Part shown: piece by piece, positions 1 to 64,000 of the stretch
Layout of the letters: each line of letters starts with the position of its first letter
Numbering within the stretch: the first letter of the stretch is position 1
From: Cenarchaeum sp.
Lineage (GTDB): Archaea; Thermoproteota; Nitrososphaeria; Nitrososphaerales; Nitrosopumilaceae
Direction: 5' to 3'
Assembly: GCA_965212015.1 (NCBI GenBank)
Contig: OZ243037.1
Span: 1,216,001 to 1,280,000 of the forward strand
DNA length: 64,000 nt
Translations under genes and position numbers: made by a program
The notes under the pieces: model-generated
Database searches by the model: none
What the model was told of the DNA's origin: nothing
The model's input: the letters and a program-made list of their open reading frames with translations, nothing else

Positions 1-14
1 TATCACAGATTACC

Positions 15-1277
15 CTAGCCAACTGTTCCTGCCCCGATCAGCCGCCACCTGTCAGAGATCCGCCGGCTGATTGCTATGCTTGCGCCCTCAAAGAGGCACA
101 CGGATCTCCTGAATTCAACCCGTATGTTGCCGTCCTTTGCCCCGAGCACCTTGCACAGGGCAGGCGCGGTGCCGACGCTGAGTCGCAACATCTCGCCGGT
201 CTGGATTGGCGTCACCTTGGCTGCGGCGTCTGTTCCCACCGCCGAATCAAAAAGATCCACTGTCATTTTGGACTCGTCAGAGTTCTCAGGCAGCGTTCCT
301 GGCCTGCCTATCACCGAGCCGATAAACGCATCCCCGCTGGTCATCGAGGGATCAAGCTTTGTGCCTATTGCGATGAGTCCGCCGGGCTTTACTGCGTCCA
401 CCATTCCGGCGCCGGTTCCCAGCGAGATGATTTCGGTCCGTATTGACTCGTACGACTTTTTTTTCTCATTTAATAGTCCCGGCTTGATTTCCACCTCGTC
501 GCCGACCTTTAGCGTTCCCTGGGTAAGCGAGCCGCCGATAATCCCCCCCTTCATGTCGCCTATCCTTGTGCCCGGCCTGTTGACGTCAAAGGAGCGCAGC
601 ACGTGCATGACGGGCTCTTTTGACTCGCTCCTCTCGGGGGTGCGTATGGTCGTCTCTATTGCGTGCACCAGCGCGCGCATGTTGAGTCCGGACTGTGCAG
701 AGACGGGAATTACCGGGGATTTGGACGCGTCTGTCCCCTTTAGAAATTTTGCAATATCCGAATAGTTTTCCATGGCCTCCTGGTATGTCAGCAGATCGAC
801 TTTGTTTTGCACCACGACTATCTGCTTTATGCCCAGGATTTGCAGCGCAAGCATGTGCTCTTCGGTCTGCAGCTGCGGCACCTTTTGGTTTGCACCCACC
901 ACTAGCAGCGCCCCGTCCATCAGTGCGGCGCCAGAAAGCATGTTTGCCATGAGGCTTTCGTGTCCGGGGCTGTCGACAAAGCTTACGACCCTCGAGAACT
1001 CGGACTCTCCGCCGCAGTTGGGGCACTTTGTGGACGTGGAATATCCCAGAATCGGCTCGCAGCTCGGACACTTGTAAAACGCGGCGTCAGAATAGCCCAC
1101 GCGGATTGTAATCCCACGCTTTAGCTCCTGGCTGTGGACGCTGGTCCAGACGCCGGTCAGGGACTGGATCAGAGTCGTCTTGCCGTGATCCACGTGGCCC
1201 GAGGTCCCTATATTGACGCACGGCTGGTATCCGTATTTTTTTACATACCAGTCGGGAAGGGTTTCTTTCCAGTGCAA
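15..1277 (-). CDS. eif2g: Translation initiation factor aIF-2 subunit gamma
   Basis: GTPase motifs GHVDHGKT, RGITI, DSPGH, NKVD; CxxC..CxxC Zn knuckle; C-terminal RWRLIG. Confidence 0.97.
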   Translation of the reverse strand: MHWKETLPDWYVKKYGYQPCVNIGTSGHVDHGKTTLIQSLTGVWTSVHSQELKRGITIRVGYSDAAFYKCPSCEPILGYSTSTKCPNCGGESEFSRVVSFVDSPGHESLMANMLSGAALMDGALLVVGANQKVPQLQTEEHMLALQILGIKQIVVVQNKVDLLTYQEAMENYSDIAKFLKGTDASKSPVIPVSAQSGLNMRALVHAIETTIRTPERSESKEPVMHVLRSFDVNRPGTRIGDMKGGIIGGSLTQGTLKVGDEVEIKPGLLNEKKKSYESIRTEIISLGTGAGMVDAVKPGGLIAIGTKLDPSMTSGDAFIGSVIGRPGTLPENSDESKMTVDLFDSAVGTDAAAKVTPIQTGEMLRLSVGTAPALCKVLGAKDGNIRVEFRRSVCLFEGASIAISRRISDRWRLIGAGTVG

Positions 1278-1309
1278 CGATCAGATACAAAAAAGCCGTA
1301 TATGTTAAG

Positions 1310-1690
1310 CTATTCCTTGGTTTTGTCGGCTGTCTGCTCGGCCTTTGGCAACTCGCCGTCAAGCCGGCAGTTGATCTGGTAAATCTCCTCGGAGATTTGG
1401 TTTCCCCGCACCAGCTTGCGCACGCGCTCGCCTTTTTCTGCATCCTGCAGCCCCACTCCCTTGGATAGCAGGACGTATTTTCTTGCCGCACCGTGCACGT
1501 CCTCGCGCATCGGCACGCCCGACTTGTCGCTTCCGCCGGTAATCGTAATCTTTCCTGGAAAATCAACTGCCGCCGCGTCTGCCTCCGAGCCTATCTCTAG
1601 GCCCAGCAGCGGGTTGGCATCGCCGTCTTTGAGCTCTTTGGTAATTGATTTTCCCTTGCTGTCAGATATTGTCAACTTGAAGCTGGCCAA
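1310..1690 (-). CDS. rps6e: 30S ribosomal protein S6e
   Basis: ITGGSDKSGVPMR, RKLVRGN, QINC motifs; typical position upstream of aIF-2 gamma; TTG start at 1690 assumed. Confidence 0.93.
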   Translation of the reverse strand: MASFKLTISDSKGKSITKELKDGDANPLLGLEIGSEADAAAVDFPGKITITGGSDKSGVPMREDVHGAARKYVLLSKGVGLQDAEKGERVRKLVRGNQISEEIYQINCRLDGELPKAEQTADKTKE

Positions 1691-1814
1691 GTATTGCAAA
1701 AAAACCGCGAACTACTAATTAAGGTTTGCCTAGTCGCAGGTAAAGCGCGCCACATCCGGCGGATGCACGGCGCGGCGAAAAATTGTTTTAAGGCAGGGAA
1801 TGGATGACTAGTCT

Positions 1815-1937
1815 GTGCCGGAGGATATTGCGTGCCCCATATGCGATACCAAGATGCTGGACATACAGGTGTGCCACATGCTGTGCCCAAGGTGTGGTGC
1901 GAATCTGGACTGCTCAGACAAGGGCAGCTATTGGTGA
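1815..1937 (+). CDS. Small zinc-finger micro-protein (40 aa, CPxC...CPxCG...DCSD)
   Basis: Hand translation from GTG: MPEDIACPICDTKMLDIQVCHMLCPRCGANLDCSDKGSYW; below the ORF-track cutoff; AT-rich TTTTAAG element upstream. Confidence 0.7.
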   Translation: MPEDIACPICDTKMLDIQVCHMLCPRCGANLDCSDKGSYW

Positions 1938-1938
1938 A

Positions 1939-2115
1939 TCACATGCCGCCGGGCCTGTCGGGGATATAGTCGGCTGCCATGTTGACTGCCTCCTGCTTCA
2001 TGATCTCTAGGTACTCGTCATAGCCTGCCTTAAAACCGCAGTGCGGGCAGAGCACCCTTGTGACATTGTCATCCAGTACGGCGATATTGCCGCACTCGGG
2101 ACACCGCGCATCCAT
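1939..2115 (-). CDS. Small Zn-ribbon protein (58 aa)
   Basis: Hand translation: MDARCPECGNIAVLDDNVTRVLCPHCGFKAGYDEYLEIMKQEAVNMAADYIPDRPGGM; two CPxCG motifs. Confidence 0.8.
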   Translation of the reverse strand: MDARCPECGNIAVLDDNVTRVLCPHCGFKAGYDEYLEIMKQEAVNMAADYIPDRPGGM

Positions 2116-2135
2116 GACTGGGATGGGCCTTCAAG

Positions 2136-2144
2136 GTATATAAC
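2136..2144. promoter_or_regulatory. TATA-like element between the divergent Zn-ribbon gene and tRNA-Gly
   Basis: TATATAA about 25 nt from both the tRNA 5' end (2168) and the ATG at 2115. Confidence 0.5.
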
Positions 2145-2167
2145 GATAGTTTTCAAATCCAGTGTGT

Positions 2168-2241
2168 GCGGAGTTAGTCTAGCCCGGTATGACGTCAGCT
2201 TCCCAAGCTGAAGGTCGCGTGTTCAAATCCCGCGCTCCGCA
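2168..2241 (+). tRNA. tRNA-Gly (anticodon CCC), no intron, CCA not encoded
   Basis: Acceptor GCGGAGT/GCTCCGC, anticodon arm TCAGC-TTCCCAA-GCTGA, T loop TTCAAAT. Confidence 0.93.
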
Positions 2242-3203
2242 TCCAATTCACCGAGCGCCTGCCGGACGGACTCGGCGTCAGACGCATTGGGGACGCGCCT
2301 GAGATAGTCCTCCAGGTCGGATTTGGCCTGGGCGTTTTTGTCCTGCTGCATTCTGGCAAGTGCGCGGTTTTTGTAGATCGGCCCGTACCTCGTGGGATTG
2401 ATCTGTATGGCGCGCGTGTAAAATTTCTCGGATTCGGCAAAGTTTTTGGTCTTTAGGTAATAGTTGCCAAGGCCCCTGTACGCAAGAAAGGAGAGGCCGT
2501 TGATCTCGATGCTTTTCTTATAGTAACTGACGCACTCGGCAGAGTTTTGCTCGTTGTGGATGGAGCCCAGCATCGAGTAGGCAGTCGCGTTTTTTTTATC
2601 AAGGCGCACTGCCTGCATCAGCGAGTCGATCGCCTCCTTTGTGTTTTTTAGCAGGTTCAGCCGCTCAGAGACAAAGCACAGGCGGTTTGACTTTGCGCCG
2701 TCCTCGTCTGCTGCGGGGATTTTTGAGATGGCCTCTGCCGTTCCAAGGATTATCATCAGCCTTCCGTCCTCAGACCAGATCCTGTCGAACTGTTTTTCTG
2801 GTATTATTCCCACCTGGAACTCGTCGCCGCTTACCGCCTGCGGGATATAGTGCATGATGGTCCTTTCTGCGTCGTCGTACCCGGATATGACAGACGCGTG
2901 CTGGATCGTGTTTTGGACCCCCGGCAGTATTACTATCGGCGGAATGCCCGCGTCAATCACCCCCTTTAGCCGGGCGAGGCTTCCGTGGGCTATGATGCCC
3001 CGCAGGCCGTGCCTTTCGGCCAGCTCTATGCCCTCAATCAGGATGCTGCCGTTGATGCCTGCGTATTTTTTCGAAATCTCTACTGCCTCGCGCATCGGCA
3101 GCTCGACGTTCCAGTATTTGGACACTGCATTGATGGAGAGCGGCAGGCATATGTTGTCCTCCCTGATCATCGGCAGTATCAGCTCGTGCTCGGACGAATC
3201 CAT
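2223..3203 (-). CDS. C39-like peptidase domain + TPR repeat protein
   Basis: N-terminal Cys (NICLP) and QHASVISGYD His/Asp motif; C-terminal TPR helices (AYSMLG, AYRGLGNYY, IYKNRA). Confidence 0.75.
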   Translation of the reverse strand: MDSSEHELILPMIREDNICLPLSINAVSKYWNVELPMREAVEISKKYAGINGSILIEGIELAERHGLRGIIAHGSLARLKGVIDAGIPPIVILPGVQNTIQHASVISGYDDAERTIMHYIPQAVSGDEFQVGIIPEKQFDRIWSEDGRLMIILGTAEAISKIPAADEDGAKSNRLCFVSERLNLLKNTKEAIDSLMQAVRLDKKNATAYSMLGSIHNEQNSAECVSYYKKSIEINGLSFLAYRGLGNYYLKTKNFAESEKFYTRAIQINPTRYGPIYKNRALARMQQDKNAQAKSDLEDYLRRVPNASDAESVRQALGELDAERGI

Positions 3204-3237
3204 ACACGTGCAAAGGCGCCCTAGTTATTAATACCAA

Positions 3238-3798
3238 TCAGAGCATGACGAATCTGCGTATGAGCTTCTGTCCGTCCTCGCTCATCTCTGGGTGAAACTG
3301 CGTGCCAAATATCCGGGAATTGCCCACGCGCACCAGCTCGTTGTCGCAGCTGCCGGATCGTCCAATGCCGGACATGGAGCCGCCCAGCTTTGATATCTCA
3401 AAGCGGTGGCTCTCAAAGACTGACATGCCGCCAGAGCACAGCGGGTTGGATTCGAGAACCTCCACGGTCTCTGTGCCCCGCACGTGGGCGGACCGCCTTA
3501 TGGTTCCCCCGAGGGTGAGGGCGAGGATTTCTGCGCCGTAGCAGATGCCAAGAAGCGGCATGCCGCCAGATACCGCATGCCGGACTATGCTAGAGTTCAG
3601 CGCGTTCATGGCCGCGCTGTTTTTTATGCGCCCCGACAAAATGTACGAGTCAAAGCCTGCCAGCTGCGAGACGTCCAGCACGTCGGAGGCGATTCTCCTA
3701 AAGTCGGTTCCAAGCGTGCGCAAAAAGTCAACGAGGTTTTTTGTAAAGACAGAACCGTTGTCAAGTACCAGTAGCAACCACCAGTAGGAAAAGGCCAT
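3238..3798 (-). CDS. Class I glutamine amidotransferase (GMP synthase glutaminase-like)
   Basis: PLLGICYG nucleophile elbow and GTQFHPE; true start probably slightly downstream. Confidence 0.88.
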   Translation of the reverse strand: MAFSYWWLLLVLDNGSVFTKNLVDFLRTLGTDFRRIASDVLDVSQLAGFDSYILSGRIKNSAAMNALNSSIVRHAVSGGMPLLGICYGAEILALTLGGTIRRSAHVRGTETVEVLESNPLCSGGMSVFESHRFEISKLGGSMSGIGRSGSCDNELVRVGNSRIFGTQFHPEMSEDGQKLIRRFVML

Positions 3799-3846
3799 CT
3801 TAAATGAATCTTTCAGGGCGCGTATGTTGCGGGTGAGTCTGCGCGC

Positions 3847-6702
3847 CTAGCCGCCGACTTCGATCGAGATGTAGTGCAGCTGCGTAATGCCGTCCTTGAC
3901 TATGATGGTGCCAAAGTTAAACGCGTCGTCCTGCTCCCATATGAAGACCCTTTCGGTGGGTGCGGCAAACTCGTCGATAAAGTCCGATATCAGCTCCTCT
4001 GTGTCCCTGCGCTCGGCGTCGGTATAGAAGAATATCTCGCCCTCCTGGAACGACACCGGAACCTGGATCGAAGTCGGCTCGATGATCTCAATGTCCGCCT
4101 CTGCAAACAGCCCCTTGATCAGCGAGATTCTGTCGGATCTTTCCAGCTCCGCAGACGAGCCCCCGGTGACGGCGGAGTTGGTGGGAATGCCGGAGAGTTT
4201 TTGCAGGTACGCCTCAAAGGCCTCCTCCTGCGTCTGGCCCAGGCCCACGTGGTATTCGCCGGTAAAGGCAGCACCCACTGCCGCAATGGTTCCCAGCTGC
4301 GCAACTACGCCGCCGGCGCCTGCGGTGTATACGGGGATGAAATATGTGTCGTGATCCCCCACGTGGTACAAAATGTTGTCGCCCACCCGCGGGTTGCGCA
4401 GCAGCGTCTTTAGCTGGGCAAAGTCCGGATCCCGGTCCAGTGCCTCGTTTACCGCAGTCGGGCCTATCAGCTTTGTAGTGGAGTTTAGCGGCACCTCGTA
4501 GAACTGCATGTTGCCCAGGTTGGGAAGATCGTTTTGCACGACCATGAATCCGGCCAGGTTACGTCCCTGCGATCCCCGCAGCTCAAGGGAGAGCAGGCCG
4601 ACGAACTCTGGCTTTTCAAAGCCGGGAGGCTTGGCCTCTATGTAATAGGTGTCAAGCCCGCGCGGTATCTCGTAGAACTCGTTTGCCTGTATGTAGGTCT
4701 CCACGTCAGTCACGTGGTAAAAGTTGTACATGCTTGTCTTCCAGTTGAAGAGCTCGACTGGATACCTTACCTGCTCTTGCAGCCACGAGGGGATTGGCTC
4801 GAACTCTTCGCCGTACTGGTTTTCAAACATTTCGGTAAAAAAGTCGTCGCCGACTTTGAGCAGGCGGATCTCCCCGTCATAGGTGTCAATCAGGGCATAG
4901 CCGATCAGCCGTATGTAATAGTTGTCGTCTGCCCACGGGACGTCGTCGGCCCTGATGCCAAAGATCAGCGGCACGAGCCAGTAAGAGTCGATCCCGTCGG
5001 TGACAGGGTAAGAGTCCAGCTCCTTGTCAAAAAAGTTGTATACGAAATACGGATAGAGGGTCTCCATCCTGGAATTGATGTCCTTGTACCTCATGATGTG
5101 GATCGGCTCTGTGGGAAACGAGAGCAGAAAGTTCGGCTCAAATATCCAGCTCATCGGGGGAGGCAGCGTCAGGCCCCCCGTGCCGTCGTAAAACTCTTCG
5201 TTTAGCTCCGCGCTGACGTCGCCCCGGTTGACCGGGTATCCCGACCAGGTATCGGCCAGCAGGCCGCCCTCGCCGTAATAGATGAGCCTTTGCGAGAAAA
5301 ACTTTGAGCTGTCGACTATCTGGCCCTCTGTTGCGTCCAGGGTGAGGAATCCGTTGGGCACGTGCGTGTACACCAGGTGCTCGTTGTACCATCTGTCGGC
5401 CACATCAACGGACGGCGGCAGTATGGGCGTCATCGACGCAGTCCAGTAGAGCGTATTGTTAAAGCGCAAAATGTCATTGTCCTCAAAGGCGACGTACGGG
5501 ATTAGGCCTATTTCGGGCTTTAGCTTTGCAAAGGCCGCCTCCCAGTCCCATACGCGGATGACGTCTAGCACGTCGCTGTTCTGCCGGATATAGCTGTCGA
5601 TATTGTTAGCAGAGATCGGATCTAGATGCACGTCGTGGACTTTTTCGTTGATCTGATCCAGCTCCGCCAGATAGCGGTTCACGCCTATCTGCTGCGCCGT
5701 GTACGGGCCGAGGTACTCGATCTTTCTTGCGTCGGCTATGCTGTCGTTGACGAGGATTATTCCGACTGTGATTATGGTGATGGCGATTATCACCAGGATG
5801 CGGATGTATACGTCCCTGCTCAGCATGTGGGTGAGAACCTTGGCGCGAATCCTGTCGGTAAGCGAGAATGCTATGAATGTAAACCCGATTATCAGCACGC
5901 CTGCGATCACGTATCTTGTGTTATAGTCAATCTGACTGGTGAAAAACAAATTAAAGCCCGTCCACAGGACGCCGATTCCGATTATCGCCTCGATTGTGGA
6001 CACATAGTTCAGATAGCGCGGCTTGCCCTCTGAGGTGTCGTGTATGTACGACGTTATGACGCCGATCATCGAGTGCAGTCCGACGTAGAGAATCAGCCGC
6101 AGCCCGACTGCAGTCAGGATCGGCGGGATCAGCACCAGCAGCGCGGGAATTATCGGGATTATCTGCTCGTCAGAATACGCCGGATCGGTGGGCGGCGTGA
6201 CAAACGGAAGCGAGAACAGCGTGGGAATGTTCTCCACGCCCAGCGTGTTGCCGTCGATGACTTCCATCGCGGCGAATCCGAACAGCACGTTTGTGAAAAA
6301 CGCCCCAAAGAGGAATATCTTGGTTATCTGCCATATTACAAACTGGACGGATCCGATCCTATAGTCCCTGTAGCTTGTAATGCCGGCAGAGATCGGCTCG
6401 CGCGAGCTCCTGCCCATAAACGTGATGGCCGTGCTGATCACGTACCAAAAGATCGACGATCTGCGCGCCACATTGACGCGTACCAGCGAGACGGCAGACA
6501 GTATCAGCGCCGAGATTACAGAGTAGAATAGCGGTTTTATGAACTTGTCATCGAACTCGCTGATGTTCATAAAGAGCGTAATGCCCTGGACTCCCACTAT
6601 GAACAGTATTGTCAGCCCTATGGCGGCGACTATGGCAAATTTGACGTATTTGCCAGCATTTGGTGGCGGAGCCCTCTCAGTAGATGCGCTATACAAAACC
6701 AA
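3847..6702 (-). CDS. UPF0182 family membrane protein
   Basis: ~8 N-terminal TM helices; HLVYTH, IYYGE, DTYDGEI, VRYP motifs. Confidence 0.85.
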   Translation of the reverse strand: MVLYSASTERAPPPNAGKYVKFAIVAAIGLTILFIVGVQGITLFMNISEFDDKFIKPLFYSVISALILSAVSLVRVNVARRSSIFWYVISTAITFMGRSSREPISAGITSYRDYRIGSVQFVIWQITKIFLFGAFFTNVLFGFAAMEVIDGNTLGVENIPTLFSLPFVTPPTDPAYSDEQIIPIIPALLVLIPPILTAVGLRLILYVGLHSMIGVITSYIHDTSEGKPRYLNYVSTIEAIIGIGVLWTGFNLFFTSQIDYNTRYVIAGVLIIGFTFIAFSLTDRIRAKVLTHMLSRDVYIRILVIIAITIITVGIILVNDSIADARKIEYLGPYTAQQIGVNRYLAELDQINEKVHDVHLDPISANNIDSYIRQNSDVLDVIRVWDWEAAFAKLKPEIGLIPYVAFEDNDILRFNNTLYWTASMTPILPPSVDVADRWYNEHLVYTHVPNGFLTLDATEGQIVDSSKFFSQRLIYYGEGGLLADTWSGYPVNRGDVSAELNEEFYDGTGGLTLPPPMSWIFEPNFLLSFPTEPIHIMRYKDINSRMETLYPYFVYNFFDKELDSYPVTDGIDSYWLVPLIFGIRADDVPWADDNYYIRLIGYALIDTYDGEIRLLKVGDDFFTEMFENQYGEEFEPIPSWLQEQVRYPVELFNWKTSMYNFYHVTDVETYIQANEFYEIPRGLDTYYIEAKPPGFEKPEFVGLLSLELRGSQGRNLAGFMVVQNDLPNLGNMQFYEVPLNSTTKLIGPTAVNEALDRDPDFAQLKTLLRNPRVGDNILYHVGDHDTYFIPVYTAGAGGVVAQLGTIAAVGAAFTGEYHVGLGQTQEEAFEAYLQKLSGIPTNSAVTGGSSAELERSDRISLIKGLFAEADIEIIEPTSIQVPVSFQEGEIFFYTDAERRDTEELISDFIDEFAAPTERVFIWEQDDAFNFGTIIVKDGITQLHYISIEVGG

Positions 6703-6774
6703 CTTTGGTCGTTTCTTGGCAAATTAATGTCTTACCGGATGGGCCGTACGGGGATTGGGCGTGAAAAATTCGGC

Positions 6775-7902
6775 TCAAAGGGGGGCTATGGTGGCCAGTC
6801 CCTTGCAGACCATGTATGCGGCTGCGAATCTTGGCACGACGACTGATTCGCCCCCATATGGGCCGAATTTCGTGTTTTTGAGCATGAATTCCGCCGGGAC
6901 GTCGGCAGTCACCCTGACCTCGTCTGCGTCAATCAGGCACGCCTCGTCATACGGGTCAAACCCGTCAATGTCCGGGCAGGGAATCTTGGCCAGGCCGCTC
7001 TTGCCGTTAAGTGAGCCGGCAAGCCTGAATATCCTGTGCACGTCCATCGTGACGTTGGGGTCGATTACTGCGCCAATTACAGGCGAGAGATCCCGGAGCC
7101 GGCCTGCAAACGAGTCATAGCCGTCCTCGATCATCTTTGTGACGATTTTGGATCGCTGTGACTTTGGGTTGAGGATTTCCCTGGAGAGCCTGCCCCTCCA
7201 TCCCTTTTCATCGTGCGTGGGAAATTCGGATCTGCGCTGCTTGTATCTCTTTATTCCGAACCTTTCGGGAATCGCGCCGGTAAACGTGATATAGTCTACG
7301 ATGCCCCTGCGCTCCCTAGAGTTGAGCTTTTGAAACTGCGTGTCAGGCACGTGCACGTGAAACCCCTCGTTGCCCGAAAAATAGACTGCGATTGACTTGC
7401 GGTCCACGCCCAGGTCGCCAGTCAGGATGTCTGAGAGCTTTTTGATCTCTTTTTTTGCCGCGCCGATACAGTCCGCGCACGGAAGCGACTTTGTCTCGTT
7501 TTTTGCGGACTTGCAGTGAGGACACGCCGGATCCCCCAGGAATATCCTGCCGCACGATCCGCATTTTTTAAACGTGTGGGCCGGGCGGCACGGCAAGTTG
7601 AGATCCTTTGCGTCTATGTCAAATATCAGATCCGCCTCCCTCCAGTCCTTTTCTGCCATCGGCAGGTCGGGAAAGGAATAGTGGCCGTTTGAGCAGTAAA
7701 TGTCAGACGGGGAGTTTTGCATTATTACAAGGCGGAGCTCCCTGTCGTTTCTGAGGTGCAGGTGGCGCGTCATTCCAGAGTTGAACTTTTGGTATCCGAA
7801 CTCGCGCAGAAACGGCTTTGGCGGGATGCCGATCAGATCAAAGTGATCAAAATAGTACCTCTTGAAGGACTCTTCTAGCATCCTTGCGTCGTCCTCACGC
7901 AT
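6775..7902 (-). CDS. priS: DNA primase small subunit
   Basis: REFG, LIFDIDAKD, FSGNEGFHVH, IDPNVTMDVHRIFRL; Cys-rich Zn insert. Confidence 0.95.
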   Translation of the reverse strand: MREDDARMLEESFKRYYFDHFDLIGIPPKPFLREFGYQKFNSGMTRHLHLRNDRELRLVIMQNSPSDIYCSNGHYSFPDLPMAEKDWREADLIFDIDAKDLNLPCRPAHTFKKCGSCGRIFLGDPACPHCKSAKNETKSLPCADCIGAAKKEIKKLSDILTGDLGVDRKSIAVYFSGNEGFHVHVPDTQFQKLNSRERRGIVDYITFTGAIPERFGIKRYKQRRSEFPTHDEKGWRGRLSREILNPKSQRSKIVTKMIEDGYDSFAGRLRDLSPVIGAVIDPNVTMDVHRIFRLAGSLNGKSGLAKIPCPDIDGFDPYDEACLIDADEVRVTADVPAEFMLKNTKFGPYGGESVVVPRFAAAYMVCKGLATIAPL

Positions 7903-8926
7903 TGCGCCTCCTCCTTCCGAACTGGAGCGGGTTGACTATGCCGTCGCATTCCGGAACGGCAAAGCACAGGTTCTGGGTCTGGAGCTTTGCGCACGAGGGG
8001 CACGAATATTTTGTCCCGCTTCCAGAGGAGCCGGCAAGGTGGTTGAGCTGGTACAGCGTGATCTTTTCGTCATAGTCCGGCGCGTTTTTGAACAGCGGGG
8101 CGATCTGCTGGACGGTCTGGCCCCTGCCAAGCAGGAACGTGGCAAGCATAAAGCGTCCGGAGTGGGGCAGATTCTCGCCGCGCTCTAGCACCTTTATCCC
8201 GTGCTTTATGCACGGCGGAAACTCGGTGGACACCACGGTGCCGGTGGCGAACTTTTTTGCAAGCAGCGCCAGCTTGCTTACCGGCCCCTCAAAGCCGGCG
8301 TACATCTGCGGGGTGTTTGCGGAGGTGATTTTGGAGTGGATATAGTTGCCCAGCTTTGTCCGGATCAGGCGGACGGTCTCGTGTGGGGAGAGAAACACGC
8401 ATCCGTCCTCGACGCGCCTGTTTATCAGGTTCCATTCCCGTTCATGGAATGGCGTGGCGTGCACCACATAGTCAGATACTGAAATCACAAAGCTGTCCTC
8501 GCGCTTTGAGACTGCGACGCCAAACAGGTCCTTTATCAGCCGGACTGCCAGATCGTCCTTTCTTTGGCCGGAGGCGTCGATCAGATCCCTTTCGAGGAAC
8601 TTTTCTGCCCTGCGGGACTCGGCCAGGGCGAACCTCCTGATTAGCGTGTGCATGCCGCCAAACTTTAGCAGGACCACTGCCAGCAGGAACGAAAAGATCT
8701 CGCGCGGAAGAAGCGAGTCACTAGAGACAAAGCTGTCAGTCAGCTCCGACTTGTAGATTTTGCCGTCTGCGGCCACCCGTATCCGGTCATAGGCGCTGTC
8801 CACTATTACCTTCAGGTCGGGATCAGTCCCGAACTGCTCTAGCGAAAAACCCTGGTCCTTGAGATATTTGCCGGAATCTGCAAGAAACGGGTATTTGGCC
8901 ATTTCATCTGAGCCTAGATTTATCAT
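7895..8926 (-). CDS. priL: DNA primase large subunit
   Basis: FPPCI, LPHSGRF, YSCPSCAKL..LC...C Fe-S domain; overlaps priS. Confidence 0.95.
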   Translation of the reverse strand: MINLGSDEMAKYPFLADSGKYLKDQGFSLEQFGTDPDLKVIVDSAYDRIRVAADGKIYKSELTDSFVSSDSLLPREIFSFLLAVVLLKFGGMHTLIRRFALAESRRAEKFLERDLIDASGQRKDDLAVRLIKDLFGVAVSKREDSFVISVSDYVVHATPFHEREWNLINRRVEDGCVFLSPHETVRLIRTKLGNYIHSKITSANTPQMYAGFEGPVSKLALLAKKFATGTVVSTEFPPCIKHGIKVLERGENLPHSGRFMLATFLLGRGQTVQQIAPLFKNAPDYDEKITLYQLNHLAGSSGSGTKYSCPSCAKLQTQNLCFAVPECDGIVNPLQFGRRRRNA

Positions 8927-9013
8927 GCCATATTTTTGTCCCATCCACTTAAAAAATTTGATTCGGGGGCCCATTCTGCGGGGGGCGCCTGCCTGTCAAA
9001 ATTCCTGCGGGTT

Positions 9014-11860
9014 TTATCCGAGCTTTTCTAGCTCTGCCAGGTACTCGATCACCTTGATGAATTCCTGGTCTGATATGCGCCCCGCCACCCACCAGTCCGC
9101 CGCATCTTTCACCCATTCGGGAACGTCGGATTTTGCATCCTGCGCTATATAGGATATGATGGAATCGATTGCCTTTTTTGCATCATCAGAATTGTTGCCC
9201 TTTGTGAAAAACCCCGCATTGTTTTTTACCCATTCGGGCAGTGCATCCTCTGGCGGGATATATCCTCCGGTATCGCCGATGCGGACAGATACCGATCCGC
9301 GCTGCGTCAGCGAGTCTCGGTCCTCGCCCGCATACACCAGTACGGTGTGGTTTCCCGGTGTATCCGGTATCCAGGACAGCGCGGCAGACGCAGTCCTGTT
9401 TGCCGCTATCGTACCCGCAATGGAGCTTGCAGCAGAGTTTGCCGGCGCTATCTGGTATACGAACGGCAGCTCTGTGCCGTCCCTGCTGCGAATCTCTGCT
9501 GCAATGTGTACCATCTGGTTCTGCTCTAATACGGATACGCCCTCGCCGGCAGAGTTTACCGTCCTTATGTCGGATATTACCAGTGAGTCTGCCTGGGGTT
9601 TTTCCGTTATGTTTATTTTATCCTGTACCATGATGAATCCATGTGCGTGCCTGTCACGATCTCTGGCTATGTAGAAATGCAGTCCGGGTTCGTTGAATGT
9701 GAATGCAAAGGTGCTGCGTTGCGAGTCTCCTATGGCTTTCTTGCAAATACGGTGCTTTATTCCAAGTTTGTTATCGACTACAGGAATGCATTTTTCTGCA
9801 TTCATGCTCCATTGTATGGTGTCACCCACATCTACCTTGATGCCGTTTGGAACAATACACAGCGAGCCGGTACATCGATCGTCATTTTTGGAATCCGTGA
9901 TTAATACCTGGTTTGTTTCTGTAAATTCCACACCTAGCGCCTTTGTCGGGCAACTCCCCGACCAAAAACATTTTCTAGGATCATTATTGGCCCACAGTTC
10001 ACCATTATCACGATTCATAGATGCACCTTGGATTGTTATGTGCTCTGCACCCCTGAGAAACGGGATCTGCAAAGTGATTGCATCAGGGGATATGATCTTG
10101 TCTTCAATAGCCCTTATGCCGTCTACTGTGAGACGGAATTTATTATACAAAAATGCATGTGGTTTTATAACCTCTTGTGGCAGCGTGATGGTCAGTGATC
10201 CCGATTCCGTGGCAGTCATGTTTATCAGCATGAATGTGCCATATTCCTCACGTGAGTTAATAGAATCATAAAACGTCTCGACTGATTGTATGCTTCCCCC
10301 GTCCATGACATATTTTAGCTCATCACCCGTGTTTCTTATCTTTATAGTCTGTCCCGACTCTGTGGGAAGCACGTAGGGCGGGGGAAACAGCTTGTTGCCT
10401 GTTATCTCTATCGTGTTTTCGACTCCGGGCTCCAGGTGCGGAGTAAACCTTATGGTGTTGCTGATGGTGTTTTTTGTGCCAGAGACTCCGACATTTTCCC
10501 CATTGTGCGTCACTACAAACTCGTCGCCCAAAAGCGTGTACGGGATTGTCACCTCAAAGGGATACCTCTCCCGTCCAAAGCTCTTTGTCACAATCTCCAG
10601 CTTTTTATCCTCGGGCACAAACTCCATGCTGCATATGGTTCCAAGCTGCCTTGTAACTACCTCTAGCCCTTTTCCATTAGCATCTATAACAAACCTGTCC
10701 TTGTGGAATTCCTCGGGCTTTTCACGCCCGTCGTTTCTTACCGTCTCGCTTTGAAACTCTTCGCCGTGGGAAAGATCAAACCTTGATCCTCCAGCCTCAA
10801 AGCTTATCCTGATCTTTTTGTATCCGCAGCTGGTGCTCTCCAGGTGCTCTAGGTCCCCGACGCCCCTTCCATAGTGTTCCCTTTTTATCTCCCCGCCGTA
10901 CAGGTCAAGCTTGTCTACAAGCTCCCGGGGGTACTGGAGCGTTATGCTGCCCGAATCCTCCGTCATTATGGAAAACCCATGCTTGCCAAAGTGGGAAATC
11001 TCACCTGTGGTCATCTCGTAGGGTATGTCGTACAGATAGCTTGCAGTGTACAGCTTTGCCACCCCTTTTGTCCTGTCATCGTTCAGATAATGGAGCCCAA
11101 ACCCGTCGTATATCAGTCCCGTGGAAATTAACTTTACAAAGTCGTGCCTTGCAATGTTTGGCAGCTCGTCTACTGGCAGGACTATGTGCAGGGTGTTGGA
11201 CTTTGCCACCTTGTCCAGTGGGGGTATGTATCCTATTCTGTCGCCGGGTATGGCCTTTAGGACGTCAAGCAAAAGCTCCATGTTCTTGGAATTATACGTG
11301 ATTCCAGTCGTAAAATGCTGCTCCCCTATGTGTATCACCACATCCATCACGTCTATCATGTCGTTTTCTATTGCGTCCATAAAGTATGCAAACTGCCTGT
11401 CAAACTTTGGATTGTCCTTTATTCTCTGGGCTATGCTTGCGTCAGGATCATCAACGTGTGCCGGCTCCTTGGCTATTATTACGCCTACAAACCTGTGCTG
11501 TAAAATGTCCGGCAATACGGACGCCGGAATCGCAGCTTCTGCCACGTATCCAAAGACCGGATGCGACACTACTGTGGCGTTTACGTTATAGTGGTTTATC
11601 AAGAGTGACGCTATGGTCTCTGCGGTGAGCTTTATGGTGCCAGAATCATCGCCTAGCCTGTGCGGCACTATCATAAAGTTGTGCTCATACATTGCATTTT
11701 CATCTATCAGATGGAGTAGCTTGTCTGAGAATCCAAAGTACCTGTCGTCTGATCTTATCTGCTCTGACAGAGAGACCTCTTGTGCATGGGCGTAAAGCGG
11801 GACTACAAGCATGCATGCTGCCAAAACGAGCAACATGTGTGGATTTTGCATCGGATCCAC
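9014..11860 (-). CDS. Large mosaic secreted/surface protein (repeated beta-sandwich domains, cupredoxin-like domain, thaumarchaeal PxWVKxxAxWW tail)
   Basis: Signal peptide ending AHA; VGDTIQW...FTFNEPG cupredoxin-like segment; C-terminal PEWVKNNAGFF and PEWVKDAADWW repeats; lower GC than the flanks. Confidence 0.8.
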   Translation of the reverse strand: MDPMQNPHMLLVLAACMLVVPLYAHAQEVSLSEQIRSDDRYFGFSDKLLHLIDENAMYEHNFMIVPHRLGDDSGTIKLTAETIASLLINHYNVNATVVSHPVFGYVAEAAIPASVLPDILQHRFVGVIIAKEPAHVDDPDASIAQRIKDNPKFDRQFAYFMDAIENDMIDVMDVVIHIGEQHFTTGITYNSKNMELLLDVLKAIPGDRIGYIPPLDKVAKSNTLHIVLPVDELPNIARHDFVKLISTGLIYDGFGLHYLNDDRTKGVAKLYTASYLYDIPYEMTTGEISHFGKHGFSIMTEDSGSITLQYPRELVDKLDLYGGEIKREHYGRGVGDLEHLESTSCGYKKIRISFEAGGSRFDLSHGEEFQSETVRNDGREKPEEFHKDRFVIDANGKGLEVVTRQLGTICSMEFVPEDKKLEIVTKSFGRERYPFEVTIPYTLLGDEFVVTHNGENVGVSGTKNTISNTIRFTPHLEPGVENTIEITGNKLFPPPYVLPTESGQTIKIRNTGDELKYVMDGGSIQSVETFYDSINSREEYGTFMLINMTATESGSLTITLPQEVIKPHAFLYNKFRLTVDGIRAIEDKIISPDAITLQIPFLRGAEHITIQGASMNRDNGELWANNDPRKCFWSGSCPTKALGVEFTETNQVLITDSKNDDRCTGSLCIVPNGIKVDVGDTIQWSMNAEKCIPVVDNKLGIKHRICKKAIGDSQRSTFAFTFNEPGLHFYIARDRDRHAHGFIMVQDKINITEKPQADSLVISDIRTVNSAGEGVSVLEQNQMVHIAAEIRSRDGTELPFVYQIAPANSAASSIAGTIAANRTASAALSWIPDTPGNHTVLVYAGEDRDSLTQRGSVSVRIGDTGGYIPPEDALPEWVKNNAGFFTKGNNSDDAKKAIDSIISYIAQDAKSDVPEWVKDAADWWVAGRISDQEFIKVIEYLAELEKLG

Positions 11861-12026
11861 CTGCGAGCCGGTTGCTAATTATATATTACTCAGAATTCTA
11901 CAGTTCGTAATGTGTGATACGCGCAATCTCGGATCGGGTTTGTTTCTGATGCCCATTTGTCAAAAATCAGGCAAAAAACACCAATGGCGGCAATCTGTGG
12001 GATCCGCAAGTATCACAACATATCTG

Positions 12027-12070
12027 ATCGATGAGGTGATTTGCAGTGACTAATAATCACCTCGATCGAT
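12027..12070. repeat. Inverted repeat (15/16 bp with one bulge) in a divergent intergenic region
   Basis: ATCGATGAGGTGATT (12027-12041) ... AATCACCTCGATCGAT (12055-12070). Confidence 0.6.
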
Positions 12071-12081
12071 ACAATCCACAT

Positions 12082-12613
12082 ATGAGGAAATTCACATGTT
12101 TTTCGTTTATCGTACTGCTTTTGTCTTCTGTGATCACGTTTCCCATGTCCTCGGATGATTGCATATGGACAGGATCTGGGGGAAATCAGGGAATACCTGA
12201 CATCATCCCGCACAGGTGATGTATTTTACATCGACATACCAGAGGAATATGTTCTTTTTGGAAAGGACATCAATGTTTTTGCCGAGCTTGAAAGCAGTTC
12301 CAGTATTATCGAGCCTCGGCTACTAGAGTTTGCAGATACTGACGGCAACGGCATAGTCGATCAGGTGCGATGGAGCAATCCCTCGTCCCAGGCATCCGGT
12401 GACTCGTCTGGTCAAGATTATGTGTTTTATATTGATGCGGGGGAATCTAATTTCACGGATGCGGAAAAACAACTAGAAAAAATGCAAGACAGATTTGATG
12501 TAGGATTTTACAAGAAAACACTCGGCATGCTCAACGCCAAGGCATCCGGAAGCCTTCAGACACATCTTGATTCCGTGAGGGGCGAATCCGGAGGGTTTTT
12601 CATTCCCATCTAG
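12082..12613 (+). pseudogene. Frameshifted, probably truncated secreted-protein gene
   Basis: The signal-peptide-like MRKFTCFSFIVLLLSSVITFPMSS (12082-12153) is one base out of frame with MIAYGQDL... (12155-12613); DTDGNGIVD Ca-binding-like motif. Confidence 0.6.
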
Positions 12614-12721
12614 TTATGCGGGGCCGGCCGCAGAGCCGGGGCACCGCAATTGCCCGCACCGGCCTGGTGTGCCGCCACACGAATATACGGATTTAAATTA
12701 TGCCAGCCTGACTTTACGCTG

Positions 12722-13555
12722 ATGCGGATAGGATGCCACGTGTCGATTTCAGGCGGAATCGACAGATCGGTGGATAATGCAGTGGAAAGAGAGTGCACGG
12801 CGTTTCAGATTTTTACGCGCAATCCCCGCGGATGGCGTGCCAAGGAGATTACCGATTCTGAGGCGGACGTGTTTGGGACAAAGCTGAAAAAAAGCGGCAT
12901 AGACAAATCGGCAGTATGCGTGCACATGCCGTATCTGCCAAACCTCTCGTCTACAAACGACGAGTCATACGCAAAGTCAGTCCAGACGCTAGTCGACGAG
13001 ATAAAGAGATGCGGCAAGCTGGGAATCCCGTACCTTGTGACCCATCTGGGCAGCCACCTGGGAGCAGGAGAGGAAAAGGGGATTGCCAGACTGGTAGGGG
13101 CGTACAAAAAGGCAGCCAAGGTAGAAAACGGCGTGACTGTCCTGCTTGAAAACACGGCGGGGCAGAAAAACTCTGTGGGCTCTGACTTTGGGCAGCTGGG
13201 ATCCATCTTTTCACAGCTGGGATCCGGTTTTGGAATATGCATCGACACGTGTCACGCGTTCGTCCACGGATATGACCTGCGTACACAAAAGGCGGTAAAA
13301 AATACGTTTGACGAGTTTGACAGCATTATAGGATTCGAGAATCTAAAGATTTTGCACCTCAATGACGCAAAGGGTGAGATCGGCTCAAAGCTTGACAGGC
13401 ACCAGCACATCGGCCTTGGAAACATAGGCAAAGCGGGCATGCAGGCCGCAGTCAGAATGGCCAAAAAGAGGGACATTCCCGTCGTGCTAGAGACGCCGAT
13501 AGACGACGAGCGGGACGATTTTGCAAACATCAGGATCGCGCGGGAGCTTGCATGA
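12722..13555 (+). CDS. nfo: Endonuclease IV (AP endonuclease)
   Basis: IGCHVSISGG, HMPYLPNL, LLENTAG, CIDTCH, HLNDAK, DRHQHIG, LETP. Confidence 0.95.
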   Translation: MRIGCHVSISGGIDRSVDNAVERECTAFQIFTRNPRGWRAKEITDSEADVFGTKLKKSGIDKSAVCVHMPYLPNLSSTNDESYAKSVQTLVDEIKRCGKLGIPYLVTHLGSHLGAGEEKGIARLVGAYKKAAKVENGVTVLLENTAGQKNSVGSDFGQLGSIFSQLGSGFGICIDTCHAFVHGYDLRTQKAVKNTFDEFDSIIGFENLKILHLNDAKGEIGSKLDRHQHIGLGNIGKAGMQAAVRMAKKRDIPVVLETPIDDERDDFANIRIARELA

Positions 13556-13571
13556 CTGGAGATGATTTACG

Positions 13572-15026
13572 GTGGGTTATGACGAGGTAATGAAAATAGC
13601 GCTGGAGCGCGGGTTTTATTTTCCAAGCTGCGAGGTGTACAGCGACGCGCAGGCAGGTTTCTGGGAGTACGGACCGACCGGCGTATTGTTCAAGAATCGG
13701 TTTCTGGAGCTGTGGAGGCGCGAGCTGATCAGGCGCGATCAGATGATCGAGATTGACGGCTCGCAGATAATGTCCGGATCCGTCTTTGCGGCATCTGGGC
13801 ACCTGGAGGGCTTTGCAGATCCGATAATAAAATGCGCAAAGTGCGGCCTCACGCACAGGGCCGACAGGATGATCGCAGAGGCGGCGGGAATAGAGATTGC
13901 AGAAAATGCCAGCACAAAAGAGTTTGATGCGGCCGTCTCAGAGAACGGCATTGTATGCAAGAAATGCGGCGGCGGCTTTGAAAAGACGCAGAGGTTCAAC
14001 ATGATGTTCAGGGTGGGAATCGGTCCCGGAGGCGAGCCGGCATACCTCAGGCCGGAGACCTGCCAGTCGATTTTCGTGGACTTTCCAAGGCTGTTTAAGA
14101 CCATGCGCGGAAGGCTTCCACTGGGAATAGCGCAGGTGGGAAAGAGCTTTAGAAACGAGATATCCCCCAGGCAGAGTCTTTTGCGACTGAGGGAGTTTTA
14201 CCAGGCAGAGATCGAGGTATTTTACAATCCGAAAAAACCAGACGCAGTGGCCTTTGACGAGGTAAGGGACACGGTTCTTCGAATACAGACAGGCGGCGCA
14301 CTCAAAGAGATGACGTGCGGGGAGGCAGCAGAGTCCGGTGTGATACCGGACAGGTTTACTGCGTACTATCTCGGGCTGCTTGCGGGGTTTTATGAAAAGA
14401 CGGGCATTGATGTAAAGAGGAGCAGGTTCAGAGTGCTGGATGAAAAGGAGAGGGCGTTTTATGCAAAGGTCGCCTTTGACTTTGAGGTGGAGACTGCCAC
14501 CGGATGGCTGGAGCTCGTCGCGTGCAACTATAGATCCGACCACGATCTGTCGGGTCACGCCGGCAAGAGCGGGGAAAAGTTCGAGGTGATGGACGGCGAG
14601 GAAAAGGTGCTGCCGCACGTCTTTGAGATATCCATGGGAGTTGATCGAAGTTTGTACGCCATACTGGAGCACAGCCTGAGGGACGATGAGAAAAACGAGA
14701 GGACGCTGCTGGCGCTAAGGCCGTACCTGGCGCCGGTCCAGGTGGGCGTCTTGTCGCTGGTAAAAAAAGACGGCCTGCGGGAAAAGACCGACGAGGTGTT
14801 TCGCATTCTGAGGGGGGATTTTGACGCATTTTTGGATCATTCCGGCGCAATAGGAAGGCGGTACAGGAGGCTAGACGAGATCGGCGTGCCGTACGCAGTA
14901 ACGATAGACCATCAGACGCTCAAGGACGACACCGTGACCGTGCGGCTCAGGGATTCCATGGAGCAGAGCCGCGTGGGGATTCCGGAGCTAAAAAAGATGA
15001 TGCGCGACGGGCTAGCGGTTTTCTGA
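13572..15026 (+). CDS. glyS: Glycine--tRNA ligase
   Basis: YLRPETCQ, GKSFRNEISPRQ.LLRLREF, IGRRYRRLDEIG. Confidence 0.96.
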   Translation: MGYDEVMKIALERGFYFPSCEVYSDAQAGFWEYGPTGVLFKNRFLELWRRELIRRDQMIEIDGSQIMSGSVFAASGHLEGFADPIIKCAKCGLTHRADRMIAEAAGIEIAENASTKEFDAAVSENGIVCKKCGGGFEKTQRFNMMFRVGIGPGGEPAYLRPETCQSIFVDFPRLFKTMRGRLPLGIAQVGKSFRNEISPRQSLLRLREFYQAEIEVFYNPKKPDAVAFDEVRDTVLRIQTGGALKEMTCGEAAESGVIPDRFTAYYLGLLAGFYEKTGIDVKRSRFRVLDEKERAFYAKVAFDFEVETATGWLELVACNYRSDHDLSGHAGKSGEKFEVMDGEEKVLPHVFEISMGVDRSLYAILEHSLRDDEKNERTLLALRPYLAPVQVGVLSLVKKDGLREKTDEVFRILRGDFDAFLDHSGAIGRRYRRLDEIGVPYAVTIDHQTLKDDTVTVRLRDSMEQSRVGIPELKKMMRDGLAVF

Positions 15027-15659
15027 GTAATACTTGCATAGTTTTTTTATACCGCAGACTTTGCACATTGGGGATACGGGCTTGCAGATGTTCTGCCCGT
15101 ACATGACAAACGTATTGTTGACGCGCAGCCAGTATTTTTTTGGAATTTTTTTGACTAGCTGCTCCTCTGTCTGCTCGGGGGTCTTTGTTTTTACCAGGCC
15201 GATGCGGTTTGAGATGCGGTGCACGTGAATGTCCACGGGTATCGCCGGCTTTTCATAGGCGTATACCAGAACACAGTTGGCAGTCTTTCTGCCCACGCCC
15301 GGAAGCCGAATCAGCTCATCCACGTTATCTGGAACCGTACCGCCGTGCTCGTCGCGTATGATTCGTGCAACGTCTATGATTCTTTTTGCCTTTACGTGAT
15401 AAAAGCCGATGGACTTTATGATCCGCTCGACGTCTTTGATTTTTGCCGATGCCAGCTCGTCTGGGGTGGCGTATGCCTGAAATAGTCTCTTGACCACTCT
15501 TGCGGTGTTCTCGTCCCTGGTGCGCGCAGACAGGATTGTGCCGATCAATATGCTAAACGGGTTTCCCATCTCTGCGTCATGCAGCTCCTGCAGTGCGGTA
15601 ATTCTGGGCGGCTTTGCCTCGTTCATTGTCTTCATCATCCCGTCAAGTATGCGCTTCAT
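15012..15659 (-). CDS. nth: Endonuclease III
   Basis: HhH motif LPGVGRKTAN, VDIHVHR, C-x6-C-x2-C-x5-C Fe-S motif. Confidence 0.95.
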   Translation of the reverse strand: MKRILDGMMKTMNEAKPPRITALQELHDAEMGNPFSILIGTILSARTRDENTARVVKRLFQAYATPDELASAKIKDVERIIKSIGFYHVKAKRIIDVARIIRDEHGGTVPDNVDELIRLPGVGRKTANCVLVYAYEKPAIPVDIHVHRISNRIGLVKTKTPEQTEEQLVKKIPKKYWLRVNNTFVMYGQNICKPVSPMCKVCGIKKLCKYYSENR

Positions 15660-15979
15660 GGGGTCTTGTATTGTAGTGGGTTCTGTAAAGCTATCGGAGT
15701 CTGGGATCCTTTGATCGTACTATGGAGACGGAAACTGGTGCATATATGTTGAAAAATCATGGGCATGCGATATATCCTATGATCCAAATAATGTTCCTCG
15801 AATAATAAAACAACACTATCCTGCACTATCCAATGATTGAGAGCTTTCCTGTCATTTCGTTAATCGCCTATCAAGCAAATTAGGCGGAATCGATAAATTA
15901 AGAGAAATTTCATTTGTGCTCAGACTTTACAAAACCCTGCTGCAATCCACTTATCTATCATGGTTTTCCATCATACTCT

Positions 15980-17005
15980 ATGGCAGCATTCAAAATCCTT
16001 GGAATTCTGGCAATGCTGGCAGCAGGCATGATTACCACACCCGATGTATTTGCCACACAGTGCAGCGAGGACAAAAATCCCATAATGTCGCCAAGTGGAA
16101 AACTGGCTTGTGTGTTTGATGATACGTTTGCCAAACTCTTGGAGAGGGGATGGAGTATGCCAACTTTGGACGAGCAGAATATACAAACTGATGGTTCTGT
16201 TGTACCGACTATAGACACATGGAACACGAAAGATTTTGTAATATCACATGATCCAGATACAACGCCTCCTTTGATAACTATTGACCGGTTGTTTCCACTG
16301 CTAGAGATCGAAATACCAAAGTCGACGCCGATAAACGATGTCATGAACATAACCATACACTATGACTATTCACCAAGATATAACATATTCGATAACGAGG
16401 AATGGACGGAATTTAATCCTGCAAACTTAAGAAACACAATATCGATACGTCCAAACGTATACGGTGAATTTATGGGACCAGAGATGTATTTCAGACACAC
16501 AAAACATTTGGAAATGATCAGTGACTTTCCTTTGTTGGAGCGTTATCCTCCTAGCACCGACTATTATGGCGAAGGACTGTATTCGTATTGGATAACCCTG
16601 CCATACATTGGAAACATACCGCATACGGAACAGATATCATTTAAGGTAAAAAAACCAATGCTGTACGACCAGGAAGAATTTCACATGTCAATGTGGCATG
16701 GCATATACCCACCAATACAGACCAATTGGTATTCCTCGACTAATGACGGCAGACTGACCATGTCTCCGGTTCCAATATATTTCGAAGGCATATTTGATGA
16801 ATTTCCACGAAGAGGTCAGGGAGAATTCAACTTGTCCGGCCAGTATACAATAGACAAGCCGGGTACGGAATCCATCGATTTGGATCAGATAGACAGTCTT
16901 GTTCCAGATATTCAAAGGGAGATACACAAATGGCTGGCAAAGATGAACGTCGGAGTGAACCAATTACTGGCAGACGGAATATCATTCAGACAAGACATCT
17001 TTTAG
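15980..17005 (+). CDS. Secreted hypothetical protein, low-GC accessory gene
   Basis: Signal peptide followed by the C...SPSGKLACV...KLLERGW motif seen in thaumarchaeal exported proteins; ATG at 15980 preferred. Confidence 0.7.
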   Translation: MAAFKILGILAMLAAGMITTPDVFATQCSEDKNPIMSPSGKLACVFDDTFAKLLERGWSMPTLDEQNIQTDGSVVPTIDTWNTKDFVISHDPDTTPPLITIDRLFPLLEIEIPKSTPINDVMNITIHYDYSPRYNIFDNEEWTEFNPANLRNTISIRPNVYGEFMGPEMYFRHTKHLEMISDFPLLERYPPSTDYYGEGLYSYWITLPYIGNIPHTEQISFKVKKPMLYDQEEFHMSMWHGIYPPIQTNWYSSTNDGRLTMSPVPIYFEGIFDEFPRRGQGEFNLSGQYTIDKPGTESIDLDQIDSLVPDIQREIHKWLAKMNVGVNQLLADGISFRQDIF

Positions 17006-17133
17006 ATCCCAGTTCCACCATGGAATAAGAAACGATCACGGGCCGACATTTCAGGCCCCCCAGTACGTACTCCTGCATGCCTCCGGATGCGGCACAATGC
17101 AAGTGTTATATCCGCCACAATACAAAGACAGGC

Positions 17134-18282
17134 ATGGAGCTGACAAGGGAAGAAGAGCTCGCACTGGGGGGCGAAAAGGGCGAGGTCATGCAGCTTGCAT
17201 ACAGAATTCTGGTCGCAACCGGCGAGGCCACCGACGCTGAGCGTCTCATACCGATAAAATGGGCGCACCTTTCTGGCGTCAACTATAACACAATCGGCGA
17301 TGCGGGAATGGAGTTTCTTGCCGGCCTGAGCCGCAACGCGCGAGTCGCAGTAAGGACGACTCTGAATCCCATGGGGTACGACATTGACAGCGTCTCAAGA
17401 TATCACATAGGCGAGGATTTTATAAAAAAACAGGAGAGCATAAGGGAGTCGTACGTGAGGATGGGCGTCACCCCGTCGTTCTCGTGCATTCCCTACGAGA
17501 TATTCGACCTGCCAGAAAAAGAGACGCAGGTATCCTTTGCGGAAAGCAATGCGGCAATATTCGCAAACTCTATGACTCCGATGAAGACCAACAAGGAGAG
17601 CGCGTTTAGCGCCCTTGCAAGCGCGCTGACCGGAAAGAGCCCGTATTCCGACCTGAGAAAGGACGGCGATCCCGGCATGACTATCAGGATGAAGATCAAA
17701 AATCCCAGCGAGATGGCGTACGGCATGCTAGGATACTTTGCCGGCAAGATTGCCGGCAGTTCTGCGAGAATCTCCGGCGTAAGCGGGCTTGACAGGCGCA
17801 GCTGCAAGTCAATGTGCGGCGGCATGGGAACATCCGGCACGTGCGGCAGGTTTGTCCTGGGAGACGGCGGCGCAGAGGGCGTGGACTTTGGCAAAAAAGA
17901 GATGCAGGACATACATGACGAGCTAAACACGGCAGAAAAAGGGGACCTTGTCACGCTTGGAAGCCCGCAGCTGGGGCTGGGCGAGATGTCGGATCTCTCA
18001 TCAATGCTAAAGGGAAGGTCGTTCAAAAAGCGGTGCATGGTGTTCTGCCCTAGAATAGTGCAGGAGCAGGCAAGGAGTCTGGGCCACACAAACGAGATAG
18101 AGAGGGCCGGATGCGAGATTCTGTCGGACTGTTGCACGTGCCTGACTCCTCTGATCGACTGCAGCGAGGTGGATTCTGTGACTACCAACAGCATAAAGGG
18201 CGCCTATTACATGAAAAACTCCAACAAGGTCGGCATAAACCTGAAACCGCTCTCGGACATAATAAGGGACGAGACGGCATGA
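17134..18282 (+). CDS. Aconitase X catalytic subunit (DUF521; putative phosphomevalonate dehydratase large subunit)
   Basis: AHLSGVNYNTIGDAG, TTLNP, SCIPY, AESNA..FANS, LGSPQ, TNSIKG. Confidence 0.88.
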   Translation: MELTREEELALGGEKGEVMQLAYRILVATGEATDAERLIPIKWAHLSGVNYNTIGDAGMEFLAGLSRNARVAVRTTLNPMGYDIDSVSRYHIGEDFIKKQESIRESYVRMGVTPSFSCIPYEIFDLPEKETQVSFAESNAAIFANSMTPMKTNKESAFSALASALTGKSPYSDLRKDGDPGMTIRMKIKNPSEMAYGMLGYFAGKIAGSSARISGVSGLDRRSCKSMCGGMGTSGTCGRFVLGDGGAEGVDFGKKEMQDIHDELNTAEKGDLVTLGSPQLGLGEMSDLSSMLKGRSFKKRCMVFCPRIVQEQARSLGHTNEIERAGCEILSDCCTCLTPLIDCSEVDSVTTNSIKGAYYMKNSNKVGINLKPLSDIIRDETA

Positions 18283-18662
18283 CCATAAAGGTGATAGTCT
18301 CCGGAAGGGTCAGCGGTATAGTGGTAAAGTCGTCTGACCCGATAAACTTTCTGGGCGGCGTGGACAAAAAGACCGGAATGATAAAGGATGCAAAATACGA
18401 CATTGCCGGCAGATCAATTGGCAGTGCCATACTCGTGTTTCCGCACGGGGTTGGAAGCAGCGTGGGGGCGTACACCATCTATTCCCTAAAGGCCAATGAC
18501 TGCGCCCCGCGCGCCATGATCTGCACAAAGGCGGATCTGACAGTCGCCTCCGGATGCGCCCTTGCGGACATTCCGTTCGTTATAGTGGACGCAGAACAGT
18601 TCGATTCCATTGCAGATAACACACAGATAACGCTGGATACCGGGACGCGCTCAATCACCTAG
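18279..18662 (+). CDS. Aconitase X swivel subunit (DUF126)
   Basis: INFLGGVD, LVFPHGVGSSVG; ATGA overlap with the large subunit. Confidence 0.88.
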   Translation: MTIKVIVSGRVSGIVVKSSDPINFLGGVDKKTGMIKDAKYDIAGRSIGSAILVFPHGVGSSVGAYTIYSLKANDCAPRAMICTKADLTVASGCALADIPFVIVDAEQFDSIADNTQITLDTGTRSIT

Positions 18663-19259
18663 CGCATGCCGTGTTATGTTTCCATTCGGCGCCTCCTCCC
18701 CAAATATAATGCCCTCAAACCTTGAAACTATGGTGCCTTTTTTCTTCCAGGCGTCCCTCTCAAGGCCTGCCTTTTCGCACGCGTGCCCCAGAAACTCTGT
18801 CGCACTCCAGCCGTACTCTACTGGAACCTGCGGTAATAGCAGCCCGGAGCTTGACTTGGATTTTATGATCAGCCCGTCCCTGCCGATCCGGATTTTTGAC
18901 GGATACTCTGACGGATCGCCTGCTGCAATCTCTTTTGGCGCAGTCAGCACCGTGACTTCAAACGTGATACAGTCAAGCTCGTCGGGCGTTACCGGCTCAA
19001 ACCTTGGATCGGTCACGGCAGATGCTGCCGCATCGGCAAGTGCCTCTGACAGGTTTCTGTCCGGAAGCACATATCCTATGCATCCCCGCAGGCCGTCCTT
19101 GTTGTCTATTGTAACAAACACCCCGCAGGAAAACGCAAACCTCGACTCGAATCCGGGATCCGGTTCCGGTGCGCCGCCCGTGACAAAGCGTGTCGCGATT
19201 TTTCTGGCCGCGCGCACCAGCAGCTCCCCGTCGGCGTGCGATATGTGGCGGCCAGTCAC
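18651..19259 (-). CDS. AMMECR1 / AmmeMemoRadiSam protein A family
   Basis: GVFVTI, LRGCIG, DPRF, GLLLPQV, KAGL; GTG start at 19259 inferred. Confidence 0.9.
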   Translation of the reverse strand: MTGRHISHADGELLVRAARKIATRFVTGGAPEPDPGFESRFAFSCGVFVTIDNKDGLRGCIGYVLPDRNLSEALADAAASAVTDPRFEPVTPDELDCITFEVTVLTAPKEIAAGDPSEYPSKIRIGRDGLIIKSKSSSGLLLPQVPVEYGWSATEFLGHACEKAGLERDAWKKKGTIVSRFEGIIFGEEAPNGNITRHALGD

Positions 19260-21169
19260 AGTCCGCCCACGCCGGTCTTGATTATGCTGCTCTTGCCGGC
19301 GGGCAGCACGCGGACTAGCTCGTCGATTGTGACGTGTTTTGCGGCATCGCCGGCGATTTTCAGAAACTCTGTCCTGAGCTTTTTTGCAGCGTCGGTCATC
19401 TCCATCCCCGACGGCTCTATTACCGCGTAATAGGCGCTGTTCTTTTTTATGATGTCTGGCGGGCCGCACGAGATTACACGGGCCCCGTCCTGCTCCATTA
19501 TCCCCACCCCCAGCCTCAAAGTCGGAATTTTTACATAGTTTCGCTGCCCGTCAATCGTAAAGGATCCCCTGGGAAGGTACTGGCCGCTCGGGGCGGCCTT
19601 TTTTACCTGCTCGGGGCCCACCCAGTACGCGCTCAGCCCGAACATCGACTCCCTCCACGCGCGGCTAAAGCACACCGTTGCGTGGGCCGTCTCGTTGAGG
19701 CCGGCAGGCTTGGCGTCTGCGCCGTCCTTGAGGATGAAAAACGGCGAGCCGTGTATGTCGGCATGAAAGATGACGTCGTTTTTTTCCATGTGCTTGCGTA
19801 TTATGGACGAGTTTGATGACGAGTCCCTCCCCCCTATGGCGAGGTTTCCGTCCGTGGTAAAAAACCACCTGTACCTCTCGTACCAGCTTTTCTTTCTTAC
19901 CTCCGAGAACGTGACGGTCTCTTTTTGCTTCTGCGACTTGGTCTTTAGCTCGTCGAGCTGTCTTTGCGTCTTTTTTCTCTGCCTTTCTATCTCGGGGACT
20001 GCGTGCGACTGTTTTTTTGCCTCGTCAAACAGGCCGGATGCGATTGCGTGCAGGGACGACTCTGGGTTGATCCTCACCTTTTCGCCCTGCACGCGTATCA
20101 GCGGCACGCCCTTTTCGACCGTATGATCAGAGTTGTTCTCTGCAAGCGCGCCGGCCACCCGGGAGTCCCCGAATGATGCCGCACCGCACGAGACCAGCCC
20201 GAGAAGCGACTTGGCAAGGGCAGATATCCCGCGGGATTTTTGCTGCACAATGTGCACCGCCTTGTCCTGCTCGCCAATCGTAGTCTCCAGCTCTGCTATC
20301 TTTTGCTCCGTTCCCTGCGACTGCACGGCCTTGCCGGATTCCACAATCTGCCGCGTAAACAGGTCGTCCAGTCCATCTGCAAAGCTGGAAACTGCCGTCT
20401 CTTTGCCGTCGTGCAGCAGGCCTACCGGGTACACCTCCGGGCCTCCTCCGCCGTCCACTATTACCGGGCTGTGTCTTCCGTCAGTTACGCGCGACACAAG
20501 CTCGCCTGTCGATGCGACTATTGACTTTAGGTCGTCTTCTGAGAGATCCGAGCACATTGTCCTGGTATCTATCTGCGCGTTGTGCAGGATGGTGCCGACG
20601 TACCGCGCCGGAAGCCCCAGCGTCCTGCCAAGCCACCTGTCAGACGTTATGTCCGGGACGCGGTGCGAGTCAAGCTCTGCGTGCGTTATTCCAAAGACGT
20701 CCAGATTGTTCTCAGGCGGCGGCTTGTAGGTCAGGCCGACACGGAGCTCCCTGTGCCTTACGTCCAGCGAGTGCAGCAGCGCGAGTATCTTCATGTCCTC
20801 GTTGCACAGTACCATGTTTCCGTCCCCAAAGAACTCGCCGACTAGCACGAATGCCCTGTCAAACCCCCGGAACCTCAGGTATGCGATGCGCTCTGTTCCC
20901 GGGTGCTCTATGCCCTCCAGCTTTAGCCTGAGAAGATCCTTGCGGAATCTCCTGAGAAGCTTGTTCTCCTCTATCTGCCTGATTTTGACTGAGCTGGCCC
21001 AGAGCCCAAAGGTGGAGAACATGAGCATTATGTCCGGGTTTTCGGGGTGGTGCAGCTTGAAGAGGAGGCTGTCCTTTGATATGCCGTAAATGTTGCTCAC
21101 ATAGTATCCCTTGGTGCCCTCAGACAGGCCGTTTACAAGATAACGAAGCTCGATTCCTGCTATCTTCAT
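19256..21169 (-). CDS. rqcH: NFACT/Rqc2 ribosome quality-control protein
   Basis: NFACT-N, coiled coil, WYERYRWF, GGRD, FHADIHGSP, QVKKAAPSGQYLPRGSF. Confidence 0.9.
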   Translation of the reverse strand: MKIAGIELRYLVNGLSEGTKGYYVSNIYGISKDSLLFKLHHPENPDIMLMFSTFGLWASSVKIRQIEENKLLRRFRKDLLRLKLEGIEHPGTERIAYLRFRGFDRAFVLVGEFFGDGNMVLCNEDMKILALLHSLDVRHRELRVGLTYKPPPENNLDVFGITHAELDSHRVPDITSDRWLGRTLGLPARYVGTILHNAQIDTRTMCSDLSEDDLKSIVASTGELVSRVTDGRHSPVIVDGGGGPEVYPVGLLHDGKETAVSSFADGLDDLFTRQIVESGKAVQSQGTEQKIAELETTIGEQDKAVHIVQQKSRGISALAKSLLGLVSCGAASFGDSRVAGALAENNSDHTVEKGVPLIRVQGEKVRINPESSLHAIASGLFDEAKKQSHAVPEIERQRKKTQRQLDELKTKSQKQKETVTFSEVRKKSWYERYRWFFTTDGNLAIGGRDSSSNSSIIRKHMEKNDVIFHADIHGSPFFILKDGADAKPAGLNETAHATVCFSRAWRESMFGLSAYWVGPEQVKKAAPSGQYLPRGSFTIDGQRNYVKIPTLRLGVGIMEQDGARVISCGPPDIIKKNSAYYAVIEPSGMEMTDAAKKLRTEFLKIAGDAAKHVTIDELVRVLPAGKSSIIKTGVGGL

Positions 21170-21269
21170 GCAGGGGGTGGGAGCCGTAACAATATACTCT
21201 TTTTTGTGAGCCGGGATTTGTGACCAAAGATTTTAAACAAGGCAGTTGGGAGTCAACCTAGAAATTTAA

Positions 21270-21749
21270 TTGGCCAAGCATAAAAAAAGAAAATCCCTGC
21301 CCACTCCCGATCCCGAAGAGCCCAAAAGCTCAATCTTTGAGGCAGTGGAGGGGGACCTGCCAGAGACAGAGGGCGCGGCAGGGCCGCCCAAAAAGCCCGA
21401 AAAGATCCTGTCGGATTCAGAGACTGCCAGCTATAAGAAAAAGCTGGACAAGCTGTTCTGGCTGAGAATCGGCCTGGCCCTGATAGCCGGAACCGCCGCA
21501 ACGTTTGTCTTTGAGCCCTTTGAGGGCGAGGAGCGGCGCTGGGCGTCCATCGGGTTCATGATAGTACTGTTCATGGGCACCATCATAGTGGGCAAGGCCA
21601 TGAGGATGCAGCTGCCGTCTTCTGACAGAAAAAAGCTGGTCACGCAGGGCATTGGCAGCTATGTCTTTCTCTATTTGTTCATGTGGATAGTCTCGTACAC
21701 GCTGCTAAACGTCCCCGACACGGGTGGGATTGCCCCCGTAATACCATAG
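21270..21749 (+). CDS. Conserved hypothetical membrane protein (3 TM)
   Basis: Charged N-terminus followed by three hydrophobic helices; co-oriented with the cbi genes. Confidence 0.75.
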   Translation: MAKHKKRKSLPTPDPEEPKSSIFEAVEGDLPETEGAAGPPKKPEKILSDSETASYKKKLDKLFWLRIGLALIAGTAATFVFEPFEGEERRWASIGFMIVLFMGTIIVGKAMRMQLPSSDRKKLVTQGIGSYVFLYLFMWIVSYTLLNVPDTGGIAPVIP

Positions 21750-21753
21750 AGGC

Positions 21754-22344
21754 ATGTGGGACTATAAGACTCCGGGAATTCCGGACTCTGAGTTTGAAAG
21801 ATACGACGACGTGCCGATAACAAAAGAGGAGGTGCGCGCCATACAGATAAGCAAGGCGCGGCTGAGGCCTGGCTATACCGTGTATGACATCGGATGCGGA
21901 AGCGGATCCGTCACGGTGGAGGCGGCACTGCAGGTGGAAGAGTCAGGGGCGGTGCACGCAGTGGACTTTGATCCCAGGGCCGCAGAGCTCACCAAGAAAA
22001 ACCTGGAAAAATTCGGGATAAAAAACGCGACGGTAATCTCTGGCAACGCAAAGGACGTGGTCGCGGGGCTTCCCGAGGCAGACGCGATATTCATCGGCGG
22101 CACGGGGGTGGATACGGCGGAGATCATAAAGCTGTGCGAGGACAGGCTGAAAAAAGGCGGACGCGTGGTAATCGGCATAATCCTAATTGAGACGCTGTTT
22201 GCGGTAATCAAGACGCTGGAGGGGGCGAGCTTTTCGTCAGTAGACATAACGCAGGTTACCGTATCCAAAAGCAGAAAGACGTCCACGGGAACAATGATGC
22301 TGGCCAGAAATCCCGTCACGGTAATTTCGGCGGCAAGGGATTGA
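21754..22344 (+). CDS. cbiT: Cobalt-precorrin-6B C15-methyltransferase (decarboxylating)
   Basis: PGIPD, PITKEEVR, DIGCGSGSV, MLARNPV. Confidence 0.93.
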   Translation: MWDYKTPGIPDSEFERYDDVPITKEEVRAIQISKARLRPGYTVYDIGCGSGSVTVEAALQVEESGAVHAVDFDPRAAELTKKNLEKFGIKNATVISGNAKDVVAGLPEADAIFIGGTGVDTAEIIKLCEDRLKKGGRVVIGIILIETLFAVIKTLEGASFSSVDITQVTVSKSRKTSTGTMMLARNPVTVISAARD

Positions 22345-22381
22345 GGTCTAGCTTTTAATTAGGAACGGGACTGGATTTTTC

Positions 22382-23104
22382 ATGGCCGGATTGGTTGGAA
22401 TCGGTGTGGGTCCGGGCGATCCGGAGCTGCTGACGGTAAAGGCAGTAAAGGCCATCGGCAATGCGGACGTCATAATGTGCCCCGCCTCAGGCGAGGACCG
22501 GCCCAGCATCGCGCTGTCGGTGGTATCAAAGCTGATAGACAAGTCAAAGAACCAAGAGATTACAAAGCTGATTTTTCCCATGACAAAGGATCGGGACGTG
22601 CTCGAATCCACCTGGAAGAAAAACGCGCGCATCATGGCCAAAAAGGTGCTGTCGGGAAAAAACGTGGTATACCTTACGGTGGGCGACCCGTACCTGTACA
22701 GCACCTGGATATACATGCACAGAAACATCAGCGCCAGCAACCCCGAGCTGAAGATCAGCGTCATACCGGGGATTGTGTCCATGTTTACGTTCGCCTCAAA
22801 GGTGGGCGTGAGCATTGCCGAGGGCTCAGAAAAAGTCGCCATAATCCCGTCGTGCTATGACCTTACCACCGTAAGGGAGATTGCAAAAAACGCCGAATCG
22901 CTGGTATTTCTCAAGGACGGGAGGTATTTCGACCAGGTAATCGACCTGCTGAAGGAATCTGGCTTTCCGGACGACTCTGTGTTTGCGATAGGGCAGGATC
23001 TGGGGACCGACGGGGAGATAATACGAAAGATGACGCTTGGCGAGGCGAGCACCGACGCGCTGACCTCAAAGTATTTTTCGATTCTGGTGGTAAAGCGTGC
23101 CTAG
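22382..23104 (+). CDS. cbiL: Cobalt-precorrin-2 C20-methyltransferase
   Basis: GVGPGDPELLTVKA, FPMTKD, GDPYLYST. Confidence 0.92.
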   Translation: MAGLVGIGVGPGDPELLTVKAVKAIGNADVIMCPASGEDRPSIALSVVSKLIDKSKNQEITKLIFPMTKDRDVLESTWKKNARIMAKKVLSGKNVVYLTVGDPYLYSTWIYMHRNISASNPELKISVIPGIVSMFTFASKVGVSIAEGSEKVAIIPSCYDLTTVREIAKNAESLVFLKDGRYFDQVIDLLKESGFPDDSVFAIGQDLGTDGEIIRKMTLGEASTDALTSKYFSILVVKRA

Positions 23105-23870
23105 GGTGCACTTTGTCGGATGCGGCCCTGGCGACCCGGAGCTGATAACCGTAAAGGCCAAAAAGCTGATCCAGGGGGCAGACGTGATAGTCTATTCCGG
23201 CTCGCTGATTCCAGATGCGATCCTAAGCATGTGCAAAAAGGCAAAAAGGCACGACGCGGCGGGACTCGTGCGCGAGGAGATATTCGAGCTGCTGAAAAAA
23301 AACGCCACAAAAAACAAAAAGGTGGTGCGCCTGCACGACGGGGATCCCGCAATATACGGCGCGATACGAGAACAGATGGACCTGCTCGAAAAGGAGGGCG
23401 TTGAATGTGTGGTCGTGCCCGGCGTCACGTCGTTTCTTGCGGCGTCTGCGGCGCTGGGCGCGCAGCTGACGCTGCCGGGCGTCACGCAGACCATCATAAT
23501 AACCAGGGCCGAGTCCAGGACAAGCGTTCCCAGCCGGGAAAAAATCTCCGAGCTTGCAAGGCACGGGTCGACCATGGTGTTTTATCTCAGCGTACACCTG
23601 CTGCCCGGGATAGCAAGGCAGGCGATAAAGGGCGGATACAAAAAAACAACGCCGGCCGCAGTAGTCTATCGCGCAAGCTGGCCGGACCAAAAAATTGTCA
23701 CGGGAAGCCTGGGGGACATTGCCAAAAAGACAAGGGAGCAAAAGATAACCCGCACTGCCATCATTATAATCGGCGACATTGTAAGGCCAGAGTCCTACGA
23801 GTTTTCGCGCCTCTATGACAAGACGTTCAGCCACGGCTACAGAAGGGCGAAAGTCAGGGCAAAAAGCTGA
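23097..23870 (+). CDS. cbiF: Cobalt-precorrin-4 C11-methyltransferase
   Basis: GPGDPELIT, RLHDGDP.IYGAIREQ, TQTIIITR, SRLYD..FSHGYR. Confidence 0.93.
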   Translation: MPRVHFVGCGPGDPELITVKAKKLIQGADVIVYSGSLIPDAILSMCKKAKRHDAAGLVREEIFELLKKNATKNKKVVRLHDGDPAIYGAIREQMDLLEKEGVECVVVPGVTSFLAASAALGAQLTLPGVTQTIIITRAESRTSVPSREKISELARHGSTMVFYLSVHLLPGIARQAIKGGYKKTTPAAVVYRASWPDQKIVTGSLGDIAKKTREQKITRTAIIIIGDIVRPESYEFSRLYDKTFSHGYRRAKVRAKS

Positions 23871-24606
23871 CCCTGTTGCGGATTCCGACGCCCAGCAGGA
23901 GCCTGTGGAATCTTTCGGGATCCGACGACGTGTATATGCGCAGCCTGTTTCGCCTGGATTTTGCAGTCCTTTGCACTATGGTTCTGGCAATACATTCCGC
24001 CGGATCCAGAAACCGTACGGTGGGAAACTCGTCGCGCAGGTGACGGGACAGAAACGGCAGGTGCGTGCTAGACAGGGTGGCAGTGTCGATGCCATTGTCG
24101 GCAATCGTCCTTTTCAAGAGCCTGCGAATAACTGCGGCGCATCCTGCGGGGTCGGAAAGAAACAATCCCGACTCTACCAGCTTTACGAGCGGGGATGCAT
24201 TGATGCGAAATACCGGTCCGGGGACATTCTGGCTTTTTATGAACTCTGAAAGCTCGGGGCTTTGGGCCACGGATTTTGTGGCAAGTATCGCAATGCGCCC
24301 CGTCTTTGAGGCCCCTGCCGCCAGGCGGAGCGGCGGCGTCACGCCTGCCACGTCCCCCCCGATCAGGTTTTTCAAAAGCAGCGTGGGCGTGTTTGATCCC
24401 ACTATTATGAGATCCGGCCGGAATCTCTCCCTCAGCATGGCAATGCGGCCCCTGATGATTCCGTCCAGCTGGATCCGGGTCTTGTGCCCGTATGGAAAGT
24501 TCTTCTGGTCTGCAAAATAGACAATCTCGGATTTTGTGAGCCTCCAGATGGGCCGGATTATGGACAGAGATCCCAGCCCCGAGTCAAATACGGCTATCTT
24601 GCCCAT
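23854..24606 (-). CDS. murI: Glutamate racemase-like protein with Ser at both catalytic Cys positions
   Basis: FDSGLG, FPYG, GSNT (canonical ACNT), SSTHLP (canonical GCTHYP). Confidence 0.8.
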   Translation of the reverse strand: MGKIAVFDSGLGSLSIIRPIWRLTKSEIVYFADQKNFPYGHKTRIQLDGIIRGRIAMLRERFRPDLIIVGSNTPTLLLKNLIGGDVAGVTPPLRLAAGASKTGRIAILATKSVAQSPELSEFIKSQNVPGPVFRINASPLVKLVESGLFLSDPAGCAAVIRRLLKRTIADNGIDTATLSSTHLPFLSRHLRDEFPTVRFLDPAECIARTIVQRTAKSRRNRLRIYTSSDPERFHRLLLGVGIRNRVSFLP

Positions 24607-24707
24607 GCCTGAGGATGTAGCAGCCCGTATTTTTGTTAGCTAAATTTAGTTTCAAGTCGATCTAAATACACACCTCTCATTAAGAGCAAAAACCACGACT
24701 AGCGGCC

Positions 24708-25355
24708 ATGCCAAGCTTTGATAAGACCTGGGCTCGTCAGGAGACCCAGGGCGTAACGGACAAGATCCGCGGGGCAGTCAAGCCCCAGGGCGCACTAAAG
24801 CCGCGAATTCAAAACGCAGTCAACAAGCTACAGATCCAGATCTCAAAGATGGACTCTATGCTTGGAAAGCTCAGTGAGAGGGATGCGCGGCTGTTTAAGC
24901 GAATCGTGGCTGCAATGCAGCAGCACGATACGAGTGCAAGCAGGGTTTTGTCAAACGAACTAGCCGAGATTCGCAAGGTTACGACAATGCTGAGCAACGC
25001 AAGGATGTCACTAGAACAGGTACAACTAAGGCTAACAACTATTCATGACCTCGGTGATGCAATGGTATCGATTGGTCCGGCAGTCTCCACAATGAAGGGA
25101 TTAAAGACCTCGCTGGGAAGATTCATGCCAGAGGCCGACTCGGAGTTGAACTCTATGACCCAGACACTAGGCGGACTCATGACCGAATCGCTCGCAGGGG
25201 ATTCGTTTAACATGGAGCAGGAATCCACCAACGAGGAGACAGAAAAGATCCTTCAAGAGGCCGCAGGCGTTGCAGAGCAGCAGATTGGCGACAAGTTCCC
25301 ATCTGTACCAACTCCCACCGGACTTTCGTCAGAGACTACATCCACCTACGAATAG
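24708..25355 (+). CDS. Snf7/ESCRT-III family protein (CdvB paralogue)
   Basis: Helical SNELAEIRK...LEQVQLRLTT..DLGD pattern, EKILQEAA acidic tail. Confidence 0.85.
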   Translation: MPSFDKTWARQETQGVTDKIRGAVKPQGALKPRIQNAVNKLQIQISKMDSMLGKLSERDARLFKRIVAAMQQHDTSASRVLSNELAEIRKVTTMLSNARMSLEQVQLRLTTIHDLGDAMVSIGPAVSTMKGLKTSLGRFMPEADSELNSMTQTLGGLMTESLAGDSFNMEQESTNEETEKILQEAAGVAEQQIGDKFPSVPTPTGLSSETTSTYE

Positions 25356-25370
25356 ACTGACGACTGTTCC

Positions 25371-25383
25371 CTTTTTTTGTTTT
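25371..25383 (+). terminator. Oligo-T archaeal terminator after the ESCRT-III gene
   Basis: CTTTTTTTGTTTT 16 nt after the stop codon. Confidence 0.5.
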
Positions 25384-25408
25384 ACCAGTTACTGCCAGTG
25401 GCGCGCCC

Positions 25409-26578
25409 TTATGGCCACAGTTTTTCCCTGAACGTCCACCGCTTGTTCAGGACAAAGTTCCCAAACGCCGCAGCCAGAACCGCCACTACAAGTGCGGCGG
25501 GATACGCCACAGAATAGCTCTCCACAAGCAGGTACACCATGCCCAGCTGGACTAGCGCGCCAGCAGAGCTAAACATGATGAACTTTCCGTACTGTACCGC
25601 AGTCTCCCTCGTCCGGAACGACCTGTCGCCAAACGTCCAGTATTTGTTAAGGACAAAGTTCGTGCTCATCGACGTCAGGATTCCGATCAGGTTTGCGTGC
25701 AGATACCAGAACTCGATAATGCCGCCTGCAAACAGCGTGGAGAATGCATAGTTTATGGCAAGGCCCGTGGCGCCGACCGTATAGAACCGCGCGGCCTTTG
25801 AGAGAAACTTTACGGAGGATCTGCGCTCGTTTTCTGGGGACTTTTTGCCAAAACGGTAGAGCTTCCAGACGGAATGCACGTAATCAAGTATGGTGCCCAG
25901 TCCGAGCTTGCTGCATCCCAGCTGCCTGTTCCGAAAGGTGTAGGGAATCTCCCTGACGCTGGCGCCCTTTGTCTTTACCAGGAACTCTAGCAGTATCTTG
26001 TATCCGATTCCGTCAAACTTTAGGCCGTTGATGAGCGTCTTTTTGAATGCAAAGAATCCCGACATCGGATCGTGCTGGTCCACGCCCAGGCCCCTTTTTG
26101 CAATATTGGTTGCAATCCTGCTCAGGAACTTTCTTTTCAGCGACCAGCCCTGTATCTTGCCGCCGGTGATGTACCGCGACGCGACTACTATATCGCACTG
26201 CGACTTGCGCAGCGACTCGATCATGTTGGGTATGGTGCTAGGGGGGTGTGAAAAGTCGCCGTCCATTACCACGATCGTGTCGCCGTTTGCGTGCTGTATG
26301 CCGTGCAAAATGGCCGAGCTCAGACCCTGCTTTGCCTTGCGGTGGATTATGTCAATGGTGTGGTTTGCCATCTCTTTGACGTTTTTGATATAGTCATCAA
26401 CCAGCCTTCCGGTTCCGTCAGGCGAGTTGTCATCTATTACAATTGTCTCAGTGGCGGTGTCCTTTGGCAGGTTCTCGCCTATTGATTTTAAAAAGCCGAC
26501 TATGTTTTTGGACTCGTTATAGGTGGGCACGAGGATTGATACCTGCGCCTCCCTGCATCCGTGTGGATTTCCCGCCAT
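25409..26578 (-). CDS. Polyprenol-phosphate mannosyltransferase-like GT2 fused to a GtrA domain
   Basis: VPTYNE, IDDNSPDGT, MDGDFSH, DPMSGFF; C-terminal NFVLNK.WTF GtrA repeats. Confidence 0.9.
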   Translation of the reverse strand: MAGNPHGCREAQVSILVPTYNESKNIVGFLKSIGENLPKDTATETIVIDDNSPDGTGRLVDDYIKNVKEMANHTIDIIHRKAKQGLSSAILHGIQHANGDTIVVMDGDFSHPPSTIPNMIESLRKSQCDIVVASRYITGGKIQGWSLKRKFLSRIATNIAKRGLGVDQHDPMSGFFAFKKTLINGLKFDGIGYKILLEFLVKTKGASVREIPYTFRNRQLGCSKLGLGTILDYVHSVWKLYRFGKKSPENERRSSVKFLSKAARFYTVGATGLAINYAFSTLFAGGIIEFWYLHANLIGILTSMSTNFVLNKYWTFGDRSFRTRETAVQYGKFIMFSSAGALVQLGMVYLLVESYSVAYPAALVVAVLAAAFGNFVLNKRWTFREKLWP

Positions 26579-26785
26579 ACGGCTATCTCAAAAATCAAAG
26601 GTTATTAATTTTTTAACCGAAATGTCCGGCTCAGCCGGCAGGCACGGGCGGCCCTCCGGTGCGGGGGCATTTTGCAGTAATATGCGGCAGCTGCGTGCCC
26701 CAGGCGGCAGACGCCGGCTTTTTTGCCATCGTGGCTGCAAAAACCCCGCATGCCCGAACCGGGTCGCGCCGGCAGGCCCGGGCAC

Positions 26786-27448
26786 CTAGGATCTTTTCTT
26801 TACCAGAAACAGCGCCGCCACCAGCACGCCCACTGCGGCAGTGACATAGAACGGAAAGAACGCAAACACGTTTTTGCCCGGATCGCCAGATAGCAGCTCC
26901 ACTGTCATGCTGCCAGAGTTGATCGCAGGCGGATCAGTTGAGCTCTCCATTCCAAACACGGAATACGAGCCCACTGCAAAATCCCCAATGTCCAGATTGG
27001 ACACCACTATCCGCTCTCCGTTGTTGATAGTCATGCCGGCCCTGTCCGTATAGGACACTATGGTCTTGGCCTCCGGGTGCCATCCGCGCTCCGTCTTGCT
27101 GTGGACTATCACGTACCCCTCGTCGCCGGGAATCTGCACGGCTATCCAGAATTTTTTCTCAGGTATGCTGCCCATGCCGATCTCTATGAATTTGTCCTCC
27201 TCTGTGTCGTGAATCCGGATTACTGCGTTGCCCAGCGGGTTTTCATAGACTAGATTGTTGTCTATGGTCGCCTGCCAGCTTACAGTATGCGTGTGGTTGA
27301 GGGACACCGTCGAGGAGTCGCGCCCGACTATGTTAAACTCGCCGGCGGGTATCTCTATTAGGTCGACAGTTATCGACGGGTTTTTGATCTCTTGTGCGTA
27401 TGCGGGCACCAGTACAAGGAGCGCCAGAAACACGGGTAAAAACCACAT
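26786..27448 (-). CDS. Exported membrane-anchored hypothetical protein
   Basis: Signal peptide (MWFLPV...AYA), beta-rich body, C-terminal TM + KKRS. Confidence 0.75.
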   Translation of the reverse strand: MWFLPVFLALLVLVPAYAQEIKNPSITVDLIEIPAGEFNIVGRDSSTVSLNHTHTVSWQATIDNNLVYENPLGNAVIRIHDTEEDKFIEIGMGSIPEKKFWIAVQIPGDEGYVIVHSKTERGWHPEAKTIVSYTDRAGMTINNGERIVVSNLDIGDFAVGSYSVFGMESSTDPPAINSGSMTVELLSGDPGKNVFAFFPFYVTAAVGVLVAALFLVKKRS

Positions 27449-27450
27449 GG

Positions 27451-28581
27451 CTAGTCCACAAACGGTTTTGGGTGGTTGAGGATTATCTTGGATACCTCGG
27501 GCCTCATGATGAACTCGTTGGGCGGGATCTTTTGCTGTATCTGTTCGCGAAGCTTGGTGCCGCTGATCTGCTCCCGGTCTTCTGCGGCGTGCGGGCACGC
27601 CTTGGGATTCGTATAGGTCAGGCATTTTTTGCAATAGAAAAACGCCGGGAAAAAGACCGGCTTTATCTCGAGATCCTCGTAATCCTCAAAGATCCTGTGC
27701 GCCGCAAACGGATCATAGTATTTTCCCACCCCGGCGTGATCACGGCCTATTATTATGTGCGTGCAGCCATAGTTCTGCCTCATGATGGCGTGGTGAATCG
27801 CCTCCCTGGGGCCGGCATACCTCATCTCCGTGTGCAGCGTGGCCAGCGTGCACCTGTTCTGCGGGTAATAGTGGCGTATCATGGCCTCATAGCACTGTAC
27901 GATTACCTCGTCGACGAAATCGCCGGGTTTTTTCTTGCCCACAAGCGGGTTTACAAACACCCCGTCCCTGGTGGTGATGCTGGTCTTTTGAAGCATCTCG
28001 TGTGCGACGTGGGGCGGATTCCTGGTCTGAAACGCCACTATGGTCTTCCAGTTCGCCTGCGAGAACGATTCGCGCGTCTGGGTGGGAGTCATGCGGTATT
28101 TGCGCGTGGGGGTCTCTTGCGGCCTCTGGATATAGTCTATCTTTCCGCCCACCAGATAGTCCCCCATGGACTGCGTCCTGGCGACGCCCGGATGGCCCGA
28201 ATCAGTCGTCCCATAGACCCCTTTTGCCATTTTTTCCTTCTCAAACTTGTATACGTCGTCTGCGTGGATTATTGCAATGCCGGTGCCCTGCGGATTCTGC
28301 AGCAGGACGTCAGAGTCCTTCATCCTGCCGGCGGTCTTTTCGTCCACGTCGAGCACCACCGGAATGGTCCACGCAGTCTGGTCTGCAAGCCTTCCGTGGT
28401 CCAGTACGCCCTCAAAGTCCGCCCGGCCCAAAAACCCCTCCAGCGGGCTGAATATTCCGTCTGCAATATTCTCCACGTCGTTTGCAAGGCCCTCGGAGAT
28501 CCTTACCGATTCCATCCCGGACGGATCGGTGCGGGTAAAGCGGTTGATCAGCGATCCCCCGTGCGGCCTAATTCCGGTCAT
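27451..28581 (-). CDS. sat: Sulfate adenylyltransferase
   Basis: [41 protein letters not shown]. Confidence 0.96.
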
Positions 28582-29303
28582 GCCAACTCCTTGTAATCCA
28601 CGTGCATGCCGCATTCCTTGTGTCCGTCTTGCTCCCACCACCACCGTCCGGCCCTCTTGTCCTCGCCGGGTTTGACGGCCCTGGTGCAGGGGGCGCATCC
28701 GATGCTCGGGTATCCCCTGTCTAGAAGCTTGTTGTAAGGTATGTCGTTTTGTTTAATGTAATTCCACACGTCGTCCCACGTCCAGTCAACGATCGGGTTG
28801 ATCTTGAGAATCCCGCCGTGCTGTGAATCAAGCTCAAAGATCCGCGCGCCGGTCCTGTTTTCTGTCTGATCCTGGCGCAGTCCCGTAATCCACCCGTCAA
28901 GGGTTCCGAGTATTTTGTCCGTGGGATTGATCTTTCGTATCTGGCAGCAGAGCTTTCTGTTCTCGGGGCTGTCATAGAACAGATTGACTCCGCGTGTCCG
29001 TACCATCTCCTCGACTTCGTCTGCGTCAGGAAACAGGATTTCAAGTTTGATGCCGTATTTTTTTGCCGTTTCGTCCATTATGTCATAGGTCTCCTGCGGC
29101 AGCCTTCCCGTGTCAAGCGTAAAAAACCTGAATTCCGGGTTTATCTTTACCATCATGTGGGTTATGGCGGCGTCCTCTGCGCCAAAACTGGACGCCTTGG
29201 CCACGCCGGGATGCAGATTCTCAGAGGCCCATTTAATGGCCTCCTGCGCGGTGCCGAACTGTGAGTTTAGCTCGTCGACTTGGGACTGGGAGAACTTTGT
29301 CAA
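28578..29303 (-). CDS. cysH: APS/PAPS reductase (Fe-S-type Cys pattern)
   Basis: [42 protein letters not shown]; TTG start at 29303 inferred. Confidence 0.92.
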
Positions 29304-29540
29304 CGAGCCTGCTGGCCCGATTTGTTTTATATTTGATTGCAAGCGTGGTTCCACGCAAAGCATTCTTGCCGACATCCGTTCCTGCCGTCCTGCCTCCCTT
29401 ATGTTTGTGGCTGGGCGCACAAGATCTGTATTGGCCGCACACGCTGCCGCAGGCCGGACTGTTTCAGGCGGAAATATCCGCGCTGCGGGATTTTTTCTCC
29501 AGTCCGCGCATATGGAAAGGCACGTGCATGCCATTTAGAT

Positions 29541-29680
29541 AAAAAATGGCGTGATCCCTAGTTTGCAGGAACTTTGGGAGACTACCTCCCGGTTCAGGCC
29601 CACTCGTGGCGCCTGATTTCACATTTTGTCCTGCGGGATCACGCAGCTCTAGTCGATAGTAATTGGATCTATCGGCATCA
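29541..29680 (-). ncRNA. Candidate structured RNA with a 9-aa micro-ORF
   Basis: 10-bp terminal helix 29549-58/29635-44 enclosing three further helices; upstream TTAAATA and downstream T6 on the minus strand. Confidence 0.5.
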
Positions 29681-29914
29681 CACAGTATAGTAATTATTAC
29701 TATTTAACATTTAGTATGAAAATTCATATAAAATCAACCGTCATATTGGAATTTTTTGAGGCTAAATGATGCAAATGTCCGGATCCGGACCGGTGCAGAT
29801 GGCATGGCAGGAGCAGCCGGCGGCGGAATCCCGCACGCTGCGGGTCTGCACCTGCAAAAAAACGGCGCGGAGGTGGAAATAGAATTAATAGTACAGGTGC
29901 AAGACTCGAGAGCC

Positions 29915-30124
29915 ATGGAGCAGCTCAAAAAGAGAAAGATTCGCCTGATTATCCTGCTTGCAGTCATTTGGTTTGTCATTACACTTCCGCTTCCGTGGAT
30001 TGTCGGAAATCCCGACGTAAAAGAGTCCTCGTTTTACACAATTCTGGGAATCATTGGAATCATGTCGATTCCGTTTGTCATGCTGGGAATTGTCTGGACC
30101 CTAAAGCCAGAGCTTACAACATGA
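29915..30124 (+). CDS. Small two-TM membrane protein
   Basis: MEQLKKRK followed by two hydrophobic helices; ATGA overlap with cysQ. Confidence 0.75.
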   Translation: MEQLKKRKIRLIILLAVIWFVITLPLPWIVGNPDVKESSFYTILGIIGIMSIPFVMLGIVWTLKPELTT

Positions 30125-30927
30125 AAGTTCCCATACAGGACAAGATGCCCGAGCTTGACTTGGCCATAGAGGCCGCACTCACGGCGGGCCGGGAGATAAT
30201 GAGAATCTACCGGACTGATTTTTCGTCGGGAACCAAGGCCGACGATTCTCCCATTACCGAGGCGGACCTGGCAAGCAACCGGATAATAAGGGACATACTT
30301 GCAAGGTCGGGCCACTATATTCTGTCAGAGGAGGATGCGGACAGCGCAGACAGGCTAAAGGAGACCGTTCTGTGGATTGTAGATCCGCTGGACGGGACGT
30401 CGGACTTTATCGACAGGACGGGAGAGTTTACCGTAATGGTTGCGCTGGTACGCGACGGCAGGCCGGTAATAGGGGTGATTAACTGGCCGGACGGGGGCGA
30501 GCTGTTCGTGGCACAGAGGGGCGGCGGCGCATTCAGGCTCTCCGAGGGAGAATGGAGGGGGATTGCAGTCAGCCCCGTCACGGAGCTGGGATCGTGCAGG
30601 ATTGTCGGAAGCAGGCACCACCTGTCCCGTCTGGAGCGCGATCTAATCGGCAAGATGGGCATAGGCGAGTTTGTCAGCGTGGGCAGCTCCCTGAAGGCCT
30701 GCAACGTGGGCTCTGGAAAGGCAGACGCGTACTTTACCCTGACTAACAAGATGAACGAGTGGGACTCTGCGGCATCAAGCTGCATAGTGACTGAGGCAGG
30801 CGGAAGGATTACCGACATGTGCGGTAATGAGATCACGTACAACGGCGGCGACGTCAGGCACCAAAACGGGATATTAATCAGCAACGGCGGCCTGCACGAA
30901 AAGATTCTGAGGGCCGTACTAGATTAG
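30121..30927 (+). CDS. cysQ: 3'(2'),5'-bisphosphate nucleotidase (inositol monophosphatase family)
   Basis: SPITEAD, LSEE, WIVDPLDGT, GSSLK, EWDSAA; context with sat/cysC. Confidence 0.9.
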   Translation: MKVPIQDKMPELDLAIEAALTAGREIMRIYRTDFSSGTKADDSPITEADLASNRIIRDILARSGHYILSEEDADSADRLKETVLWIVDPLDGTSDFIDRTGEFTVMVALVRDGRPVIGVINWPDGGELFVAQRGGGAFRLSEGEWRGIAVSPVTELGSCRIVGSRHHLSRLERDLIGKMGIGEFVSVGSSLKACNVGSGKADAYFTLTNKMNEWDSAASSCIVTEAGGRITDMCGNEITYNGGDVRHQNGILISNGGLHEKILRAVLD

Positions 30928-31434
30928 ATTTCTGGATTTCAGGTGATCCTTTACCTTGCCTGCGGACTCTGTTAATGACTCGTGTTCTGCGTCAATTAGG
31001 AGATCCGGACTCTCCGGGGCCTCGTATGGATCGTCGATTCCCGTAAATCCCTTTATTTCGCCGGCCCTTGCCTTTGCATACATTCCCTTTACGTCGCGCT
31101 TTTCGCACTCTTGCAGCGAGCATTTCACATAGACCTCGGAGAATTGATCGTCGGATGCTATGATCTTTTTTGCAGTGGAGCGGTTTTCAGCATACGGGCT
31201 GACAAGGGAGACGCAGCTGGAAACCCCGTGCCGGAGCAGGAGCTTTGCCAGATGGGCGACTTTTCTGTTGTGCTCGTCGCGTCCGGCCTTTGAAAAGTCC
31301 TTTGGCGAGAACCATTCGCGCAGCTCGTCGCCGTCAAGCATTGCCAAATTGGGAACGTCCTTTTGCAGCTCTTGGACGATCGTGGTCTTTCCAGAGCAGG
31401 GAAGTCCAGTCATCCACAAGACAAACGGCTTCAT
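30919..31434 (-). CDS. cysC: Adenylyl-sulfate kinase
   Basis: GLPCSGKTT, LDGD, RDVKGMY, FTGIDDPYEAP. Confidence 0.95.
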   Translation of the reverse strand: MKPFVLWMTGLPCSGKTTIVQELQKDVPNLAMLDGDELREWFSPKDFSKAGRDEHNRKVAHLAKLLLRHGVSSCVSLVSPYAENRSTAKKIIASDDQFSEVYVKCSLQECEKRDVKGMYAKARAGEIKGFTGIDDPYEAPESPDLLIDAEHESLTESAGKVKDHLKSRNLI

Positions 31435-31501
31435 AATGCAGAAATCTCCGGCCTTGCCTTAAAATCCTTTTGCCGTTTTGCAGAAATATTCATAGCTCCG
31501 G

Positions 31502-32038
31502 CTAGCGGCACCAGTCCTGCGATTCTAGCACCCCAATCTCCCTTACCATCTCGTCTATCCTCTTTGAGGTGGCAGTCACGGCCTGGAAATACTCGAACAT
31601 TTCCCTCTCTTCTAGCTCGTCGATGGCTTTTTGCGCCTCATCAAAGAACCTGTCCTCCTTTTCCAGATGGTCCCGCAGGTAAATGCAGTAGGTCCTCATG
31701 AACCTGGCAACCGGCTCCCGTGCGTCCTCGCCGTTCTTCCATCTTTTTAGGTGCCGGGATATCTGAAACGCCACGTTGCGCCCAAACTGGTGCTCTATGA
31801 GAAACTTTCTTAGCTCCTCGGCAAAGCCGCCAGAGGCGCCAACGCACGGAAAATACGAGTCCTCCTCCCTGGAATAGTGGATAGAGTCCAGAAACTCGGA
31901 TATTATCAGCGTAATCTTTTCCATGTCCTCAAACGGGATGTCGGCCCCGCCGTACAGCGCCTCGTAGCATTTCGTAATCACCTTTTCAAGCCGCCTTACG
32001 TGCTTGTGATCCCCCCTCAGTGCGTCGGTGGCACTCAT
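31502..32038 (-). CDS. Hemerythrin-like domain protein
   Basis: H..., HxxxEE, EH, HxxKED metal-ligand pattern. Confidence 0.85.
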   Translation of the reverse strand: MSATDALRGDHKHVRRLEKVITKCYEALYGGADIPFEDMEKITLIISEFLDSIHYSREEDSYFPCVGASGGFAEELRKFLIEHQFGRNVAFQISRHLKRWKNGEDAREPVARFMRTYCIYLRDHLEKEDRFFDEAQKAIDELEEREMFEYFQAVTATSKRIDEMVREIGVLESQDWCR

Positions 32039-32193
32039 GCAGGCAATCCACCTGGCTCTTAATTTTAATCTGCGGCATTGCCCGCCGGGGAGATTTTTTG
32101 CGGCAGAATGCGGCGGGTGAATCGGCGCATTGTTTTCAAGCAAAACATTGTTGACAGGGCTTTTAAATAAACCCGGCAAGGAACTCGAGTTGG

Positions 32194-33582
32194 ATGATTC
32201 CGGTCTTTTTTGGCGTATTGGATATGATCAGGGATTTTTTTAGCCCCGGCGGGTTCCCACCGGACCTGCCTGGCACCATGCCGGGCATCGAGGAGCTAGT
32301 CGCAATCCTCTCAATTACTGACAGCTCGATTGCATCCGCACCGGTGCTGCTACTGGCGGCCGGGATTGTAATCTTTCTCGGGGTGGCAGGCGAGTCATTT
32401 TTCAAAAAGACGGGGATTCCAGACGTGGCGTTTTTGATGGTCCTCGGGGTGATTCTGGGACCGGTTCTGGGAATAATTCAGCCGGAGGTAATAACGGAGA
32501 TCGTCCCCTACTTTGCCGCAATAGCGCTGATCATAATCATGTTCGACGGGGGCCTGAATTTGGATCTAAAACACATGGCAAAGACGGCACATTTTGCAAT
32601 CTTTCTGTCGATACTAGGCTTTATCGCGTCTGTGGCCATAGTCACGCTGATTGCCCACTATGGGCTCGGCTGGGAATGGCTGGACAGCATCCTTTTGGGC
32701 TCCATCGTGGGTGGAAGCAGCTCAGTCATTGTGTTTGGCCTTGTCAGAAACATCAGCGTCTCTGAGGAGACAAAATCAATGCTGAGCTTCGAGTCGGCAA
32801 TCACGGACATACTTGCAACCATCATCGCCTTTATCCTGTTCCAGTCGATTCTTACGGGGGAGTTCAGCCTGACAATGCTAAGCGAGACGATAGGTACTGC
32901 GATAATCGTGGGACTCGGACTCGGACTGGGGGTCGGCATCCCGTGGATGTACATTACAACAAAGCTGGGAAATGCGCAGCACGGATACATGCTGACGCTG
33001 GGAATACTCTTTGTGCTGTTCTTTATGGCAAACATGCTTGGCGAATCAGGCGCGCTGACTGCCCTGGTGTTCGGCCTGATGCTGGGCAACAAGCAGAGGC
33101 TGTCGAGGATATTCAGGTTCAAGGTAAGGATGATAGAGCCCGATGATCCCACCCACAGCCAGCTGACGTTTTTGGTCAGGGCGTTTTTCTTTGTGTTTGT
33201 GGGGCTGCTGGCCAGCTTTGGGCAGATAGAGTACGTCGTGCTCGGAATAGTGGCAACCGTTGCAATCTATGTGGCGCGAATCGTGATTTCGCGCGCCATA
33301 CTGACAAAAAAATTCTCAACCATAGACAAAAAGGTGACACAGGTAATGATTCCGCGCGGACTGGCCGCCGCCGTCCTTGCCACGCTGCCGCTGACGATTG
33401 GCCTTCCCAACGCAGAGGCGTACCCGCAGATTGTCTTTTTCATAATACTGACGTCGGTAGTCATAACGACGATAGGCCTGGGTTCTGCAAAAAAGATACC
33501 GCCGCCGGAGCACGTCGAGGGGGGATACGTAAAAAAACCAGACGGCGCAGACGAAGGTGCGCAAGAGGCGGATGTAAAATAA
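32194..33582 (+). CDS. Cation:proton antiporter (CPA1/NhaP-like)
   Basis: ~13 TM helices; FDGG, FESAITD, PRGLAAAVLA; start position uncertain. Confidence 0.9.
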   Translation: MIPVFFGVLDMIRDFFSPGGFPPDLPGTMPGIEELVAILSITDSSIASAPVLLLAAGIVIFLGVAGESFFKKTGIPDVAFLMVLGVILGPVLGIIQPEVITEIVPYFAAIALIIIMFDGGLNLDLKHMAKTAHFAIFLSILGFIASVAIVTLIAHYGLGWEWLDSILLGSIVGGSSSVIVFGLVRNISVSEETKSMLSFESAITDILATIIAFILFQSILTGEFSLTMLSETIGTAIIVGLGLGLGVGIPWMYITTKLGNAQHGYMLTLGILFVLFFMANMLGESGALTALVFGLMLGNKQRLSRIFRFKVRMIEPDDPTHSQLTFLVRAFFFVFVGLLASFGQIEYVVLGIVATVAIYVARIVISRAILTKKFSTIDKKVTQVMIPRGLAAAVLATLPLTIGLPNAEAYPQIVFFIILTSVVITTIGLGSAKKIPPPEHVEGGYVKKPDGADEGAQEADVK

Positions 33583-33594
33583 ATCCGCAGGCGC

Positions 33595-34506
33595 CTACAG
33601 TTCCAGCATGTCCTTGAGGCCCTTGTAGCGGTTCCGGATGGTCACCTCGGTGACGCTGGCCGCCTCGGCAATGTCCCTCTGCGTCTTGTCCTCGCCGTTT
33701 TTTACGCACGACAGGTACAGTGCCGCCGCTGCCAGTCCCATCGGATCCTTGCCTGCCGATACCTGGTCTTTTTGCGCCCTTTTTAGCACCTTGATTGCAT
33801 AGCGCTTTGTTTTTTCGGTGATTCCAATCATGCTTGATATCCTTGCCACGCACTGAATCGAGTCGGTAACCGGCATCCTTAGATCAAGCTCCTTTACTAG
33901 CAGCCTGTAGCACCGCGCGATGTCCTTTCTCTTGATGTTGGCTGCCTGCTCGACGTCCTTTAGGTTTCGCGGTGTCGAGGTGTCGCGGCACGCAGCATAC
34001 AGCGCAGATGCCATCAGTGCAGAAATTGATCGCCCTCGGACCAGCCCCTTTTCTAGTGCCTTGCGGTAGATGTATGCGGCCTTTTCTATTACGGCGTCTG
34101 ATATGGCCATCTTGTCCTTGAGCCTGTTAAGCTCGCCGAACGCCTGCCGAAAGTTCCTGTCGACAGGCTCGTGGACCTGGCTCCTGCTGTCCCATGTCCG
34201 CAGCCGCTCTATCGTGCTTTTCATCGAGGCCGTAAGCGGCCTTCCGGAGGCATCCTTGTTTACGGGGTTGATGACGGTGGCAAGCCCCATGTCATGCATT
34301 GTAAGCGACGTCGGGGCCCCCGCCCTTGCCCTGTCGCCGTGCTCGCCTTGCGTAAACGAGCGCCATTCCGGTCCGGATTCCTGGAGTTTCTCAGAGAGGA
34401 CAAAGCCGCACTTTGAGCAAAACATCTCTCCGGACTCGTTGTCAGTCACCAGCTGGCCCTTTGCACACCTGGGGCACGTGTCTTTGGGATTGGAATGTTT
34501 TGCCAT
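33595..34506 (-). CDS. tfb: Transcription initiation factor IIB
   Basis: CPxC..CxxCG Zn ribbon, GPEWR, HDMGL, two cyclin repeats, TEVTIRNRYK. Confidence 0.97.
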   Translation of the reverse strand: MAKHSNPKDTCPRCAKGQLVTDNESGEMFCSKCGFVLSEKLQESGPEWRSFTQGEHGDRARAGAPTSLTMHDMGLATVINPVNKDASGRPLTASMKSTIERLRTWDSRSQVHEPVDRNFRQAFGELNRLKDKMAISDAVIEKAAYIYRKALEKGLVRGRSISALMASALYAACRDTSTPRNLKDVEQAANIKRKDIARCYRLLVKELDLRMPVTDSIQCVARISSMIGITEKTKRYAIKVLKRAQKDQVSAGKDPMGLAAAALYLSCVKNGEDKTQRDIAEAASVTEVTIRNRYKGLKDMLEL

Positions 34507-34642
34507 GATATCACGATTGTAGGATTTGTCAGGCCCGAGGGATATATGAAGCAACAACTTGGACGCAGTCCCGTCCCGTCCCGAAAGGGGGGTTTTTCTG
34601 GTTTTCAGAATGTAGAAAAGACGGAGACATTGTAGTGCTGGT

Positions 34643-35575
34643 ATGAACCATAAAGTCGTCGCGCTGCTAGCGGCCCTTGCAGTGGCCGGATTGTCTTCTG
34701 CGTCTGCAGAGACTGTCAGGGAATCCGCCGAGGGCGGAATGGACATTGAGATCACGTATCCGGACACCGCCATCATCGGGCGCGATTTTCCGGTTTCATT
34801 TCTGATTCACAACAACGGGTGGGAGGACAAGGAACGGGTGGTCATCCGGTTCGATCCGGACGATGCAATAGTGCCGGTCACAAAAAACAGCACGGGGATA
34901 GAAAAGATTGCAGCCGGCGGCTCTTACGGCGATACCGTGGACTTTGCGGTGCTGCCAGGCGCCTCGGCGGGAATTCATTTTCTCAACCTGGACTATTCGC
35001 AGGTGCTGCTTGAGAACAACGAGACGCCGAGGCCAGAGACGCGCACCAACATTGCAATAGCCCTGGACATAAGGGAGCAGGCCAGAGTCTCCATCCACGC
35101 CGCGGCACCGGAATCAATCTTTGCCCGGGCCGAGTTCCCGTTTACCGTAGAGGTGCTGTCAGAAGACGTGGATCTGAGAGACGTGCACATAGAGATCATT
35201 GCGCCCAAGGACATTGAGTTTAGGGGCGAGACGCTGCACGTCTTTTCGTCCGTCAAGAGGGGCGAGACGCTGGGCATCACGTCTAGAATCATCACGCCGG
35301 CAGAAGAGGTGCAGGCCGAATACAGCGTTCCGTTTCAGATTCTGGTAAGCTATGACGACGCAGGAAAAAGGCAGGAGGACTCGCAGACAGTTTCGCTGAC
35401 CCTGAGGCCGCGGTCCTTTATGGAGCTGACCACGGACGGCGGAATCTGGATAGGCGGGATTTTCATTGCGCCGTACATAAGCCTGGGCACCATAATCGGG
35501 ATTCCCGCAGGCGCGGTTTTTTCATTGCTGATCAAAAAAAGAAGGCAAAAACCCCGGGAGGCAGGCAGGACATGA
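34643..35575 (+). CDS. Exported Ig-like/S-layer-domain membrane-anchored protein
   Basis: Signal peptide, two beta-sandwich repeats, C-terminal TM + basic tail. Confidence 0.7.
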   Translation: MNHKVVALLAALAVAGLSSASAETVRESAEGGMDIEITYPDTAIIGRDFPVSFLIHNNGWEDKERVVIRFDPDDAIVPVTKNSTGIEKIAAGGSYGDTVDFAVLPGASAGIHFLNLDYSQVLLENNETPRPETRTNIAIALDIREQARVSIHAAAPESIFARAEFPFTVEVLSEDVDLRDVHIEIIAPKDIEFRGETLHVFSSVKRGETLGITSRIITPAEEVQAEYSVPFQILVSYDDAGKRQEDSQTVSLTLRPRSFMELTTDGGIWIGGIFIAPYISLGTIIGIPAGAVFSLLIKKRRQKPREAGRT

Positions 35576-37038
35576 TGCCGGCGCCGGCTGCGTTTTTTGC
35601 AGCACTTTTGTGCGCGGTGCTGATTCCGGGTGCGGCAGGGCACGGGATCGGCTACGAGGTGCTCCCGCCGATGCCGCTAGGCGACAGGATGGTGGAGCTG
35701 GAGATAGTCTCCTCGCAGTACGAGAATCTCGGCAATCCCGACAGGGAGATTCAGTTTTCGCTGCGTGACGCAGGTGATGAGTCCCCCGTCGAAGACGTGA
35801 CATACCGCGTAGTGGCCACCAAGGCCGGCGGTTTTCTCTTTGATCAGACGCTTGCGGCGGCAGACGGGGTGTTTGTCTTTGTTTTGGAGGGCGGCGAGTC
35901 CGACGAGGTTTCGCTTGAAAAAAGGGGGCAGGGAGGATGGTTCGAGTCAATAGCAGGCCTGAAAAAGGAGGTCATTTACGCCAGCGGCGCGGCATTTCAG
36001 ACGGGCGGGCTGTACAAGTTCAAGGTGGACATATCATCCGCAGCCGGGCCCCCCATAGCGTACGACGTGGGACTGTCCGTTCCCGACACGGTGTCATTTG
36101 ACATACGGGATCCAAACTTTGGAGTGCAGAGGATAAACCTCACCTCGTACTATGACGAGGTCTCGGATTTTGCATACGATCCGGATTCCAGGGGCGTCTC
36201 GTTTTCAATGCCCTTTGAGTGGGACATTGGCAACATAAACGAGACATCCGTGGTTCACGAGGAGGTGGCGTTCCCAAAGACCTTCGGCGACGTGCTGGTG
36301 GCCCGGTATGACACGCACGTAAACGGGATCAAGATGCCCGAGAGGGTTACCGTAATAGACGATTTTTCAGAGGGGCGCAGGACCGTGCACATGGTGCTCA
36401 ACCAAAACGATCTTCGGGGCATCCTGGACGGACAGGAGCGGGACGTCATGGATTTTTTGCTGGTGCCAAAGGACGGCTCCCCGTTTATCCTGGTCACCGA
36501 GAACGGGCAGTTTAGAATCACAGTCAGCCGGGATCCGGGAGGCTCCGAATCCGGCACCGAGACTTTTCTTTTTGACATTACCGACGTATTCCTAAAGAAC
36601 ACCCCGGTTGCAGTCAGCTATGAGGTGTTCCTGGAGCACGACGGGAGGGTGGTTGCCGGCACGGGGGGAACCAGTGATGATTCGGGCAGGCACAACGAGT
36701 TTGGCGCGCCTGTCGGCGCAGACTCTGGCGTGATGGTCCTCCGGTTTGAGAATCTGGACGGCAATGCACTGGCCCGGGCCGAATTGCCGATAGTCGTCGG
36801 GTCGGATCACGTCACAATCCCGGACTGGTTTCGGGACAATGCCGGATGGTGGTCAGGCGGCAGGATTAGCGACTCGGATTTCATTGCATCGATGGAATAC
36901 GTGACGGGAATGCGCATAACCGGGACTGCAATACCTGACTGGTTTCGGGACAGTGCGGCGGGGTGGTCGGACATGGAAATCTCCGGCGGGGACTTTGCAG
37001 CCGGAGTACGCCGCCTCATGGCAGAGGGGACATTATGA
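35572..37038 (+). CDS. Thaumarchaeal exported protein with IPDWFRDxAxWW tail repeats
   Basis: Signal peptide ending AAG-H, SYYD..FSMPF.W..VHEEV..P motifs, two IPDWFRD repeats. Confidence 0.78.
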   Translation: MMPAPAAFFAALLCAVLIPGAAGHGIGYEVLPPMPLGDRMVELEIVSSQYENLGNPDREIQFSLRDAGDESPVEDVTYRVVATKAGGFLFDQTLAAADGVFVFVLEGGESDEVSLEKRGQGGWFESIAGLKKEVIYASGAAFQTGGLYKFKVDISSAAGPPIAYDVGLSVPDTVSFDIRDPNFGVQRINLTSYYDEVSDFAYDPDSRGVSFSMPFEWDIGNINETSVVHEEVAFPKTFGDVLVARYDTHVNGIKMPERVTVIDDFSEGRRTVHMVLNQNDLRGILDGQERDVMDFLLVPKDGSPFILVTENGQFRITVSRDPGGSESGTETFLFDITDVFLKNTPVAVSYEVFLEHDGRVVAGTGGTSDDSGRHNEFGAPVGADSGVMVLRFENLDGNALARAELPIVVGSDHVTIPDWFRDNAGWWSGGRISDSDFIASMEYVTGMRITGTAIPDWFRDSAAGWSDMEISGGDFAAGVRRLMAEGTL

Positions 37039-37776
37039 CTTGGAGTGTCTGACTGTGGCTAGTATCGCAATTGCAATTCCGGCGGCACCCATCGCCATTC
37101 CGGCATAGCTAATGCCTGCAAGCTGGCCTGCCTGCGCCTTGATGTCTTTTTTAATCGAGCCTATCTCGCCTACGAGTGCGGCATGCCCGTCGATGATCTG
37201 CTTTATGGTCTGATCCTCGGGTTCCGGAAACTCAATGTCCGATCTCTCGCTTACCTTGGGCGGGTGCATCGAGATGCTAACCGGTGTGCCGCGGATCTCG
37301 CCGAGCAAGTTGACCTGATAGAATCCGGATGCCGTGGGGTTTACAAACGCGTGGTACTTGCCGGCTATATTGTGATCCTCGACTAGGGGCAGCGTCGTCT
37401 TTTCGTCCTCAAACACCAGCTGCATCTTTAGGTCCCCGGCGAGTCCGGCTATGCCGTTTTTGAATTCCTGCGACATGGCACACCCCGCGTGGTCTCCGGT
37501 ACACGGATCAAGCTGCCCGATTCTAAGCTCGATTCCGTTGGTCTCGCGGCTGATGACAGGCTCGTTCATCCAGCCTATCTCCAGCCTATAGTCTTCGACA
37601 GAGTCCACCGTATGGGCGTAAACCCCCGGAACCATTGCAGGGGCCACAAAAAGAACCACGACGTACCAAAGATCCAACACGCGTGGTCTTTTTTCTAGCG
37701 TTAAAAACGTTAAACCGGCTCTAGTTTCAGGCATCCGCATACATCGAGACCTCCCAGGCAGTAGGGGTCTGGGCAA
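37033..37776 (-). CDS. Exported membrane-anchored hypothetical protein
   Basis: AHT mature start, IGWMNEP, C-terminal TM; start probably downstream of the ORF start. Confidence 0.7.
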   Translation of the reverse strand: MPRPLLPGRSRCMRMPETRAGLTFLTLEKRPRVLDLWYVVVLFVAPAMVPGVYAHTVDSVEDYRLEIGWMNEPVISRETNGIELRIGQLDPCTGDHAGCAMSQEFKNGIAGLAGDLKMQLVFEDEKTTLPLVEDHNIAGKYHAFVNPTASGFYQVNLLGEIRGTPVSISMHPPKVSERSDIEFPEPEDQTIKQIIDGHAALVGEIGSIKKDIKAQAGQLAGISYAGMAMGAAGIAIAILATVRHSKS

Positions 37777-39172
37777 ACGCGACGTATTCCTTGTATTTCA
37801 GCTCGGAGTACTTTTCCAAAAAGTCCGCAGTAAAGACGTCAATTAGAAACGCATTGTCGCCTTTCAGGGCGTCTAGCGCGCCCTTGAGGGACAGGGGCAG
37901 CGAGCCGATCTTGTATTCGCGTTTTTTTTCTGCGGAAAGCTTGTAGACGTTCTCCTCGACCGGATCGCCGGGATCCAGCTTTCTTTTGATGCCGTCAAGG
38001 CCCGCAAGCAGCAATGCTGCCTCGAGCAGATAGATGTTTGCGGTGGGATCCGGAACCCGGTACTCTATTCGCTTGCTTTTTTCCTGGTTCCTGTTGTACA
38101 TGGGAATCCTGACTGCCGCCGACCTGTTTCCTATGCCCCAGCACATGTTTACTGGCGCCTCGAATCCCGGCACCAGCCTCTTGTAGGAGTTTGTGGTGGG
38201 ATTCGTGATTGCGCACAGCGCCTGGGCGTGCTCAAGTATTCCGCCCACATAGTACCTGCCAGTCTGGCTGAGCTGGGCCACGTCGTCGTCGGCGTCGTAC
38301 ATTACGTTGGTCTTGTCCCTCCATATGCTCTGGTGCGTGTGCATTGCAGAGGCGTTGTCGCCATAGATGGGCTTTGGCATAAAGGTCGCAACCTTGTTGT
38401 TGCGCTTGGCCTTTACCCTCACCATGTTTTTGACGGCAATGACATTGTCGGCCATTTTTGTCATCTCGTCGTACACCAGGTTGATCTCGCACTGCCCCGA
38501 GGTGGCCACCTCGTGGTGCTCTGCCTCGATTTTTATCTTGAAATACTGATAGAGATCATCGCAGACGTCCTTTCTGAACGTCTCAAGCGTGTCTTTGGGC
38601 TGCGACGGATAATAGCCCTCCTTGATGTCTATGGCCGTGCTGATGTTTCCCTTTGCCCACGGGGATTCCTTTGACTCTATCGAGTATCCAGAGCCGCCGT
38701 ACGAGTGCGTTGCGGCATAAGGCGACGGATACACGTTGATCGTGTCAAAGACAAAAAACTCTATCTCCGGGCCCCAGCTGGTGTGTGTCAGGCCGGTCTC
38801 GGTCAGTTTCCCGCCGGCCTTTTTTGCAATCCCCCTCGAATCCCGGTTGTACCGCGATTGGACCGACGTGTTGCCCTCGTACAAATCACAGATCAGCCTG
38901 GCGTTTTTGCGGCGTCCGTTGTCATAATCCGGGGGCATAATCCTAAACGTGTCCGGATCCGGCTTTAGTAACATGTCGGACTTGTTTACCGACTTGAAGC
39001 CCACAATGGAGCTTGCGTCCAGCTTTTCGAGGCCGTGCCTAAAGCTGTTCTCGTCTATGGCATAGCTTGGCATCCCCATCCGCCTCAGCTCCCCGAAAAT
39101 GTCCACAAACCAGAAATCAAGGAACGTGATATTGTCATCCCGGATCGTCTTTAGGACAGCCTGTACATCCAA
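37727..39172 (-). CDS. glnA: Glutamine synthetase type I, paralogue A
   Basis: GPEIEFF, HHEVATSGQCEI, FMPKP, NSYKRLVPGFEAP, NRSA, RIEYR.PD. Confidence 0.95.
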   Translation of the reverse strand: MDVQAVLKTIRDDNITFLDFWFVDIFGELRRMGMPSYAIDENSFRHGLEKLDASSIVGFKSVNKSDMLLKPDPDTFRIMPPDYDNGRRKNARLICDLYEGNTSVQSRYNRDSRGIAKKAGGKLTETGLTHTSWGPEIEFFVFDTINVYPSPYAATHSYGGSGYSIESKESPWAKGNISTAIDIKEGYYPSQPKDTLETFRKDVCDDLYQYFKIKIEAEHHEVATSGQCEINLVYDEMTKMADNVIAVKNMVRVKAKRNNKVATFMPKPIYGDNASAMHTHQSIWRDKTNVMYDADDDVAQLSQTGRYYVGGILEHAQALCAITNPTTNSYKRLVPGFEAPVNMCWGIGNRSAAVRIPMYNRNQEKSKRIEYRVPDPTANIYLLEAALLLAGLDGIKRKLDPGDPVEENVYKLSAEKKREYKIGSLPLSLKGALDALKGDNAFLIDVFTADFLEKYSELKYKEYVAFAQTPTAWEVSMYADA

Positions 39173-39246
39173 CGTACATATCTCTGCGTCCGGTTTACTA
39201 ATGCTGTCAAGTAAGATAGTTTTAGCTTTCTTGTAAATAGTGCAAA

Positions 39247-40611
39247 TTAGTCGCGCTTTAGGCTGCGCGCCCCGGCGTATTTGGTGCCAAGCTCGCCGGC
39301 AAACATGAATTCGTCCTCAAATGCCGGCTTTAGGTCGTCCAGCCAGATTGCATCCTCGTCGTATTTGGCATAAAACGGCTTGTTGACCCATTCCGGATTC
39401 CTTCCCTGCAAGAACCGCAGGGACATGACTTTTTGCCCGTTTATCACGGGGGTGCCGTCCACTAGCACCTTGCCGGGAGTCGCAGACATGCTAGGCCCCC
39501 GGACCGTCCTGCCCAGGCCGCTTACCTGCTTGTAGGCGTCCCTGAATATCTCATAGGCCCTCACCAGCGGGACGCCAAAGTAATGCTGCGCCCCCGTGTC
39601 GCGAACCACGAACATATAGTACGGAACGCACCCGAGCTGGACCTGATCCCTCCACATCTTGCTCCATACTGCTGCGTCGTCGTTGATGTGCGCCAGCAGC
39701 GGGGACTGGGTCCTGATCTGGGCGCCGGTGGCGTGAATCTTTTTGATTGCCAGCTTTGCCGCATCCGTCTTTAGCTCCACGTGGTGGTTAAAGTGTGACA
39801 TTATGGCCAGATGAATCCCGCTTTTGGTGATTTCCCGGAATGTTTCCAGCGTCTGCTCTGCGTCGCCGTCAGAGCTGACCTTGTACGGCCAGTACGCCAG
39901 CATTTTGGTGCCGATTCTTATGGTTTTGAGGTTTGGCAGGTCCGCCCCTAGCAGCGTGTCCACGTATCCCCTGAACATCTTGGCGTTCATGATCATCGGA
40001 TCGCCTCCTGTAAAGAGCACGTCGGAGATCTCTGGGTGCTCCCGGACATACTGCACCAGCTGTTCGCCCTCGCGCATTGCAAACTTCATGTCATCCATCC
40101 CGACAAACTGCGGCCATCTGAAGCAAAAGCTGCAGTATGCGTGGCACGTCTGGCTCTGGCTGGGGAAAAACAGGCACGTCTCTTTGTATTTGTGCTGCAT
40201 TCCGTACAGCTTTGTGCCGTCCCGGAGCACGGGCACGTTGAGCTCAAGCTGCCCCGCCGGGTGCGGGTTTAATTGCAGCCTTATCTCGTTGGCCGCCTGC
40301 GCAATCTCTTTTTTGTCGGCATTGTTTTTCAGCTTTTCTGCCATGGCCTCAAAGTGCTGCGTCTTGAGCATGTTTTTTTGCGGAAACGTCAGCACGTACA
40401 TGGGATCGTTGGGAATGTTATCCCAGTCGATTAGCTGCTCTACCACATAGTTGTTGGCCTTGAAGGGCAGCACGTTTCCGACGACTTCCATTTCAAACTT
40501 GGTCTGCTCGGGGAGCTGCTGGATCTGCGGCAGCTGCCTAAAGTTGGCCAGCGTGTATGATTTTAGCGAGGGGGACTCTGTCTCGCTCCAGACAGATTCT
40601 TGCAGCGCCAT
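39247..40611 (-). CDS. KamA-family radical SAM/PLP aminomutase
   Basis: HKY, CHAYCSFCFR (CxxxCxxC), LFTGGDP, IRIGTK, HFNH, QSPL, PYYMF, PGKV. Confidence 0.9.
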   Translation of the reverse strand: MALQESVWSETESPSLKSYTLANFRQLPQIQQLPEQTKFEMEVVGNVLPFKANNYVVEQLIDWDNIPNDPMYVLTFPQKNMLKTQHFEAMAEKLKNNADKKEIAQAANEIRLQLNPHPAGQLELNVPVLRDGTKLYGMQHKYKETCLFFPSQSQTCHAYCSFCFRWPQFVGMDDMKFAMREGEQLVQYVREHPEISDVLFTGGDPMIMNAKMFRGYVDTLLGADLPNLKTIRIGTKMLAYWPYKVSSDGDAEQTLETFREITKSGIHLAIMSHFNHHVELKTDAAKLAIKKIHATGAQIRTQSPLLAHINDDAAVWSKMWRDQVQLGCVPYYMFVVRDTGAQHYFGVPLVRAYEIFRDAYKQVSGLGRTVRGPSMSATPGKVLVDGTPVINGQKVMSLRFLQGRNPEWVNKPFYAKYDEDAIWLDDLKPAFEDEFMFAGELGTKYAGARSLKRD

Positions 40612-40760
40612 TAGTTGGATTGCCGCCCACTATTGTTAAAGGTTGGTATAAAACCAGAGTCAGGCGCGAAAACTAGGCGCGGCAGGCGTGTAAAAAACCC
40701 CGCTACAGGCGGCTTTCCCAAAATTTTTTAATCGATGAATTGGTGCACAAGTGACTGATA

Positions 40761-42491
40761 ATGGCCGAAGATGAGATAATAAACACCGTCTCAGGCCAGG
40801 TGGGCCAGTTTGAGACGGTCTTTGAGCTTTTGGCCTCGTCGCAGTCCCTGCAGATCGCCTTTGCCATACTGATCGCAGGCATAGTTGCAATCGTGCTGGC
40901 CTACAGGATGCTCTCGAGGTGGACCGCATCGCGCAAGCTGAGCTATATCAGGCCCCATGTTTCAAGGTTCGTAAGGGTCGCCATACTTCCGTTTTTTGCA
41001 ATAGCGCTAATCACCTCCACTAACGCATACATACAGACATTCGAGCTGTTCGATGACGCGTCAGGCGGCTCGGCAAACGAGACCTTTGCCAAGATGCTAA
41101 ACACGATGAACGTGCTGGTAATAGGGTATACGGTGGCGCAGCTTGTCCCCATAATCATGACAAAGCGCGAAAAGACCAGCCTGGAGAGAGATGACTATGA
41201 GATCTGGAAGTCGATGAGGGGGTTTCCGGACGACGAGGGAGATTTCTTTCACAAGCTGTTCAGGTGGATCCCGCCGCAGCATGTTCCGGAGGACATGACA
41301 GACGACGAGTTCCAGAAATACATGGGCACCGACGAGGGCAGGGACTATCTCGAGGAGTTTCGCACCACAAAGGGGATTCCGATCGGAAGCTACGAGAATC
41401 TAGTCGACGAGCCGTTTGAGAAATGGAAGAAAGAAGAGCGCAGGAAATACACGGCGTACTTTGAGAGCTGCGTCTCTGGCGACAACGAGTCGGGAAGAAA
41501 GCTAAAGACGGGACAAAAGACAGAAGAGGTATACCCCATAGATACGTGGAGGGAGGAAAAACGCGTCAGCGGCTACGGTGCAATCGTTGCCGGCGCAAGA
41601 CCGTCCGGATACGCCACAAAAAAGCGAAAGGACGTTCCAAAATCGGTAATGCAGATTATTCCAATCGGCGTCTTTGCGGCAGTGGTTCTCGGGGTGATAA
41701 GCTGGTGGGGCATAGACCTGATAGTCCTTGCAACTGCAACCGGCGGATTTGCAATCGGCATCGGCCTTGCGCTGCAAGAGACGATGCAGAACTGGTTTGC
41801 ATACATTATGATAAGAAAGGACAAGATAGTAGCCGAGGGCGACAGGATCGCCCTAGAGAGCGGCTACAACGGATATGTACACAAGATCACGGCACGGGTG
41901 ACGTACATCCGCCACGGCATGAACGAGTCGTACGCGATAATACCCACGAGGAACCTCATCAACGCCCAGATTATCAACTTTTCAAAGGACTCAAAGCTGG
42001 TGCCGGCAGTAGTCGATGTGGGCGTGTCCTACCTGAACGATCCCAAGCAGGTGGCCTCCATCCTAGTCAAGATCGGAAAGCGGGCAATGTCCGAGATTAC
42101 AGACGAGAAGGGAAGGCACCTGATCAGGCAAAAGAGATGCCCGTATCTGGCAGAGAACAAGGCAAGCTGCGGGTGCGATTCCGGGCTGCACATAGACATC
42201 AGCCAGCCGGTGGTGCGGTTCAACAAGTTCAACGACTCGGCGCTTGACTTTTCGGTGTGGGTCTATGTCAGGGACTATGGCGCACAGTTCAAGGCAAAGA
42301 CGGACATGAGGATGATCATGTACGAGGAGTTCAAAAGGTATGATGTCAGGATTCCATGGCCCATCAGAACCGTCTATCAGGGCGACGAAAAGAGGGAATC
42401 CGAGGAGATTGGAAGGCTTGACGGGGATCGCAACAAGGCAATAGACGAGTTCGGAGTCGGGGACATCTCCAAGGGCGGATCGGAGGAATAG
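40761..42491 (+). CDS. mscS: MscS-family mechanosensitive channel with a large soluble insertion
   Basis: GGFAIGIGLALQETMQN pore helix, GDRI, IPTRNL, VGVSY, F....SALDF, IPWPIRTV. Confidence 0.88.
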   Translation: MAEDEIINTVSGQVGQFETVFELLASSQSLQIAFAILIAGIVAIVLAYRMLSRWTASRKLSYIRPHVSRFVRVAILPFFAIALITSTNAYIQTFELFDDASGGSANETFAKMLNTMNVLVIGYTVAQLVPIIMTKREKTSLERDDYEIWKSMRGFPDDEGDFFHKLFRWIPPQHVPEDMTDDEFQKYMGTDEGRDYLEEFRTTKGIPIGSYENLVDEPFEKWKKEERRKYTAYFESCVSGDNESGRKLKTGQKTEEVYPIDTWREEKRVSGYGAIVAGARPSGYATKKRKDVPKSVMQIIPIGVFAAVVLGVISWWGIDLIVLATATGGFAIGIGLALQETMQNWFAYIMIRKDKIVAEGDRIALESGYNGYVHKITARVTYIRHGMNESYAIIPTRNLINAQIINFSKDSKLVPAVVDVGVSYLNDPKQVASILVKIGKRAMSEITDEKGRHLIRQKRCPYLAENKASCGCDSGLHIDISQPVVRFNKFNDSALDFSVWVYVRDYGAQFKAKTDMRMIMYEEFKRYDVRIPWPIRTVYQGDEKRESEEIGRLDGDRNKAIDEFGVGDISKGGSEE

Positions 42492-42542
42492 CCGGTCTCT
42501 TCATTCTCAAAATTTAAGAGCCCCCAGTTTATCAGGGATCCA

Positions 42543-43412
42543 TTGGCACGCACCATAATCACGGGCAATGCGCCGCACCTGGCAAGGGGGGTGGCGAGGA
42601 GGCTCGGGGCAGACCATATAAGATCCAAGCTGCACGTGTTTGCCGACGGCGAGGGCAAGATTACGCTGGAATCAAGGCCGAAGAGGGGCGCCATAATAGT
42701 AATCCAGTCCACCCACCCGCCCGTGGATTCAAACTTGATTCAGGCGCTGCTGCTGATCGGCAAGGCGCGAAAGTTTTCTGCCAACGTCACTGCGGTGATT
42801 CCCTACATGGGGTACGCCCGGCAGGACAAGGAGTTCATACCCGGCGAGATTATAACGCTGGACATAATATCGGGCCTGTTTCGCGCCGCCGGCGCAAAAA
42901 AAATCATTACAATAGACATACACAGTGTGGCAAGCCTCAAAAAGTTCGGAATTACATCAAGGAACATCACTGCCATACCGGAGCTGGCGCGCCGTTTCAA
43001 AAGACTGAACCTGAGAGACCCGCTTGTCGTGTCCCCGGATCTTGGGGGCGCCGGCAGGGCAAAAGAGTTTGCAGAGGTGTACGGGTCAGACCACATTGCC
43101 CTGAAAAAACACAGGGACAAGAGCACGGGGAGGGTCAGGATTATGAATTCCAGCCTGCATGATGTAAAAGGAAGGGACACCATACTGGTAGACGACATGA
43201 TCAGCACCGGCGGGAGCATCATCAAGGCCACCAGGTTTCTAAAGGGGCAAAAATGCAGGCGGGTCTTTGTCGCGTGCACCCACGCCCTGCTAGTCGGCGG
43301 CGCGCAGGCGGAGATCAAAAAGGCAGGAGTCGCGCGGATTGTAAGCGCAAACACCATACCGGGAAGCACAAACGGGGTGGACGTGTCGGGCCTGATTGCA
43401 AAGGCGGTATAA
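42543..43412 (+). CDS. prs: Ribose-phosphate pyrophosphokinase
   Basis: FADGE, PYMGYARQDK, VSPDLGG, VDDMISTGGS. Confidence 0.95.
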   Translation: MARTIITGNAPHLARGVARRLGADHIRSKLHVFADGEGKITLESRPKRGAIIVIQSTHPPVDSNLIQALLLIGKARKFSANVTAVIPYMGYARQDKEFIPGEIITLDIISGLFRAAGAKKIITIDIHSVASLKKFGITSRNITAIPELARRFKRLNLRDPLVVSPDLGGAGRAKEFAEVYGSDHIALKKHRDKSTGRVRIMNSSLHDVKGRDTILVDDMISTGGSIIKATRFLKGQKCRRVFVACTHALLVGGAQAEIKKAGVARIVSANTIPGSTNGVDVSGLIAKAV

Positions 43413-43512
43413 TGTATGTGGGTTTGGTCCGCCGGGAAAAGAATTGGCAGTCAGCACGCAGAAAAACGCGCAATCTATAGGCATAAAAGCTTGACGGGAC
43501 TGTTCTAGTCAA

Positions 43513-44409
43513 ATGAAACTGGTGTTTCTGGGTACATCGGCGGCGCAGCCCACCGGAAAAAGGGGGCTGTCGTGCGTCTGCCTCAGTGTGGAGGGGGAGG
43601 TTCTCATGTTTGATGCAGGCGAGGGGGCGCAGATCTCGTATATGAAATCCGGGCTCGGATGGAACAAAAAGACCAGGATTTTTGTCACGCACATGCACGG
43701 TGATCACTGCATAGGGATTCTGGGCCTGCTGCAGACAATGACGCTGCAAAAAAGAACAAAGGCAGTAGAAATCTATGGCCCCGAGGGAATCGAGGACTTT
43801 GTCGCCGCAAACGCGGGAATACTAAACTTTGGCCTGTCGTTTCCCATAATGGTCACCACCGTGGGCGAGGGGACGGTGCTTGATACTGGAAAATACACGG
43901 TCACGGCGTGCAGTGCGGAGCACTCGATTCGCGCATTCTCCTACTGTTTTATTGAAAAGGACCGGCAGGGCAGGTTCTTTCCCGAAAAGGCAAAAAAGCT
44001 CGGGGTTGCCGAGGGGGGGCTGTGGAACAGGCTCCAGCACGGAGAGGAGGTGCAGGTGGGCGACAGGACCGTCACGCCCTCGCAGGTGCTAGGCGAAAAA
44101 CGCAGGGGCAAAAAGATCGGCATATCTGGCGATACGCGGCCCACGCAGAGACTAGAGGAGTTCTTTGGGCGGTGCGACTGCCTTGTATTTGATTCAACGT
44201 TTTCCGGCGAGTTGGAGGAAAAGGCCAAAAGTACCGGCCATTCGACGTCGTCAGAGGCGGCAACGCTGGCAAAAAACGCGGGCGTAAAAAAGCTGATACT
44301 GACGCATTTTTCGGCAAGGTATGACGACGAGTCCGTCCTGCAGGAGGAGGCACAAAGGATTCACGGCTCGGTGATTGCGGCAAGGGATCTCTTGGAGGTG
44401 GAGGTTTAG
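43513..44409 (+). CDS. rnz: Ribonuclease Z
   Basis: [39 protein letters not shown]. Confidence 0.95.
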
Positions 44410-45132
44410 ATGCTCAAGGATGCCATCAGGGCGCTGTTGAATTCAAAAAAAATCGTGTTTGTCACCGGCGCGGGGATTTCCCAGGAGAGCGGAATTCCGA
44501 CATTCAGGGGAAAGGACGGGCTTTGGAGAAGGCATGATCCCATGAAGCTGGCCACGATTGACGCCTTTAACGAGGATCCGGCGCTTGTCTGGGAGTGGTA
44601 CGAGGACCGGCGGAGGGCCGTCTGCTCTGCAGTACCCAATCCCGGACACGCGGCAATCGCTGAGCTCGAGGAGTTTTATTCCGTGTCCGTGCTGACGCAA
44701 AACATAGACGAGCTGCACCAGAGGGCGGGAAGCTCCAGCGTCCTGGAGCTGCACGGCAGCATAGTCCGGACAAAGTGCACCGCCTGTGATTTTCACGGCA
44801 GGGCCGAAAGCTTTGCAGAGCTGCCTCCTGCGTGCGAGTGCGGCGGCATCTTGCGCCCCGACGTGGTATGGTTCGGAGAACCGCTCTGCCAGGAGGTCTG
44901 GAACGGGGCGGCGCGCGAGGCAGAGATGTGCGACATGATGATCATCGCCGGAACGTCGCTCAAGGTGTCGCCGGCAAACAGGCTGCCGGAGCTTGCCAGG
45001 CAGAACGGCGCGTTTCTGGCAGAGATAAATCCAGAAAAGACGGAAATGACCGGCGACATGGACGTCTCTATCAGGGATACGTCATCACGCGTGCTTCCAA
45101 GACTGGTAGAGGCCGCAAAGTCAAATGGCTAG
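44410..45132 (+). CDS. cobB: Sir2-family NAD-dependent protein deacylase
   Basis: GAGISQESGIPTFRG, TQNID.LH, LHGS, RPDVVWFGE, GTSL.V.PA. Confidence 0.93.
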   Translation: MLKDAIRALLNSKKIVFVTGAGISQESGIPTFRGKDGLWRRHDPMKLATIDAFNEDPALVWEWYEDRRRAVCSAVPNPGHAAIAELEEFYSVSVLTQNIDELHQRAGSSSVLELHGSIVRTKCTACDFHGRAESFAELPPACECGGILRPDVVWFGEPLCQEVWNGAAREAEMCDMMIIAGTSLKVSPANRLPELARQNGAFLAEINPEKTEMTGDMDVSIRDTSSRVLPRLVEAAKSNG

Positions 45133-45154
45133 ATTTCGGTTACATACAGCGGTA

Positions 45155-45391
45155 TCATCGCAGGAGGTTGCCTGATGACTCTTTGATGCCGTCTAGCTGG
45201 CTGTTTGCCAGATCAATTGAGCTGTCAAGGCCTTTTTCCACCTGTACTAGCGCGTCGCTTGCAATGTCGCCGGCCTGGTCTTTTATCGAGTCAAAGATTG
45301 GCGGTATGTCCAGGGAAACATCCAGAGTCTGGGGCAGGAACATGAATGCGCCCACTGCAAAGATGCCGCAGATGATTGCTAATTTTATCAT
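45155..45391 (-). CDS. Small membrane-anchored hypothetical protein
   Basis: N-terminal TM followed by an amphipathic acidic region. Confidence 0.55.
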   Translation of the reverse strand: MIKLAIICGIFAVGAFMFLPQTLDVSLDIPPIFDSIKDQAGDIASDALVQVEKGLDSSIDLANSQLDGIKESSGNLLR

Positions 45392-45451
45392 CGTGTTTGA
45401 ATGATAAAGTCGTTTTTTCACGACAGGGATGAAAAGTTTAACGCAATCGAC

Positions 45452-45859
45452 TCAATTTTTGTTGATCGCACTGCCGGTCAGCCATTCTATGACCCGTTCG
45501 ATCCGGTCGGATTCGAGCACAATCCTGATTGGGCCCAGCGGGGATTCGTCGGCGTGGTCGCACAGGGCCACATTGTTTGCAAAGGCGGCCTGCTTGTTGA
45601 GAAAAAACCACGTAGAGCCGCCGTCCGTGTTGTTTTTCAAATGCCGGAGATACGCCCGCTGGCTTTGCCTGGAATGCATCGTCTCGTATATCCTCCAAAG
45701 CGAGTCCAGATCGGCCGTTGCCAGGGCGGTGCTTTTTCCAACCCTTATCTCCGAGTCGGGAAATACATTCGAGATGGCCTGGCGAATCTTTTCTGGATCC
45801 TCGGAGGGATGAACGTCGCAGTGTGCGCTGACCTTACAGCCGATGTTCGGGATTTTCAT
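45452..45859 (-). CDS. UPF0201/DUF54 RNA-binding-like protein
   Basis: PSEDPEK, LNKQAA, ESPLGPI. Confidence 0.85.
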   Translation of the reverse strand: MKIPNIGCKVSAHCDVHPSEDPEKIRQAISNVFPDSEIRVGKSTALATADLDSLWRIYETMHSRQSQRAYLRHLKNNTDGGSTWFFLNKQAAFANNVALCDHADESPLGPIRIVLESDRIERVIEWLTGSAINKN

Positions 45860-46407
45860 CAGCTCTCCCAGCGTTGAATGATGGAGGCGGTCCTGTCAAC
45901 TAGCTCCTGTACCGTCATATTGTTGTTTGATATTGATTCGTCGGCAAGTGCGATAGAGGCGCTTATCCCGACTCCCAGCTCCCTCGAGTCCCTCTTGTCA
46001 AAGTTTTCCTTGTCGCGCGGATCGTCCGGCCTTGCCCTTTTGGCTAAAAAGTCGTATCTGGTATCCGTCGAGGCGTGGATGGAGATTATCTTGACGTCGC
46101 ATATTTTTTTGAGGGACTGGATTTCCTCGTTTGAGCGTATGCCGTCCACTATTATCACGTCCGAGTCCGAGTCGTCTATCTGCGGCCTGGCAAGCTGCAC
46201 TACCGCATCCGGGCCGTTTTGGCGGCGCAGCTCAAGCATTAGCCTGCCCAGGTTGCCGCCGGTGGGCTCTAGGTTTCTTCTTTTGGCCTCCCGCCTCACT
46301 GCGTCGCCCAGGTTAACTATCTTGTAGCCTTTTGATTTCAGGCCGTTGGCAATTGTGGATTTTCCCGCCCCGGGCATCCCCGTAAGACAGACGATCAATC
46401 CGGCCAT
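45859..46407 (-). CDS. P-loop nucleotide kinase (UPF0200/dephospho-CoA-kinase-like)
   Basis: GMPGAGKST, GDAVR, VDGIRS, RDSREL. Confidence 0.85.
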   Translation of the reverse strand: MAGLIVCLTGMPGAGKSTIANGLKSKGYKIVNLGDAVRREAKRRNLEPTGGNLGRLMLELRRQNGPDAVVQLARPQIDDSDSDVIIVDGIRSNEEIQSLKKICDVKIISIHASTDTRYDFLAKRARPDDPRDKENFDKRDSRELGVGISASIALADESISNNNMTVQELVDRTASIIQRWES

Positions 46408-46480
46408 ACGGTTGGCTTGAACCGGTCTTTGCTATGAAGATATCGGAAATAATTATAAGGAAAACAGGACAAAAATCCCA

Positions 46481-47020
46481 ATGCGGGCTTTTGTGGCAGT
46501 CGAGATTACAGACGTGGGGCTGGTAAAAAAAATCTCAGAGCTTCAGGCCGGGCTGAAAATCAAGGCAAGGCCGGTCAGTCCGGCAAACATGCACTTTACG
46601 CTCCAGTTTCTGGGAGACGTTGCAGAGACGGCCATTACAGGCATACAGGCGGCCCTCAGATGCGTCAGCTTTGAGCCGTTCGCGCTGCGCCTTTCTGGAA
46701 TAGGCGCCTTTCCTGGCACAAAGTCGCCCCGGGTCGTATGGGTCGGAGTCGATAGCGCCGGCAGAGACAGGCTTTCAGGGCTGGCAGGAACGGTCAGAGA
46801 CGCGCTGTCGCAGTCGGGATTTGGCCGCGACGGGCAGTTTAGGCCCCATGTCACAATCTTTAGGATTAAAAACAAGGCGGACATAACCAGGGACTTGGAG
46901 GAATTTCAAAATGTCGAGCTTGGCTGCCAGAGGGTGTCCCGAATCAAGCTAAAAAAGAGCGTCCTGACACCGGACGGCCCGGTCTATTCGGATCTGCTGG
47001 AGGTGGCCGCCAAACAATGA
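46481..47020 (+). CDS. thpR: RNA 2',3'-cyclic phosphodiesterase (2H family)
   Basis: MRAFVAV, HFTL and HVTI motifs, L.PDGPVY. Confidence 0.92.
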   Translation: MRAFVAVEITDVGLVKKISELQAGLKIKARPVSPANMHFTLQFLGDVAETAITGIQAALRCVSFEPFALRLSGIGAFPGTKSPRVVWVGVDSAGRDRLSGLAGTVRDALSQSGFGRDGQFRPHVTIFRIKNKADITRDLEEFQNVELGCQRVSRIKLKKSVLTPDGPVYSDLLEVAAKQ

Positions 47021-48347
47021 AGGCCGTACTGGCAGAGGCGCGAAAAATCGTGACGCCGACTTCGCGCGCAGAGCGCGAAAAAAACGCGATCGCCGGCGAG
47101 GCGTTCAGGCTGATTGACGGGGAGGCCTCAAGGTATCCCGAGATAAGGGGAGTAGAGTTTGGCGGGTCGTATCCCAAGGGAACGTGGCTGCCCGAAAAGG
47201 CGGACGTGGACGTATTCATAAAGTTCGACGCATCCACGTCGAGAAAAAAGTTCACCGAGATAACAAAAAAGATCGGCTTTACATCGCTGAAAAAATACGG
47301 GCCGTACGTGAGATTTTCAGAGCACCCGTACGTGGAGGCCGACATGAGGGGGACAAAGGTCAACGTCGTTCCGTGCTATCTGGTGCAGATGGGAAGCTGG
47401 AAGAGCTCCACTGACAGGACGCAGTTTCACACAAAGTTCATGCTGGAGAACCTGTCAGGCCCCATGAAGGGCAGCGTGAGGCTGCTAAAGCGGTTTTGAT
47501 AAACAACGGGATTTACGGCGCAGAGATATCGCAGCAGGGCTTTAGCGGGTACATAACTGAGGTTCTGGTGTGGAACTTTGGAAGCTTTGAGGGCGTGATG
47601 CGGGCCATCGCGCAGACAGAGACGCAGCAGGTAATCGGCAAGTCGACAAAAGAGTTTGACACGGCAATCACCGTCATGGATCCGGTAGACTCGCAGAGGA
47701 ACCTGGCCGCCGCAGTCTCAAGCGAGAACGTGGGAAGGTTCGTGCTCTTGTGCAGGAGCTTTCTCAAAAATCCCTCCGTCTCGTACTTTACCCGGCAAAA
47801 AAAGAGGGCCAGCCGCGTCCTGCTCAAAAACTGCATCGCCGTAGAGTTCGAATACGGCCACAGGAGTCCGGACATAATCTGGGGCCAGCTAAAGCGCGCC
47901 ACAAGCACGATCTCGACGCAGCTGGGAATGGCAGGCTTTAAGGTCATAAGATCCAGGGCGTATACTGACGAGAGGAAAAAGGCGGGCCTCTATTTTCTGC
48001 TGGAATCCACAGAGGTATCTGGATACCACATCAATACGGGACCCGAGTTTTTCAGCAGGCACGACTCGAGCCGGTTCGTCTCGCAGAACGCAAAAAAGTC
48101 GCTTTCGATGTGGGTCGCCGGCGACGGGAGGATACTTTCGCTTGAAAAACGCGAGGGCAGCGCAAAAAAGTTCCTCGCTGATCTATTAAGGAATAGGCTG
48201 GCAAGATCGGGGATTCCCAGCGGCATAAAATCCGACATTAGACAGGGATGCAGGATATCGATGCCGGGCAATACGGCCGGCAAATCAGTTAAAGCACCGC
48301 TTTTGGAGCTAGTCTCTACTGATGCGACGATATTTCCAGCCAATTAG
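47017..48347 (+). CDS. cca: Archaeal class I CCA-adding enzyme, split into two frames at 47494-47499
   Basis: Part 1: GSYPKGTWL, DVDVF, EHPY, DRT.FH, VRLLKRF. Part 2 (-1 frame): GIYGAE...GFSGY..E, DPVD..RN.AAA. Confidence 0.9.
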
Positions 48348-49074
48348 CGTTTTTGGTGCAGAGCCGTACTCTAGAATACTGGCATATCCCCGGCCTTCAA
48401 AAGGACGGATATCATCAAGGCTCAAGGAGCTAGAAAAGCTCGGAATCACCAGGGTCTCTTTTTGGGGCGGCACCAGGATAGAGAACCTCAACATACTGGG
48501 AAAGGGATACGCCGGGGTGGTGGTGCTAGCCAAGAAAAACGCCAGGGTCGTGGCCCTAAAGATTCGCCGAATCGACTCGCAACGGGAATGCATGAAGGAC
48601 GAGGCCCGGCTGCTGCACCTGGCAAACAAGGCAGGCGTGGGGCCAAAGCTGATCGCATCAAGCCGGAATTTTCTGGTAATGGAGTATCTCAGCGGCGAGA
48701 AGATAGGGGAGTGGATTGCAGGCGCAAAGGGCGGCGCAGGCGAGATAAAATGTATAGTAAGGGCCGTGCTTGAGGACTGCTTTAGGCTGGATGAGAGCGG
48801 CCTTGATCACGGCGAGCTGAACAGCATGGCAAAACACGCCATCGTGGGGACAAGGACTACCATCGTTGATTTTGAGAGCGCAAGCACCAAAAGACGCGTC
48901 TCAAACGTGACTTCGGCCACGCAGGGAATTTTCATCGGCTCGGGCATCTCAAAAAAGATCAACAGGACCCACAGGCTGCCAAAAAAAGACAGGCTGATCT
49001 CGGCGCTGAGGGCATACAAAAAGGAACAAAACAGGGAGAGCTTTGAGGGCATTCTCAAGGTGCTGAGGATCTAA
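48322..49074 (+). CDS. Atypical Ser/Thr protein kinase (RIO/Bud32-like)
   Basis: LGKGYAGVV, VALKIRR, MEY, HGEL, VDFESAS. Confidence 0.85.
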   Translation: MRRYFQPISVFGAEPYSRILAYPRPSKGRISSRLKELEKLGITRVSFWGGTRIENLNILGKGYAGVVVLAKKNARVVALKIRRIDSQRECMKDEARLLHLANKAGVGPKLIASSRNFLVMEYLSGEKIGEWIAGAKGGAGEIKCIVRAVLEDCFRLDESGLDHGELNSMAKHAIVGTRTTIVDFESASTKRRVSNVTSATQGIFIGSGISKKINRTHRLPKKDRLISALRAYKKEQNRESFEGILKVLRI

Positions 49075-49075
49075 G

Positions 49076-49681
49076 ATGACCATACAGGACGCAATCACGC
49101 ACCTCAGCCGGGACCGCAGGCTTGCGGCGGTAATCAGGAGGGTGGGGGACTGCAGGATACGGGTGACCAGAAACAAGTACGAGTCGCTAGTCGGGGCGAT
49201 AATCACGCAGCAGCTGTCGGGGTCTGCCGCAAGATCAATCAAGACAAAGTTTGCTGCCCTTTACGCGTCAAGGTTCCCAAAGCCCGCCGACGTGGTAAGA
49301 ACATCGGATGCAAAACTGAGAAAGACCGGGCTCTCAAAGATGAAGGTGGCGTACATCAAGGACATTTCAGGGAGGATCGAGTCCGGCGAGCTCAAACTGC
49401 AAAGGCTGCAAAAGCTCTCCGATGAGGAGGTCATAGAGGAGCTGACAAGGATTCGCGGGATAGGAAGGTGGACTGCAGAGATGTTTTTGATTTTCACCCT
49501 GCGGAGGATGGATGTCCTGCCGGTGGGCGATCTGGGGTTAAAAAAAGGCGTCAAAAAACTGCGCCGGATGGAAGAAATGCCGTCTGAGGATCATATAAGA
49601 AAGGTCGCAGAGAGGTGGAGGCCGTACAGGACCGTGGCTACGTGGTACCTGTGGAGGAGTCTGGAGCCTGATTCGGCATAG
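49076..49681 (+). CDS. alkA: DNA-3-methyladenine glycosylase II
   Basis: IITQQLS, GIGRWTAEM, DVLPVGDLG, WRPYRT. Confidence 0.92.
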   Translation: MTIQDAITHLSRDRRLAAVIRRVGDCRIRVTRNKYESLVGAIITQQLSGSAARSIKTKFAALYASRFPKPADVVRTSDAKLRKTGLSKMKVAYIKDISGRIESGELKLQRLQKLSDEEVIEELTRIRGIGRWTAEMFLIFTLRRMDVLPVGDLGLKKGVKKLRRMEEMPSEDHIRKVAERWRPYRTVATWYLWRSLEPDSA

Positions 49682-49702
49682 ATGCGAAGCGGCCGTACAA
49701 AA

Positions 49703-50182
49703 TCACTGCAGCCCGAGCATTGCCCTCATGGCGTCGTGTTCTGCCTTGTCGCGGCGGTAAAACTCGTATATCTGCGAGAGTACGTCATAGCAGTGAAGCC
49801 TCAGTCTGAGCTGGTTTACCCTGTTTAGCTTGCGGCCGTGCCTTATGTCGTTTCTCAGGGAGAGCAGCATGTGCATTTTGTACCGGAATATGGTCTCGTC
49901 CCGAAAGACGCACTCGAAATAATTCTTCCAATTGTCCCTTTTCAGTATTATCTTTTCATAGCTGTCAAAGTTGAGATACTCGGTTATTTCATAATCCTGC
50001 TTGTTTAGCACGTCGTCGATCTTTTTTGCCCTCTGGTATCTGGCGTCGGTGTCGGCCCTTATCTCCTGCGGGATGCACGCCTCCCACCAGTTATCGGCAG
50101 CAGAAAGGCTTTGCACCATGTAATCCCGTACGGTCTTTTCAAAAAAATCCAGCGTCTGCGAATCGCCTAGTATTTCCACCAT
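49703..50182 (-). CDS. Stand-alone Swt1-like HEPN domain protein
   Basis: Helical protein with WW, YLNF..Y..II...NW..F and RNDIRH (R-x4-H) motif. Confidence 0.72.
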   Translation of the reverse strand: MVEILGDSQTLDFFEKTVRDYMVQSLSAADNWWEACIPQEIRADTDARYQRAKKIDDVLNKQDYEITEYLNFDSYEKIILKRDNWKNYFECVFRDETIFRYKMHMLLSLRNDIRHGRKLNRVNQLRLRLHCYDVLSQIYEFYRRDKAEHDAMRAMLGLQ

Positions 50183-50254
50183 GGCGTATTTGCCCGTGAT
50201 TTTTTAAAAATATATCGGCGCGTGCCTGACTTGGGCGTCCTGTGTGCCACGGAT

Positions 50255-50860
50255 TCAGGCAGTGCCTGCGCCGCCTTTGAGTTTTTTGACCAGCTGTTCT
50301 TCCGTAAAAAGATACTCGAATCTGCCCGCGCGTTCAATGTTTTTGTAATTCTCCTCGGTGCCGCGAAAGATTACAGATATGAGGCACCTGCATTGGTGCC
50401 CCTCGTCTTTGAGTGCGTTCATTGCCTTTATCGCAGAGTTTCCGCTGGTAATCACGTCGTCCACTATTACGGCGGGGGATTCCGGATTTCCCTCGATCCG
50501 TTTTGCCGAACCGTGCTTTTTTGCCTCCTTTCTCACATAAAACGAGCCCAGCAACGGGTTTTCGGGATCTTTTTTGTGCTCCAAAAAGCTCAGCTGCGAG
50601 ACTGCAGATGCAATGGGGATGGAGCCGGATTCCAGGCCGCCTACTGCCTTTATGCCCCCGATTTGCTTGATCATGTGATAGAAAATTTCTGCCACTGCGT
50701 TTATGCCCTCGGGGTGTCCGTTGAGTTTTCTTAGATCAAAATAATACGGGCTGGACACTCCGGATGCAAGCCTGAAGGGCTTTTCTGGGGAATGGCAAAA
50801 CGCCTGCGTCTCTGCGATTAGCTCCTCTAGTCTCTTGTATTCAGATGACTGCCCTGCCAC
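50255..50860 (-). CDS. pyrE: Orotate phosphoribosyltransferase-like type I PRTase
   Basis: F.LASG..S.YYFD, YVRKEAKKHG, VDDVITSG; GTG start at 50860 inferred. Confidence 0.82.
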   Translation of the reverse strand: MAGQSSEYKRLEELIAETQAFCHSPEKPFRLASGVSSPYYFDLRKLNGHPEGINAVAEIFYHMIKQIGGIKAVGGLESGSIPIASAVSQLSFLEHKKDPENPLLGSFYVRKEAKKHGSAKRIEGNPESPAVIVDDVITSGNSAIKAMNALKDEGHQCRCLISVIFRGTEENYKNIERAGRFEYLFTEEQLVKKLKGGAGTA

Positions 50861-51079
50861 TAAACTTTCCACCCCGTCACGAGAGGCCGCGTGTGCGGCG
50901 GCCAGAATCCTCCAACCTGCATCAATACGCGTGCGGCACGCCCCTATATGATCGTAAACTGCCGTGGCGGCGCAATTCCATATCTGGGTCTTGTAGAGGC
51001 GGTGTCCCTGAGCCTTTTTACGCTGATAAGGCAATCCGGTTTGTCGCATCTGTATGTCGCGGCGATTGGGGGCACTTTA

Positions 51080-51157
51080 TGGTGGGACCGGCAGGATTTG
51101 AACCTGCGACCTCTAGCACCCCAGGCTAGCATCATAGCCAATCTAGACGACGGCCCC
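51080..51157 (-). tRNA. tRNA-Pro (anticodon GGG), CCA encoded, no intron
   Basis: GGGGCCG/CGGTCCC acceptor, CTAGC-CTGGGGT-GCTAG anticodon arm, GCAGG-TTCAAAT-CCTGC T arm. Confidence 0.95.
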
Positions 51158-51212
51158 TCATTTTGAGGGAAAAGAGTGAAATTATTAAACCGTGGGATCT
51201 GTTGGATATAAA

Positions 51213-51410
51213 ATGAGAATCTGCTCAATATGCCACAAGATTTCGGGTATCGACGACGATCACACAGATTGCAAGGAAAAAAGACGAATAGAGCTCGAAG
51301 ACGCAGAGATGAAAGAAAAGCTGCCAGAAAAGCTGGATCTGCAAAGCGGTTCTGGCGATCTTGCCAAAGAGATAAAGGCCGTTTTGGACCACATGTTAGG
51401 CGGCAAGTGA
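51213..51410 (+). CDS. Small hypothetical protein with a CxxC...H..C motif
   Basis: MRICSICHKISGIDDDHTDC followed by a charged helix. Confidence 0.7.
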   Translation: MRICSICHKISGIDDDHTDCKEKRRIELEDAEMKEKLPEKLDLQSGSGDLAKEIKAVLDHMLGGK

Positions 51411-51422
51411 CGCGCCTGGTTT

Positions 51423-52163
51423 TCAGCGTTCCTGTGTAGTGGGCCGGATCAGAACCTCGTTGACATTGACGTGCCCCGGCGCCTTTACTGCAAACAGGAC
51501 CGCCTCTGCAATGTCTTTTGCGTGCAGGGACTCCATTTTTTTCGCATTCTCCAGGAATCCCGCAAGCGACTCGTCGGTAATGGTCCTGTTAAGCTCGGTA
51601 TCAACCACGCCGGGCTCGATCGAGGTGACCCGTATGTTGGAGCGCGTGCTGAATTCCTGCCTGAGCCCCTCGCTGAACGCCACGATGGCGTGCTTGGTTG
51701 CACAGTATACGCTGCCCGCCGGAAAGACGACCCTGCCTGCGACTGACGCAATGTTTACAATGTGGCCGGATTTTTTCTCCCTCATGTGGCCAATTACTGC
51801 GGCCGTACAGTACAAAACCCCCCTGATATTGACGTCGATCATCTTGTCCCATTCGTCAACCTTTAGGTTTTTAAAAAAGCTAAGCGGCATAATTCCCGCA
51901 TTGTTTACCAGAATGTCCACAGAGCCCCACCTGTCTAGTACGGCGCCCACAAAAGAGTCGCACTGCTCCTTTTTGGTGACATCAAGGCTTTGCGAGAGCA
52001 CCTCCCCGCCGGATTTTTTGAGTTTTTCGGCCAGCGCGTCTAGCTTGTCGGTTCTTCTGGCGCCTATGGCCACCTTGGCTCCCGCCCCGGACAGCGCCAT
52101 CGCAGTAGAGTACCCGATGCCGCTGCTTGCGCCAGTAATGATCGCAACCCTGTCATCAAGCAT
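51423..52163 (-). CDS. Short-chain dehydrogenase/reductase
   Basis: TGASSGIG, NNAG, YCATK. Confidence 0.93.
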   Translation of the reverse strand: MLDDRVAIITGASSGIGYSTAMALSGAGAKVAIGARRTDKLDALAEKLKKSGGEVLSQSLDVTKKEQCDSFVGAVLDRWGSVDILVNNAGIMPLSFFKNLKVDEWDKMIDVNIRGVLYCTAAVIGHMREKKSGHIVNIASVAGRVVFPAGSVYCATKHAIVAFSEGLRQEFSTRSNIRVTSIEPGVVDTELNRTITDESLAGFLENAKKMESLHAKDIAEAVLFAVKAPGHVNVNEVLIRPTTQER

Positions 52164-52236
52164 AGTAATTCCACTGGTGTCCCGCCGCCACATTGTAAAA
52201 ATGTTTTTAGGGCTATGAAAACAAGACACCACGGCT

Positions 52237-52464
52237 ATGAAGCTAGAAAAATGCGCGTATTGCGGGGATATGACTGACCTGCCCTTTGAGTGCAGCTATT
52301 GCGGGGATCCGTTTTGCGCAGAGCACCGGCTTCCAGAGGAGCACCGCTGCGTAAAGCTTACGCAGATAAGGGCGAAAAGATTCGGCGAGCGAGGGGTCAT
52401 CCGGGACGGGGGACGCAACCGCCCAGGCCTGCTAAAGAGAATACTCGGCAGATTCAGACGCTAA
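52237..52464 (+). CDS. AN1-type zinc finger protein
   Basis: CAYC..PFECSYC...FC.EHRLPEEHRC. Confidence 0.88.
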   Translation: MKLEKCAYCGDMTDLPFECSYCGDPFCAEHRLPEEHRCVKLTQIRAKRFGERGVIRDGGRNRPGLLKRILGRFRR

Positions 52465-52736
52465 TAGACGGATTTTGCGGGATCAAGCTTTGCCCTGCGT
52501 GCCTGATAAAACAGCGCCAGGGCCAGGGCAAGCAGTACTGTAGCAGTCAGCCAGTGCGCGGTAATCAGCGTGACGTACGCTATTGCAAATCCGGCCGACA
52601 CGGAGGCCTGTATGAACAGCTTTATCCACGACGAAAATCCGCAGACGCGGTATATCGCCTCGACTAGAAACAGCGCCGCCACGGGATATATCGTAAGCAG
52701 GAGAAAGTCTATTACATCGACGTCGAGGTGTGACAT
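52461..52736 (-). CDS. Small membrane protein (3 TM)
   Basis: Hydrophobic helices, plausible codon usage, fills the gap between genes. Confidence 0.7.
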   Translation of the reverse strand: MSHLDVDVIDFLLLTIYPVAALFLVEAIYRVCGFSSWIKLFIQASVSAGFAIAYVTLITAHWLTATVLLALALALFYQARRAKLDPAKSVY

Positions 52737-52762
52737 GTTGAATCATCAGTCCGCCCGGATTT

Positions 52763-53311
52763 CTAGTCGTCCCATCTTATCTTGCTGACTATGTTTTTTG
52801 CCATCAGGGCCTGGGCGTTCTCGTATGGTATGGTGGCGATGTCTTCTGCCTTGAACGGCCCGTATTTTTCCATGTCGGCCCCCACGATCTGATCCATTTC
52901 CTGCAGGAACCGGACTGCGATGGATTTTGTCTTGTGGTTCTGAGCGATAAATTCAAGCAGTTTCGACTTGCCGTTGAGAATTCCAGTAAGGATCATTTCG
53001 CGCCTATCGCCTACCTCGGTGTTCGCATCAAGAATAAACTTTTCCTCGTCGAGCAGGTTTTCGCAGCCCGCCGCCCGGGCCGCCTTTTCAAGCCTGATTT
53101 TCAGCAGTACGGACGTCATGCCGGTGGTTATCTCGATTATGGTGTTCCGGATTTTCCGCTCCACGCCGTCATATTCCTCGCGCTTTAGCTTTCCAAGAAA
53201 CCCCGAGATCGACTGGTATAGATCCGGATCGAGCTCCTGTACTGCGTCGTTGCCGGTTTCCCTCATGATGATTCCGTGCAACGAGTTCACGCCGATTTCC
53301 AAGCTGGGCAT
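52763..53311 (-). CDS. GINS complex subunit (Gins15-like)
   Basis: L..DLY, RLEK, LLDEEK, C-terminal VG.DM.KYGPF...DIA.IPYENA B-domain. Confidence 0.82.
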   Translation of the reverse strand: MPSLEIGVNSLHGIIMRETGNDAVQELDPDLYQSISGFLGKLKREEYDGVERKIRNTIIEITTGMTSVLLKIRLEKAARAAGCENLLDEEKFILDANTEVGDRREMILTGILNGKSKLLEFIAQNHKTKSIAVRFLQEMDQIVGADMEKYGPFKAEDIATIPYENAQALMAKNIVSKIRWDD

Positions 53312-53364
53312 CCTGCCTAATCCTTAAATTGTAGGTGTATTTGTGTTAGCTTTAAGGTATAAAA

Positions 53365-54825
53365 TTGCCGTATAAAGTCAGCCATGGAAAAGCCCTCGAA
53401 TTAAAATATTCAGCAGACGAGGTGTTTTCAAAGATTCAGCACGAGGGAATAAAGTTCATAGATTTGCAGTTTACCGGCCTGACGGGAAGGTTTCACCATA
53501 CGACGATTTCCGCCATTACGTTTACCCCAGAGCAGATGCGTGACGGCCTTCCAAAGCTAGACGGCTCCTCCATAGTGGGCTTTACCAGCATTGACGACTC
53601 TGATCTGGTCCTAAAGCCGGATCCCAACACCTTTGCGATAATCCCGTGGTACACGGAGAACAAGACTGCAAGGCTGCTTTGCGACGTGTACTGGGGCGAG
53701 GATAGGGGCAGGCTGCAAAGGGATCCGCGCGGAATCGCGCAGGGGGCAGAGGAATCCGTCACCGCCGCCGGCTTTGATCACAGCGTGTGGGGGCCAGAAG
53801 TCGAGTTTTTCGTATTTGACAAGATCCACTGGGACGTCTTGACGCCATACAAGGGGCAGTCGTATTCCATCGAGTCAGAGGAGGCGCCGTGGAGCCAGGA
53901 GGGTTCGGGCTATCCCATGGGACTACAGGAGGGATACTATCCAAGCACGCCGTCAGACACGCTCACCCCGTTTAGAAACGAGTGCGTCAATATTCTCAAC
54001 GAGAGCTTTGGGATCCTGTGCGACAACCACCACCACGAGGTGGCCACTGCGGGGCAGTGTGAAATAGACATACGGTACGACTATCTGACAAACGCCGCAG
54101 ACTCTACCCAGTCGTACAAGTTTGTAATCCGGAACGTTGCAAAAAAATTCGGAAAGATTGCAACAATGATGCCAAAGCCCATCTCTATGGATTCGGGCTC
54201 GGGAATGCACACCAACGTAAGCCTGTGGAAGAACAAAAAGAACATCTTTTTTGACGCCACAGAAGAGATGGAGCTAAGCCAGGTCGGAAGATATTTCTGC
54301 GGCGGAATTTTAAACCACGCAAAGGCGCTGTGCGCAATCTCAAACCCCACCACGAACTCTTATCACAGGCTGGTTCCCGGATACGAGGCGCCAGTTTATG
54401 TCGCGTGGAGCGGCAGCAACCGTTCTGCAATCGTGAGGGTTCCCAGGCATTTCAAGGGCGAGGGCTATTCGTTTCTGAAACGGCTAGAGTTCCGCGCCCC
54501 CGACCCGTCATCCAACCCGTACCTGGTCTTCTCGTCGGTGCTCGCCGCCGGGCTAGACGGCGTCAAAAAGAAGATGGATCCCGGCGAGCAGGTACAGGAG
54601 GATATTTTCAAGATGACAAAGGCCGAGAGGATCAAGAGGGGAATCGACATCCTGCCTGCCAACCTAGGCGAGGCGCTCGACGAGCTTGAAAGCGACAGAA
54701 AGTTCCTACAGCCCATATTTCCCAACGACGTAATCAACCGGGTAATAGAGCTGGAAAGAAGGGATCAGAGGGAGATTTCCATCAGGCCGCACCCGCACGA
54801 GTTTTATCTGTACTTTGACGTATAG
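53365..54825 (+). CDS. glnA: Glutamine synthetase type I, paralogue B
   Basis: DGSSI.GF, GPEVEFF, HHEVATAGQCEI, NSYHRLVPGYEAP, RLEFRAPD, PHPHEF.LY. Confidence 0.96.
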   Translation: MPYKVSHGKALELKYSADEVFSKIQHEGIKFIDLQFTGLTGRFHHTTISAITFTPEQMRDGLPKLDGSSIVGFTSIDDSDLVLKPDPNTFAIIPWYTENKTARLLCDVYWGEDRGRLQRDPRGIAQGAEESVTAAGFDHSVWGPEVEFFVFDKIHWDVLTPYKGQSYSIESEEAPWSQEGSGYPMGLQEGYYPSTPSDTLTPFRNECVNILNESFGILCDNHHHEVATAGQCEIDIRYDYLTNAADSTQSYKFVIRNVAKKFGKIATMMPKPISMDSGSGMHTNVSLWKNKKNIFFDATEEMELSQVGRYFCGGILNHAKALCAISNPTTNSYHRLVPGYEAPVYVAWSGSNRSAIVRVPRHFKGEGYSFLKRLEFRAPDPSSNPYLVFSSVLAAGLDGVKKKMDPGEQVQEDIFKMTKAERIKRGIDILPANLGEALDELESDRKFLQPIFPNDVINRVIELERRDQREISIRPHPHEFYLYFDV

Positions 54826-54829
54826 GTGC

Positions 54830-55096
54830 CTAGATCAGCTGCAGGATCATCACCAGGGATACTGCGATCAGGGACAGTCCGGAGGCCATAAAGACTGTCT
54901 GCCGCTTGTAGGACTCGGTGGCCTTGAAGACCAGTATTGCCCCGCCCAGTCCCACGAACAGGACTAAAATTCCGACGATGACGGGGGAGAAATCCAGGCC
55001 CCTGACAAGCGGGTGAAAAAATCCCGCAAACAGCGCAAAGAGACACGTAAGATAGACGTATTTTGCGCCGCTGATTATCGGGCTGAGCTTGTTCAA
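54830..55096 (-). CDS. Small membrane protein (3 TM)
   Basis: Three hydrophobic helices. Confidence 0.7.
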   Translation of the reverse strand: MNKLSPIISGAKYVYLTCLFALFAGFFHPLVRGLDFSPVIVGILVLFVGLGGAILVFKATESYKRQTVFMASGLSLIAVSLVMILQLI

Positions 55097-55156
55097 TGCC
55101 TGTCTGCGATTGCGTCATCAAATAAACTTTTAAAAAGTTGCGGGACCGAAAACGGC

Positions 55157-56863
55157 CTACATTCCCATGCCGCCCATATCGGGCATGCCGCCCATTCCTG
55201 GAGGCATCCCACCCATTCCGGGTGGCATTCCGCCCATGCCGCCCTCTGCTCCGGGAGGCGGGCCTGCTGACTTTGCCGTGGCGACGACGTCGTCAATTCT
55301 GAGTATCATGCAGGATGCTTCTGCCGCAGCCGAGATGATTTGGTGCTTTACGGACAGCGGTTCGATTATGTCGCTTGTCTTCATGTTTGCGATTTTTGAC
55401 TTCATTACGTCGATTCCGGTCCATTTTTGATCCTTTTGCTGCCTTGATCTTAACGAGGTGATAGTATCGATTGGATCCATTCCGGCGTTTTCTGCCAGTG
55501 CAAGCGGGATTGATTCCAAAGAGTCGGCAAACTTTTCCACTGCCAGCTGCTCTCTGCCCTCCAGGGATTTTGCCCAGGTACGGAGCTTTGTGGCAGCGTA
55601 TGTTTCAGGCGCGCCCCCGCCTGCAACGACGGATGGAAACTCCATGACGTCCTTGACTACCATGATTGCATCGTGCATTGATCTGTCGACTTCGTCTACC
55701 ACCCTCTGGGATCCCCCGCGTAGCAACAGGGTGATGGATTTCGGATGCCTGCATCCCTCCACGAAAACCCAGCGATCTTCCTCGATTTTTCTCTCCTCGA
55801 CTGTCTCGGCCAGGCCCAGATCCTTTTCAAACAGATCATCCAGATTGGTCACTATTCTTGCGCCGGTCGCCTTTGCCAGTTTCGTAAGATCGCTTTCCTT
55901 GATGCGCCGTACTGCCTGTATGTTGGCCTTTGCCAGATAGTGCTGTGCCATATCGTCGATGCCCTTTTGGCACAAGACCACGTTTGCGCCAGAGCCGATC
56001 ACCTTGTCGACCATGTTTTTTAGCATCCTGTTCTCCTCGTCTAGAAACGCCTTTAGCTGTTGCGGGTTTGAAATATTTATTTTCGCGTCAGTCTCTGTCT
56101 TGCTTATCTCCAGAGCCGTGTTAATCAGGGCGATTTTTGCATCCGTGATTTTCTTGGGCATGTTGCCGTGAACAATCTCCTTGTCCAGGACAATTCCCTG
56201 TATCAGGCTGGAATCCCCGACGGATCCGCCGGCCTTTTTTTCCACCTTTATGTCGTCTATATCTATATCAAATTTTTCGCCGTCCTTGCCTGCAACGACG
56301 GTAACTGCCTTTACAATAAGATCCGCCAGCATGTCAGAGTCCTTTCTGACGAGCTTTGTCTGCATTGAGGTTTTTGCAACTTTAACCAGTATGCTCTTGT
56401 CGTTGGCCGTGACGGTCTCAGTTATGTCCTGAAGGAACTGTTTTGTCTTTTTTGCCGCCTTTCTGTAGCCGTCTACAATGATTGTCGGGTGGACGTTCTG
56501 GTTGATCAGGTGCTCTGCGTTTTCTAGCAGCGCGCCTGCAAGGATTACTGCCGACGTTGTCCCGTCGCCCACTTCGTTGTCAGTCGTCTTGGAAATCTCC
56601 ACTAGCATCTTTGCCGCAGGATGCTGCACGTCGATCTCTTTGAGAATCGTGGCCCCGTCGTTTGTAATGGTAACGTCGCCAAGAGAGTCGACTAGCATCT
56701 TGTCCATCCCCCTAGGGCCCAGGCTAGAATGCACTATCTCGGCTATGATTTTCGAGGCTGCAATGTTGTTTTTTTGGGCATCGCGCCCCTTGGTCTCAGA
56801 TCCGCCCTCCTTTAGGAGCACAATGGGCATGCTGCCCTTGGCGGATGCCTGCATGTTACTCAT
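55157..56863 (-). CDS. ths: Thermosome (group II chaperonin) subunit
   Basis: LGPRGMDKML, TNDGATIL, GDGTT, GGGAPE, ILRIDD, GGM tail. Confidence 0.97.
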   Translation of the reverse strand: MSNMQASAKGSMPIVLLKEGGSETKGRDAQKNNIAASKIIAEIVHSSLGPRGMDKMLVDSLGDVTITNDGATILKEIDVQHPAAKMLVEISKTTDNEVGDGTTSAVILAGALLENAEHLINQNVHPTIIVDGYRKAAKKTKQFLQDITETVTANDKSILVKVAKTSMQTKLVRKDSDMLADLIVKAVTVVAGKDGEKFDIDIDDIKVEKKAGGSVGDSSLIQGIVLDKEIVHGNMPKKITDAKIALINTALEISKTETDAKINISNPQQLKAFLDEENRMLKNMVDKVIGSGANVVLCQKGIDDMAQHYLAKANIQAVRRIKESDLTKLAKATGARIVTNLDDLFEKDLGLAETVEERKIEEDRWVFVEGCRHPKSITLLLRGGSQRVVDEVDRSMHDAIMVVKDVMEFPSVVAGGGAPETYAATKLRTWAKSLEGREQLAVEKFADSLESIPLALAENAGMDPIDTITSLRSRQQKDQKWTGIDVMKSKIANMKTSDIIEPLSVKHQIISAAAEASCMILRIDDVVATAKSAGPPPGAEGGMGGMPPGMGGMPPGMGGMPDMGGMGM

Positions 56864-56977
56864 GGGTTAAAACCTCCAGATTCCCCTTTTATACCTTTTT
56901 TCACGTCCCACAAGCCGTCAGGGACGAAATCGCACTCTGATCGATGTTTTTAAATTGGGAAAAAAAACCAGCGTTTT

Positions 56978-58303
56978 ATGATAGAGAAATCCGCCGGCAA
57001 AAAGTCCTACAATGACGTTTTTTCCATGCTAAAGAAACACAACAAGTGGTTTGAGAATTCAATTCCCCTTATCGCAAGCGAGAACATTCCAAGTCCGGCC
57101 GTAAGGGAGGCGATGATCTCCGACTTTGGCAACCGCTATGCCGAGGGCTGGCCGGGGGAGAGAGTCTATGCGGGCTGCACGTACATAGACAAGGTGGAGA
57201 TGGAGTGCATAAAGCTCGCAAAAAAGCTGTTCAGGGCAGAGTTTGCCGACGTCAGGCCGGTTTCCGGCGTGGTGGCAAACCTGGCAATCTATTCTGCGTT
57301 CTCAAATCCCGGCGACGTCATGATTGCGCCGTCGATTCCCGCCGGCGGGCACATCTCGCACGGCAAAAAGGAGCATTCGGGTACCGCCGGCCTGGTCCAC
57401 GGGCTGGACGTCGAGTTTTATCCGTTTGACGCAAAAGAGATGAGCATCGACGTGGACAAGACAAGAAAAAAGATAGGCGAGCTAAAAAAGGCGGGGCGCC
57501 TGCCAAAGATTGCAATGTTTGGCGGTTCGCTGTTTTTGTTTCCGCATCCGGTAAGGGAGCTTGCCGACTTTATGAAGGGCCACGGCATGCACGTCAATTA
57601 CGACGGGGCGCATGTCGCAGGCCTGATTGCAGGCGGGCAGTTTCAGGATCCCATAAGGGAGGGCGCAGACACTGTAACTATGAGCACGCACAAGACGCTG
57701 TTTGGCCCGCAGGGCGGGATGGTCTTGGGCAAAAGGCGCCATTCTGAGGCGATAAAAAAGGCCATGTTTCCCGGACTTACAAGCAGCCACCACATACACC
57801 ACATGGCAGGCAAGGCCATAGCGTTTGCAGAGGCGCTAAAGTTCGGAAAGAGTTACGCAGTGCAGGTCATTAAAAACGCAAAGACGCTGGCCGAGTCGCT
57901 GAGCGGTTTCGGCTTTAAGGTACTCGGGGAAAGCCGGGGGTTTACAGAGTCGCACCAGATAGCAGTCGACGTGTGGGACTTTGCAGACGGGGGCAAGGTG
58001 GAGGCGGAGCTTGAAAAGGCCAACATTATAGTCAACCGGCAGCTGATTCCAGGCGACATCAAGGCCGGCAGGAACTATTTCCATCCCGGCGGAATCCGGC
58101 TTGGCGTCTCTGAAGTTACCAGGCTGGGCATGAAGCAGTCAGAGATGAAAGAGATTGCCGCGTTTCTCAGGCAGGCAATAATGGACAAAAAACACCCCGG
58201 TGGCCTGCTATCGAAGGTAAAGTCGTTCAGAAGGGATTTCCAAAAGGTCCACTTTTGCTTTGACGCAAAGCTTCCGGCCTACGAGTATGTCAGGCTGAGA
58301 TAG
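56978..58303 (+). CDS. glyA: Serine hydroxymethyltransferase
   Basis: LIASEN, RYAEG, GGHISH, DGAH, STHKT..GPQGG. Confidence 0.97.
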   Translation: MIEKSAGKKSYNDVFSMLKKHNKWFENSIPLIASENIPSPAVREAMISDFGNRYAEGWPGERVYAGCTYIDKVEMECIKLAKKLFRAEFADVRPVSGVVANLAIYSAFSNPGDVMIAPSIPAGGHISHGKKEHSGTAGLVHGLDVEFYPFDAKEMSIDVDKTRKKIGELKKAGRLPKIAMFGGSLFLFPHPVRELADFMKGHGMHVNYDGAHVAGLIAGGQFQDPIREGADTVTMSTHKTLFGPQGGMVLGKRRHSEAIKKAMFPGLTSSHHIHHMAGKAIAFAEALKFGKSYAVQVIKNAKTLAESLSGFGFKVLGESRGFTESHQIAVDVWDFADGGKVEAELEKANIIVNRQLIPGDIKAGRNYFHPGGIRLGVSEVTRLGMKQSEMKEIAAFLRQAIMDKKHPGGLLSKVKSFRRDFQKVHFCFDAKLPAYEYVRLR

Positions 58304-58304
58304 G

Positions 58305-61300
58305 CTAGCCTGCAAAATCCGAAAGCAGCGCCTGATCCCCCCGGCTCTTTCCAAAGACCAGATCAATCTCGTCGGAGAGGGCGTGAATCCTTCCGCGCTG
58401 ATACCTGCTGACGTTGTATTTTTCAACCAGGCGTTTTGCAAGCTTGAGGTATTTTTCTACGGACGGTCTTGTGATGGTCTGGATGAGGTCGTGCTTGCAG
58501 GCGCAGCGCTGGGTCAGCGGGGCCCTCCTGTAGCTCCGGCCGCACAGGGTGCACCGCAGGTTCTGCCTTGCATACGACCTGAGGTTTCCCATTATGTCCG
58601 GCACCAGGTGCGTGGAGATGACGTTTGAGACCGTCTCTGCGGTGTCTACCACGTCGATCATGTCTGCGTTTCTTATCTGCAGATCAAACTTGTCAAGCAT
58701 CGAGTCAAGCGTAGAGTACGCGCTGCGCGACTTTGAGGTGGTCAGCGTGGATGTCTGGTGCGTAAAATGATAGTTGCTGAACTGCTCCCTTGTGTCCAGG
58801 CGGGATTTTATTATCTCGACGCAGTCAATGGCGGAGGCCTTGTGCCGCAAAAGCGTGGACTCGTAGAACTCTAGGGGGAATGACTTTGTGACCTCGAGGT
58901 TGTGCGCCTGCGGCTGCGATTCGTGCGGCAGTACCAGCGGCTGAATCAAGAGTGGCGCGTCCATCAGTCCCCCGATCTTGTCGGAGAGAAACTGCCGCGA
59001 AAAGTTGAGCAGTGCGTCCATCAGCAGTATGATCGAGTCTGCGTCCCCGTCTGCGTCCCTGCGCTTGGCAGAATGCCAGTTGGGCGTGGCAAAGCACACG
59101 TGGGTGTTGGTATAACCCACAACCCTTGCGACTATTCCGACGGACGTGTGGGGGGCGAGCCCCACTACCAGGTGGCCCAGCAGCTCGTCAGTGTCCGAAA
59201 CGTTGTAAAATTTTGGCCTGCCGTAAAATTTGTCGAGTTCGGCATCGACGTATTTGCAAATGTTCACCAGATACCTTGCCGACTCGAACGGGATTATAAT
59301 GTCCTGCATTTTGAGCTCGACTGTCTGATCCGGGTCGGTCAGCTCCCTTCCTTGCGCGTCTACAAGATAGCCTAGCTCCCTGAGCCGCTTGGGACTAGTC
59401 CCGATCCATGACGGCTTGAAATGCGTCAGGGGGGAGTTTGTTGCGTCAAATCTCACCGTGCCGTCCTTAAAGACGGTAAGGCCCCTGCTCTGCCTGATCA
59501 GCCCCTTTTCTAGCGGTTCGGCTATCTTGTCCTGGTTGATGAGATCCCTTACGCCCTTGAGCGGCTCTTGCGCCCTGATGCCGGTCTTTTCCTGGGCGTA
59601 CAGCAGCTTCTTTTTTAGCGGAAAATTTTTGTAGGAATGCGAGATGCACTGCCTCTTGCATCTGTCGCAGTACTGTTCGCCTAGTACGGATCTGCACGCA
59701 GGGCACGTATACGCAAGCACGGTCTTTGAGCCGCAGTTCTGGCACCTGATCCCGATGGAAAGCTCGCCGCACTGCTTGCATGTCCGGTCCGATATGTTGG
59801 TGTAAAAGTCCGGCTGTGACGACGCCCTGAGCAGGTCGCGGGTCATTCCGCCCTTGTTGGCAACTGGAAACAGGCAGTGAGTCGGGGGCTTCATCTGCCT
59901 TGGCGCCGCCTTTTCTGGCCTGCCAATTCTCACGCCAATTGAGGTGGAGAACTTGTTGCGTATTGTAATTCCCGAGTATTTTGAGATCAGCTGGGGGACC
60001 GGGACGGATCTGTCAATCTCTGGCTTTTTCTTGAACAGGAGGCGGGAAAATATCCGGGCCTCGTCCCCGTCGAGCAAAATTCCAGAGTCATCAACCCTGT
60101 GCGGCACTGCCAGCCTCTCCAGTATTCTCTTGCAGGAGGGCCGATACCTTATCGAGTTCTCGCCTGTCTCCGAGGGCGCCAGAATCTCTGCAAGCTCGTC
60201 GTGGGAGATTTTATCCCAGTAAAACAGATACTTTGGATGCAGCGGGATTCCGTGATCCTGCGCCAGTCTCACGGACTCGTCTAGCGACGGAATCCTCCCA
60301 AGAAACTCCGAGGCGCCGCCGGCATCCCCGGGGAGTTTTTTCCTTAGATCCTCAATCCAAAACTCCTCGACGTATCCGGAGGGCACCAAATGCGCATTGT
60401 TCTCAAGAAAGTCGCCAAACGAGATTAGAATGTCGCCAAGGTGAAGGATTTTTTCCACCTGGCCCCTGACTTTGATGCCGTGCTCGGCGTCGCGGATTTT
60501 GACTACGTCCCCGTTTTTGAGCCGCACCGTGGGAGTCTCGATAGAGTCAACGAATGCCACGGTGGCGCCCTTGCCGGGAATGTCTATTTTTATCTGTGTT
60601 CCCACGGCGATGGTGTGATCCAAAATCTCTGCGACGGCCGGATGAAACCCTACTGAGGCAAAGCCGGTGTTGCACGACCTGCCGTACCGCAGCCTAAAGC
60701 CCCCAAGCTTGTTTGGGGCAGACAAAACTGAGCGGCCGGCGATCACCTCGCGCATCCTTTTTGCCGCCGCATCCTCCTGGCTTTCGCCGGTCTGGACTGC
60801 GCCTTTGAGCTGGCCCAGCCAGTCCCAGCCGTCAAGCTTGTACAGCTCGATTCTCTTTACAAGTTTTTTTGATCTGCCAATCAGCCCGTCGTTGAGGACC
60901 CGGAGGGCGCCGCCCCTTACCCGGTCGGTCTTTATCCTGGCCATGCCCTTGTGGTTTACCACCTCGAAGGGATCGGTATCCACGCCGTCAATCTCCACGG
61001 GAAGGTTCGAGATCACCCGGATTATGTCCTCGTCTAAGACATGGAACTGAAAGTTTCCGGCCTCGCGTTCGTATATTCGCAGCTCCTCTACAAACCTGCC
61101 CGTCTCGTCGTCAAACGAGTTTGCCTGGTAGCTTGACAGTCCGACTGCCTTTCTTACGTGATCCGCAATCAGTATTGTAACTGCGGATTCCGTTCCGCCC
61201 GCCGAGCGCATGGGTCCGGCAATCGAGACTGAAAGATAGTCGCTGCCGTCCTTGTTTTTCCTTATTCTTATCTCCGAGATTCCCTGCAGCGGGGCAATCG

Positions 61301-61676
61301 TGACGCCCTCTGTGACTATTGCCAGCCCCACCCTTACTGCGAGATCAAGCCTCTGCTCCAGCGTAGAGTTGTCTGCCATGTACTTGCCCAGTGCGATCTC
61401 GCCGGACAGGGTCAGCGCAGAGATCTCCTTGCCGTTGGTCTTTAGCAGCTTGCGCAGCGGTGCGGCGATGTCGATGTCGTGCATCTTGGAGACGCGGTCG
61501 GCCAGGTCAAATGCTATTTTGGGCTCTATCATGCCAGACGAGTCGACAAGCGTGGATTTTGCATCTGCGGCCTTTTCAAATATAGAGTGAGATTCCAGTG
61601 ACAGGCCGGAGTAATAGTCGCGGTACGAGTCCGGCATGTCAATGCCTTCAATGCGGGTTATGGCGTTGTCTGACAT
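58305..61676 (-). CDS. polC: DNA polymerase D large subunit DP2 (no intein)
   Basis: AGPMRSAGGT, GGFRLRYGR, IGRPEKA, FKDGT.RFD, HSAKRRDADGDAD, GGLMDAPL; Zn fingers. Confidence 0.97.
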   Translation of the reverse strand: MSDNAITRIEGIDMPDSYRDYYSGLSLESHSIFEKAADAKSTLVDSSGMIEPKIAFDLADRVSKMHDIDIAAPLRKLLKTNGKEISALTLSGEIALGKYMADNSTLEQRLDLAVRVGLAIVTEGVTIAPLQGISEIRIRKNKDGSDYLSVSIAGPMRSAGGTESAVTILIADHVRKAVGLSSYQANSFDDETGRFVEELRIYEREAGNFQFHVLDEDIIRVISNLPVEIDGVDTDPFEVVNHKGMARIKTDRVRGGALRVLNDGLIGRSKKLVKRIELYKLDGWDWLGQLKGAVQTGESQEDAAAKRMREVIAGRSVLSAPNKLGGFRLRYGRSCNTGFASVGFHPAVAEILDHTIAVGTQIKIDIPGKGATVAFVDSIETPTVRLKNGDVVKIRDAEHGIKVRGQVEKILHLGDILISFGDFLENNAHLVPSGYVEEFWIEDLRKKLPGDAGGASEFLGRIPSLDESVRLAQDHGIPLHPKYLFYWDKISHDELAEILAPSETGENSIRYRPSCKRILERLAVPHRVDDSGILLDGDEARIFSRLLFKKKPEIDRSVPVPQLISKYSGITIRNKFSTSIGVRIGRPEKAAPRQMKPPTHCLFPVANKGGMTRDLLRASSQPDFYTNISDRTCKQCGELSIGIRCQNCGSKTVLAYTCPACRSVLGEQYCDRCKRQCISHSYKNFPLKKKLLYAQEKTGIRAQEPLKGVRDLINQDKIAEPLEKGLIRQSRGLTVFKDGTVRFDATNSPLTHFKPSWIGTSPKRLRELGYLVDAQGRELTDPDQTVELKMQDIIIPFESARYLVNICKYVDAELDKFYGRPKFYNVSDTDELLGHLVVGLAPHTSVGIVARVVGYTNTHVCFATPNWHSAKRRDADGDADSIILLMDALLNFSRQFLSDKIGGLMDAPLLIQPLVLPHESQPQAHNLEVTKSFPLEFYESTLLRHKASAIDCVEIIKSRLDTREQFSNYHFTHQTSTLTTSKSRSAYSTLDSMLDKFDLQIRNADMIDVVDTAETVSNVISTHLVPDIMGNLRSYARQNLRCTLCGRSYRRAPLTQRCACKHDLIQTITRPSVEKYLKLAKRLVEKYNVSRYQRGRIHALSDEIDLVFGKSRGDQALLSDFAG

Positions 61677-61682
61677 TGCGGA

Positions 61683-62438
61683 TCACTTTCTGGTGCCGTG
61701 GATCGCTTTTACTATTTCGGCGAGCTTTGCAAGTTTCTGATCCCCCTCCAAGAGAGTCCCAATCACGATGGCGTCCGCCCCGGCATCAGATATCTGTCTG
61801 GCAGTCTCAGCATCCCTGATTCCGCCGCCGACAATCAGGAATCCGTCAAAGACGCCTCGGATCGTCTTGATCATCTCGGGCCTGACGCTGGATTTGGCGC
61901 CAGAGCCGGCCTCCAGATAAACAAACCGCATACCCAAAAACTGCGCCGCCAGCGCATATGCTGCGGCAATCTTTGGCTTGTCAAAGGGAATTCCCCGGGC
62001 GGAGCCCACAAACCATGCCGATGTTCCCTCGCCGATGACCAGGTATGCCGTGGGCAGGGGCTCTAGGCCGAATTTCAGTACGCTTGGCGCGCCCAGCGCC
62101 TGCGCCTGCGTGATAAAATACGGGTTTTCAGAGTTCATCAGGGAGCTAAAAAGGATCGCGTCGGCCTCAGGAACGACGCCAGTCACGTTTCCGGGGAAAA
62201 GAATTACCGGAATCTTTACGGATTTTTTGATGTTTCCAACTACTGCGGACATTTCCATCTGGTCGGTGGCCGACGATCCCCCGACTAGTATTGCAGAGGC
62301 GCCCATCTCCTCTACCCGCCTTGCGAGGCCCTCCGAGCTTGCCATATCGGACACCTCAGAGTCGATAAGGACAAAGAGCAGGGTCTTTTTTCTTTTTAAT
62401 TCGGACTTTAGATGGTTCTCGGTGTCGTTTTTAGGCAT
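61683..62438 (-). CDS. Geranylgeranylglyceryl phosphate synthase
   Basis: LVGGS, PVILFPG, SLMNS, YLEAGSGA, VGGGIR. Confidence 0.93.
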   Translation of the reverse strand: MPKNDTENHLKSELKRKKTLLFVLIDSEVSDMASSEGLARRVEEMGASAILVGGSSATDQMEMSAVVGNIKKSVKIPVILFPGNVTGVVPEADAILFSSLMNSENPYFITQAQALGAPSVLKFGLEPLPTAYLVIGEGTSAWFVGSARGIPFDKPKIAAAYALAAQFLGMRFVYLEAGSGAKSSVRPEMIKTIRGVFDGFLIVGGGIRDAETARQISDAGADAIVIGTLLEGDQKLAKLAEIVKAIHGTRK

Positions 62439-62503
62439 AGCACACATTCGGCGGAGGCTCTTTAAAGTTTAAGTGGAGTACCGTTATACTGTTTTGTATA
62501 GCT

Positions 62504-62866
62504 ATGGCGGAGCATAAAGGATCTAATTTCAATAATATTATACAAAAAATTATAGAAAAATCGTTGTTTACAGAGAGACAAATTGAAATTATTTTAGATC
62601 GTAGAAACATTTCAGAGGCGGATTTTAGGATAAGCAGGGGGGCATATTACAGGCAAGTAGGCCAATCTAGGAACAAACTGGCCAGATTCTACTATACCGT
62701 GGCCCTTTTGCGGGGTTTGGGCGTACTTTTGCCCGATGATATTGATGTGATATCAAATCTGGCAGAAAAGATTTCCGTGATAAAAGACAGTGATGTTTTG
62801 GCCGGCCAGGAAGACGAGATTGTAGACGTCATTGACAGGGTGGTTCGGCAGGCATGCAATATGTGA
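62504..62866 (+). CDS. Hypothetical protein, probable HTH DNA-binding (Tfx-like)
   Basis: SLFTERQIEII...ISRGAYYRQV.Q pattern; AT-rich coding sequence. Confidence 0.65.
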   Translation: MAEHKGSNFNNIIQKIIEKSLFTERQIEIILDRRNISEADFRISRGAYYRQVGQSRNKLARFYYTVALLRGLGVLLPDDIDVISNLAEKISVIKDSDVLAGQEDEIVDVIDRVVRQACNM

Positions 62867-63512
62867 TTTGTGATGATCTTGTTGCGTGCAGGCAGTCTCC
62901 AAGGCGTGATTATTGGTGATTCAAATGTTAGTCTAAATGTGAAATTATATTGTTCTATCACAATAAATCACGGTGATTTCATGTATGTGTGATGTTGGTA
63001 GAGATTCCCGATATGGATGTAATTTTAAGCTGGGTTGTGGCGTTTCTGGTGGGAGTAATCGGCCTGTCCCTATACTACAAGCTAAAACCACGCCTGAGCA
63101 TCGGACGAAAAGGTGATGAGGGGGCGAGTCTGGAACGCCTAGAGTACTATGAAAAACAGCTGATTGATATGAAAATACGCCTAGATGCACTCGATATGGT
63201 GTCCGAGCCGGAACCGGCAGGCAGTACCGGGAATACCGCACAGGCACCAGCCAAAAACACTGCAAGGCCGGAGTTTGAGGCGGAGGCTGCCAGACCAGAG
63301 CGCAGACGGCGCGAAAGCACGCCTAGTTATGATCACGCAAACATCACAGACTATGTGTTACGCCTAATCACAGACAAGCCCATGACATCACGTGACATAC
63401 AAGTCACAGTAGGCAGAACGAGGGAGCACATCTCCAGACTAATGAAAAAGCTTTTTGAAGACGGCCTTGTAGAAAGAAACACCGCCGCAAAACCATACAC
63501 ATACTCCATCAC
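62747..63512. repeat. Dispersed GTGAT/ATCAC pentamer array (17 copies counted)
   Basis: GTGAT at 62747, 62777, 62790, 62863, 62870, 62906, 62916, 62973, 62989, 63113; ATCAC at 62957, 62967, 63332, 63343, 63367, 63387, 63508. Confidence 0.75.
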
Positions 63513-63567
63513 AGAAAAGGGCAGGACGGGCCTGGGTATAATCAAGCCGGTGCCGGTTGCCGTATGA
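62989..63567 (+). CDS. Membrane-anchored winged-helix DNA-binding protein (TM - coiled coil - linker - wHTH)
   Basis: N-terminal TM, LEYYEKQLIDMKIRLD coil, Pro/Ala linker, MTSRDIQ..VGRTREHISRLMKKL...GLVER...Y.ITEKG. Confidence 0.85.
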   Translation: MMLVEIPDMDVILSWVVAFLVGVIGLSLYYKLKPRLSIGRKGDEGASLERLEYYEKQLIDMKIRLDALDMVSEPEPAGSTGNTAQAPAKNTARPEFEAEAARPERRRRESTPSYDHANITDYVLRLITDKPMTSRDIQVTVGRTREHISRLMKKLFEDGLVERNTAAKPYTYSITEKGRTGLGIIKPVPVAV

Positions 63568-63600
63568 TTGGGATCGGGCAGGGGGCTTTCTTTCAAAGTG

Positions 63601-63674
63601 TAGATTTTTTATGATAATTTATAATTCTTTTATTTTGATAAATTACATATATTAATATATTACAATATTATAAT
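63601..63674. promoter_or_regulatory. Extremely AT-rich tract with a 14-bp palindrome
   Basis: 6 G/C in 74 nt; ATATATTAATATAT at 63647-63660. Confidence 0.6.
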
Positions 63675-63680
63675 GCCGGC

Positions 63681-63842
63681 ATGGAAGAGGCGCCTCAGGA
63701 AATATTAGTCAAGATATCATCCACGGGCACAATCTCGCTTCCAAAACTATACCGAAAATACATGGATCTGCAAAAGGGCGACTATGTCAGGGTGGTTTTG
63801 AACAGTGACGGCCTGTCAGTCAAAAAGGCGACGATCACTTAG
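63681..63842 (+). CDS. AbrB/MazE/SpoVT-family DNA-binding protein (53 aa)
   Basis: Hand translation: MEEAPQEILVKISSTGTISLPKLYRKYMDLQKGDYVRVVLNSDGLSVKKATIT. Confidence 0.85.
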   Translation: MEEAPQEILVKISSTGTISLPKLYRKYMDLQKGDYVRVVLNSDGLSVKKATIT

Positions 63843-64000
63843 CGTATTGTGGGCTGTTTTTGGGCCAGTTTAATGATCTGATAGGTCCATTCCCGGCCTG
63901 TTTTTGAGCGCTGCACCCTGCCTTTTTGGGCAAATCTGGCCAGATATGTGGATATGATGCTCAGTTTGATCGGCTCGTTGTATTCGTCCTCGTATTTCTC
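63839..64000 (-). CDS. 3' end of a winged-helix protein (partial, begins beyond the window)
   Basis: ...EKYEDEYNEPIKLSIISTYLARFAQKGRVQRSKTGREWTYQII...stop. Confidence 0.7.
   Translation of the reverse strand, partial: EKYEDEYNEPIKLSIISTYLARFAQKGRVQRSKTGREWTYQIIKLAQKQPTIR

Follow-up and report, generated by a model that had tools for sequence, protein, structure and literature searches.

A small structured RNA gene with a putatively leaderless nine-codon reading frame throughout the ammonia-oxidising archaeal family Nitrosopumilaceae

Comparative analysis of a 64,000-nucleotide stretch of a Cenarchaeum sp. genome (the window) has identified what the sequences of its relatives indicate to be a small structured RNA gene that is present throughout one family of ammonia-oxidising archaea, the Nitrosopumilaceae. 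Members of this family are abundant marine nitrifiers, and the genome from which the window was taken encodes archaeal amoA, so we take its host to be an ammonia oxidiser. The RNA is predicted to be about 138 nt long and to run on the minus strand from about 29678 to 29541. An initial annotation of this DNA had proposed a structured unit of about 140 nt at this location, and the unit turns out to be real, with a conserved fold that exhibits covariation. Among the readings offered by that annotation it is the novel small RNA that has held up, as the element is without an Rfam or tRNA match, comes with a conserved promoter and a T-rich end of its own, and is both family-wide and covarying. We rate the element as a new RNA family. 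Its general type, a structured small RNA that carries a short ORF, is broadly familiar, and it is the leaderless build that is unusual. The accessible text of the literature that was searched (including PMC5069720 and PMC13475601) describes no small RNA of such kind in these archaea.

The element is located on the minus strand, and all of the positions in the initial annotation, which cover the helices, the TTAAATA box, the ATG at 29678, the nine-codon ORF with its hairpin and the T6 run, were verified in the sequence. In the direction of the predicted transcript, the promoter (29700..29714) combines a BRE-like CTAAAT with the TATA box TTAAATA(G) downstream of it, the heptamer being at 29707-29701 and the ATG 29 nt further on; this assignment draws on the position of the heptamer in other copies and on genome-wide spacing. 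A conserved ACTATA at 29686..29691 (-13 to -8 from the ATG) resembles a proximal promoter element, a role read from its position only. The putative leaderless mini-cistron, ATG-CCG-ATA-GAT-CCA-ATT-ACT-ATC-GAC-TAG, occupies 29649..29678, would encode MPIDPITID-stop and is recognised by conservation of its start, frame and stop. Hairpin P0 (29654..29674) lies within this mini-cistron and pairs CGATAG (29674-69) with CTATCG (29659-54) across a 9-nt loop. The stop codon TAG (29651-49) is positioned 4 nt ahead of P1, a distance that ranges from 1 to 5 nt among 63 copies. The three-way-junction domain (29549..29644), as defined by fold and covariation, contains four helices: P1 (GCGTGATCCC at 29549-58 with GGGATCACGC at 29635-44), P2 (GCAGGA at 29565-70 with TCCTGC at 29629-34, extending in the fold to 29634-28 with 29571-65), the variable hairpin P3 (TCAGGC-CCA with TGG-GCCTGA, 29616-29594) and P4 (GGGAG at 29576-80 with CTCCC at 29586-90, which reads GGGAG-GUAGU-CUCCC in the RNA from 29590 to 29576). 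A 6-nt bulge, AAACUA, separates the 3' strands of P2 and P1, and the 3' end (29541..29548) is formed by CA followed by T6 (29546-29541).

A BLASTN search against 60 relatives returned matches of 70-87% identity in many genera within the same family, and 19 of these matches were used to build an alignment (A1) and a covariance model (R1). Among the family genomes sampled, the model finds a match in 138 of 151, a tally that includes the unpublished genomes G101, G115 and G116 and becomes 135 of 148 without them; 26 of 27 genera and 110 of 115 high-quality genomes are represented. The genus that has no match (0 of 4 genomes) has genomes of 0.8-0.9 Mb. Relatives carry one to four diverged copies per genome with every match spanning the whole model, while the element is single-copy in the window's own 1.76-Mb, one-contig genome. 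An order-wide sample placed R1 in 23 of 23 genomes of the family and in none of 127 genomes from 19 sister families. Likewise, a second model, built from 92 aligned matches and run with laxer filters, found nothing in 24 genomes of those families. The copy-based results below refer to 91 distinct copies that were aligned from among the 150 R1 matches listed, with 57 distinct copies used for pair statistics.

The MFE fold of the minus strand is a three-way junction plus the ORF hairpin (-52.9 kcal/mol, z -3.58), and 1 of 200 shuffles folded as well. The plus strand folds equally well or better (z -5.84 versus -3.58), and thus folding energy alone does not decide the strand. The aligned copies are more informative. 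Across the 57 distinct copies, 94.5% of pair cells hold standard pairs, as compared to 36-53% when the partners are slid, and compensatory changes on both sides occur in 21 of 28 base pairs, with none of 500 shuffles matching these values. Such changes affect 8 of 10 pairs in P1, 7 of 7 in P2 and 5 of 6 in P0, the last with 82.8% of its cells paired. P4 is almost invariant save for one pair that alternates between A-U and G-C, and the segment between P2 and P4 forms a stem-loop in 57 of 57 copies even though its sequences are unrelated between copies. The copies are kin, which means that these counts overstate their independence; the slid controls retain the same kinship and still fail. G-U cells outnumber A-C cells by 104 to 18 in the same copies, from which it follows that the minus strand is the RNA strand. 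Beyond the pairing itself, conservation is concentrated at invariant helix ends (GCG...CGC-C) and in the GAGG..UCUC of P4 in the junction, and there is no long conserved single strand. The search for relatives and covariation suggested by the initial annotation has therefore yielded homologues as well as 21 covarying pairs, and comparison of the copies indicates structure and conservation beyond chance.

The element does not correspond to an RNA family that we could recognise. At gathering scores Rfam 15 reports only two tRNAs in the whole window, both elsewhere, and relaxing the threshold to E values up to 10 for 29300-29950 adds two chance-level hits that are both outside of the element. The view of the initial annotation that the sequence does not fit the tRNA, SRP, RNase P, hammerhead, TPP or cobalamin consensus stands after the Rfam scan that it had suggested. 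ARAGORN detects no tRNA, tmRNA or tRNA-like domain at the locus; these identities were discarded given the negative ARAGORN and Rfam tRNA results and a P3 loop that is unrelated between copies. The SRP RNA, RNase P RNA and 5S rRNA are located elsewhere in the same genome. Guide RNAs are marked by a C box (RUGAUGA) and D box (CUGA), or by an ACA box 3' of a stem, and both the C/D-box and H/ACA types were rejected as these boxes are missing from the alignments as judged by eye. Specifically, there is no C box because any of A, G or C can precede the AUG, CUGA is confined to a few copies, and the variable bases after P1 leave no ACA box. A Y RNA was likewise dismissed, as a search for the Ro/TROVE domain (PF05731) gave no match in this 99.7%-complete genome. 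The 3' strands of P2 and P1 (CCUGC-N6-GGAUCAC, 29549-29571, minus strand) do resemble the 3' end of the genome's own 16S rRNA (CCUGCGGUCGGAUCACCUCC, C1 ~876,950-876,990, plus strand). Mimicry of 16S rRNA was rejected because in relatives P1 and P2 covary away from the 16S-like sequence and the likeness is lost, so the resemblance is probably a coincidence.

Sequence signals at both ends suggest that the element constitutes its own transcription unit, with a conserved promoter and a T-rich end that would delimit the transcript. In 76 of the 91 copies a TTAAATA-like heptamer starts 28-30 nt ahead of the start-codon A, and the conserved upstream sequences have CCTATA as their family consensus between about -13 and -8 relative to the ATG. 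The promoter pattern of the RNA recurs at only one other place in the same genome (C1:1528934-1528961, minus strand), where it is weak and has two mismatches. The distribution of TATA-like heptamers ahead of the first ATG of 1099 long ORFs in this genome has its peak at 28-32 nt. This spacing implies that leaderless mRNAs are common in the organism, and it suggests that they may be the rule. The ATG of the RNA sits exactly at the position that is expected of a leaderless start codon. Downstream of P1, at least five T in seven are found within 30 nt in 78 of 90 copies, and TTTT occurs in the same interval in 60 of 90 copies versus 30 of 90 for an AAAA control. The T-run is a probable archaeal oligo-U terminator; a hairpin is not known to be needed for termination in archaea.

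The reading frame is retained to an extent that its peptide is not. The 91 distinct copies start with ATG in 87 cases and GTG in two, with neither codon in the remaining two. The mini-ORF has nine codons in 85 copies, eight in five and there is one outlier, with all five length variants differing by exactly 3 nt. An in-frame stop is present in 90 of 91 copies, where it may be TAA (62 copies), TGA (15) or TAG (14). Among 67 distinct ORF regions there is no internal stop triplet in frame 0, while the other two frames have them in 50 and 18 of the 67 regions. Base composition gives a 59% chance of eight open codons, and thus premature stops would be expected in approximately 41% of these regions, as compared to the 0 of 67 observed. 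Conversely, the 91 copies encode about 60 different peptides with no recurrent residue run. Differences between near neighbours fall on codon positions 1, 2 and 3 in 23, 34 and 23 cases, and 18 of 80 substitutions are synonymous (22.5%) versus a random expectation of 22.4%. Column entropy is without 3-nt periodicity, and the two loop A's of P0 are near-invariant regardless of codon position. Taken together, these patterns in the copies indicate that selection keeps the start, frame, length and stop but not the peptide. The micro-ORF described in the initial annotation is therefore conserved as a reading frame, while the peptide that it would specify changes at a random rate. The start, stop and frame could be held in part by constraints at the RNA level, with the ATG at the initiator site and the hairpin fixing the spacing. 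In addition, a stable hairpin located 4 nt past a leaderless AUG would be expected to be a poor context for initiation. The kept frame may signify that ribosome transit matters, or that RNA-level constraints imitate an ORF, and we favor the first of these on the pattern of conservation.

The element resides in the window beside a set of sulfur-activation genes (27451-31434). This cluster includes sat (27451-28698, minus strand), cysH, an inositol-monophosphatase-family gene (29968-30927, plus strand) and an APS kinase gene (30919-31434, minus strand), with a hemerythrin-domain gene next to it (31502-32179). The inositol-monophosphatase-family gene could encode a CysQ-like PAP phosphatase, and a gene of this family is often the divergent upstream neighbor of the RNA in relatives as it is in the window. 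The cysH gene, a member of the PAPS-reductase family (PF01507, E 1.4e-48), spans 28578..29331 on the minus strand including its TATA box. Its longest ORF is 318 aa (28578-29534, minus strand) and has an ATG at 29534, only 8 nt past the T-run. However, CysH of relatives starts just before the motif TKFTQEQVDELN (TKF(T/S)Q.QVDELN), for which the window equivalent is TTG 29303 and a 241-aa protein. A TATA box, TATAAAA (29331-29325), lies 28 nt before this TTG in a stretch that matches the promoter of a relative, and the N-terminus aligns with that relative's ATG start. The start in relatives together with the conserved TATAAAA place the cysH start at TTG 29303, and the 318-aa ORF is thus an over-extension. 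The spacer between the two units (29332-29540, ~210 nt) is ~55% G+C, with 29600-29799 lower at 0.40, and it holds, on the plus strand, a terminator-like hairpin with T6 after it (29477-29495). The spacer may have been left behind when a rearrangement placed the RNA beside cysH.

The interpretation that we prefer, and to which we give somewhat better than an even chance, is that of a stand-alone small RNA that retains a leaderless mini-cistron in order to engage ribosomes, an engagement that competes with junction folding. Transcription would be driven by the strong BRE/TATA promoter and would start at, or within 1-2 bases of, the AUG. Given this start, the RNA would open as a leaderless nine-codon mini-cistron. 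Most of the mini-cistron is predicted to fold into P0, after which P1 would close a junction that is formed by P1-P2, the variable P3 and the conserved P4 and is followed by oligo-U. We read the mini-cistron as a site of ribosome engagement because it is the start, frame, length and stop that are kept and not the peptide. An initiating ribosome at the 5' AUG would have to melt P0, and a terminating ribosome at the stop would cover the 5' strand of P1. If so, then translation and the folded junction would be mutually exclusive, and the RNA could toggle between an mRNA-like and a folded state. The junction itself most likely acts in trans by binding a protein or a ligand. Such a binding module is favored over a base-pairing seed since the helix ends and the P4 loop are conserved while there is no long conserved single strand. 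A more specific possibility, which we hold only tentatively, is that the RNA is a family-specific ribosome-gated device in which translation melts P0 and P1 and thereby switches the junction, as an aptamer or as a protein-binding module, off or on.

Several alternatives dispense with translation. The one that carries the most weight, although we consider it rather unlikely, is that the small RNA has a structural or regulatory role and no coding function at all, for instance as the RNA subunit or scaffold of a ribonucleoprotein, with the ORF a by-product. The ATG would then represent an initiator or initially transcribed sequence, the UAA-like triplet would be an A-rich linker and the hairpin would set their spacing. 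Entropy that lacks codon periodicity, loop A's that are conserved whatever their codon position, a peptide that is not under selection and a P0 that covaries as RNA are all as such an RNA would have them, and a hairpin that follows immediately upon the AUG would presumably disfavor initiation. What this explanation does not accommodate well is the total lack of premature stops, the five of five length variants that shift by one whole codon, or the use of three stop types with no sense codon at that position in 90 of 91 copies. Furthermore, all three bases of the ATG are equally invariant, the A included, and initiator elements are not known to need an invariant A at this position. Far less probable, indeed barely credible, is the idea that the element functions as DNA, be it as a protein-binding palindrome, a mobile repeat or a MITE, or that it is an aberrant tRNA gene. 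The long perfect inverted repeats and the good folding of both strands would suit a DNA element, but the excess of G-U over A-C cells and a P3 that is a variable stem-loop point to an RNA, and the negative ARAGORN and Rfam tRNA results on the element argue against a tRNA gene. A virus or mobile element was rejected upon a pattern scan of viral contigs that returned no matches, and a MITE or other repeat was rejected on copy number, with one copy in the window's genome and one to four diverged copies in relatives. The initial annotation had named a multi-copy MITE as an outcome that would count against its reading; this genome has a single copy.

Other alternatives tie the RNA to a neighboring gene. 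The initial annotation had suggested that the element might attenuate the sulfate-assimilation operon, either through a leader peptide or in the manner of a riboswitch, and in the window's genome it does have that appearance, as it is co-oriented with cysH-sat and its short ORF leads into a stem and a U-tract. The stated distance of about 240 nt upstream of cysH is correct only for a start at TTG 29303, which the T6 precedes by ~238 nt, and does not apply to the longest ORF that begins at 29534. Against attenuation by read-through, a search of 24 family relatives found cysH in all 24, and it is 11-113 kb from the RNA wherever the two are on one contig, with adjacency restricted to the window's genome. 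Moreover, cysH keeps its own TATAAAA promoter as in the relative, and a co-oriented operon directly downstream is not the rule, given that the next gene is convergent at 35 of 50 loci and that additional convergent cases occur. The recurring 5' UTR association that is expected of a sulfate riboswitch or leader is lacking across the relatives, and the mini-ORF peptides of the 91 copies have neither conserved residues nor enrichment of regulatory codons. These comparisons indicate that the RNA does not regulate cysH-sat and largely refute the attenuator, which we consider very improbable even for the window's genome.

The convergent gene itself deserves more consideration. At those 35 of 50 loci (only loci with 2 kb or more of context being counted) its product is a membrane-anchored protein of ~144 aa that has no Pfam match and carries the motif FHVTLADP...FRFVPNGDSP...TWDY...IDPNGN..GPVSV; examples are L003:1668-2102 (minus strand), L004:993-1430 (plus strand) and 33 other loci, and the window's own genome has a member at C1:1341900-1342313 (minus strand). 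At the 35 loci the 3' end of the RNA abuts or overlaps the stop codon of this gene, and in 31 of them the frame of the gene ends within -10 to +21 nt of the 3' end of the RNA model. This proximity, along with an A-rich junction J2/3 that would read as a T-run on the opposite strand, could denote a local cis module in which the RNA pairs as antisense with the 3' end of the convergent gene or provides a bidirectional terminator for both. We nevertheless regard this as improbable. The convergent neighbor is missing at 15 of 50 loci, as is the case for the copy in the window and for the majority of second and third copies, and the homologue in the window's genome is 96 kb from the RNA with a 3' flank that has no similarity to it. 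Covariation, the G-U asymmetry and a promoter of its own also indicate a folded sense RNA and not a mere terminator. A trans-antisense action on this homologue was rejected on account of the unrelated flank, and the plus-strand ORF 29110-29538, which was considered as a homologue of the convergent neighbor, exhibits no similarity.

With the preferred interpretation, a stand-alone RNA that is engaged by ribosomes, the element can be compared with several known systems. SgrS/SgrT, RNAIII/delta-haemolysin and SR1/SR1P are bacterial dual-function small RNAs that encode conserved, functional peptides of 26-43 aa. The element resembles them as a small transcript that is predicted to be independent and that has a short ORF along with a conserved structured part. 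It differs from them in that its 9-residue peptide drifts at a random rate, its ORF is leaderless and inside a hairpin, and no base-pairing seed is evident. In the nine-codon leaders of cat-86 and cmlA, the ermC leader and regulatory uORFs, translation itself remodels adjacent RNA directly upstream of the gene that is controlled. The ORF of the element is of similar size, and we propose that here too it is translation and not its product that remodels the RNA; unlike these leaders, the element appears to have its own terminator, is usually followed by a convergent gene and has no known link to a drug or ligand. The trp, his and phe attenuators also have a short ORF ahead of a stem and U-tract, but the element lacks their regulatory codon runs, a conserved downstream biosynthetic operon and any evident antiterminator pairing. 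Among orphan three-way-junction RNAs and riboswitch aptamers one likewise finds a closing helix, one variable arm, and conserved covarying helices with a loop, yet the element has no Rfam match at E values up to 10 and is not situated in the 5' UTR of a conserved gene class. Additionally, tmRNA is a stable RNA that carries a short ORF, as the element does, and Y RNA shares with it a U-tail and a long, bulged terminal stem. Unlike tmRNA, the element has no tmRNA or tRNA-like domain by ARAGORN; unlike for Y RNA, there is no Ro/TROVE protein in the genome; and in contrast to both, the element is limited to one family.

One immediate consequence is a corrected local annotation, with the start of cysH moved to TTG 29303 and the sulfate-assimilation genes not placed under the control of an RNA switch. 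The element has an unusual build, in which a leaderless mini-ORF with a kept frame and a free peptide is fused to a three-way junction. As it is near-universal in the family, strongly promoted, supported by covariation and undescribed in the text accessible to our literature search, it constitutes a concrete new object of study that offers a direct test of translation-coupled RNA switching in archaea. If the ribosome-gated device were true, then as far as that literature shows it would represent an unreported class of translation-sensing archaeal riboregulator. Such a device would couple the translational capacity of the cell to a trans-acting RNA function.

Follow-up and report, generated by a model that had tools for sequence, protein, structure and literature searches.

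A putative glutamate 2,3-aminomutase gene beside a mechanosensitive channel gene in Nitrosopumilaceae: a candidate beta-glutamate locus

Marine ammonia-oxidising archaea rank among the ocean's most abundant cells, and the locus described here raises the question of which gene could supply the beta-glutamate that they accumulate. Heal et al. give beta-glutamic acid as the dominant measured solute of Nitrosopumilus maritimus, at 730 mM, and describe an increase of beta-glutamate with depth in seawater particles; ectoines have been detected as well. Our open-literature searches found no gene assigned to the N. maritimus pool of ~0.7 M and no paper linking such an aminomutase to these archaea. We analysed a window of 64,000 nucleotides (contig OZ243037.1, positions 1,216,001 to 1,280,000) from the Cenarchaeum sp. 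assembly GCA_965212015.1, a genome of 1.76 Mb with a completeness of 99.7%. A gene for a KamA-family radical SAM enzyme is flanked there by genes for a glutamine synthetase (GS1) and an MscS-family channel. We regard this aminomutase as the best candidate for the beta-glutamate route in these archaea. The reading that we favour, with somewhat more confidence than doubt, is that it is a glutamate 2,3-aminomutase of a new lineage that makes beta-glutamate and that the MscS channel is the release valve.

The layout given in the initial annotation, with the KamA-like gene upstream of and co-oriented with GS1, a divergent MscS neighbour and a second glutamine synthetase gene (GS2) farther along the window, agrees with the open reading frame coordinates (Table 1).

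Table 1. Features of the locus, in positions of the 64,000-nucleotide window
Feature	Position	Strand	Length	Remarks
GS1, accessory type I glutamine synthetase paralogue	37727-39172	-	481 aa	TTG start; ORF list and TIGR00653
DNASAMH loop, GS1 residues 272-278	38339-38359	-		21/21 GS1 rows
Spacer between aminomutase and GS1	39173-39246	-	74 bp	co-oriented pair
KamA-family radical SAM, PLP-type aminomutase	39247-40611	-	454 aa	proposed Arg-type L-glutamate 2,3-aminomutase
S376-A-T-P-G-K381 of aminomutase	39469-39486	-		Ser in column of KamA Asp330; MAFFT alignment with annotated references
Arg337 of aminomutase	39601-39603	-		column of KamA Asp293; pairwise and profile alignments to 2a5h, gap-free between flanking anchors
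CxxxCxxC iron-sulfur motif (C156/C160/C163), then F164-R165	40123-40146	-		alignment to 2a5h; invariant in aminomutase alignment (A2)
Divergent intergenic region, aminomutase/MscS	40612-40760	.	149 bp	A+T-rich TATA-like stretches (by eye)
Long MscS-family mechanosensitive channel	40761-42491	+	576 aa	PF00924 and PF21082
GS2, the family's universal glutamine synthetase	53365-54825	+	486 aa	TIGR00653; comparison gene outside the cluster

The genome holds no second KamA homologue, and the aminomutase misses every curated KamA subfamily cut-off. It reached 124.5 bits against the KamA family model TIGR00238 (cut-off, 199.2), and its orthologues scored 116.6 to 156.2 bits. The best NCBIfam equivalog match, AblA (TIGR03820), gave 116 bits where assignment would need 525.4. 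Assignment to EpmB (TIGR03821) was likewise rejected (98.4 bits; cut-off, 369.3; no EpmA above its own cut-off), and the model for the clostridial glutamate 2,3-aminomutase (TIGR04368) gave 94.4 bits, or 89 on the genome, with a cut-off of 650. The sole PDB sequence match was 2a5h, the lysine 2,3-aminomutase KamA of Clostridium subterminale, at an identity of only about 20%; it was also the best Foldseek match (E 4e-18) of an AF2 model with a pLDDT of 92.3. R165 aligns with KamA Arg134, and the CxxxCxxCFR block was found in 59/59 non-thaumarchaeal orthologues among the matches listed. The SAM-binding GGD motif (G202-G203-D204), aligned to 2a5h, and K381 are invariant in the aminomutase alignment. 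In a MAFFT alignment, K381 falls on the Lys of the GGGGK/GK motif of annotated AblA, EpmB and BlsG and is the presumed PLP-binding residue (KamA Lys337). The predicted fold and the motifs, which are shared with 2a5h and with methanogen AblA, place the enzyme in the KamA superfamily despite its sub-cut-off score.

The enzyme departs from KamA and AblA where the substrate side chain would be held. KamA Asp293 and Asp330, which we take to hold the epsilon-amino group of lysine, are replaced by Arg337 and Ser376. The references were an AblA adjoining ablB, a second AblA, an EpmB adjoining efp, and BlsG; these relatives, which act on lysine or arginine, all have in the first of these columns of the MAFFT alignment the Asp that holds the basic side chain, and the query and its orthologues have Arg, as do 59/59 non-thaumarchaeal orthologues among the matches listed. 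The match of Ser376 to Asp330 rests on MAFFT, the HMMER alignments to 2a5h ending short of S376-K381; S376 and G380 are, like K381, invariant in the aminomutase alignment, and the S...GK pattern recurs in 58/59 non-thaumarchaeal orthologues among the matches listed. The charge at the specificity position is reversed, and the pocket looks remodelled for an acidic amino acid. The same Arg is present in paralogous relatives (46-54% identity) within actinomycete secondary-metabolite clusters, where one carries a fused Lys/Orn-type N-monooxygenase and a second has such an enzyme encoded close by, so that the Arg alone is no proof of glutamate.

The initial annotation had noted that genes for a beta-lysine acetyltransferase (AblB) and an EF-P ligase (EpmA) are missing from the neighbourhood, and profile searches extend this to the genome. 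AblB (TIGR03827) had no match anywhere in the 99.7%-complete genome, and EpmA (TIGR00462) had none above the cut-off of 286.9, with two tRNA-synthetase-like matches at 87.5 and 64.7 bits. A product that is a beta-amino acid other than beta-lysine, as first suggested, is supported indirectly by these absences, by Arg in place of Asp and by the dominance of beta-glutamate among the solutes measured in a family member in culture. AblA is itself an osmolyte-pathway enzyme in archaea too, according to a review, but no AblB partner accompanies the gene here, and its neighbours are MscS and GS genes.

Two known glutamate 2,3-aminomutases invite comparison. The methanogen enzyme is said to be longer by about 160 aa at its N terminus, whereas the CxxxCxxC motif here is displaced by only 31 residues relative to 2a5h, towards the C terminus. 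The clostridial enzyme Eam, reportedly described by Ruzicka and Frey in 2007, belongs to the same superfamily and catalyses the reaction proposed here, and in both the acidic lysine-binding residues would give way to basic or neutral ones, presumably Lys and Asn in Eam, compared with Arg and Ser here. A recent preprint on synthetic carbon fixation describes Eam as catabolic or fermentative and oxygen tolerance as the obstacle for the glutamate 2,3-aminomutase reaction; the present gene, in contrast, comes from an aerobe. Tunckanat et al. (2022, Biochemistry 61:1077) are cited for a precedent in methanogens, by that account an archaeal KamA-family glutamate 2,3-aminomutase whose product, beta-glutamate, serves as an osmolyte. 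According to a 2005 review, however, early NMR data spoke against the use of an aminomutase by methanogens, and a route through glutaconyl-CoA was proposed.

The sequence data show what the genes are, the reversed charge in the pocket and the nested co-distribution; what the enzyme acts on and produces, what the channel does and whether GS1 takes part are inferred in the following model. The core would be a two-gene osmolyte unit of aminomutase and MscS, in which the radical SAM, PLP-dependent enzyme would convert cytoplasmic L-glutamate to beta-glutamate in a single step. Beta-glutamate would build up with K+ as the chief compatible solute, and the long divergent MscS channel would serve as an emergency outlet for solutes under osmotic downshock. 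GS1 would be an accessory gene linked to the beta-glutamate pool. The channel protein matches PF00924 (beta-domain; 31.8 bits; cut-off, 20.2) and PF21082 (C-terminal domain; 28.6 bits; cut-off, 21), and its part as a release valve for the solute is predicted. An osmolyte-synthesis gene beside an MscS gene has a parallel elsewhere in the Nitrosopumilaceae: the ect-mscS arrangement of N. maritimus, reportedly noted by Widderich et al. in 2016, with another solute and another enzyme. EctC was not found in the source genome in a search run without a positive control, and a second MscS copy in one Nitrosopumilus genome (55% identity) does not adjoin ect genes.

If the model is right, a single marker gene would allow the production of beta-glutamate, a carbon and nitrogen pool of considerable size, to be read from metagenomes and transcriptomes, and could account for the rise of this solute with depth in seawater particles. 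It would also add a glutamate 2,3-aminomutase lineage from an aerobe.

The distribution of the genes was surveyed in a class-wide sample of 114 genomes of the same family and 86 genomes from 13 other families. The aminomutase was present in 92 of the 114 family genomes and in none of the 86 outside. MscS was found in 79 family genomes and GS1 in 69, all of them aminomutase carriers (79/92 and 69/92); neither gene was found without the aminomutase in the 22 family non-carriers or in the 86 other-family genomes. The proposed link between channel and aminomutase is supported by this co-distribution. The distribution is nested, MscS being absent from 13/92 carriers, among them 9/9 carriers of genus g20, and GS1 from 23/92. 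All three genes of genus g17 occurred in the same 5/12 genomes, and the aminomutase and GS1 of genus g10 in the same 4/12. Five genomes have an intact GS1 that shares a contig with the aminomutase but is over 100 kb away, which means that linkage by position cannot by itself account for the co-occurrence; in some aminomutase-carrying genomes GS1 is decaying. Of 29 relatives that carry the aminomutase, 22 have MscS within 1.5 kb of it, 17 have GS1 there and 15 have the two together, an arrangement that exceeds chance. In an independent-pairs test only 2 pairs had good support (the best tree gave 5), too few for significance. A PRPP synthase gene and one hypothetical gene showed synteny equal to that of the cluster genes, and adjacent genes can come or go as one block.

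Outside the Thaumarchaeota, a scan that gave the best 80 of 585 relatives yielded 61 loci. The orthologues among the matches listed share 58-66% identity, come from many bacteria and bear largely marine record names; at the 61 loci the aminomutase gene stands alone in varied neighbourhoods, with an MscS neighbour in 1 and a GS neighbour in 0 of the matches listed. Five bacterial genomes with the orthologue yielded no GS1-type gene. The solitary bacterial orthologues point to a one-enzyme trait. A wider version of the proposal, which we think doubtful, would make the Arg-type KamA clade the main marine beta-glutamate route, used by the abundant ammonia oxidisers and distributed among many bacterial phyla through gene transfer, with a Nitrosopumilaceae cassette in which the aminomutase makes beta-glutamate, GS1 as a dedicated paralogue with the DNASAMH loop turns it into neutral beta-glutamine and a dedicated long MscS releases the solutes.

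Both glutamine synthetases exceed the cut-off of the GlnA model TIGR00653 (429.15 bits), GS1 at 509.3 and GS2 at 532.8 bits. The best PDB match of GS1 was 3ng0 (371 bits), and comparison with it by eye shows that the EIEFF, HHEVA..GQ.EI, MH, NSYKRL, GFEAP, NRSA.VRIP and EYR blocks, which we take to be the metal, ATP and glutamate ligand blocks, are conserved. In the tree GS1 stands apart in a clade of its own (SH-aLRT 100), outside the one that contains GS2 and all 20 other-family GS. GS2 is nested in the tree among sequences from other families and was found in 36/36 family relatives; it is the vertically inherited, universal GS of the family. The initial annotation had singled out DNASAMH in GS1 against a canonical DNGSGMH. 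The motif is there, and its S-A-MH part is special, being found in 21/21 GS1 rows, 2/2 rows of a rare third type and 0/39 other rows (the GS2 loop reads DSGSGMH). The first Gly-to-Ala change (DNAS/DNAV), on the other hand, is common in the order, with 13/20 GS from its other families sharing it. The Gly-to-Ala change at residue 276 belongs to a set of 16 that are specific to GS1 and fall in columns conserved elsewhere; several of the 16 presumably lie in substrate-binding loops.

The leading guess, that GS1 amidates beta-glutamate to the neutral solute beta-glutamine, is the weakest link of the proposal, and we give it clearly less than even credence. There is a precedent in a review, in which the type I GS of Methanohalophilus portucalensis accepts beta-glutamate and yields beta-glutamine, a neutral osmolyte at high salt; a single enzyme called glutamine synthetase does so there, whereas here it would be a dedicated paralogue. 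Our searches, in the portions of literature available, found no report of beta-glutamine in these archaea. The next guess is that GS1 is an isoform that keeps ammonia assimilation going at very high beta-glutamate. GS1 may also be a natural example of a GS adapted either to use or to avoid a beta-amino acid. A required role is disfavoured by its absence from 23 carriers and 5 bacterial genomes and by its decay.

Improbable, in our judgement, is the alternative that the aminomutase acts on another acidic or polar substrate, such as 2-aminoadipate, a modified amino acid or L-glutamine, the last supplied by GS1 and converted directly to beta-glutamine. Arg337 and Ser376 would suit any carboxylate- or carbonyl-bearing side chain, GS1 lies directly downstream of the aminomutase and occurs only with it, and the same-Arg paralogues sit in natural-product clusters. 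Yet the solute measured in N. maritimus is beta-glutamic acid and no amide, and many carriers, including 5/5 bacterial genomes, have no GS1, just as a GS neighbour is lacking at the 61 non-thaumarchaeal loci among the matches listed.

We consider it just as improbable that shared descent alone keeps the three genes side by side, MscS being a general valve, GS1 an ordinary second GS for nitrogen assimilation and the aminomutase unrelated in role, with co-absence produced by block deletions. Gene order is broadly conserved in the family, the PRPP synthase and hypothetical genes are likewise syntenic, and the phylogenetically corrected test is underpowered; the g20 carriers do without MscS, and bacterial orthologues among the matches listed do without both partners. 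This reading has to contend with MscS and GS1 never occurring without the aminomutase in the genomes surveyed, with the exact tracking of presence within polymorphic genera, with the distant GS1 copies that were kept, and with the GS1 clade-specific changes.

That the enzyme is a lysine 2,3-aminomutase, as source record names read and as its best equivalog and its sole sequence-found structural relative might suggest, is very improbable, given the score far below the AblA cut-off, Arg and Ser in both Asp columns, no AblB in the genome and no EpmA above cut-off (archaea, to our knowledge, are without EF-P). Our preferred reading, beta-glutamate synthesis coupled to an MscS valve, draws on N. 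maritimus for its solute; the gene of strain SCM1 is not itself among the orthologues recovered here, which include sequences under the NCBI names Nitrosopumilus sp. K4 and Ca. N. koreensis AR1.

The open reading frames (ORFs) reproduced the positions and orientations that the initial annotation had given for the KamA-like aminomutase gene, the two glutamine synthetase genes (GS1, co-oriented with the KamA-like gene, and GS2, outside the cluster), and the MscS gene, as well as the gap between the KamA-like gene and GS1. Both synthetases passed the curated GlnA model (cutoff, 429), with 509.3 bits for GS1 and 532.8 bits for GS2, and the MscS-family protein matched both Pfam MscS domains above cutoff. 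The KamA-like protein scored 124.5 bits against the KamA family model, under the cutoff of 199.2, and 94 to 116 bits against the AblA, EpmB, glutamate aminomutase, and arginine aminomutase equivalogs, for which the cutoffs are 369 to 650. No NCBIfam model claims any member of the aminomutase clade, and an Atlas look-up of the protein returned generic names only. Its gene is the sole KamA homolog of a 1.76-Mb, single-contig, 99.7%-complete genome. The reported lack of nearby genes for AblB (beta-lysine acetyltransferase) and EpmA (EF-P ligase), which are partners of other KamA-family enzymes, extends to this whole genome, where no AblB and nothing above cutoff for EpmA was found. The ORFs, the family scores, the single homolog, and these two negative searches therefore show that the original observation was correct in every particular. 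No EctC was found in the source genome in a search run without a positive control.

Coordinates of the aminomutase cluster, the second glutamine synthetase, and other features of the window
Feature	Position	Strand	Remarks
KamA-like gene	39247-40611	-	ORF, 454 aa
GS1	37727-39172	-	ORF, 481 aa; 74 bp 3' of KamA-like gene
MscS-family gene	40761-42491	+	ORF, 576 aa; divergent from KamA-like gene across 149 bp
GS2	53365-54825		Second GS of window
Small ORF	37033-37776	-	247 aa; 50-nt overlap with GS1 3' end; no Pfam/NCBIfam match
TFIIB-like gene	33595-34776	-	Resembles TFIIB-type transcription factor, with zinc ribbon and cyclin repeats (by eye)
Sir2-like gene	44410-45132	+	Resembles Sir2-type deacetylase (by eye)

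By eye, the N terminus of the small ORF has a hydrophobic stretch and its C terminus an anchor. In many Nitrosopumilaceae loci it lies in a syntenic position after GS1, or straight after the aminomutase gene where GS1 is missing.

The only solved relative of the aminomutase found by sequence was the lysine 2,3-aminomutase KamA of Clostridium subterminale (2a5h; E values of 2.7e-18 with the single protein and 6.6e-37 with the family profile). The same structure was the best Foldseek match (E value of 4e-18; TM-scores of 0.62 to 0.68) of the AlphaFold model, which was based on 50 aligned sequences (mean pLDDT, 92.3). Conserved in the protein are the cluster cysteines C156, C160, and C163, an Arg that lines up with KamA Arg134, the GGD motif, and, by alignment, a Lys (K381) at the PLP position. 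The stretch PYYMFVVRDTG..YF aligns without gaps with KamA PYYIYQCDLSLGLEHF, and Arg337 occupies the column of KamA Asp293 in both the single-protein and the profile alignments to 2a5h. Four references were taken from annotated records, namely, AblA of Bacillus velezensis (adjoining ablB), AblA of Ilyobacter, EpmB of Escherichia coli (adjoining efp), and BlsG of Xenorhabdus. The Asp293 column holds Asp in all four and Arg in the query and its orthologs, and in the alignment with these references Ser376 occupies the column of KamA Asp330. In KamA, Asp293 and Asp330 reportedly hold the epsilon-ammonium group of lysine, and the clostridial glutamate 2,3-aminomutase is said to have Lys and Asn at these positions. 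Because a positive charge replaces a negative one at the Asp293 column, the pocket argues against a basic substrate and would favor a side chain bearing a carboxylate or carbonyl. The methanogen glutamate 2,3-aminomutase is said to carry an N-terminal extension; a 608-aa protein (P0224) considered as a methanogen-type enzyme was rejected on the Atlas evidence, which indicates bacteria.

Possession of the Arg is not enough to define the substrate, since paralogs with the same Arg sit in other clusters. Distant relatives (46 to 54% identity) retain the Arg-Asp-Thr-Gly stretch in other gene settings, and these representatives lie outside the tight ortholog group in a FastTree tree. A Streptomyces paralog belongs to a cluster with Dpg and NRPS genes. 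On plasmid pRHL1 of Rhodococcus jostii RHA1 (L037, 3020-16707), the paralog is two genes from a Lys/Orn-type N-monooxygenase, in a cluster that also encodes MetRS-like and saccharopine-dehydrogenase-like proteins, two ATP-grasp ligases, an adenylating enzyme, a carrier protein, and a thioesterase; a metagenomic protein (P0124) fuses a Lys/Orn-type N-monooxygenase to a KamA-like domain. The RHA1 cluster looks like an uncharacterized natural-product cluster and possibly forms N-N bonds. On a plasmid of Amycolatopsis sp. AA4 (L033, 5026-17230), the paralog lies beside a Glu/Leu/Phe/Val dehydrogenase, an aminotransferase, and a CoA-transferase, together with MaoC dehydratases and CoA-ester lyases, two of each. 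A C5-dicarboxylate would fit this setting, which may be a breakdown pathway for a C5 amino-dicarboxylate via a beta-amino acid. The gene contexts of the Nonomuraea, Nocardia, and Mycetohabitans homologs were uninformative.

Homologs of the aminomutase are widespread, with 318 representative clusters at E values below 1e-30 in the whole-library search and 585 confirmed relatives in a species-genome scan based on a 13-sequence alignment. The best 80 of these 585 comprise 19 Nitrosopumilaceae proteins and 61 others with 58 to 66% identity. The latter come from Balneolales, Dehalococcoidia, Ignavibacteria, Persephonella, two Thermoplasmatota, Bacteroidota (Marinifilum, Ancylomarina, Carboxylicivirga, Marinilabilia, and Rapidithrix), and Gammaproteobacteria (Thiohalobacter and Thioalkalispiraceae). 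Persephonella may accumulate beta-glutamate; a literature search pairing the two names returned no match. The motif filter retained 59 ortholog ORFs from these 61 loci; all 59 have Arg at the Arg337 position, and 58 have the S...GK pattern. In a FastTree tree of 126 rows, 49 archaeal rows and one Peribacteria-binned contig formed one clade (support, 99), which was nested in a 107-row ortholog group (support, 94). The neighbors of the 61 loci vary, the commonest being a class I/II aminotransferase (11 of 61); one locus has an MscS neighbor, and none has a GS neighbor. No GS1-type gene was found in five bacterial carrier genomes, where the top match was 44% identical. Because the gene travels alone and stays 60% identical across domains, the aminomutase fits a one-enzyme trait, such as the conversion of glutamate to beta-glutamate. 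Our impression is that the names of these records are largely marine.

Several single loci outside the family deserve mention. Contigs binned as "Candidatus Peribacteria" (L127) and "Acidobacteria" (L117) encode aminomutases of 65 to 66% identity inside or beside the archaeal clade and represent either gene transfer or misbinned archaeal contigs. In a marine gammaproteobacterial MAG (L128, 7672-8604), a 310-aa MscS is encoded directly downstream of the ortholog, and in Rapidithrix thailandica (L134, 3710-5680), an asparagine-synthase-type amidotransferase is encoded just upstream of it.

According to Heal et al. (2021, PMC8269262), beta-glutamic acid, which rises with depth in the particulate metabolomes of the Pacific, was not found in 21 phytoplankton cultures and, at 730 mM, exceeded every other identified metabolite of Nitrosopumilus maritimus SCM1; PMC8281238 restates this result. 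No gene assigned to beta-glutamate in these archaea was found in the open literature searched, subscription journals being outside its scope. The NCBI names on orthologs of the aminomutase include Nitrosopumilus sp. K4 and "Ca. N. koreensis" AR1, and strain SCM1 is absent from the named ortholog rows. A methanogen glutamate 2,3-aminomutase making the osmolyte beta-glutamate (Tunckanat et al., 2022) is cited in a preprint and in a reference list. IdnL4 of incednine biosynthesis is a glutamate 2,3-aminomutase with genetic support that is biochemically unproven, and bacterial eam and ablA have been tied to Na+ riboswitches as osmoprotectant genes. An older review describes NMR data that speak against methanogens using an aminomutase for this purpose and mentions a proposed route via glutaconyl-CoA.

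The two synthetases of the window differ in phylogenetic placement. GS2 is universal in the family and branches within the GS of other families. The GS1 sequences group apart in a clade of 21 rows, with the G003 ortholog left out (SH-aLRT, 100). A rare third type joins GS1 in falling outside the clade that contains GS2 plus all 20 other-family GS rows (support, 99); the best solved relative of GS1 is the cyanobacterial GS 3ng0. The DNASAMH loop noticed in the KamA-linked synthetase is present in 21/21 GS1 rows. The first Gly-to-Ala change of this loop occurs widely in the order, being present in 13 of 20 other-family rows, and the second is confined to GS1 and the third type among the rows compared. 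When the 21 GS1 rows were set against 37 others, with two long-branch and two third-type rows dropped, 16 columns were fixed differently in GS1, including DASS for DGSS, Ala for the Gly of S-G-MH, and Gly for the Ser that precedes NRS. By eye, the ligand blocks for metal, ATP, and glutamate are retained in the alignment with 3ng0. Decay of the gene is seen as a 23-residue remnant (L007), a gene split over three frames (L108), and an in-frame TGA and a partial match (G191 and G107). GS1 is thus an accessory that looks active, is optional, and is dependent on the aminomutase. According to a review, a Methanohalophilus GS converts beta-glutamate to beta-glutamine at high salt, which is a precedent for beta-glutamate amidation, and by analogy GS1 could plausibly amidate beta-glutamate. 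The main alternative is that GS1 is a GS that tolerates beta-glutamate.

In GS2 itself (orthologs L058 to L075), the loop is D[S/A]GSGMH, and 19/19 rows, among them rows from genomes without the aminomutase, have another residue where the canonical DNGSGMH has Asn; all 20 other-family GS rows keep the Asn. The third type (L076 in G025 and L077 in G032) has a DNGSAVH loop, is 46 to 50% identical to GS1, and is sister to the GS1 clade. It is full-length in 2 of the 36 family genomes of the first sample, and G005 has a partial match of 51% identity.

In that first sample, the aminomutase was present in 29 of 36 relatives belonging to the Nitrosopumilaceae, and no ortholog was found in 24 genomes sampled from the order's other families, two of which genomes gave distant matches (27 to 33% identity). 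In the class-wide sample, it was found in 92 of 114 Nitrosopumilaceae genomes and in none of 86 genomes from 13 other families, with the long MscS in 79 and GS1-type genes (E value of at most 1e-170) in 69 of the 114. Both partner sets lie wholly inside the aminomutase carriers, and none of the 22 noncarriers has either gene; genus g5 is among those without the aminomutase. The 92 carriers divide into 62 with all three genes, 17 with aminomutase and MscS, 7 with aminomutase and GS1, and 6 with aminomutase alone. The aminomutase and partner genes also track each other within polymorphic genera: all three genes occur in the same 5 of 12 genomes of genus g17, aminomutase and GS1 in the same 4 of 12 of g10 (with MscS in 2 of those 4), the genes in the same 1 of 3 of g15, and aminomutase and MscS in the same 3 of 4 of g24. 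Genus g20 speaks against the link: 9 of its 11 genomes carry the aminomutase, and none of the 11 has the MscS.

Adjacent genes lost together in one deletion can also produce such co-absence, and a PRPP synthase and a hypothetical protein are likewise syntenic with the cluster; pure linkage, however, does not account for five genomes (G123, G152, G161, G208, and G121) in which an intact GS1 shares a contig with the aminomutase at a distance of 148 kb to 1.15 Mb. Mapped onto a gene tree of GS2 from 37 family genomes, the aminomutase requires five changes, or two when only well-supported branches are counted. An independent-pairs test on this tree had too few pairs to reach significance, and the partner trait never went in the opposite direction. 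The core of aminomutase and MscS is well supported as a unit. The most likely reading, which we consider fairly probable, is that the two make and release beta-glutamate as a pair, with the aminomutase representing a new, Arg-type glutamate 2,3-aminomutase lineage. Where the dominant solute of marine ammonia oxidizers comes from can now be tested directly with one gene.

One Nitrosopumilus genome (G006; L196, 7035-8759 and 10964-12796) has a second copy of the long MscS, of 55% identity; this copy has no adjoining ectoine genes, and a TrkH-like transporter with CBS domains is encoded 2 kb away. The g20 aminomutases (G023, G101, G104, G128, G138, G146, G171, G182, and G192) are more divergent, with 59 to 68% identity, and GS1 is present in only three g20 genomes; this genus is a natural test case for the function of the enzyme without its usual partners.

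Follow-up and report, generated by a model that had tools for sequence, protein, structure and literature searches.

The locus described here lies at the right-hand end of the window, by which we mean the whole stretch of 64,000 nucleotides that was analysed. Its left border is the gene of the PolD large subunit DP2 (58305-61676, minus strand), which matches the Pfam domains PolC_DP2_N, PolC_DP2_central and PolC_DP2_cat with E values from 1e-95 to 5e-132, as expected from an earlier reading of the letters of the window (the sequence-only reading), which had named this gene as a neighbor. It is followed on the same strand by a PcrB-family, GGGP-synthase-like gene (61683-62447, Pfam PcrB 5.9e-53) that is syntenic in related loci, and then by two plus-strand open reading frames, ORF1 (62504-62866, 120 amino acids) and ORF2 (62992-63567, 191 amino acids). 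Between ORF2 and an AbrB-like gene there is an AT tract at 63603-63672, whose 91% AT agrees with the approximately 92% quoted before. It is the sole 80-bp window with at least 88% AT within the 64 kb and one of four such places in the genome; it is kept in GC-rich relatives and is absent where ORF3 is absent. ORF3 (63681-63842, plus strand, 53 amino acids) is of the AbrB/MazE type, with matches to Pfam MazE_antitoxin at 2.8e-6 and to the NCBIfam AbrB domain at 1.9e-6. ORF4 is a winged-helix-like protein of 151 amino acids on the minus strand with weak matches to CopY and Penicillinase_R. Its 3' part occupies 63839-64000, and it continues past the end of the window (full ORF, L001 518-973); it is divergent from orc1 across oriC and is also syntenic in related loci.

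ORF1, which belongs to an unnamed family, is predicted to be all-helical, its N-terminal part resembling an HTH and its C-terminal part being a helical hairpin. No sequence match was found for it in Pfam, NCBIfam or the PDB. The AF2 model obtained with a 30-row alignment, which includes order-level sequences, has a pLDDT of 85.8, and an earlier model based on 24 rows (pLDDT 62) was set aside. Residues 19-79 align with the LuxR-type DNA-binding domain 7vim_A (VIA-align Z 6.0, rmsd 4.2, 59 residues aligned) and with 8hno_A and 9n9q_C (Z 5.0), values that lie within the range of noise for helical models. A wide VIA-align search with the model gave Z values of at most 6.2, with residues 76-120 matching generic helical hairpins, and Foldseek against the PDB returned nothing at E ≤ 0.001. 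An Atlas lead points to Sigma70_r4 (0.83). The family comprises 2587 database clusters, which are named 'hypothetical', and occurs in 81 genomes of a phylum-wide sample of 151.

ORF2 combines an N-terminal membrane anchor, a heptad-like helix, a linker that varies in length among the orthologues, and a C-terminal winged helix. The latter corresponds to Pfam HTH_27 (1.6e-7, amino acids 121-178), and its model matches in Pfam and NCBIfam are of the MarR/TrmB/ArsR type. The anchor is seen as a hydrophobic window of 19 amino acids with a Kyte-Doolittle value of 2.38, preceded by at most about 10 residues, and such a window is kept in 22 of 22 orthologues of the family, 13 of 14 at the order level and 11 of 14 in the phylum sample. 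The order of membrane segment, coiled coil, linker and winged helix proposed by the sequence-only reading is thus supported for the winged helix and the hydrophobic segment, while the coiled coil is putative, being read from sequence alone. An ORF2 orthologue is present in 39 of 41 relatives.

The feature that sets this locus apart is an array of GTGAT pentamers and their complements, with 17 exact matches in approximately 770 bp (62747-63512, both orientations listed). GTGAT starts at 62747, 62777, 62790, 62863, 62870, 62906, 62916, 62973, 62989 and 63113, and ATCAC at 62957, 62967, 63332, 63343, 63367, 63387 and 63508. The count, the polarity (GTGAT on the left, ATCAC on the right, the two orientations overlapping in the intergenic region 62867-62988) and the course of the array over two coding regions, ORF1 (62504-62866) and ORF2 (62989/62992-63567), all reproduce what had been noticed before. 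The genome background for the pair is 2.08 per kb on both strands, which corresponds to about 1.6 copies in 770 bp. A 770-bp sliding count over the whole 1,764,220-bp genome, the one genome so covered (that of the window, Cenarchaeum sp., GCA_965212015.1), places the maximum at the array, with 17 copies, followed by places with 8, 8, 8, 8 and 7. No second GTGAT cluster or regulon was found in the whole genome; the next clusters, of 8 copies each, lie within ordinary ORFs and are patternless. The pentamer is not avoided outside the array, since the window holds 134 GTGAT copies compared to 115 ± 9 in shuffles.

The center of the array is the promoter and start of ORF2, and its left arm extends into the upstream ORF1. 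Cluster A (62747-62794, plus strand) consists of the GTGAT boxes at 62747, 62777 and 62790 in the 3' part of ORF1, at codons 82, 92 and 96; a fourth conserved box, at codon 109, has been lost in this genome. The intergenic cluster B (62863-62993, both orientations) contains eight boxes, arranged as a GTGAT over the ORF1 stop codon, the upstream GTGATs, an ATCAC-N5-ATCAC pair right after a TATA-like box, and a GTGAT that overlaps the ORF2 start as GTGATG. The TATA-like box belongs to a conserved element, aatgtgaaattatattgttc (62935-62956, plus strand), a putative BRE/TATA of ORF2, and most of the family intergenic regions compared have the string 'aaagtgtgaaattatgttg' in the corresponding position. 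From its position about 43 nt before the ATG, this element is probably the ORF2 promoter. Cluster C (63332-63512, minus strand) is made up of the ATCAC boxes at 63332, 63343, 63367, 63387 and 63508 in the part of ORF2 that encodes the winged helix.

The individual boxes are asymmetric, most of those in one arm point the same way, and their consensus is roughly tYGTGATkt, in which the 5-bp core is the common part and the flanks are weak. A core of 5 bp is too short to give specificity alone. Cluster B contains an inverted repeat (I4, 62905-62920/62957-62972), and an 11-bp palindrome at 62967-62977 is not conserved among the 22 family intergenic regions. A repeat search of the locus revealed no long repeat family in the array. 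The spacings of about one or more helical turns that had been pointed out (10, 10, 11, 20 and 30) are real, but they do not extend to a general phasing of the boxes: in a Rayleigh test on all same-strand pairs, random spacings matched the observed R in 246-2783 of 5000 trials, depending on period and range. Same-strand GTGAT pairs at 10-bp spacing number 8 genome-wide, compared to about 3.8 expected, and two of the 8 are in the array; the remainder of the genome shows no excess of them. A close strain shows 13 differences in 62300-63900 (contigs of four runs), none of them within a pentamer, which is uninformative on box constraint because only 0.7 pentamer hits are expected.

The array recurs, in position and polarity, in 22 of 22 same-family loci with GC contents of 31-61%. 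Each of them has 11-18 copies within the 900 bp that surround the ORF2 start, compared to 1-14 in the remaining 1.7-2.7 kb of the locus. The pooled counts are 135 GTGAT and 3 ATCAC upstream, and 14 GTGAT and 80 ATCAC at +300 to +600; the polarity within coding regions could partly mirror which amino-acid pairs (V-I, I-T) are conserved. The cluster A columns at ORF1 codons 82, 92, 96 and 109 are kept in 19, 20, 19 and 18 of the 22 loci, those of cluster C at ORF2 codons 148, 154, 160 and 195 in 21, 14, 13 and 9, and the GTGATG at the ORF2 start in 17, and the layout of cluster B is common to all 22 intergenic regions.

Within the two genes, the conservation resides in the choice of codons. When each gene was subjected to 1000 synonymous shuffles, ORF2 was found to carry 170 copies over 29 loci compared to 66.5 expected, with at most 5% of the shuffles reaching the observed count in 24 of the 29, and ORF1 106 copies compared to 62 expected, with the same limit in 9 of 27 loci. 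Valine is encoded by GTG in 57 of 62 cases at the conserved ORF1 site columns and in 147 of 425 elsewhere, and isoleucine by ATC in 43 of 55 cases at the conserved ORF2 site columns and in 104 of 605 elsewhere, Fisher tests on these counts overstating the significance because related genomes are not independent. The array is thus a real, conserved cis-acting DNA element, unique in this genome and conserved at synonymous sites. The checks that the sequence-only reading had itself suggested, namely a genome-wide peak, codon-shuffled controls and orthologous loci, all came out in favor of a real element: this is the densest place in the genome (17 copies against 8), the observed copies exceed the shuffles in both ORF1 and ORF2, and the orthologous loci carry the array with conservation at synonymous sites.

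Outside the family, the array becomes patchier. At the order level (14 other families), 10 of 14 loci have an ORF1-ORF2 segment with three or more times the copies expected from the flanks, and ATCAC ranks first among the 5-mers in 4 of the 14; the array is weak or absent (at most 1.5 times the expectation) in two loci, and two more are at 2.6-2.9 times. In the phylum-level sample, the array reaches p < 1e-3 in 4 of 13 loci and p of about 3e-3 in three more, and it is weak or absent in 6 of 13 despite the presence of both genes. The strongest arrays accompany an ORF1 signature, 'GAYYR..QS+xKL'.

The array adjoins oriC of the single chromosomal origin. The sole Orc1/Cdc6 gene of the genome (1280822-1281910; TIGR02928, 345 bits, the only match above cut-off) starts about 1.3 kb beyond the last box, just outside the window. 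Two canonical ORB repeats are located at L001 1065-1093 and 1126-1154, approximately 0.9 kb to the right of the array, and an inverted ORB pair at about L001 1213-1340. The minimum of the MK disparity of the genome falls at 1279067, inside the array, in a flat trough of 1.7 kb that also covers the ORBs. The boxes, being keto-rich, themselves contribute to the exact position of this minimum. Of the 38 copies of the ORB half ACGCCTAG in this genome, 5 fall in the 2.3-kb region, 3 of them within ORF2. The ACGCCTAGA halves inside ORF2 were considered as origin sites and rejected, as they are not conserved; only the copy at +189 recurs, in 7 of 22 loci, and it arises from the IRLD codons. The ORF1-ORF2 pair stands beside orc1 in 11 of 15, 12 of 14 and 10 of 18 loci of the three sets that were fetched, and the gene block of the PolD subunits, orc1, ORF1, ORF2 and ORF4 is maintained across the order and in much of the phylum-level sample, which argues that these small uncharacterized proteins are part of the biology of replication or the cell cycle. 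Two genomes have orc1 at a distance of 59 kb and 8 kb, and there the array remains beside ORF1-ORF2, with 18 and 17 copies, respectively.

ORBs are 20-30 bp long, contain a GGAAA-type core and a G-run, and are repeated in opposed orientation round an AT-rich unwinding element by orc1/cdc6. The origin of N. maritimus was reportedly mapped by Pelve et al. in 2013. The array shares with archaeal origins its neighborhood, close to the initiator gene, but its boxes are pentamers of unrelated sequence that share no part of the ORB and overlie two genes instead of flanking an unwinding element (archaeal oriC and ORBs are described in general terms in the available part of PMC4010727). The assignment to an origin or segregation locus made by the sequence-only reading therefore stands as far as adjacency to the origin is concerned, as shown by orc1, the ORBs and the MK trough; the array as the initiator-binding array of that origin was rejected, since the ORBs are different sequences. 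Iteron origins are built of direct repeats, 17-22 bp long and of a single sequence, to which a Rep initiator from a nearby gene binds. The present array has a 5-bp core only, no long repeat family and no Rep-like gene at the locus, and the iteron origin that had been suggested was abandoned because the array stays with ORF1-ORF2 where orc1 is distant.

The comparison with centromere-like systems is more mixed. According to the part of a 2016 review that was available (PMC5120986), the sites of SegB, AspA and ParB-parS lie at or in the gene of their own binder, AspA, which is a winged-helix protein, spreads from its site across more than 200 bp, and the centromere or operator role of the SegB sites is unsettled. 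The array resembles these systems in lying on the ORF2 gene and in forming one unique, origin-proximal cluster, 0.9 kb from the ORBs. However, the sites described in that part are palindromic, about 16-23 bp long and recognized by dimers, whereas the array is composed of asymmetric pentamers in two opposed groups, and its sole palindrome is the unconserved one of 11 bp; in this respect it differs from a ParB-parS or SegB centromere. No gene for a ParA/SegA-type ATPase was found within the block DP2-PcrB-ORF1-ORF2-ORF3-ORF4-orc1-DP1.

Proteins of the ToxR type carry an OmpR-type winged helix at the N-terminus and a periplasmic sensor domain at the C-terminus, and RacA-ram of Bacillus is an origin-to-membrane anchor. 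ORF2 is related in design to ToxR, TcpP and CadC, in which a winged helix is tethered by one transmembrane helix, in that it combines a DNA-binding domain and a predicted transmembrane helix in one polypeptide. The topology of ORF2 is reversed, however, with the anchor at the N-terminus and the winged helix at the C-terminus, after the coiled coil and linker. Moreover, the winged helix is of the MarR/TrmB/ArsR type rather than the OmpR type, the only target cluster lies on its own gene, and with almost no extracytoplasmic part ORF2 can have no sensor domain, unlike the ToxR type. ToxR itself, as described in the available part of PMC10629549, binds multiple, loosely defined sites, often arranged in tandem, and in this way anchors promoter DNA at the membrane. 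The part list of ORF2 and the origin-proximal motif also resemble RicO-ricS of Staphylococcus aureus, for which the accessible part of the report (10.64898/2026.03.06.710092) describes a DNA-binding domain, a coiled coil and a membrane-binding element together with a motif in origin-proximal DNA, the DNA binding of ORF2 being putative. RicO has an amphipathic helix and nine 18-bp sites over about 700 kb according to the same part, in contrast to the transmembrane helix of ORF2 and its approximately 17 pentamer boxes in 770 bp on its own gene, and there is no sequence relationship between the two.

Given its density, its uniqueness and its conservation in many related archaea, the array very likely serves as a platform for protein binding. 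We consider it on balance probable that it serves as a multi-site platform for ORF2, ORF1 or both, which would autoregulate ORF2 and, if ORF2 is the reader, tether origin-proximal DNA. The approximately 17 boxes would then be candidate sites for one or both of the DNA-binding proteins encoded on them. The GTGATs upstream, the ATCAC pair after the TATA-like box and the GTGAT over the ATG bracket and overlap the ORF2 promoter and start codon, so that their occupancy should set the transcription of ORF2. The boxes in the 3' end of ORF1 and in the winged-helix-coding part of ORF2 would extend the complex to about 770 bp. If the membrane-bound ORF2 does the reading, occupancy would in addition hold the origin-proximal DNA at the membrane.

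The sequence-only reading had ORF2 as both reader and membrane tether, roles that it may have. The comparative data favor ORF2 no more than ORF1 as the candidate reader. The recognition helix of ORF2, (S/T)REHTxR, is near-invariant in lineages with a strong, weak or absent array; the same helix is found at L079 with 1 copy compared to 5.1 expected and at L067 with 15 copies, so that ORF2 is not singled out by it. A predicted complex of ORF2 (residues 36-191) with ORF1 gave a score of 0.06, the mark being 0.32, which speaks neither for nor against an interaction of the two.

Several other explanations have to be weighed against the platform. A plain autoregulatory operator cluster, read by a soluble protein (ORF1, or ORF2 released from the membrane) and with no structural role at the origin, had been offered before as the conservative alternative, and it fits the intergenic sites well: the boxes stand exactly where archaeal repressors and activators act, upstream, just past the TATA-like box and over the start codon, and the ATCAC pair lies between that box and the ORF2 start, over the gene's own putative promoter. 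The proximity to oriC would then be inherited synteny, in line with the survival of the array at 8 and 59 kb from orc1, with the lack of a second target cluster in the genome and with the ORF1 signature that goes with the strongest arrays. Nevertheless, we regard this explanation as rather unlikely, since more than half of the conserved boxes fall within coding regions, as far as 520 bp from the promoter, and are held at synonymous sites, which exceeds the needs of a simple operator; the conserved membrane anchor of ORF2 and the persistence of the gene pair beside orc1 in the three sets also speak against it. An accessory origin element, bound by Orc1/Cdc6, ORF4 or another factor and controlling initiation through titration, sequestration or activation, as clusters of DnaA boxes or of SeqA-bound GATC do near bacterial oriC, would account for the 0.9-1.6 kb between the array and the ORBs and only orc1 gene, for the MK-disparity minimum inside the array, for the one ATCACAGA copy that abuts ORB2 in this genome, and for the ATCAC that follows both ORBs in one distant relative (L047). 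We find it improbable: among 11 loci compared, the region upstream of orc1 shows no conservation of GTGAT (several have none), boxes and ORBs are unrelated in sequence, the array is still found with ORF1-ORF2 at 59 kb from orc1, the boxes help to position the MK minimum, and the ORB halves in ORF2 are not conserved.

A signal at the RNA level, in which the sense GUGAU would act as Shine-Dalgarno-like sites for the 3' tail of 16S rRNA or pair with the downstream AUCAC to control ORF2 translation, appears very improbable. In its favor, the 16S 3' end is complementary to GTGAT (the genome contains GGATCACCTCC), long ORFs are preceded by a weak GTGAT/GGTGA peak at -13 to -8, the upstream copies are, by our pooled count given above, on the sense strand, and one upstream and one downstream box of this genome form a 14-nt pair with 86% complementarity (I7). 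However, boxes are found upstream of the putative ORF2 promoter, at distances from the start that do not suit a Shine-Dalgarno site, and the downstream copies are in the wrong sense for pairing with rRNA. In addition, complementarity past the pentamer is limited by fixed codons (T-S-R), with no covariation visible, and five-base pairings across 500 nt would be expected to be unstable. Finally, the pentamers might simply follow from codon bias together with the conservation of certain amino-acid pairs (V-I, S-D, I-T, T-S-R), and the shuffled genes do keep 2-4 copies compared to 1.2 expected from the genome rate, so that the protein sequence contributes some of the copies. That there is no element at all is nevertheless hardly credible, because the observed counts exceed the synonymous shuffles, the strong codon choice is confined to the site columns, eight boxes are intergenic and conserved in place, and the locus is a genome-wide outlier.

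To our knowledge, it is not known how ammonia-oxidizing archaea organize, position and segregate their single-origin chromosome. No description of the motif array or of such a protein was found in the literature searched, and archaeal centromeres and chromosome orientation are listed as open questions in the available part of the 2016 review (PMC5120986). The array is a clear case of a DNA signal held at synonymous sites in two genes across GC contents of 31-61%. With the multi-site platform as the preferred reading, the locus offers a concrete handle on chromosome organization, comprising a unique, deeply conserved cis-element about 1 kb from oriC, a conserved membrane-anchored DNA-binding protein whose gene carries it, and a partner, likewise conserved, from an unnamed family. 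A more far-reaching version, which we put forward tentatively as a possibility, is that ORF2 is an archaeal origin-to-membrane anchor whose winged helices, suspended from the membrane by the coiled coil and the flexible linker, would load on the polarized array over its own gene to form a nucleoprotein complex of about 0.8 kb fixing the oriC region to the envelope, with ORF1 as co-factor or regulator. If this is true, ORF2 and the array would serve ammonia-oxidizing archaea and related lineages in the manner of a centromere, for positioning of the origin, segregation or post-initiation sequestration, and would be the first such system described in this group, functionally analogous to bacterial RicO or RacA.

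An exact-match listing of GTGAT and ATCAC returns 17 copies in 62747–63512, with the coordinates given in the sequence-only reading. The window covers 1216001–1280000 of a single contig of 1,764,220 bp, over which the two pentamers occur at 2.08 per kb on both strands, so that about 1.6 copies are expected per 770 bp. In a 770-bp sliding count along the whole genome the array is the sole top, the runners-up holding 8, 8, 8, 8, and 7 copies, and no second target resembling it is seen elsewhere in the genome. The polarity described earlier is also found: most of the ten GTGAT are on the left side, most of the seven ATCAC on the right, and they meet in the ORF1–ORF2 spacer (62867–62988). The suggested helical phasing is not confirmed as a general feature: the spacings of 10, 10, 11, 20, and 30 bp are real, but all same-strand pairs taken together show no significant periodicity.

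The array overlies two genes. ORF1 (62504–62866) encodes a 120-aa, all-helical protein of an unnamed family, whose sequence has no match in Pfam, NCBIfam, or the PDB and whose relatives, in 2587 database clusters, are labelled hypothetical. Its AlphaFold2 model is confident and all-helical (pLDDT 85.8, 30-row alignment); residues 19–79 bear a weak likeness to HTH domains of the LuxR/sigma-region-4 type (Z 5.0–6.0, plus an Atlas lead), and residues 76–120 are predicted to form a generic helical hairpin. To its left lie a PcrB-family, GGGP-synthase-like gene and, beyond it, the gene of the DNA polymerase large subunit PolD DP2. ORF2 (ATG at 62992, to 63567) encodes a membrane-anchored wHTH protein composed of an acidic N-terminal stub, a hydrophobic segment (KD 2.38), basic residues, a conserved heptad-like helix containing …LERLEYYEKQLIDMKIRLDAL…, a linker that varies in length between orthologues, and the wHTH (Pfam HTH_27, 1.6e-7). 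By the positive-inside rule the basic flank of a membrane segment faces the cytoplasm, and since basic residues follow the anchor, the remainder of ORF2 is placed there. The anchor is kept in all 22 orthologues of the family Nitrosopumilaceae, in 13 of 14 at order level, and in 11 of 14 from the phylum sample.

Two further small genes follow. ORF3 (63681–63842) is of the AbrB/MazE type and is preceded by a 70-bp tract of 91% AT (63603–63672); an 80-bp window of at least 88% AT occurs at just four places in the genome, this one included. In relatives of 52–61% GC the tract is still 80–95% AT and a taaattatatatattattaa-like core recurs in it; both family loci without ORF3 lack the tract. ORF4, on the minus strand, runs past the window end (63839–64000 in the window; in full at 518–973 of L001, the stretch of this locus that extends beyond it). 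This uncharacterised protein of 151 aa, with weak winged-helix matches, flanks the origin and is transcribed divergently from the initiator gene orc1, across oriC. It is better conserved than ORF2 (50–77% identity among family members), and the order-level and phylum-sample loci retain it.

An ORF2 orthologue is present in 39 of 41 relatives, including 24/24 of the same family. In the 22 full-length family loci compared (GC 31–61%, our own counted in), 11–18 copies lie in the 900 bp around the ORF2 start in every case, and the rest of each locus (1.7–2.7 kb) holds 1–14. All share one layout: GTGAT at about −260 to −70 of the ORF2 start, an ATCAC box or pair at about −35, GTGAT over the start codon, and ATCAC at about +340 to +420 and +520. 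Pooled over these loci, GTGAT outnumbers ATCAC upstream of ORF2 by 135 to 3, and at +300 to +600 the counts are 14 and 80. The box columns hold fixed places in the protein alignments. Those at ORF1 codons 82, 92, 96, and 109 are kept in 19, 20, 19, and 18 of the 22 loci, respectively, the last being lost in this genome; the GTGATG at the ORF2 start is kept in 17, and the boxes at ORF2 codons 148, 154, 160, and 195 in 21, 14, 13, and 9.

Codon choice follows the boxes. At box columns 57 of 62 valine codons are GTG, versus 147 of 425 elsewhere (26 of 54 for valine before Ile or Met outside those columns), and 43 of 55 isoleucine codons are ATC, versus 104 of 605, while the third base after the box is free to vary. 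When synonymous codons were shuffled within each gene 1000 times, ORF2 held 170 boxes against 66.5 expected over 29 loci (24 at ≤5%), and ORF1 106 against 62 over 27 loci (9 at ≤5%). As related genomes are not independent, these codon and shuffle figures describe contrasts and should not be taken as exact probabilities. The codon-shuffled control that the sequence-only reading had set for itself is still answered in favour of constraint at the DNA level.

A single Orc1/Cdc6 gene (orc1, 1280822–1281910) passes the family cut-off in this genome; it lies about 0.8 kb past the window end and is followed by the gene of PolD DP1. The origin, a canonical oriC, occupies L001 1000–1340 (window coordinate = L001 + 63321, hence 64321–64661). 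Between ORF4 and orc1 it carries direct 29-bp origin recognition (ORB) repeats, two copies of ttcacgcctagagtggaaaaaggggggtc at L001 1065–1093 and 1126–1154, and an inverted ORB-like pair (cccacacacc…atttccactc / ggaaatgaaggtgtgtggg) flanking a T-rich tract. Several TGTTAAC words share this spacer, and all three elements recur upstream of orc1 in 11 compared loci. TGTTAAC/GTTAAC words are repeated over L001 930–1210 (64251–64531). This stretch has 13 GTTAA where 1.6 would be expected, and it accounts for 4 of the 63 GTTAAC in the genome. The words can also be seen in relatives' origins and may constitute a second motif of the origin region.

The cumulative (A+C)−(G+T) curve, raw and detrended, reaches its global minimum at 1279067 (window 63067). 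Because it is flat within about 60 units over 63000–64750, the minimum marks the whole origin region and not the array specifically, and the keto-rich boxes themselves contribute to its exact position. For RY-disparity and AT-skew, the global extremes bear no relation to the orc1 locus: the minimum falls near 1,508,700, where a second-tier cluster of 8 GTGAT copies (1,508,459) happens to be close by, and the maximum near 231,650. Upstream of orc1, GTGAT is not conserved in the 11 loci. Of the proposed origin locus, therefore, the proximity holds, the array adjoining oriC, but it is not the initiator-binding array. Five ACGCCT(A) copies at 63085–63365, inside ORF2 of this genome, are half-ORB matches; they are unconserved in relatives, where just one is seen again, in 7 of 22 loci, and stems from IRLD codons. 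They are probably due to chance.

In two family genomes orc1 is distant, by 59 kb in G022 and 8 kb in G010, and the array is intact (18 and 17 copies), which assigns it to ORF1–ORF2. ORF3 and ORF4 are likewise not adjacent to ORF2 in G022, which suggests an insertion or rearrangement beside its origin. Outside this family, the whole block DP2-PcrB-ORF1-ORF2-ORF4-oriC-orc1-DP1 is found again in the order at 14 loci, each from a different family; orc1 is visible in 12 of them, and the other two are cut by contig ends. In 10 of the 14 the ORF1–ORF2 segment reaches at least three times the flank-based expectation; in 4, ATCAC tops the 5-mers by enrichment, and the extended forms are TATCACA and ATATCAC. 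Across the phylum, 81 of 151 sampled genomes carry ORF1, one copy per genome. Among 18 loci compared, out of 61 ORF1-matching genomes outside the family, 13 have both genes (tblastn) and 10 have orc1 within about 5 kb; GTGAT enrichment in the 13 is strong in four (p < 1e-3), moderate in three (p ~3e-3), and absent in six. L071, one of the moderate loci, and L081 carry a GTCAC/ACGTCAC variant in place of GTGAT. In these two and L064, all distant, the segment is enriched in GTCAC/ACGTCAC or AACGTC rather than GTGAT, and such variants may represent a shift of the box sequence, which could serve to identify the reader by co-variation.

The order of elements in the spacer is common to the intergenic regions of the 22 family loci: a box over the ORF1 stop (ATGTGAT), a box about 45 nt further, a conserved aaagtgtgaaattatgttg string, ATCAC-N5-ATCAC or a lone ATCAC directly 3' of it, about 20 nt, and the GTGATG containing the ORF2 start. 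With its flanks the box reads roughly tYGTGATkt, and the aaagtgtgaaattatgttg string is a putative BRE/TATA. Archaeal activators and repressors act upstream of the TATA box and between it and the start codon; since the boxes occupy these positions, the minimal function would be control of ORF2 transcription. An operator array read by a soluble factor, with no structural role, is an unlikely description of the whole, and we hold it improbable that the array is an accessory origin element. We give still less credence to a signal at the RNA level, Shine-Dalgarno-like or self-pairing, for which the complementarity of GTGAT to the 16S tail and a weak GTGAT peak upstream of ORFs can be cited. (Genome-wide, a weak Shine-Dalgarno-type signal is seen: of 1099 long ORFs, a small minority have GTGAT/GGTGA starting 8–13 nt ahead of the first ATG.) A coding artefact is hardly credible, being contradicted by the genome-wide peak, the synonymous shuffles, the codon choice at the sites, and the conserved intergenic boxes.

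The array is classed among multi-site operator or centromere-like arrays. It is unusual in that its pentamer boxes form two opposed groups, more than half lie within coding sequence, and it sits on a gene beside oriC whose product is a membrane-anchored DNA-binding protein. No description of the array, ORF1, or a membrane-anchored wHTH protein at a thaumarchaeal origin was found in the literature searched, and a prior mention in the primary origin-mapping paper or in supplementary files is possible.

The recognition helix of ORF2, (S/T)REHTxR, is near-unchanged across lineages, whether their array is strong, weak, or absent; the strongest arrays co-occur with the ORF1 signature GAYYR..QS(R/K)xKL, in lineages that form one clade. 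ORF2 is a candidate reader that would remain in the membrane while on the boxes. This would be the same kind of action as that of ToxR, described in PMC10629549 as tethering its promoters to the membrane, and of RicO, which according to a preprint (10.64898/2026.03.06.710092) anchors origins in S. aureus. As a membrane-resident reader, ORF2 would physically tether the DNA 1 kb from oriC.
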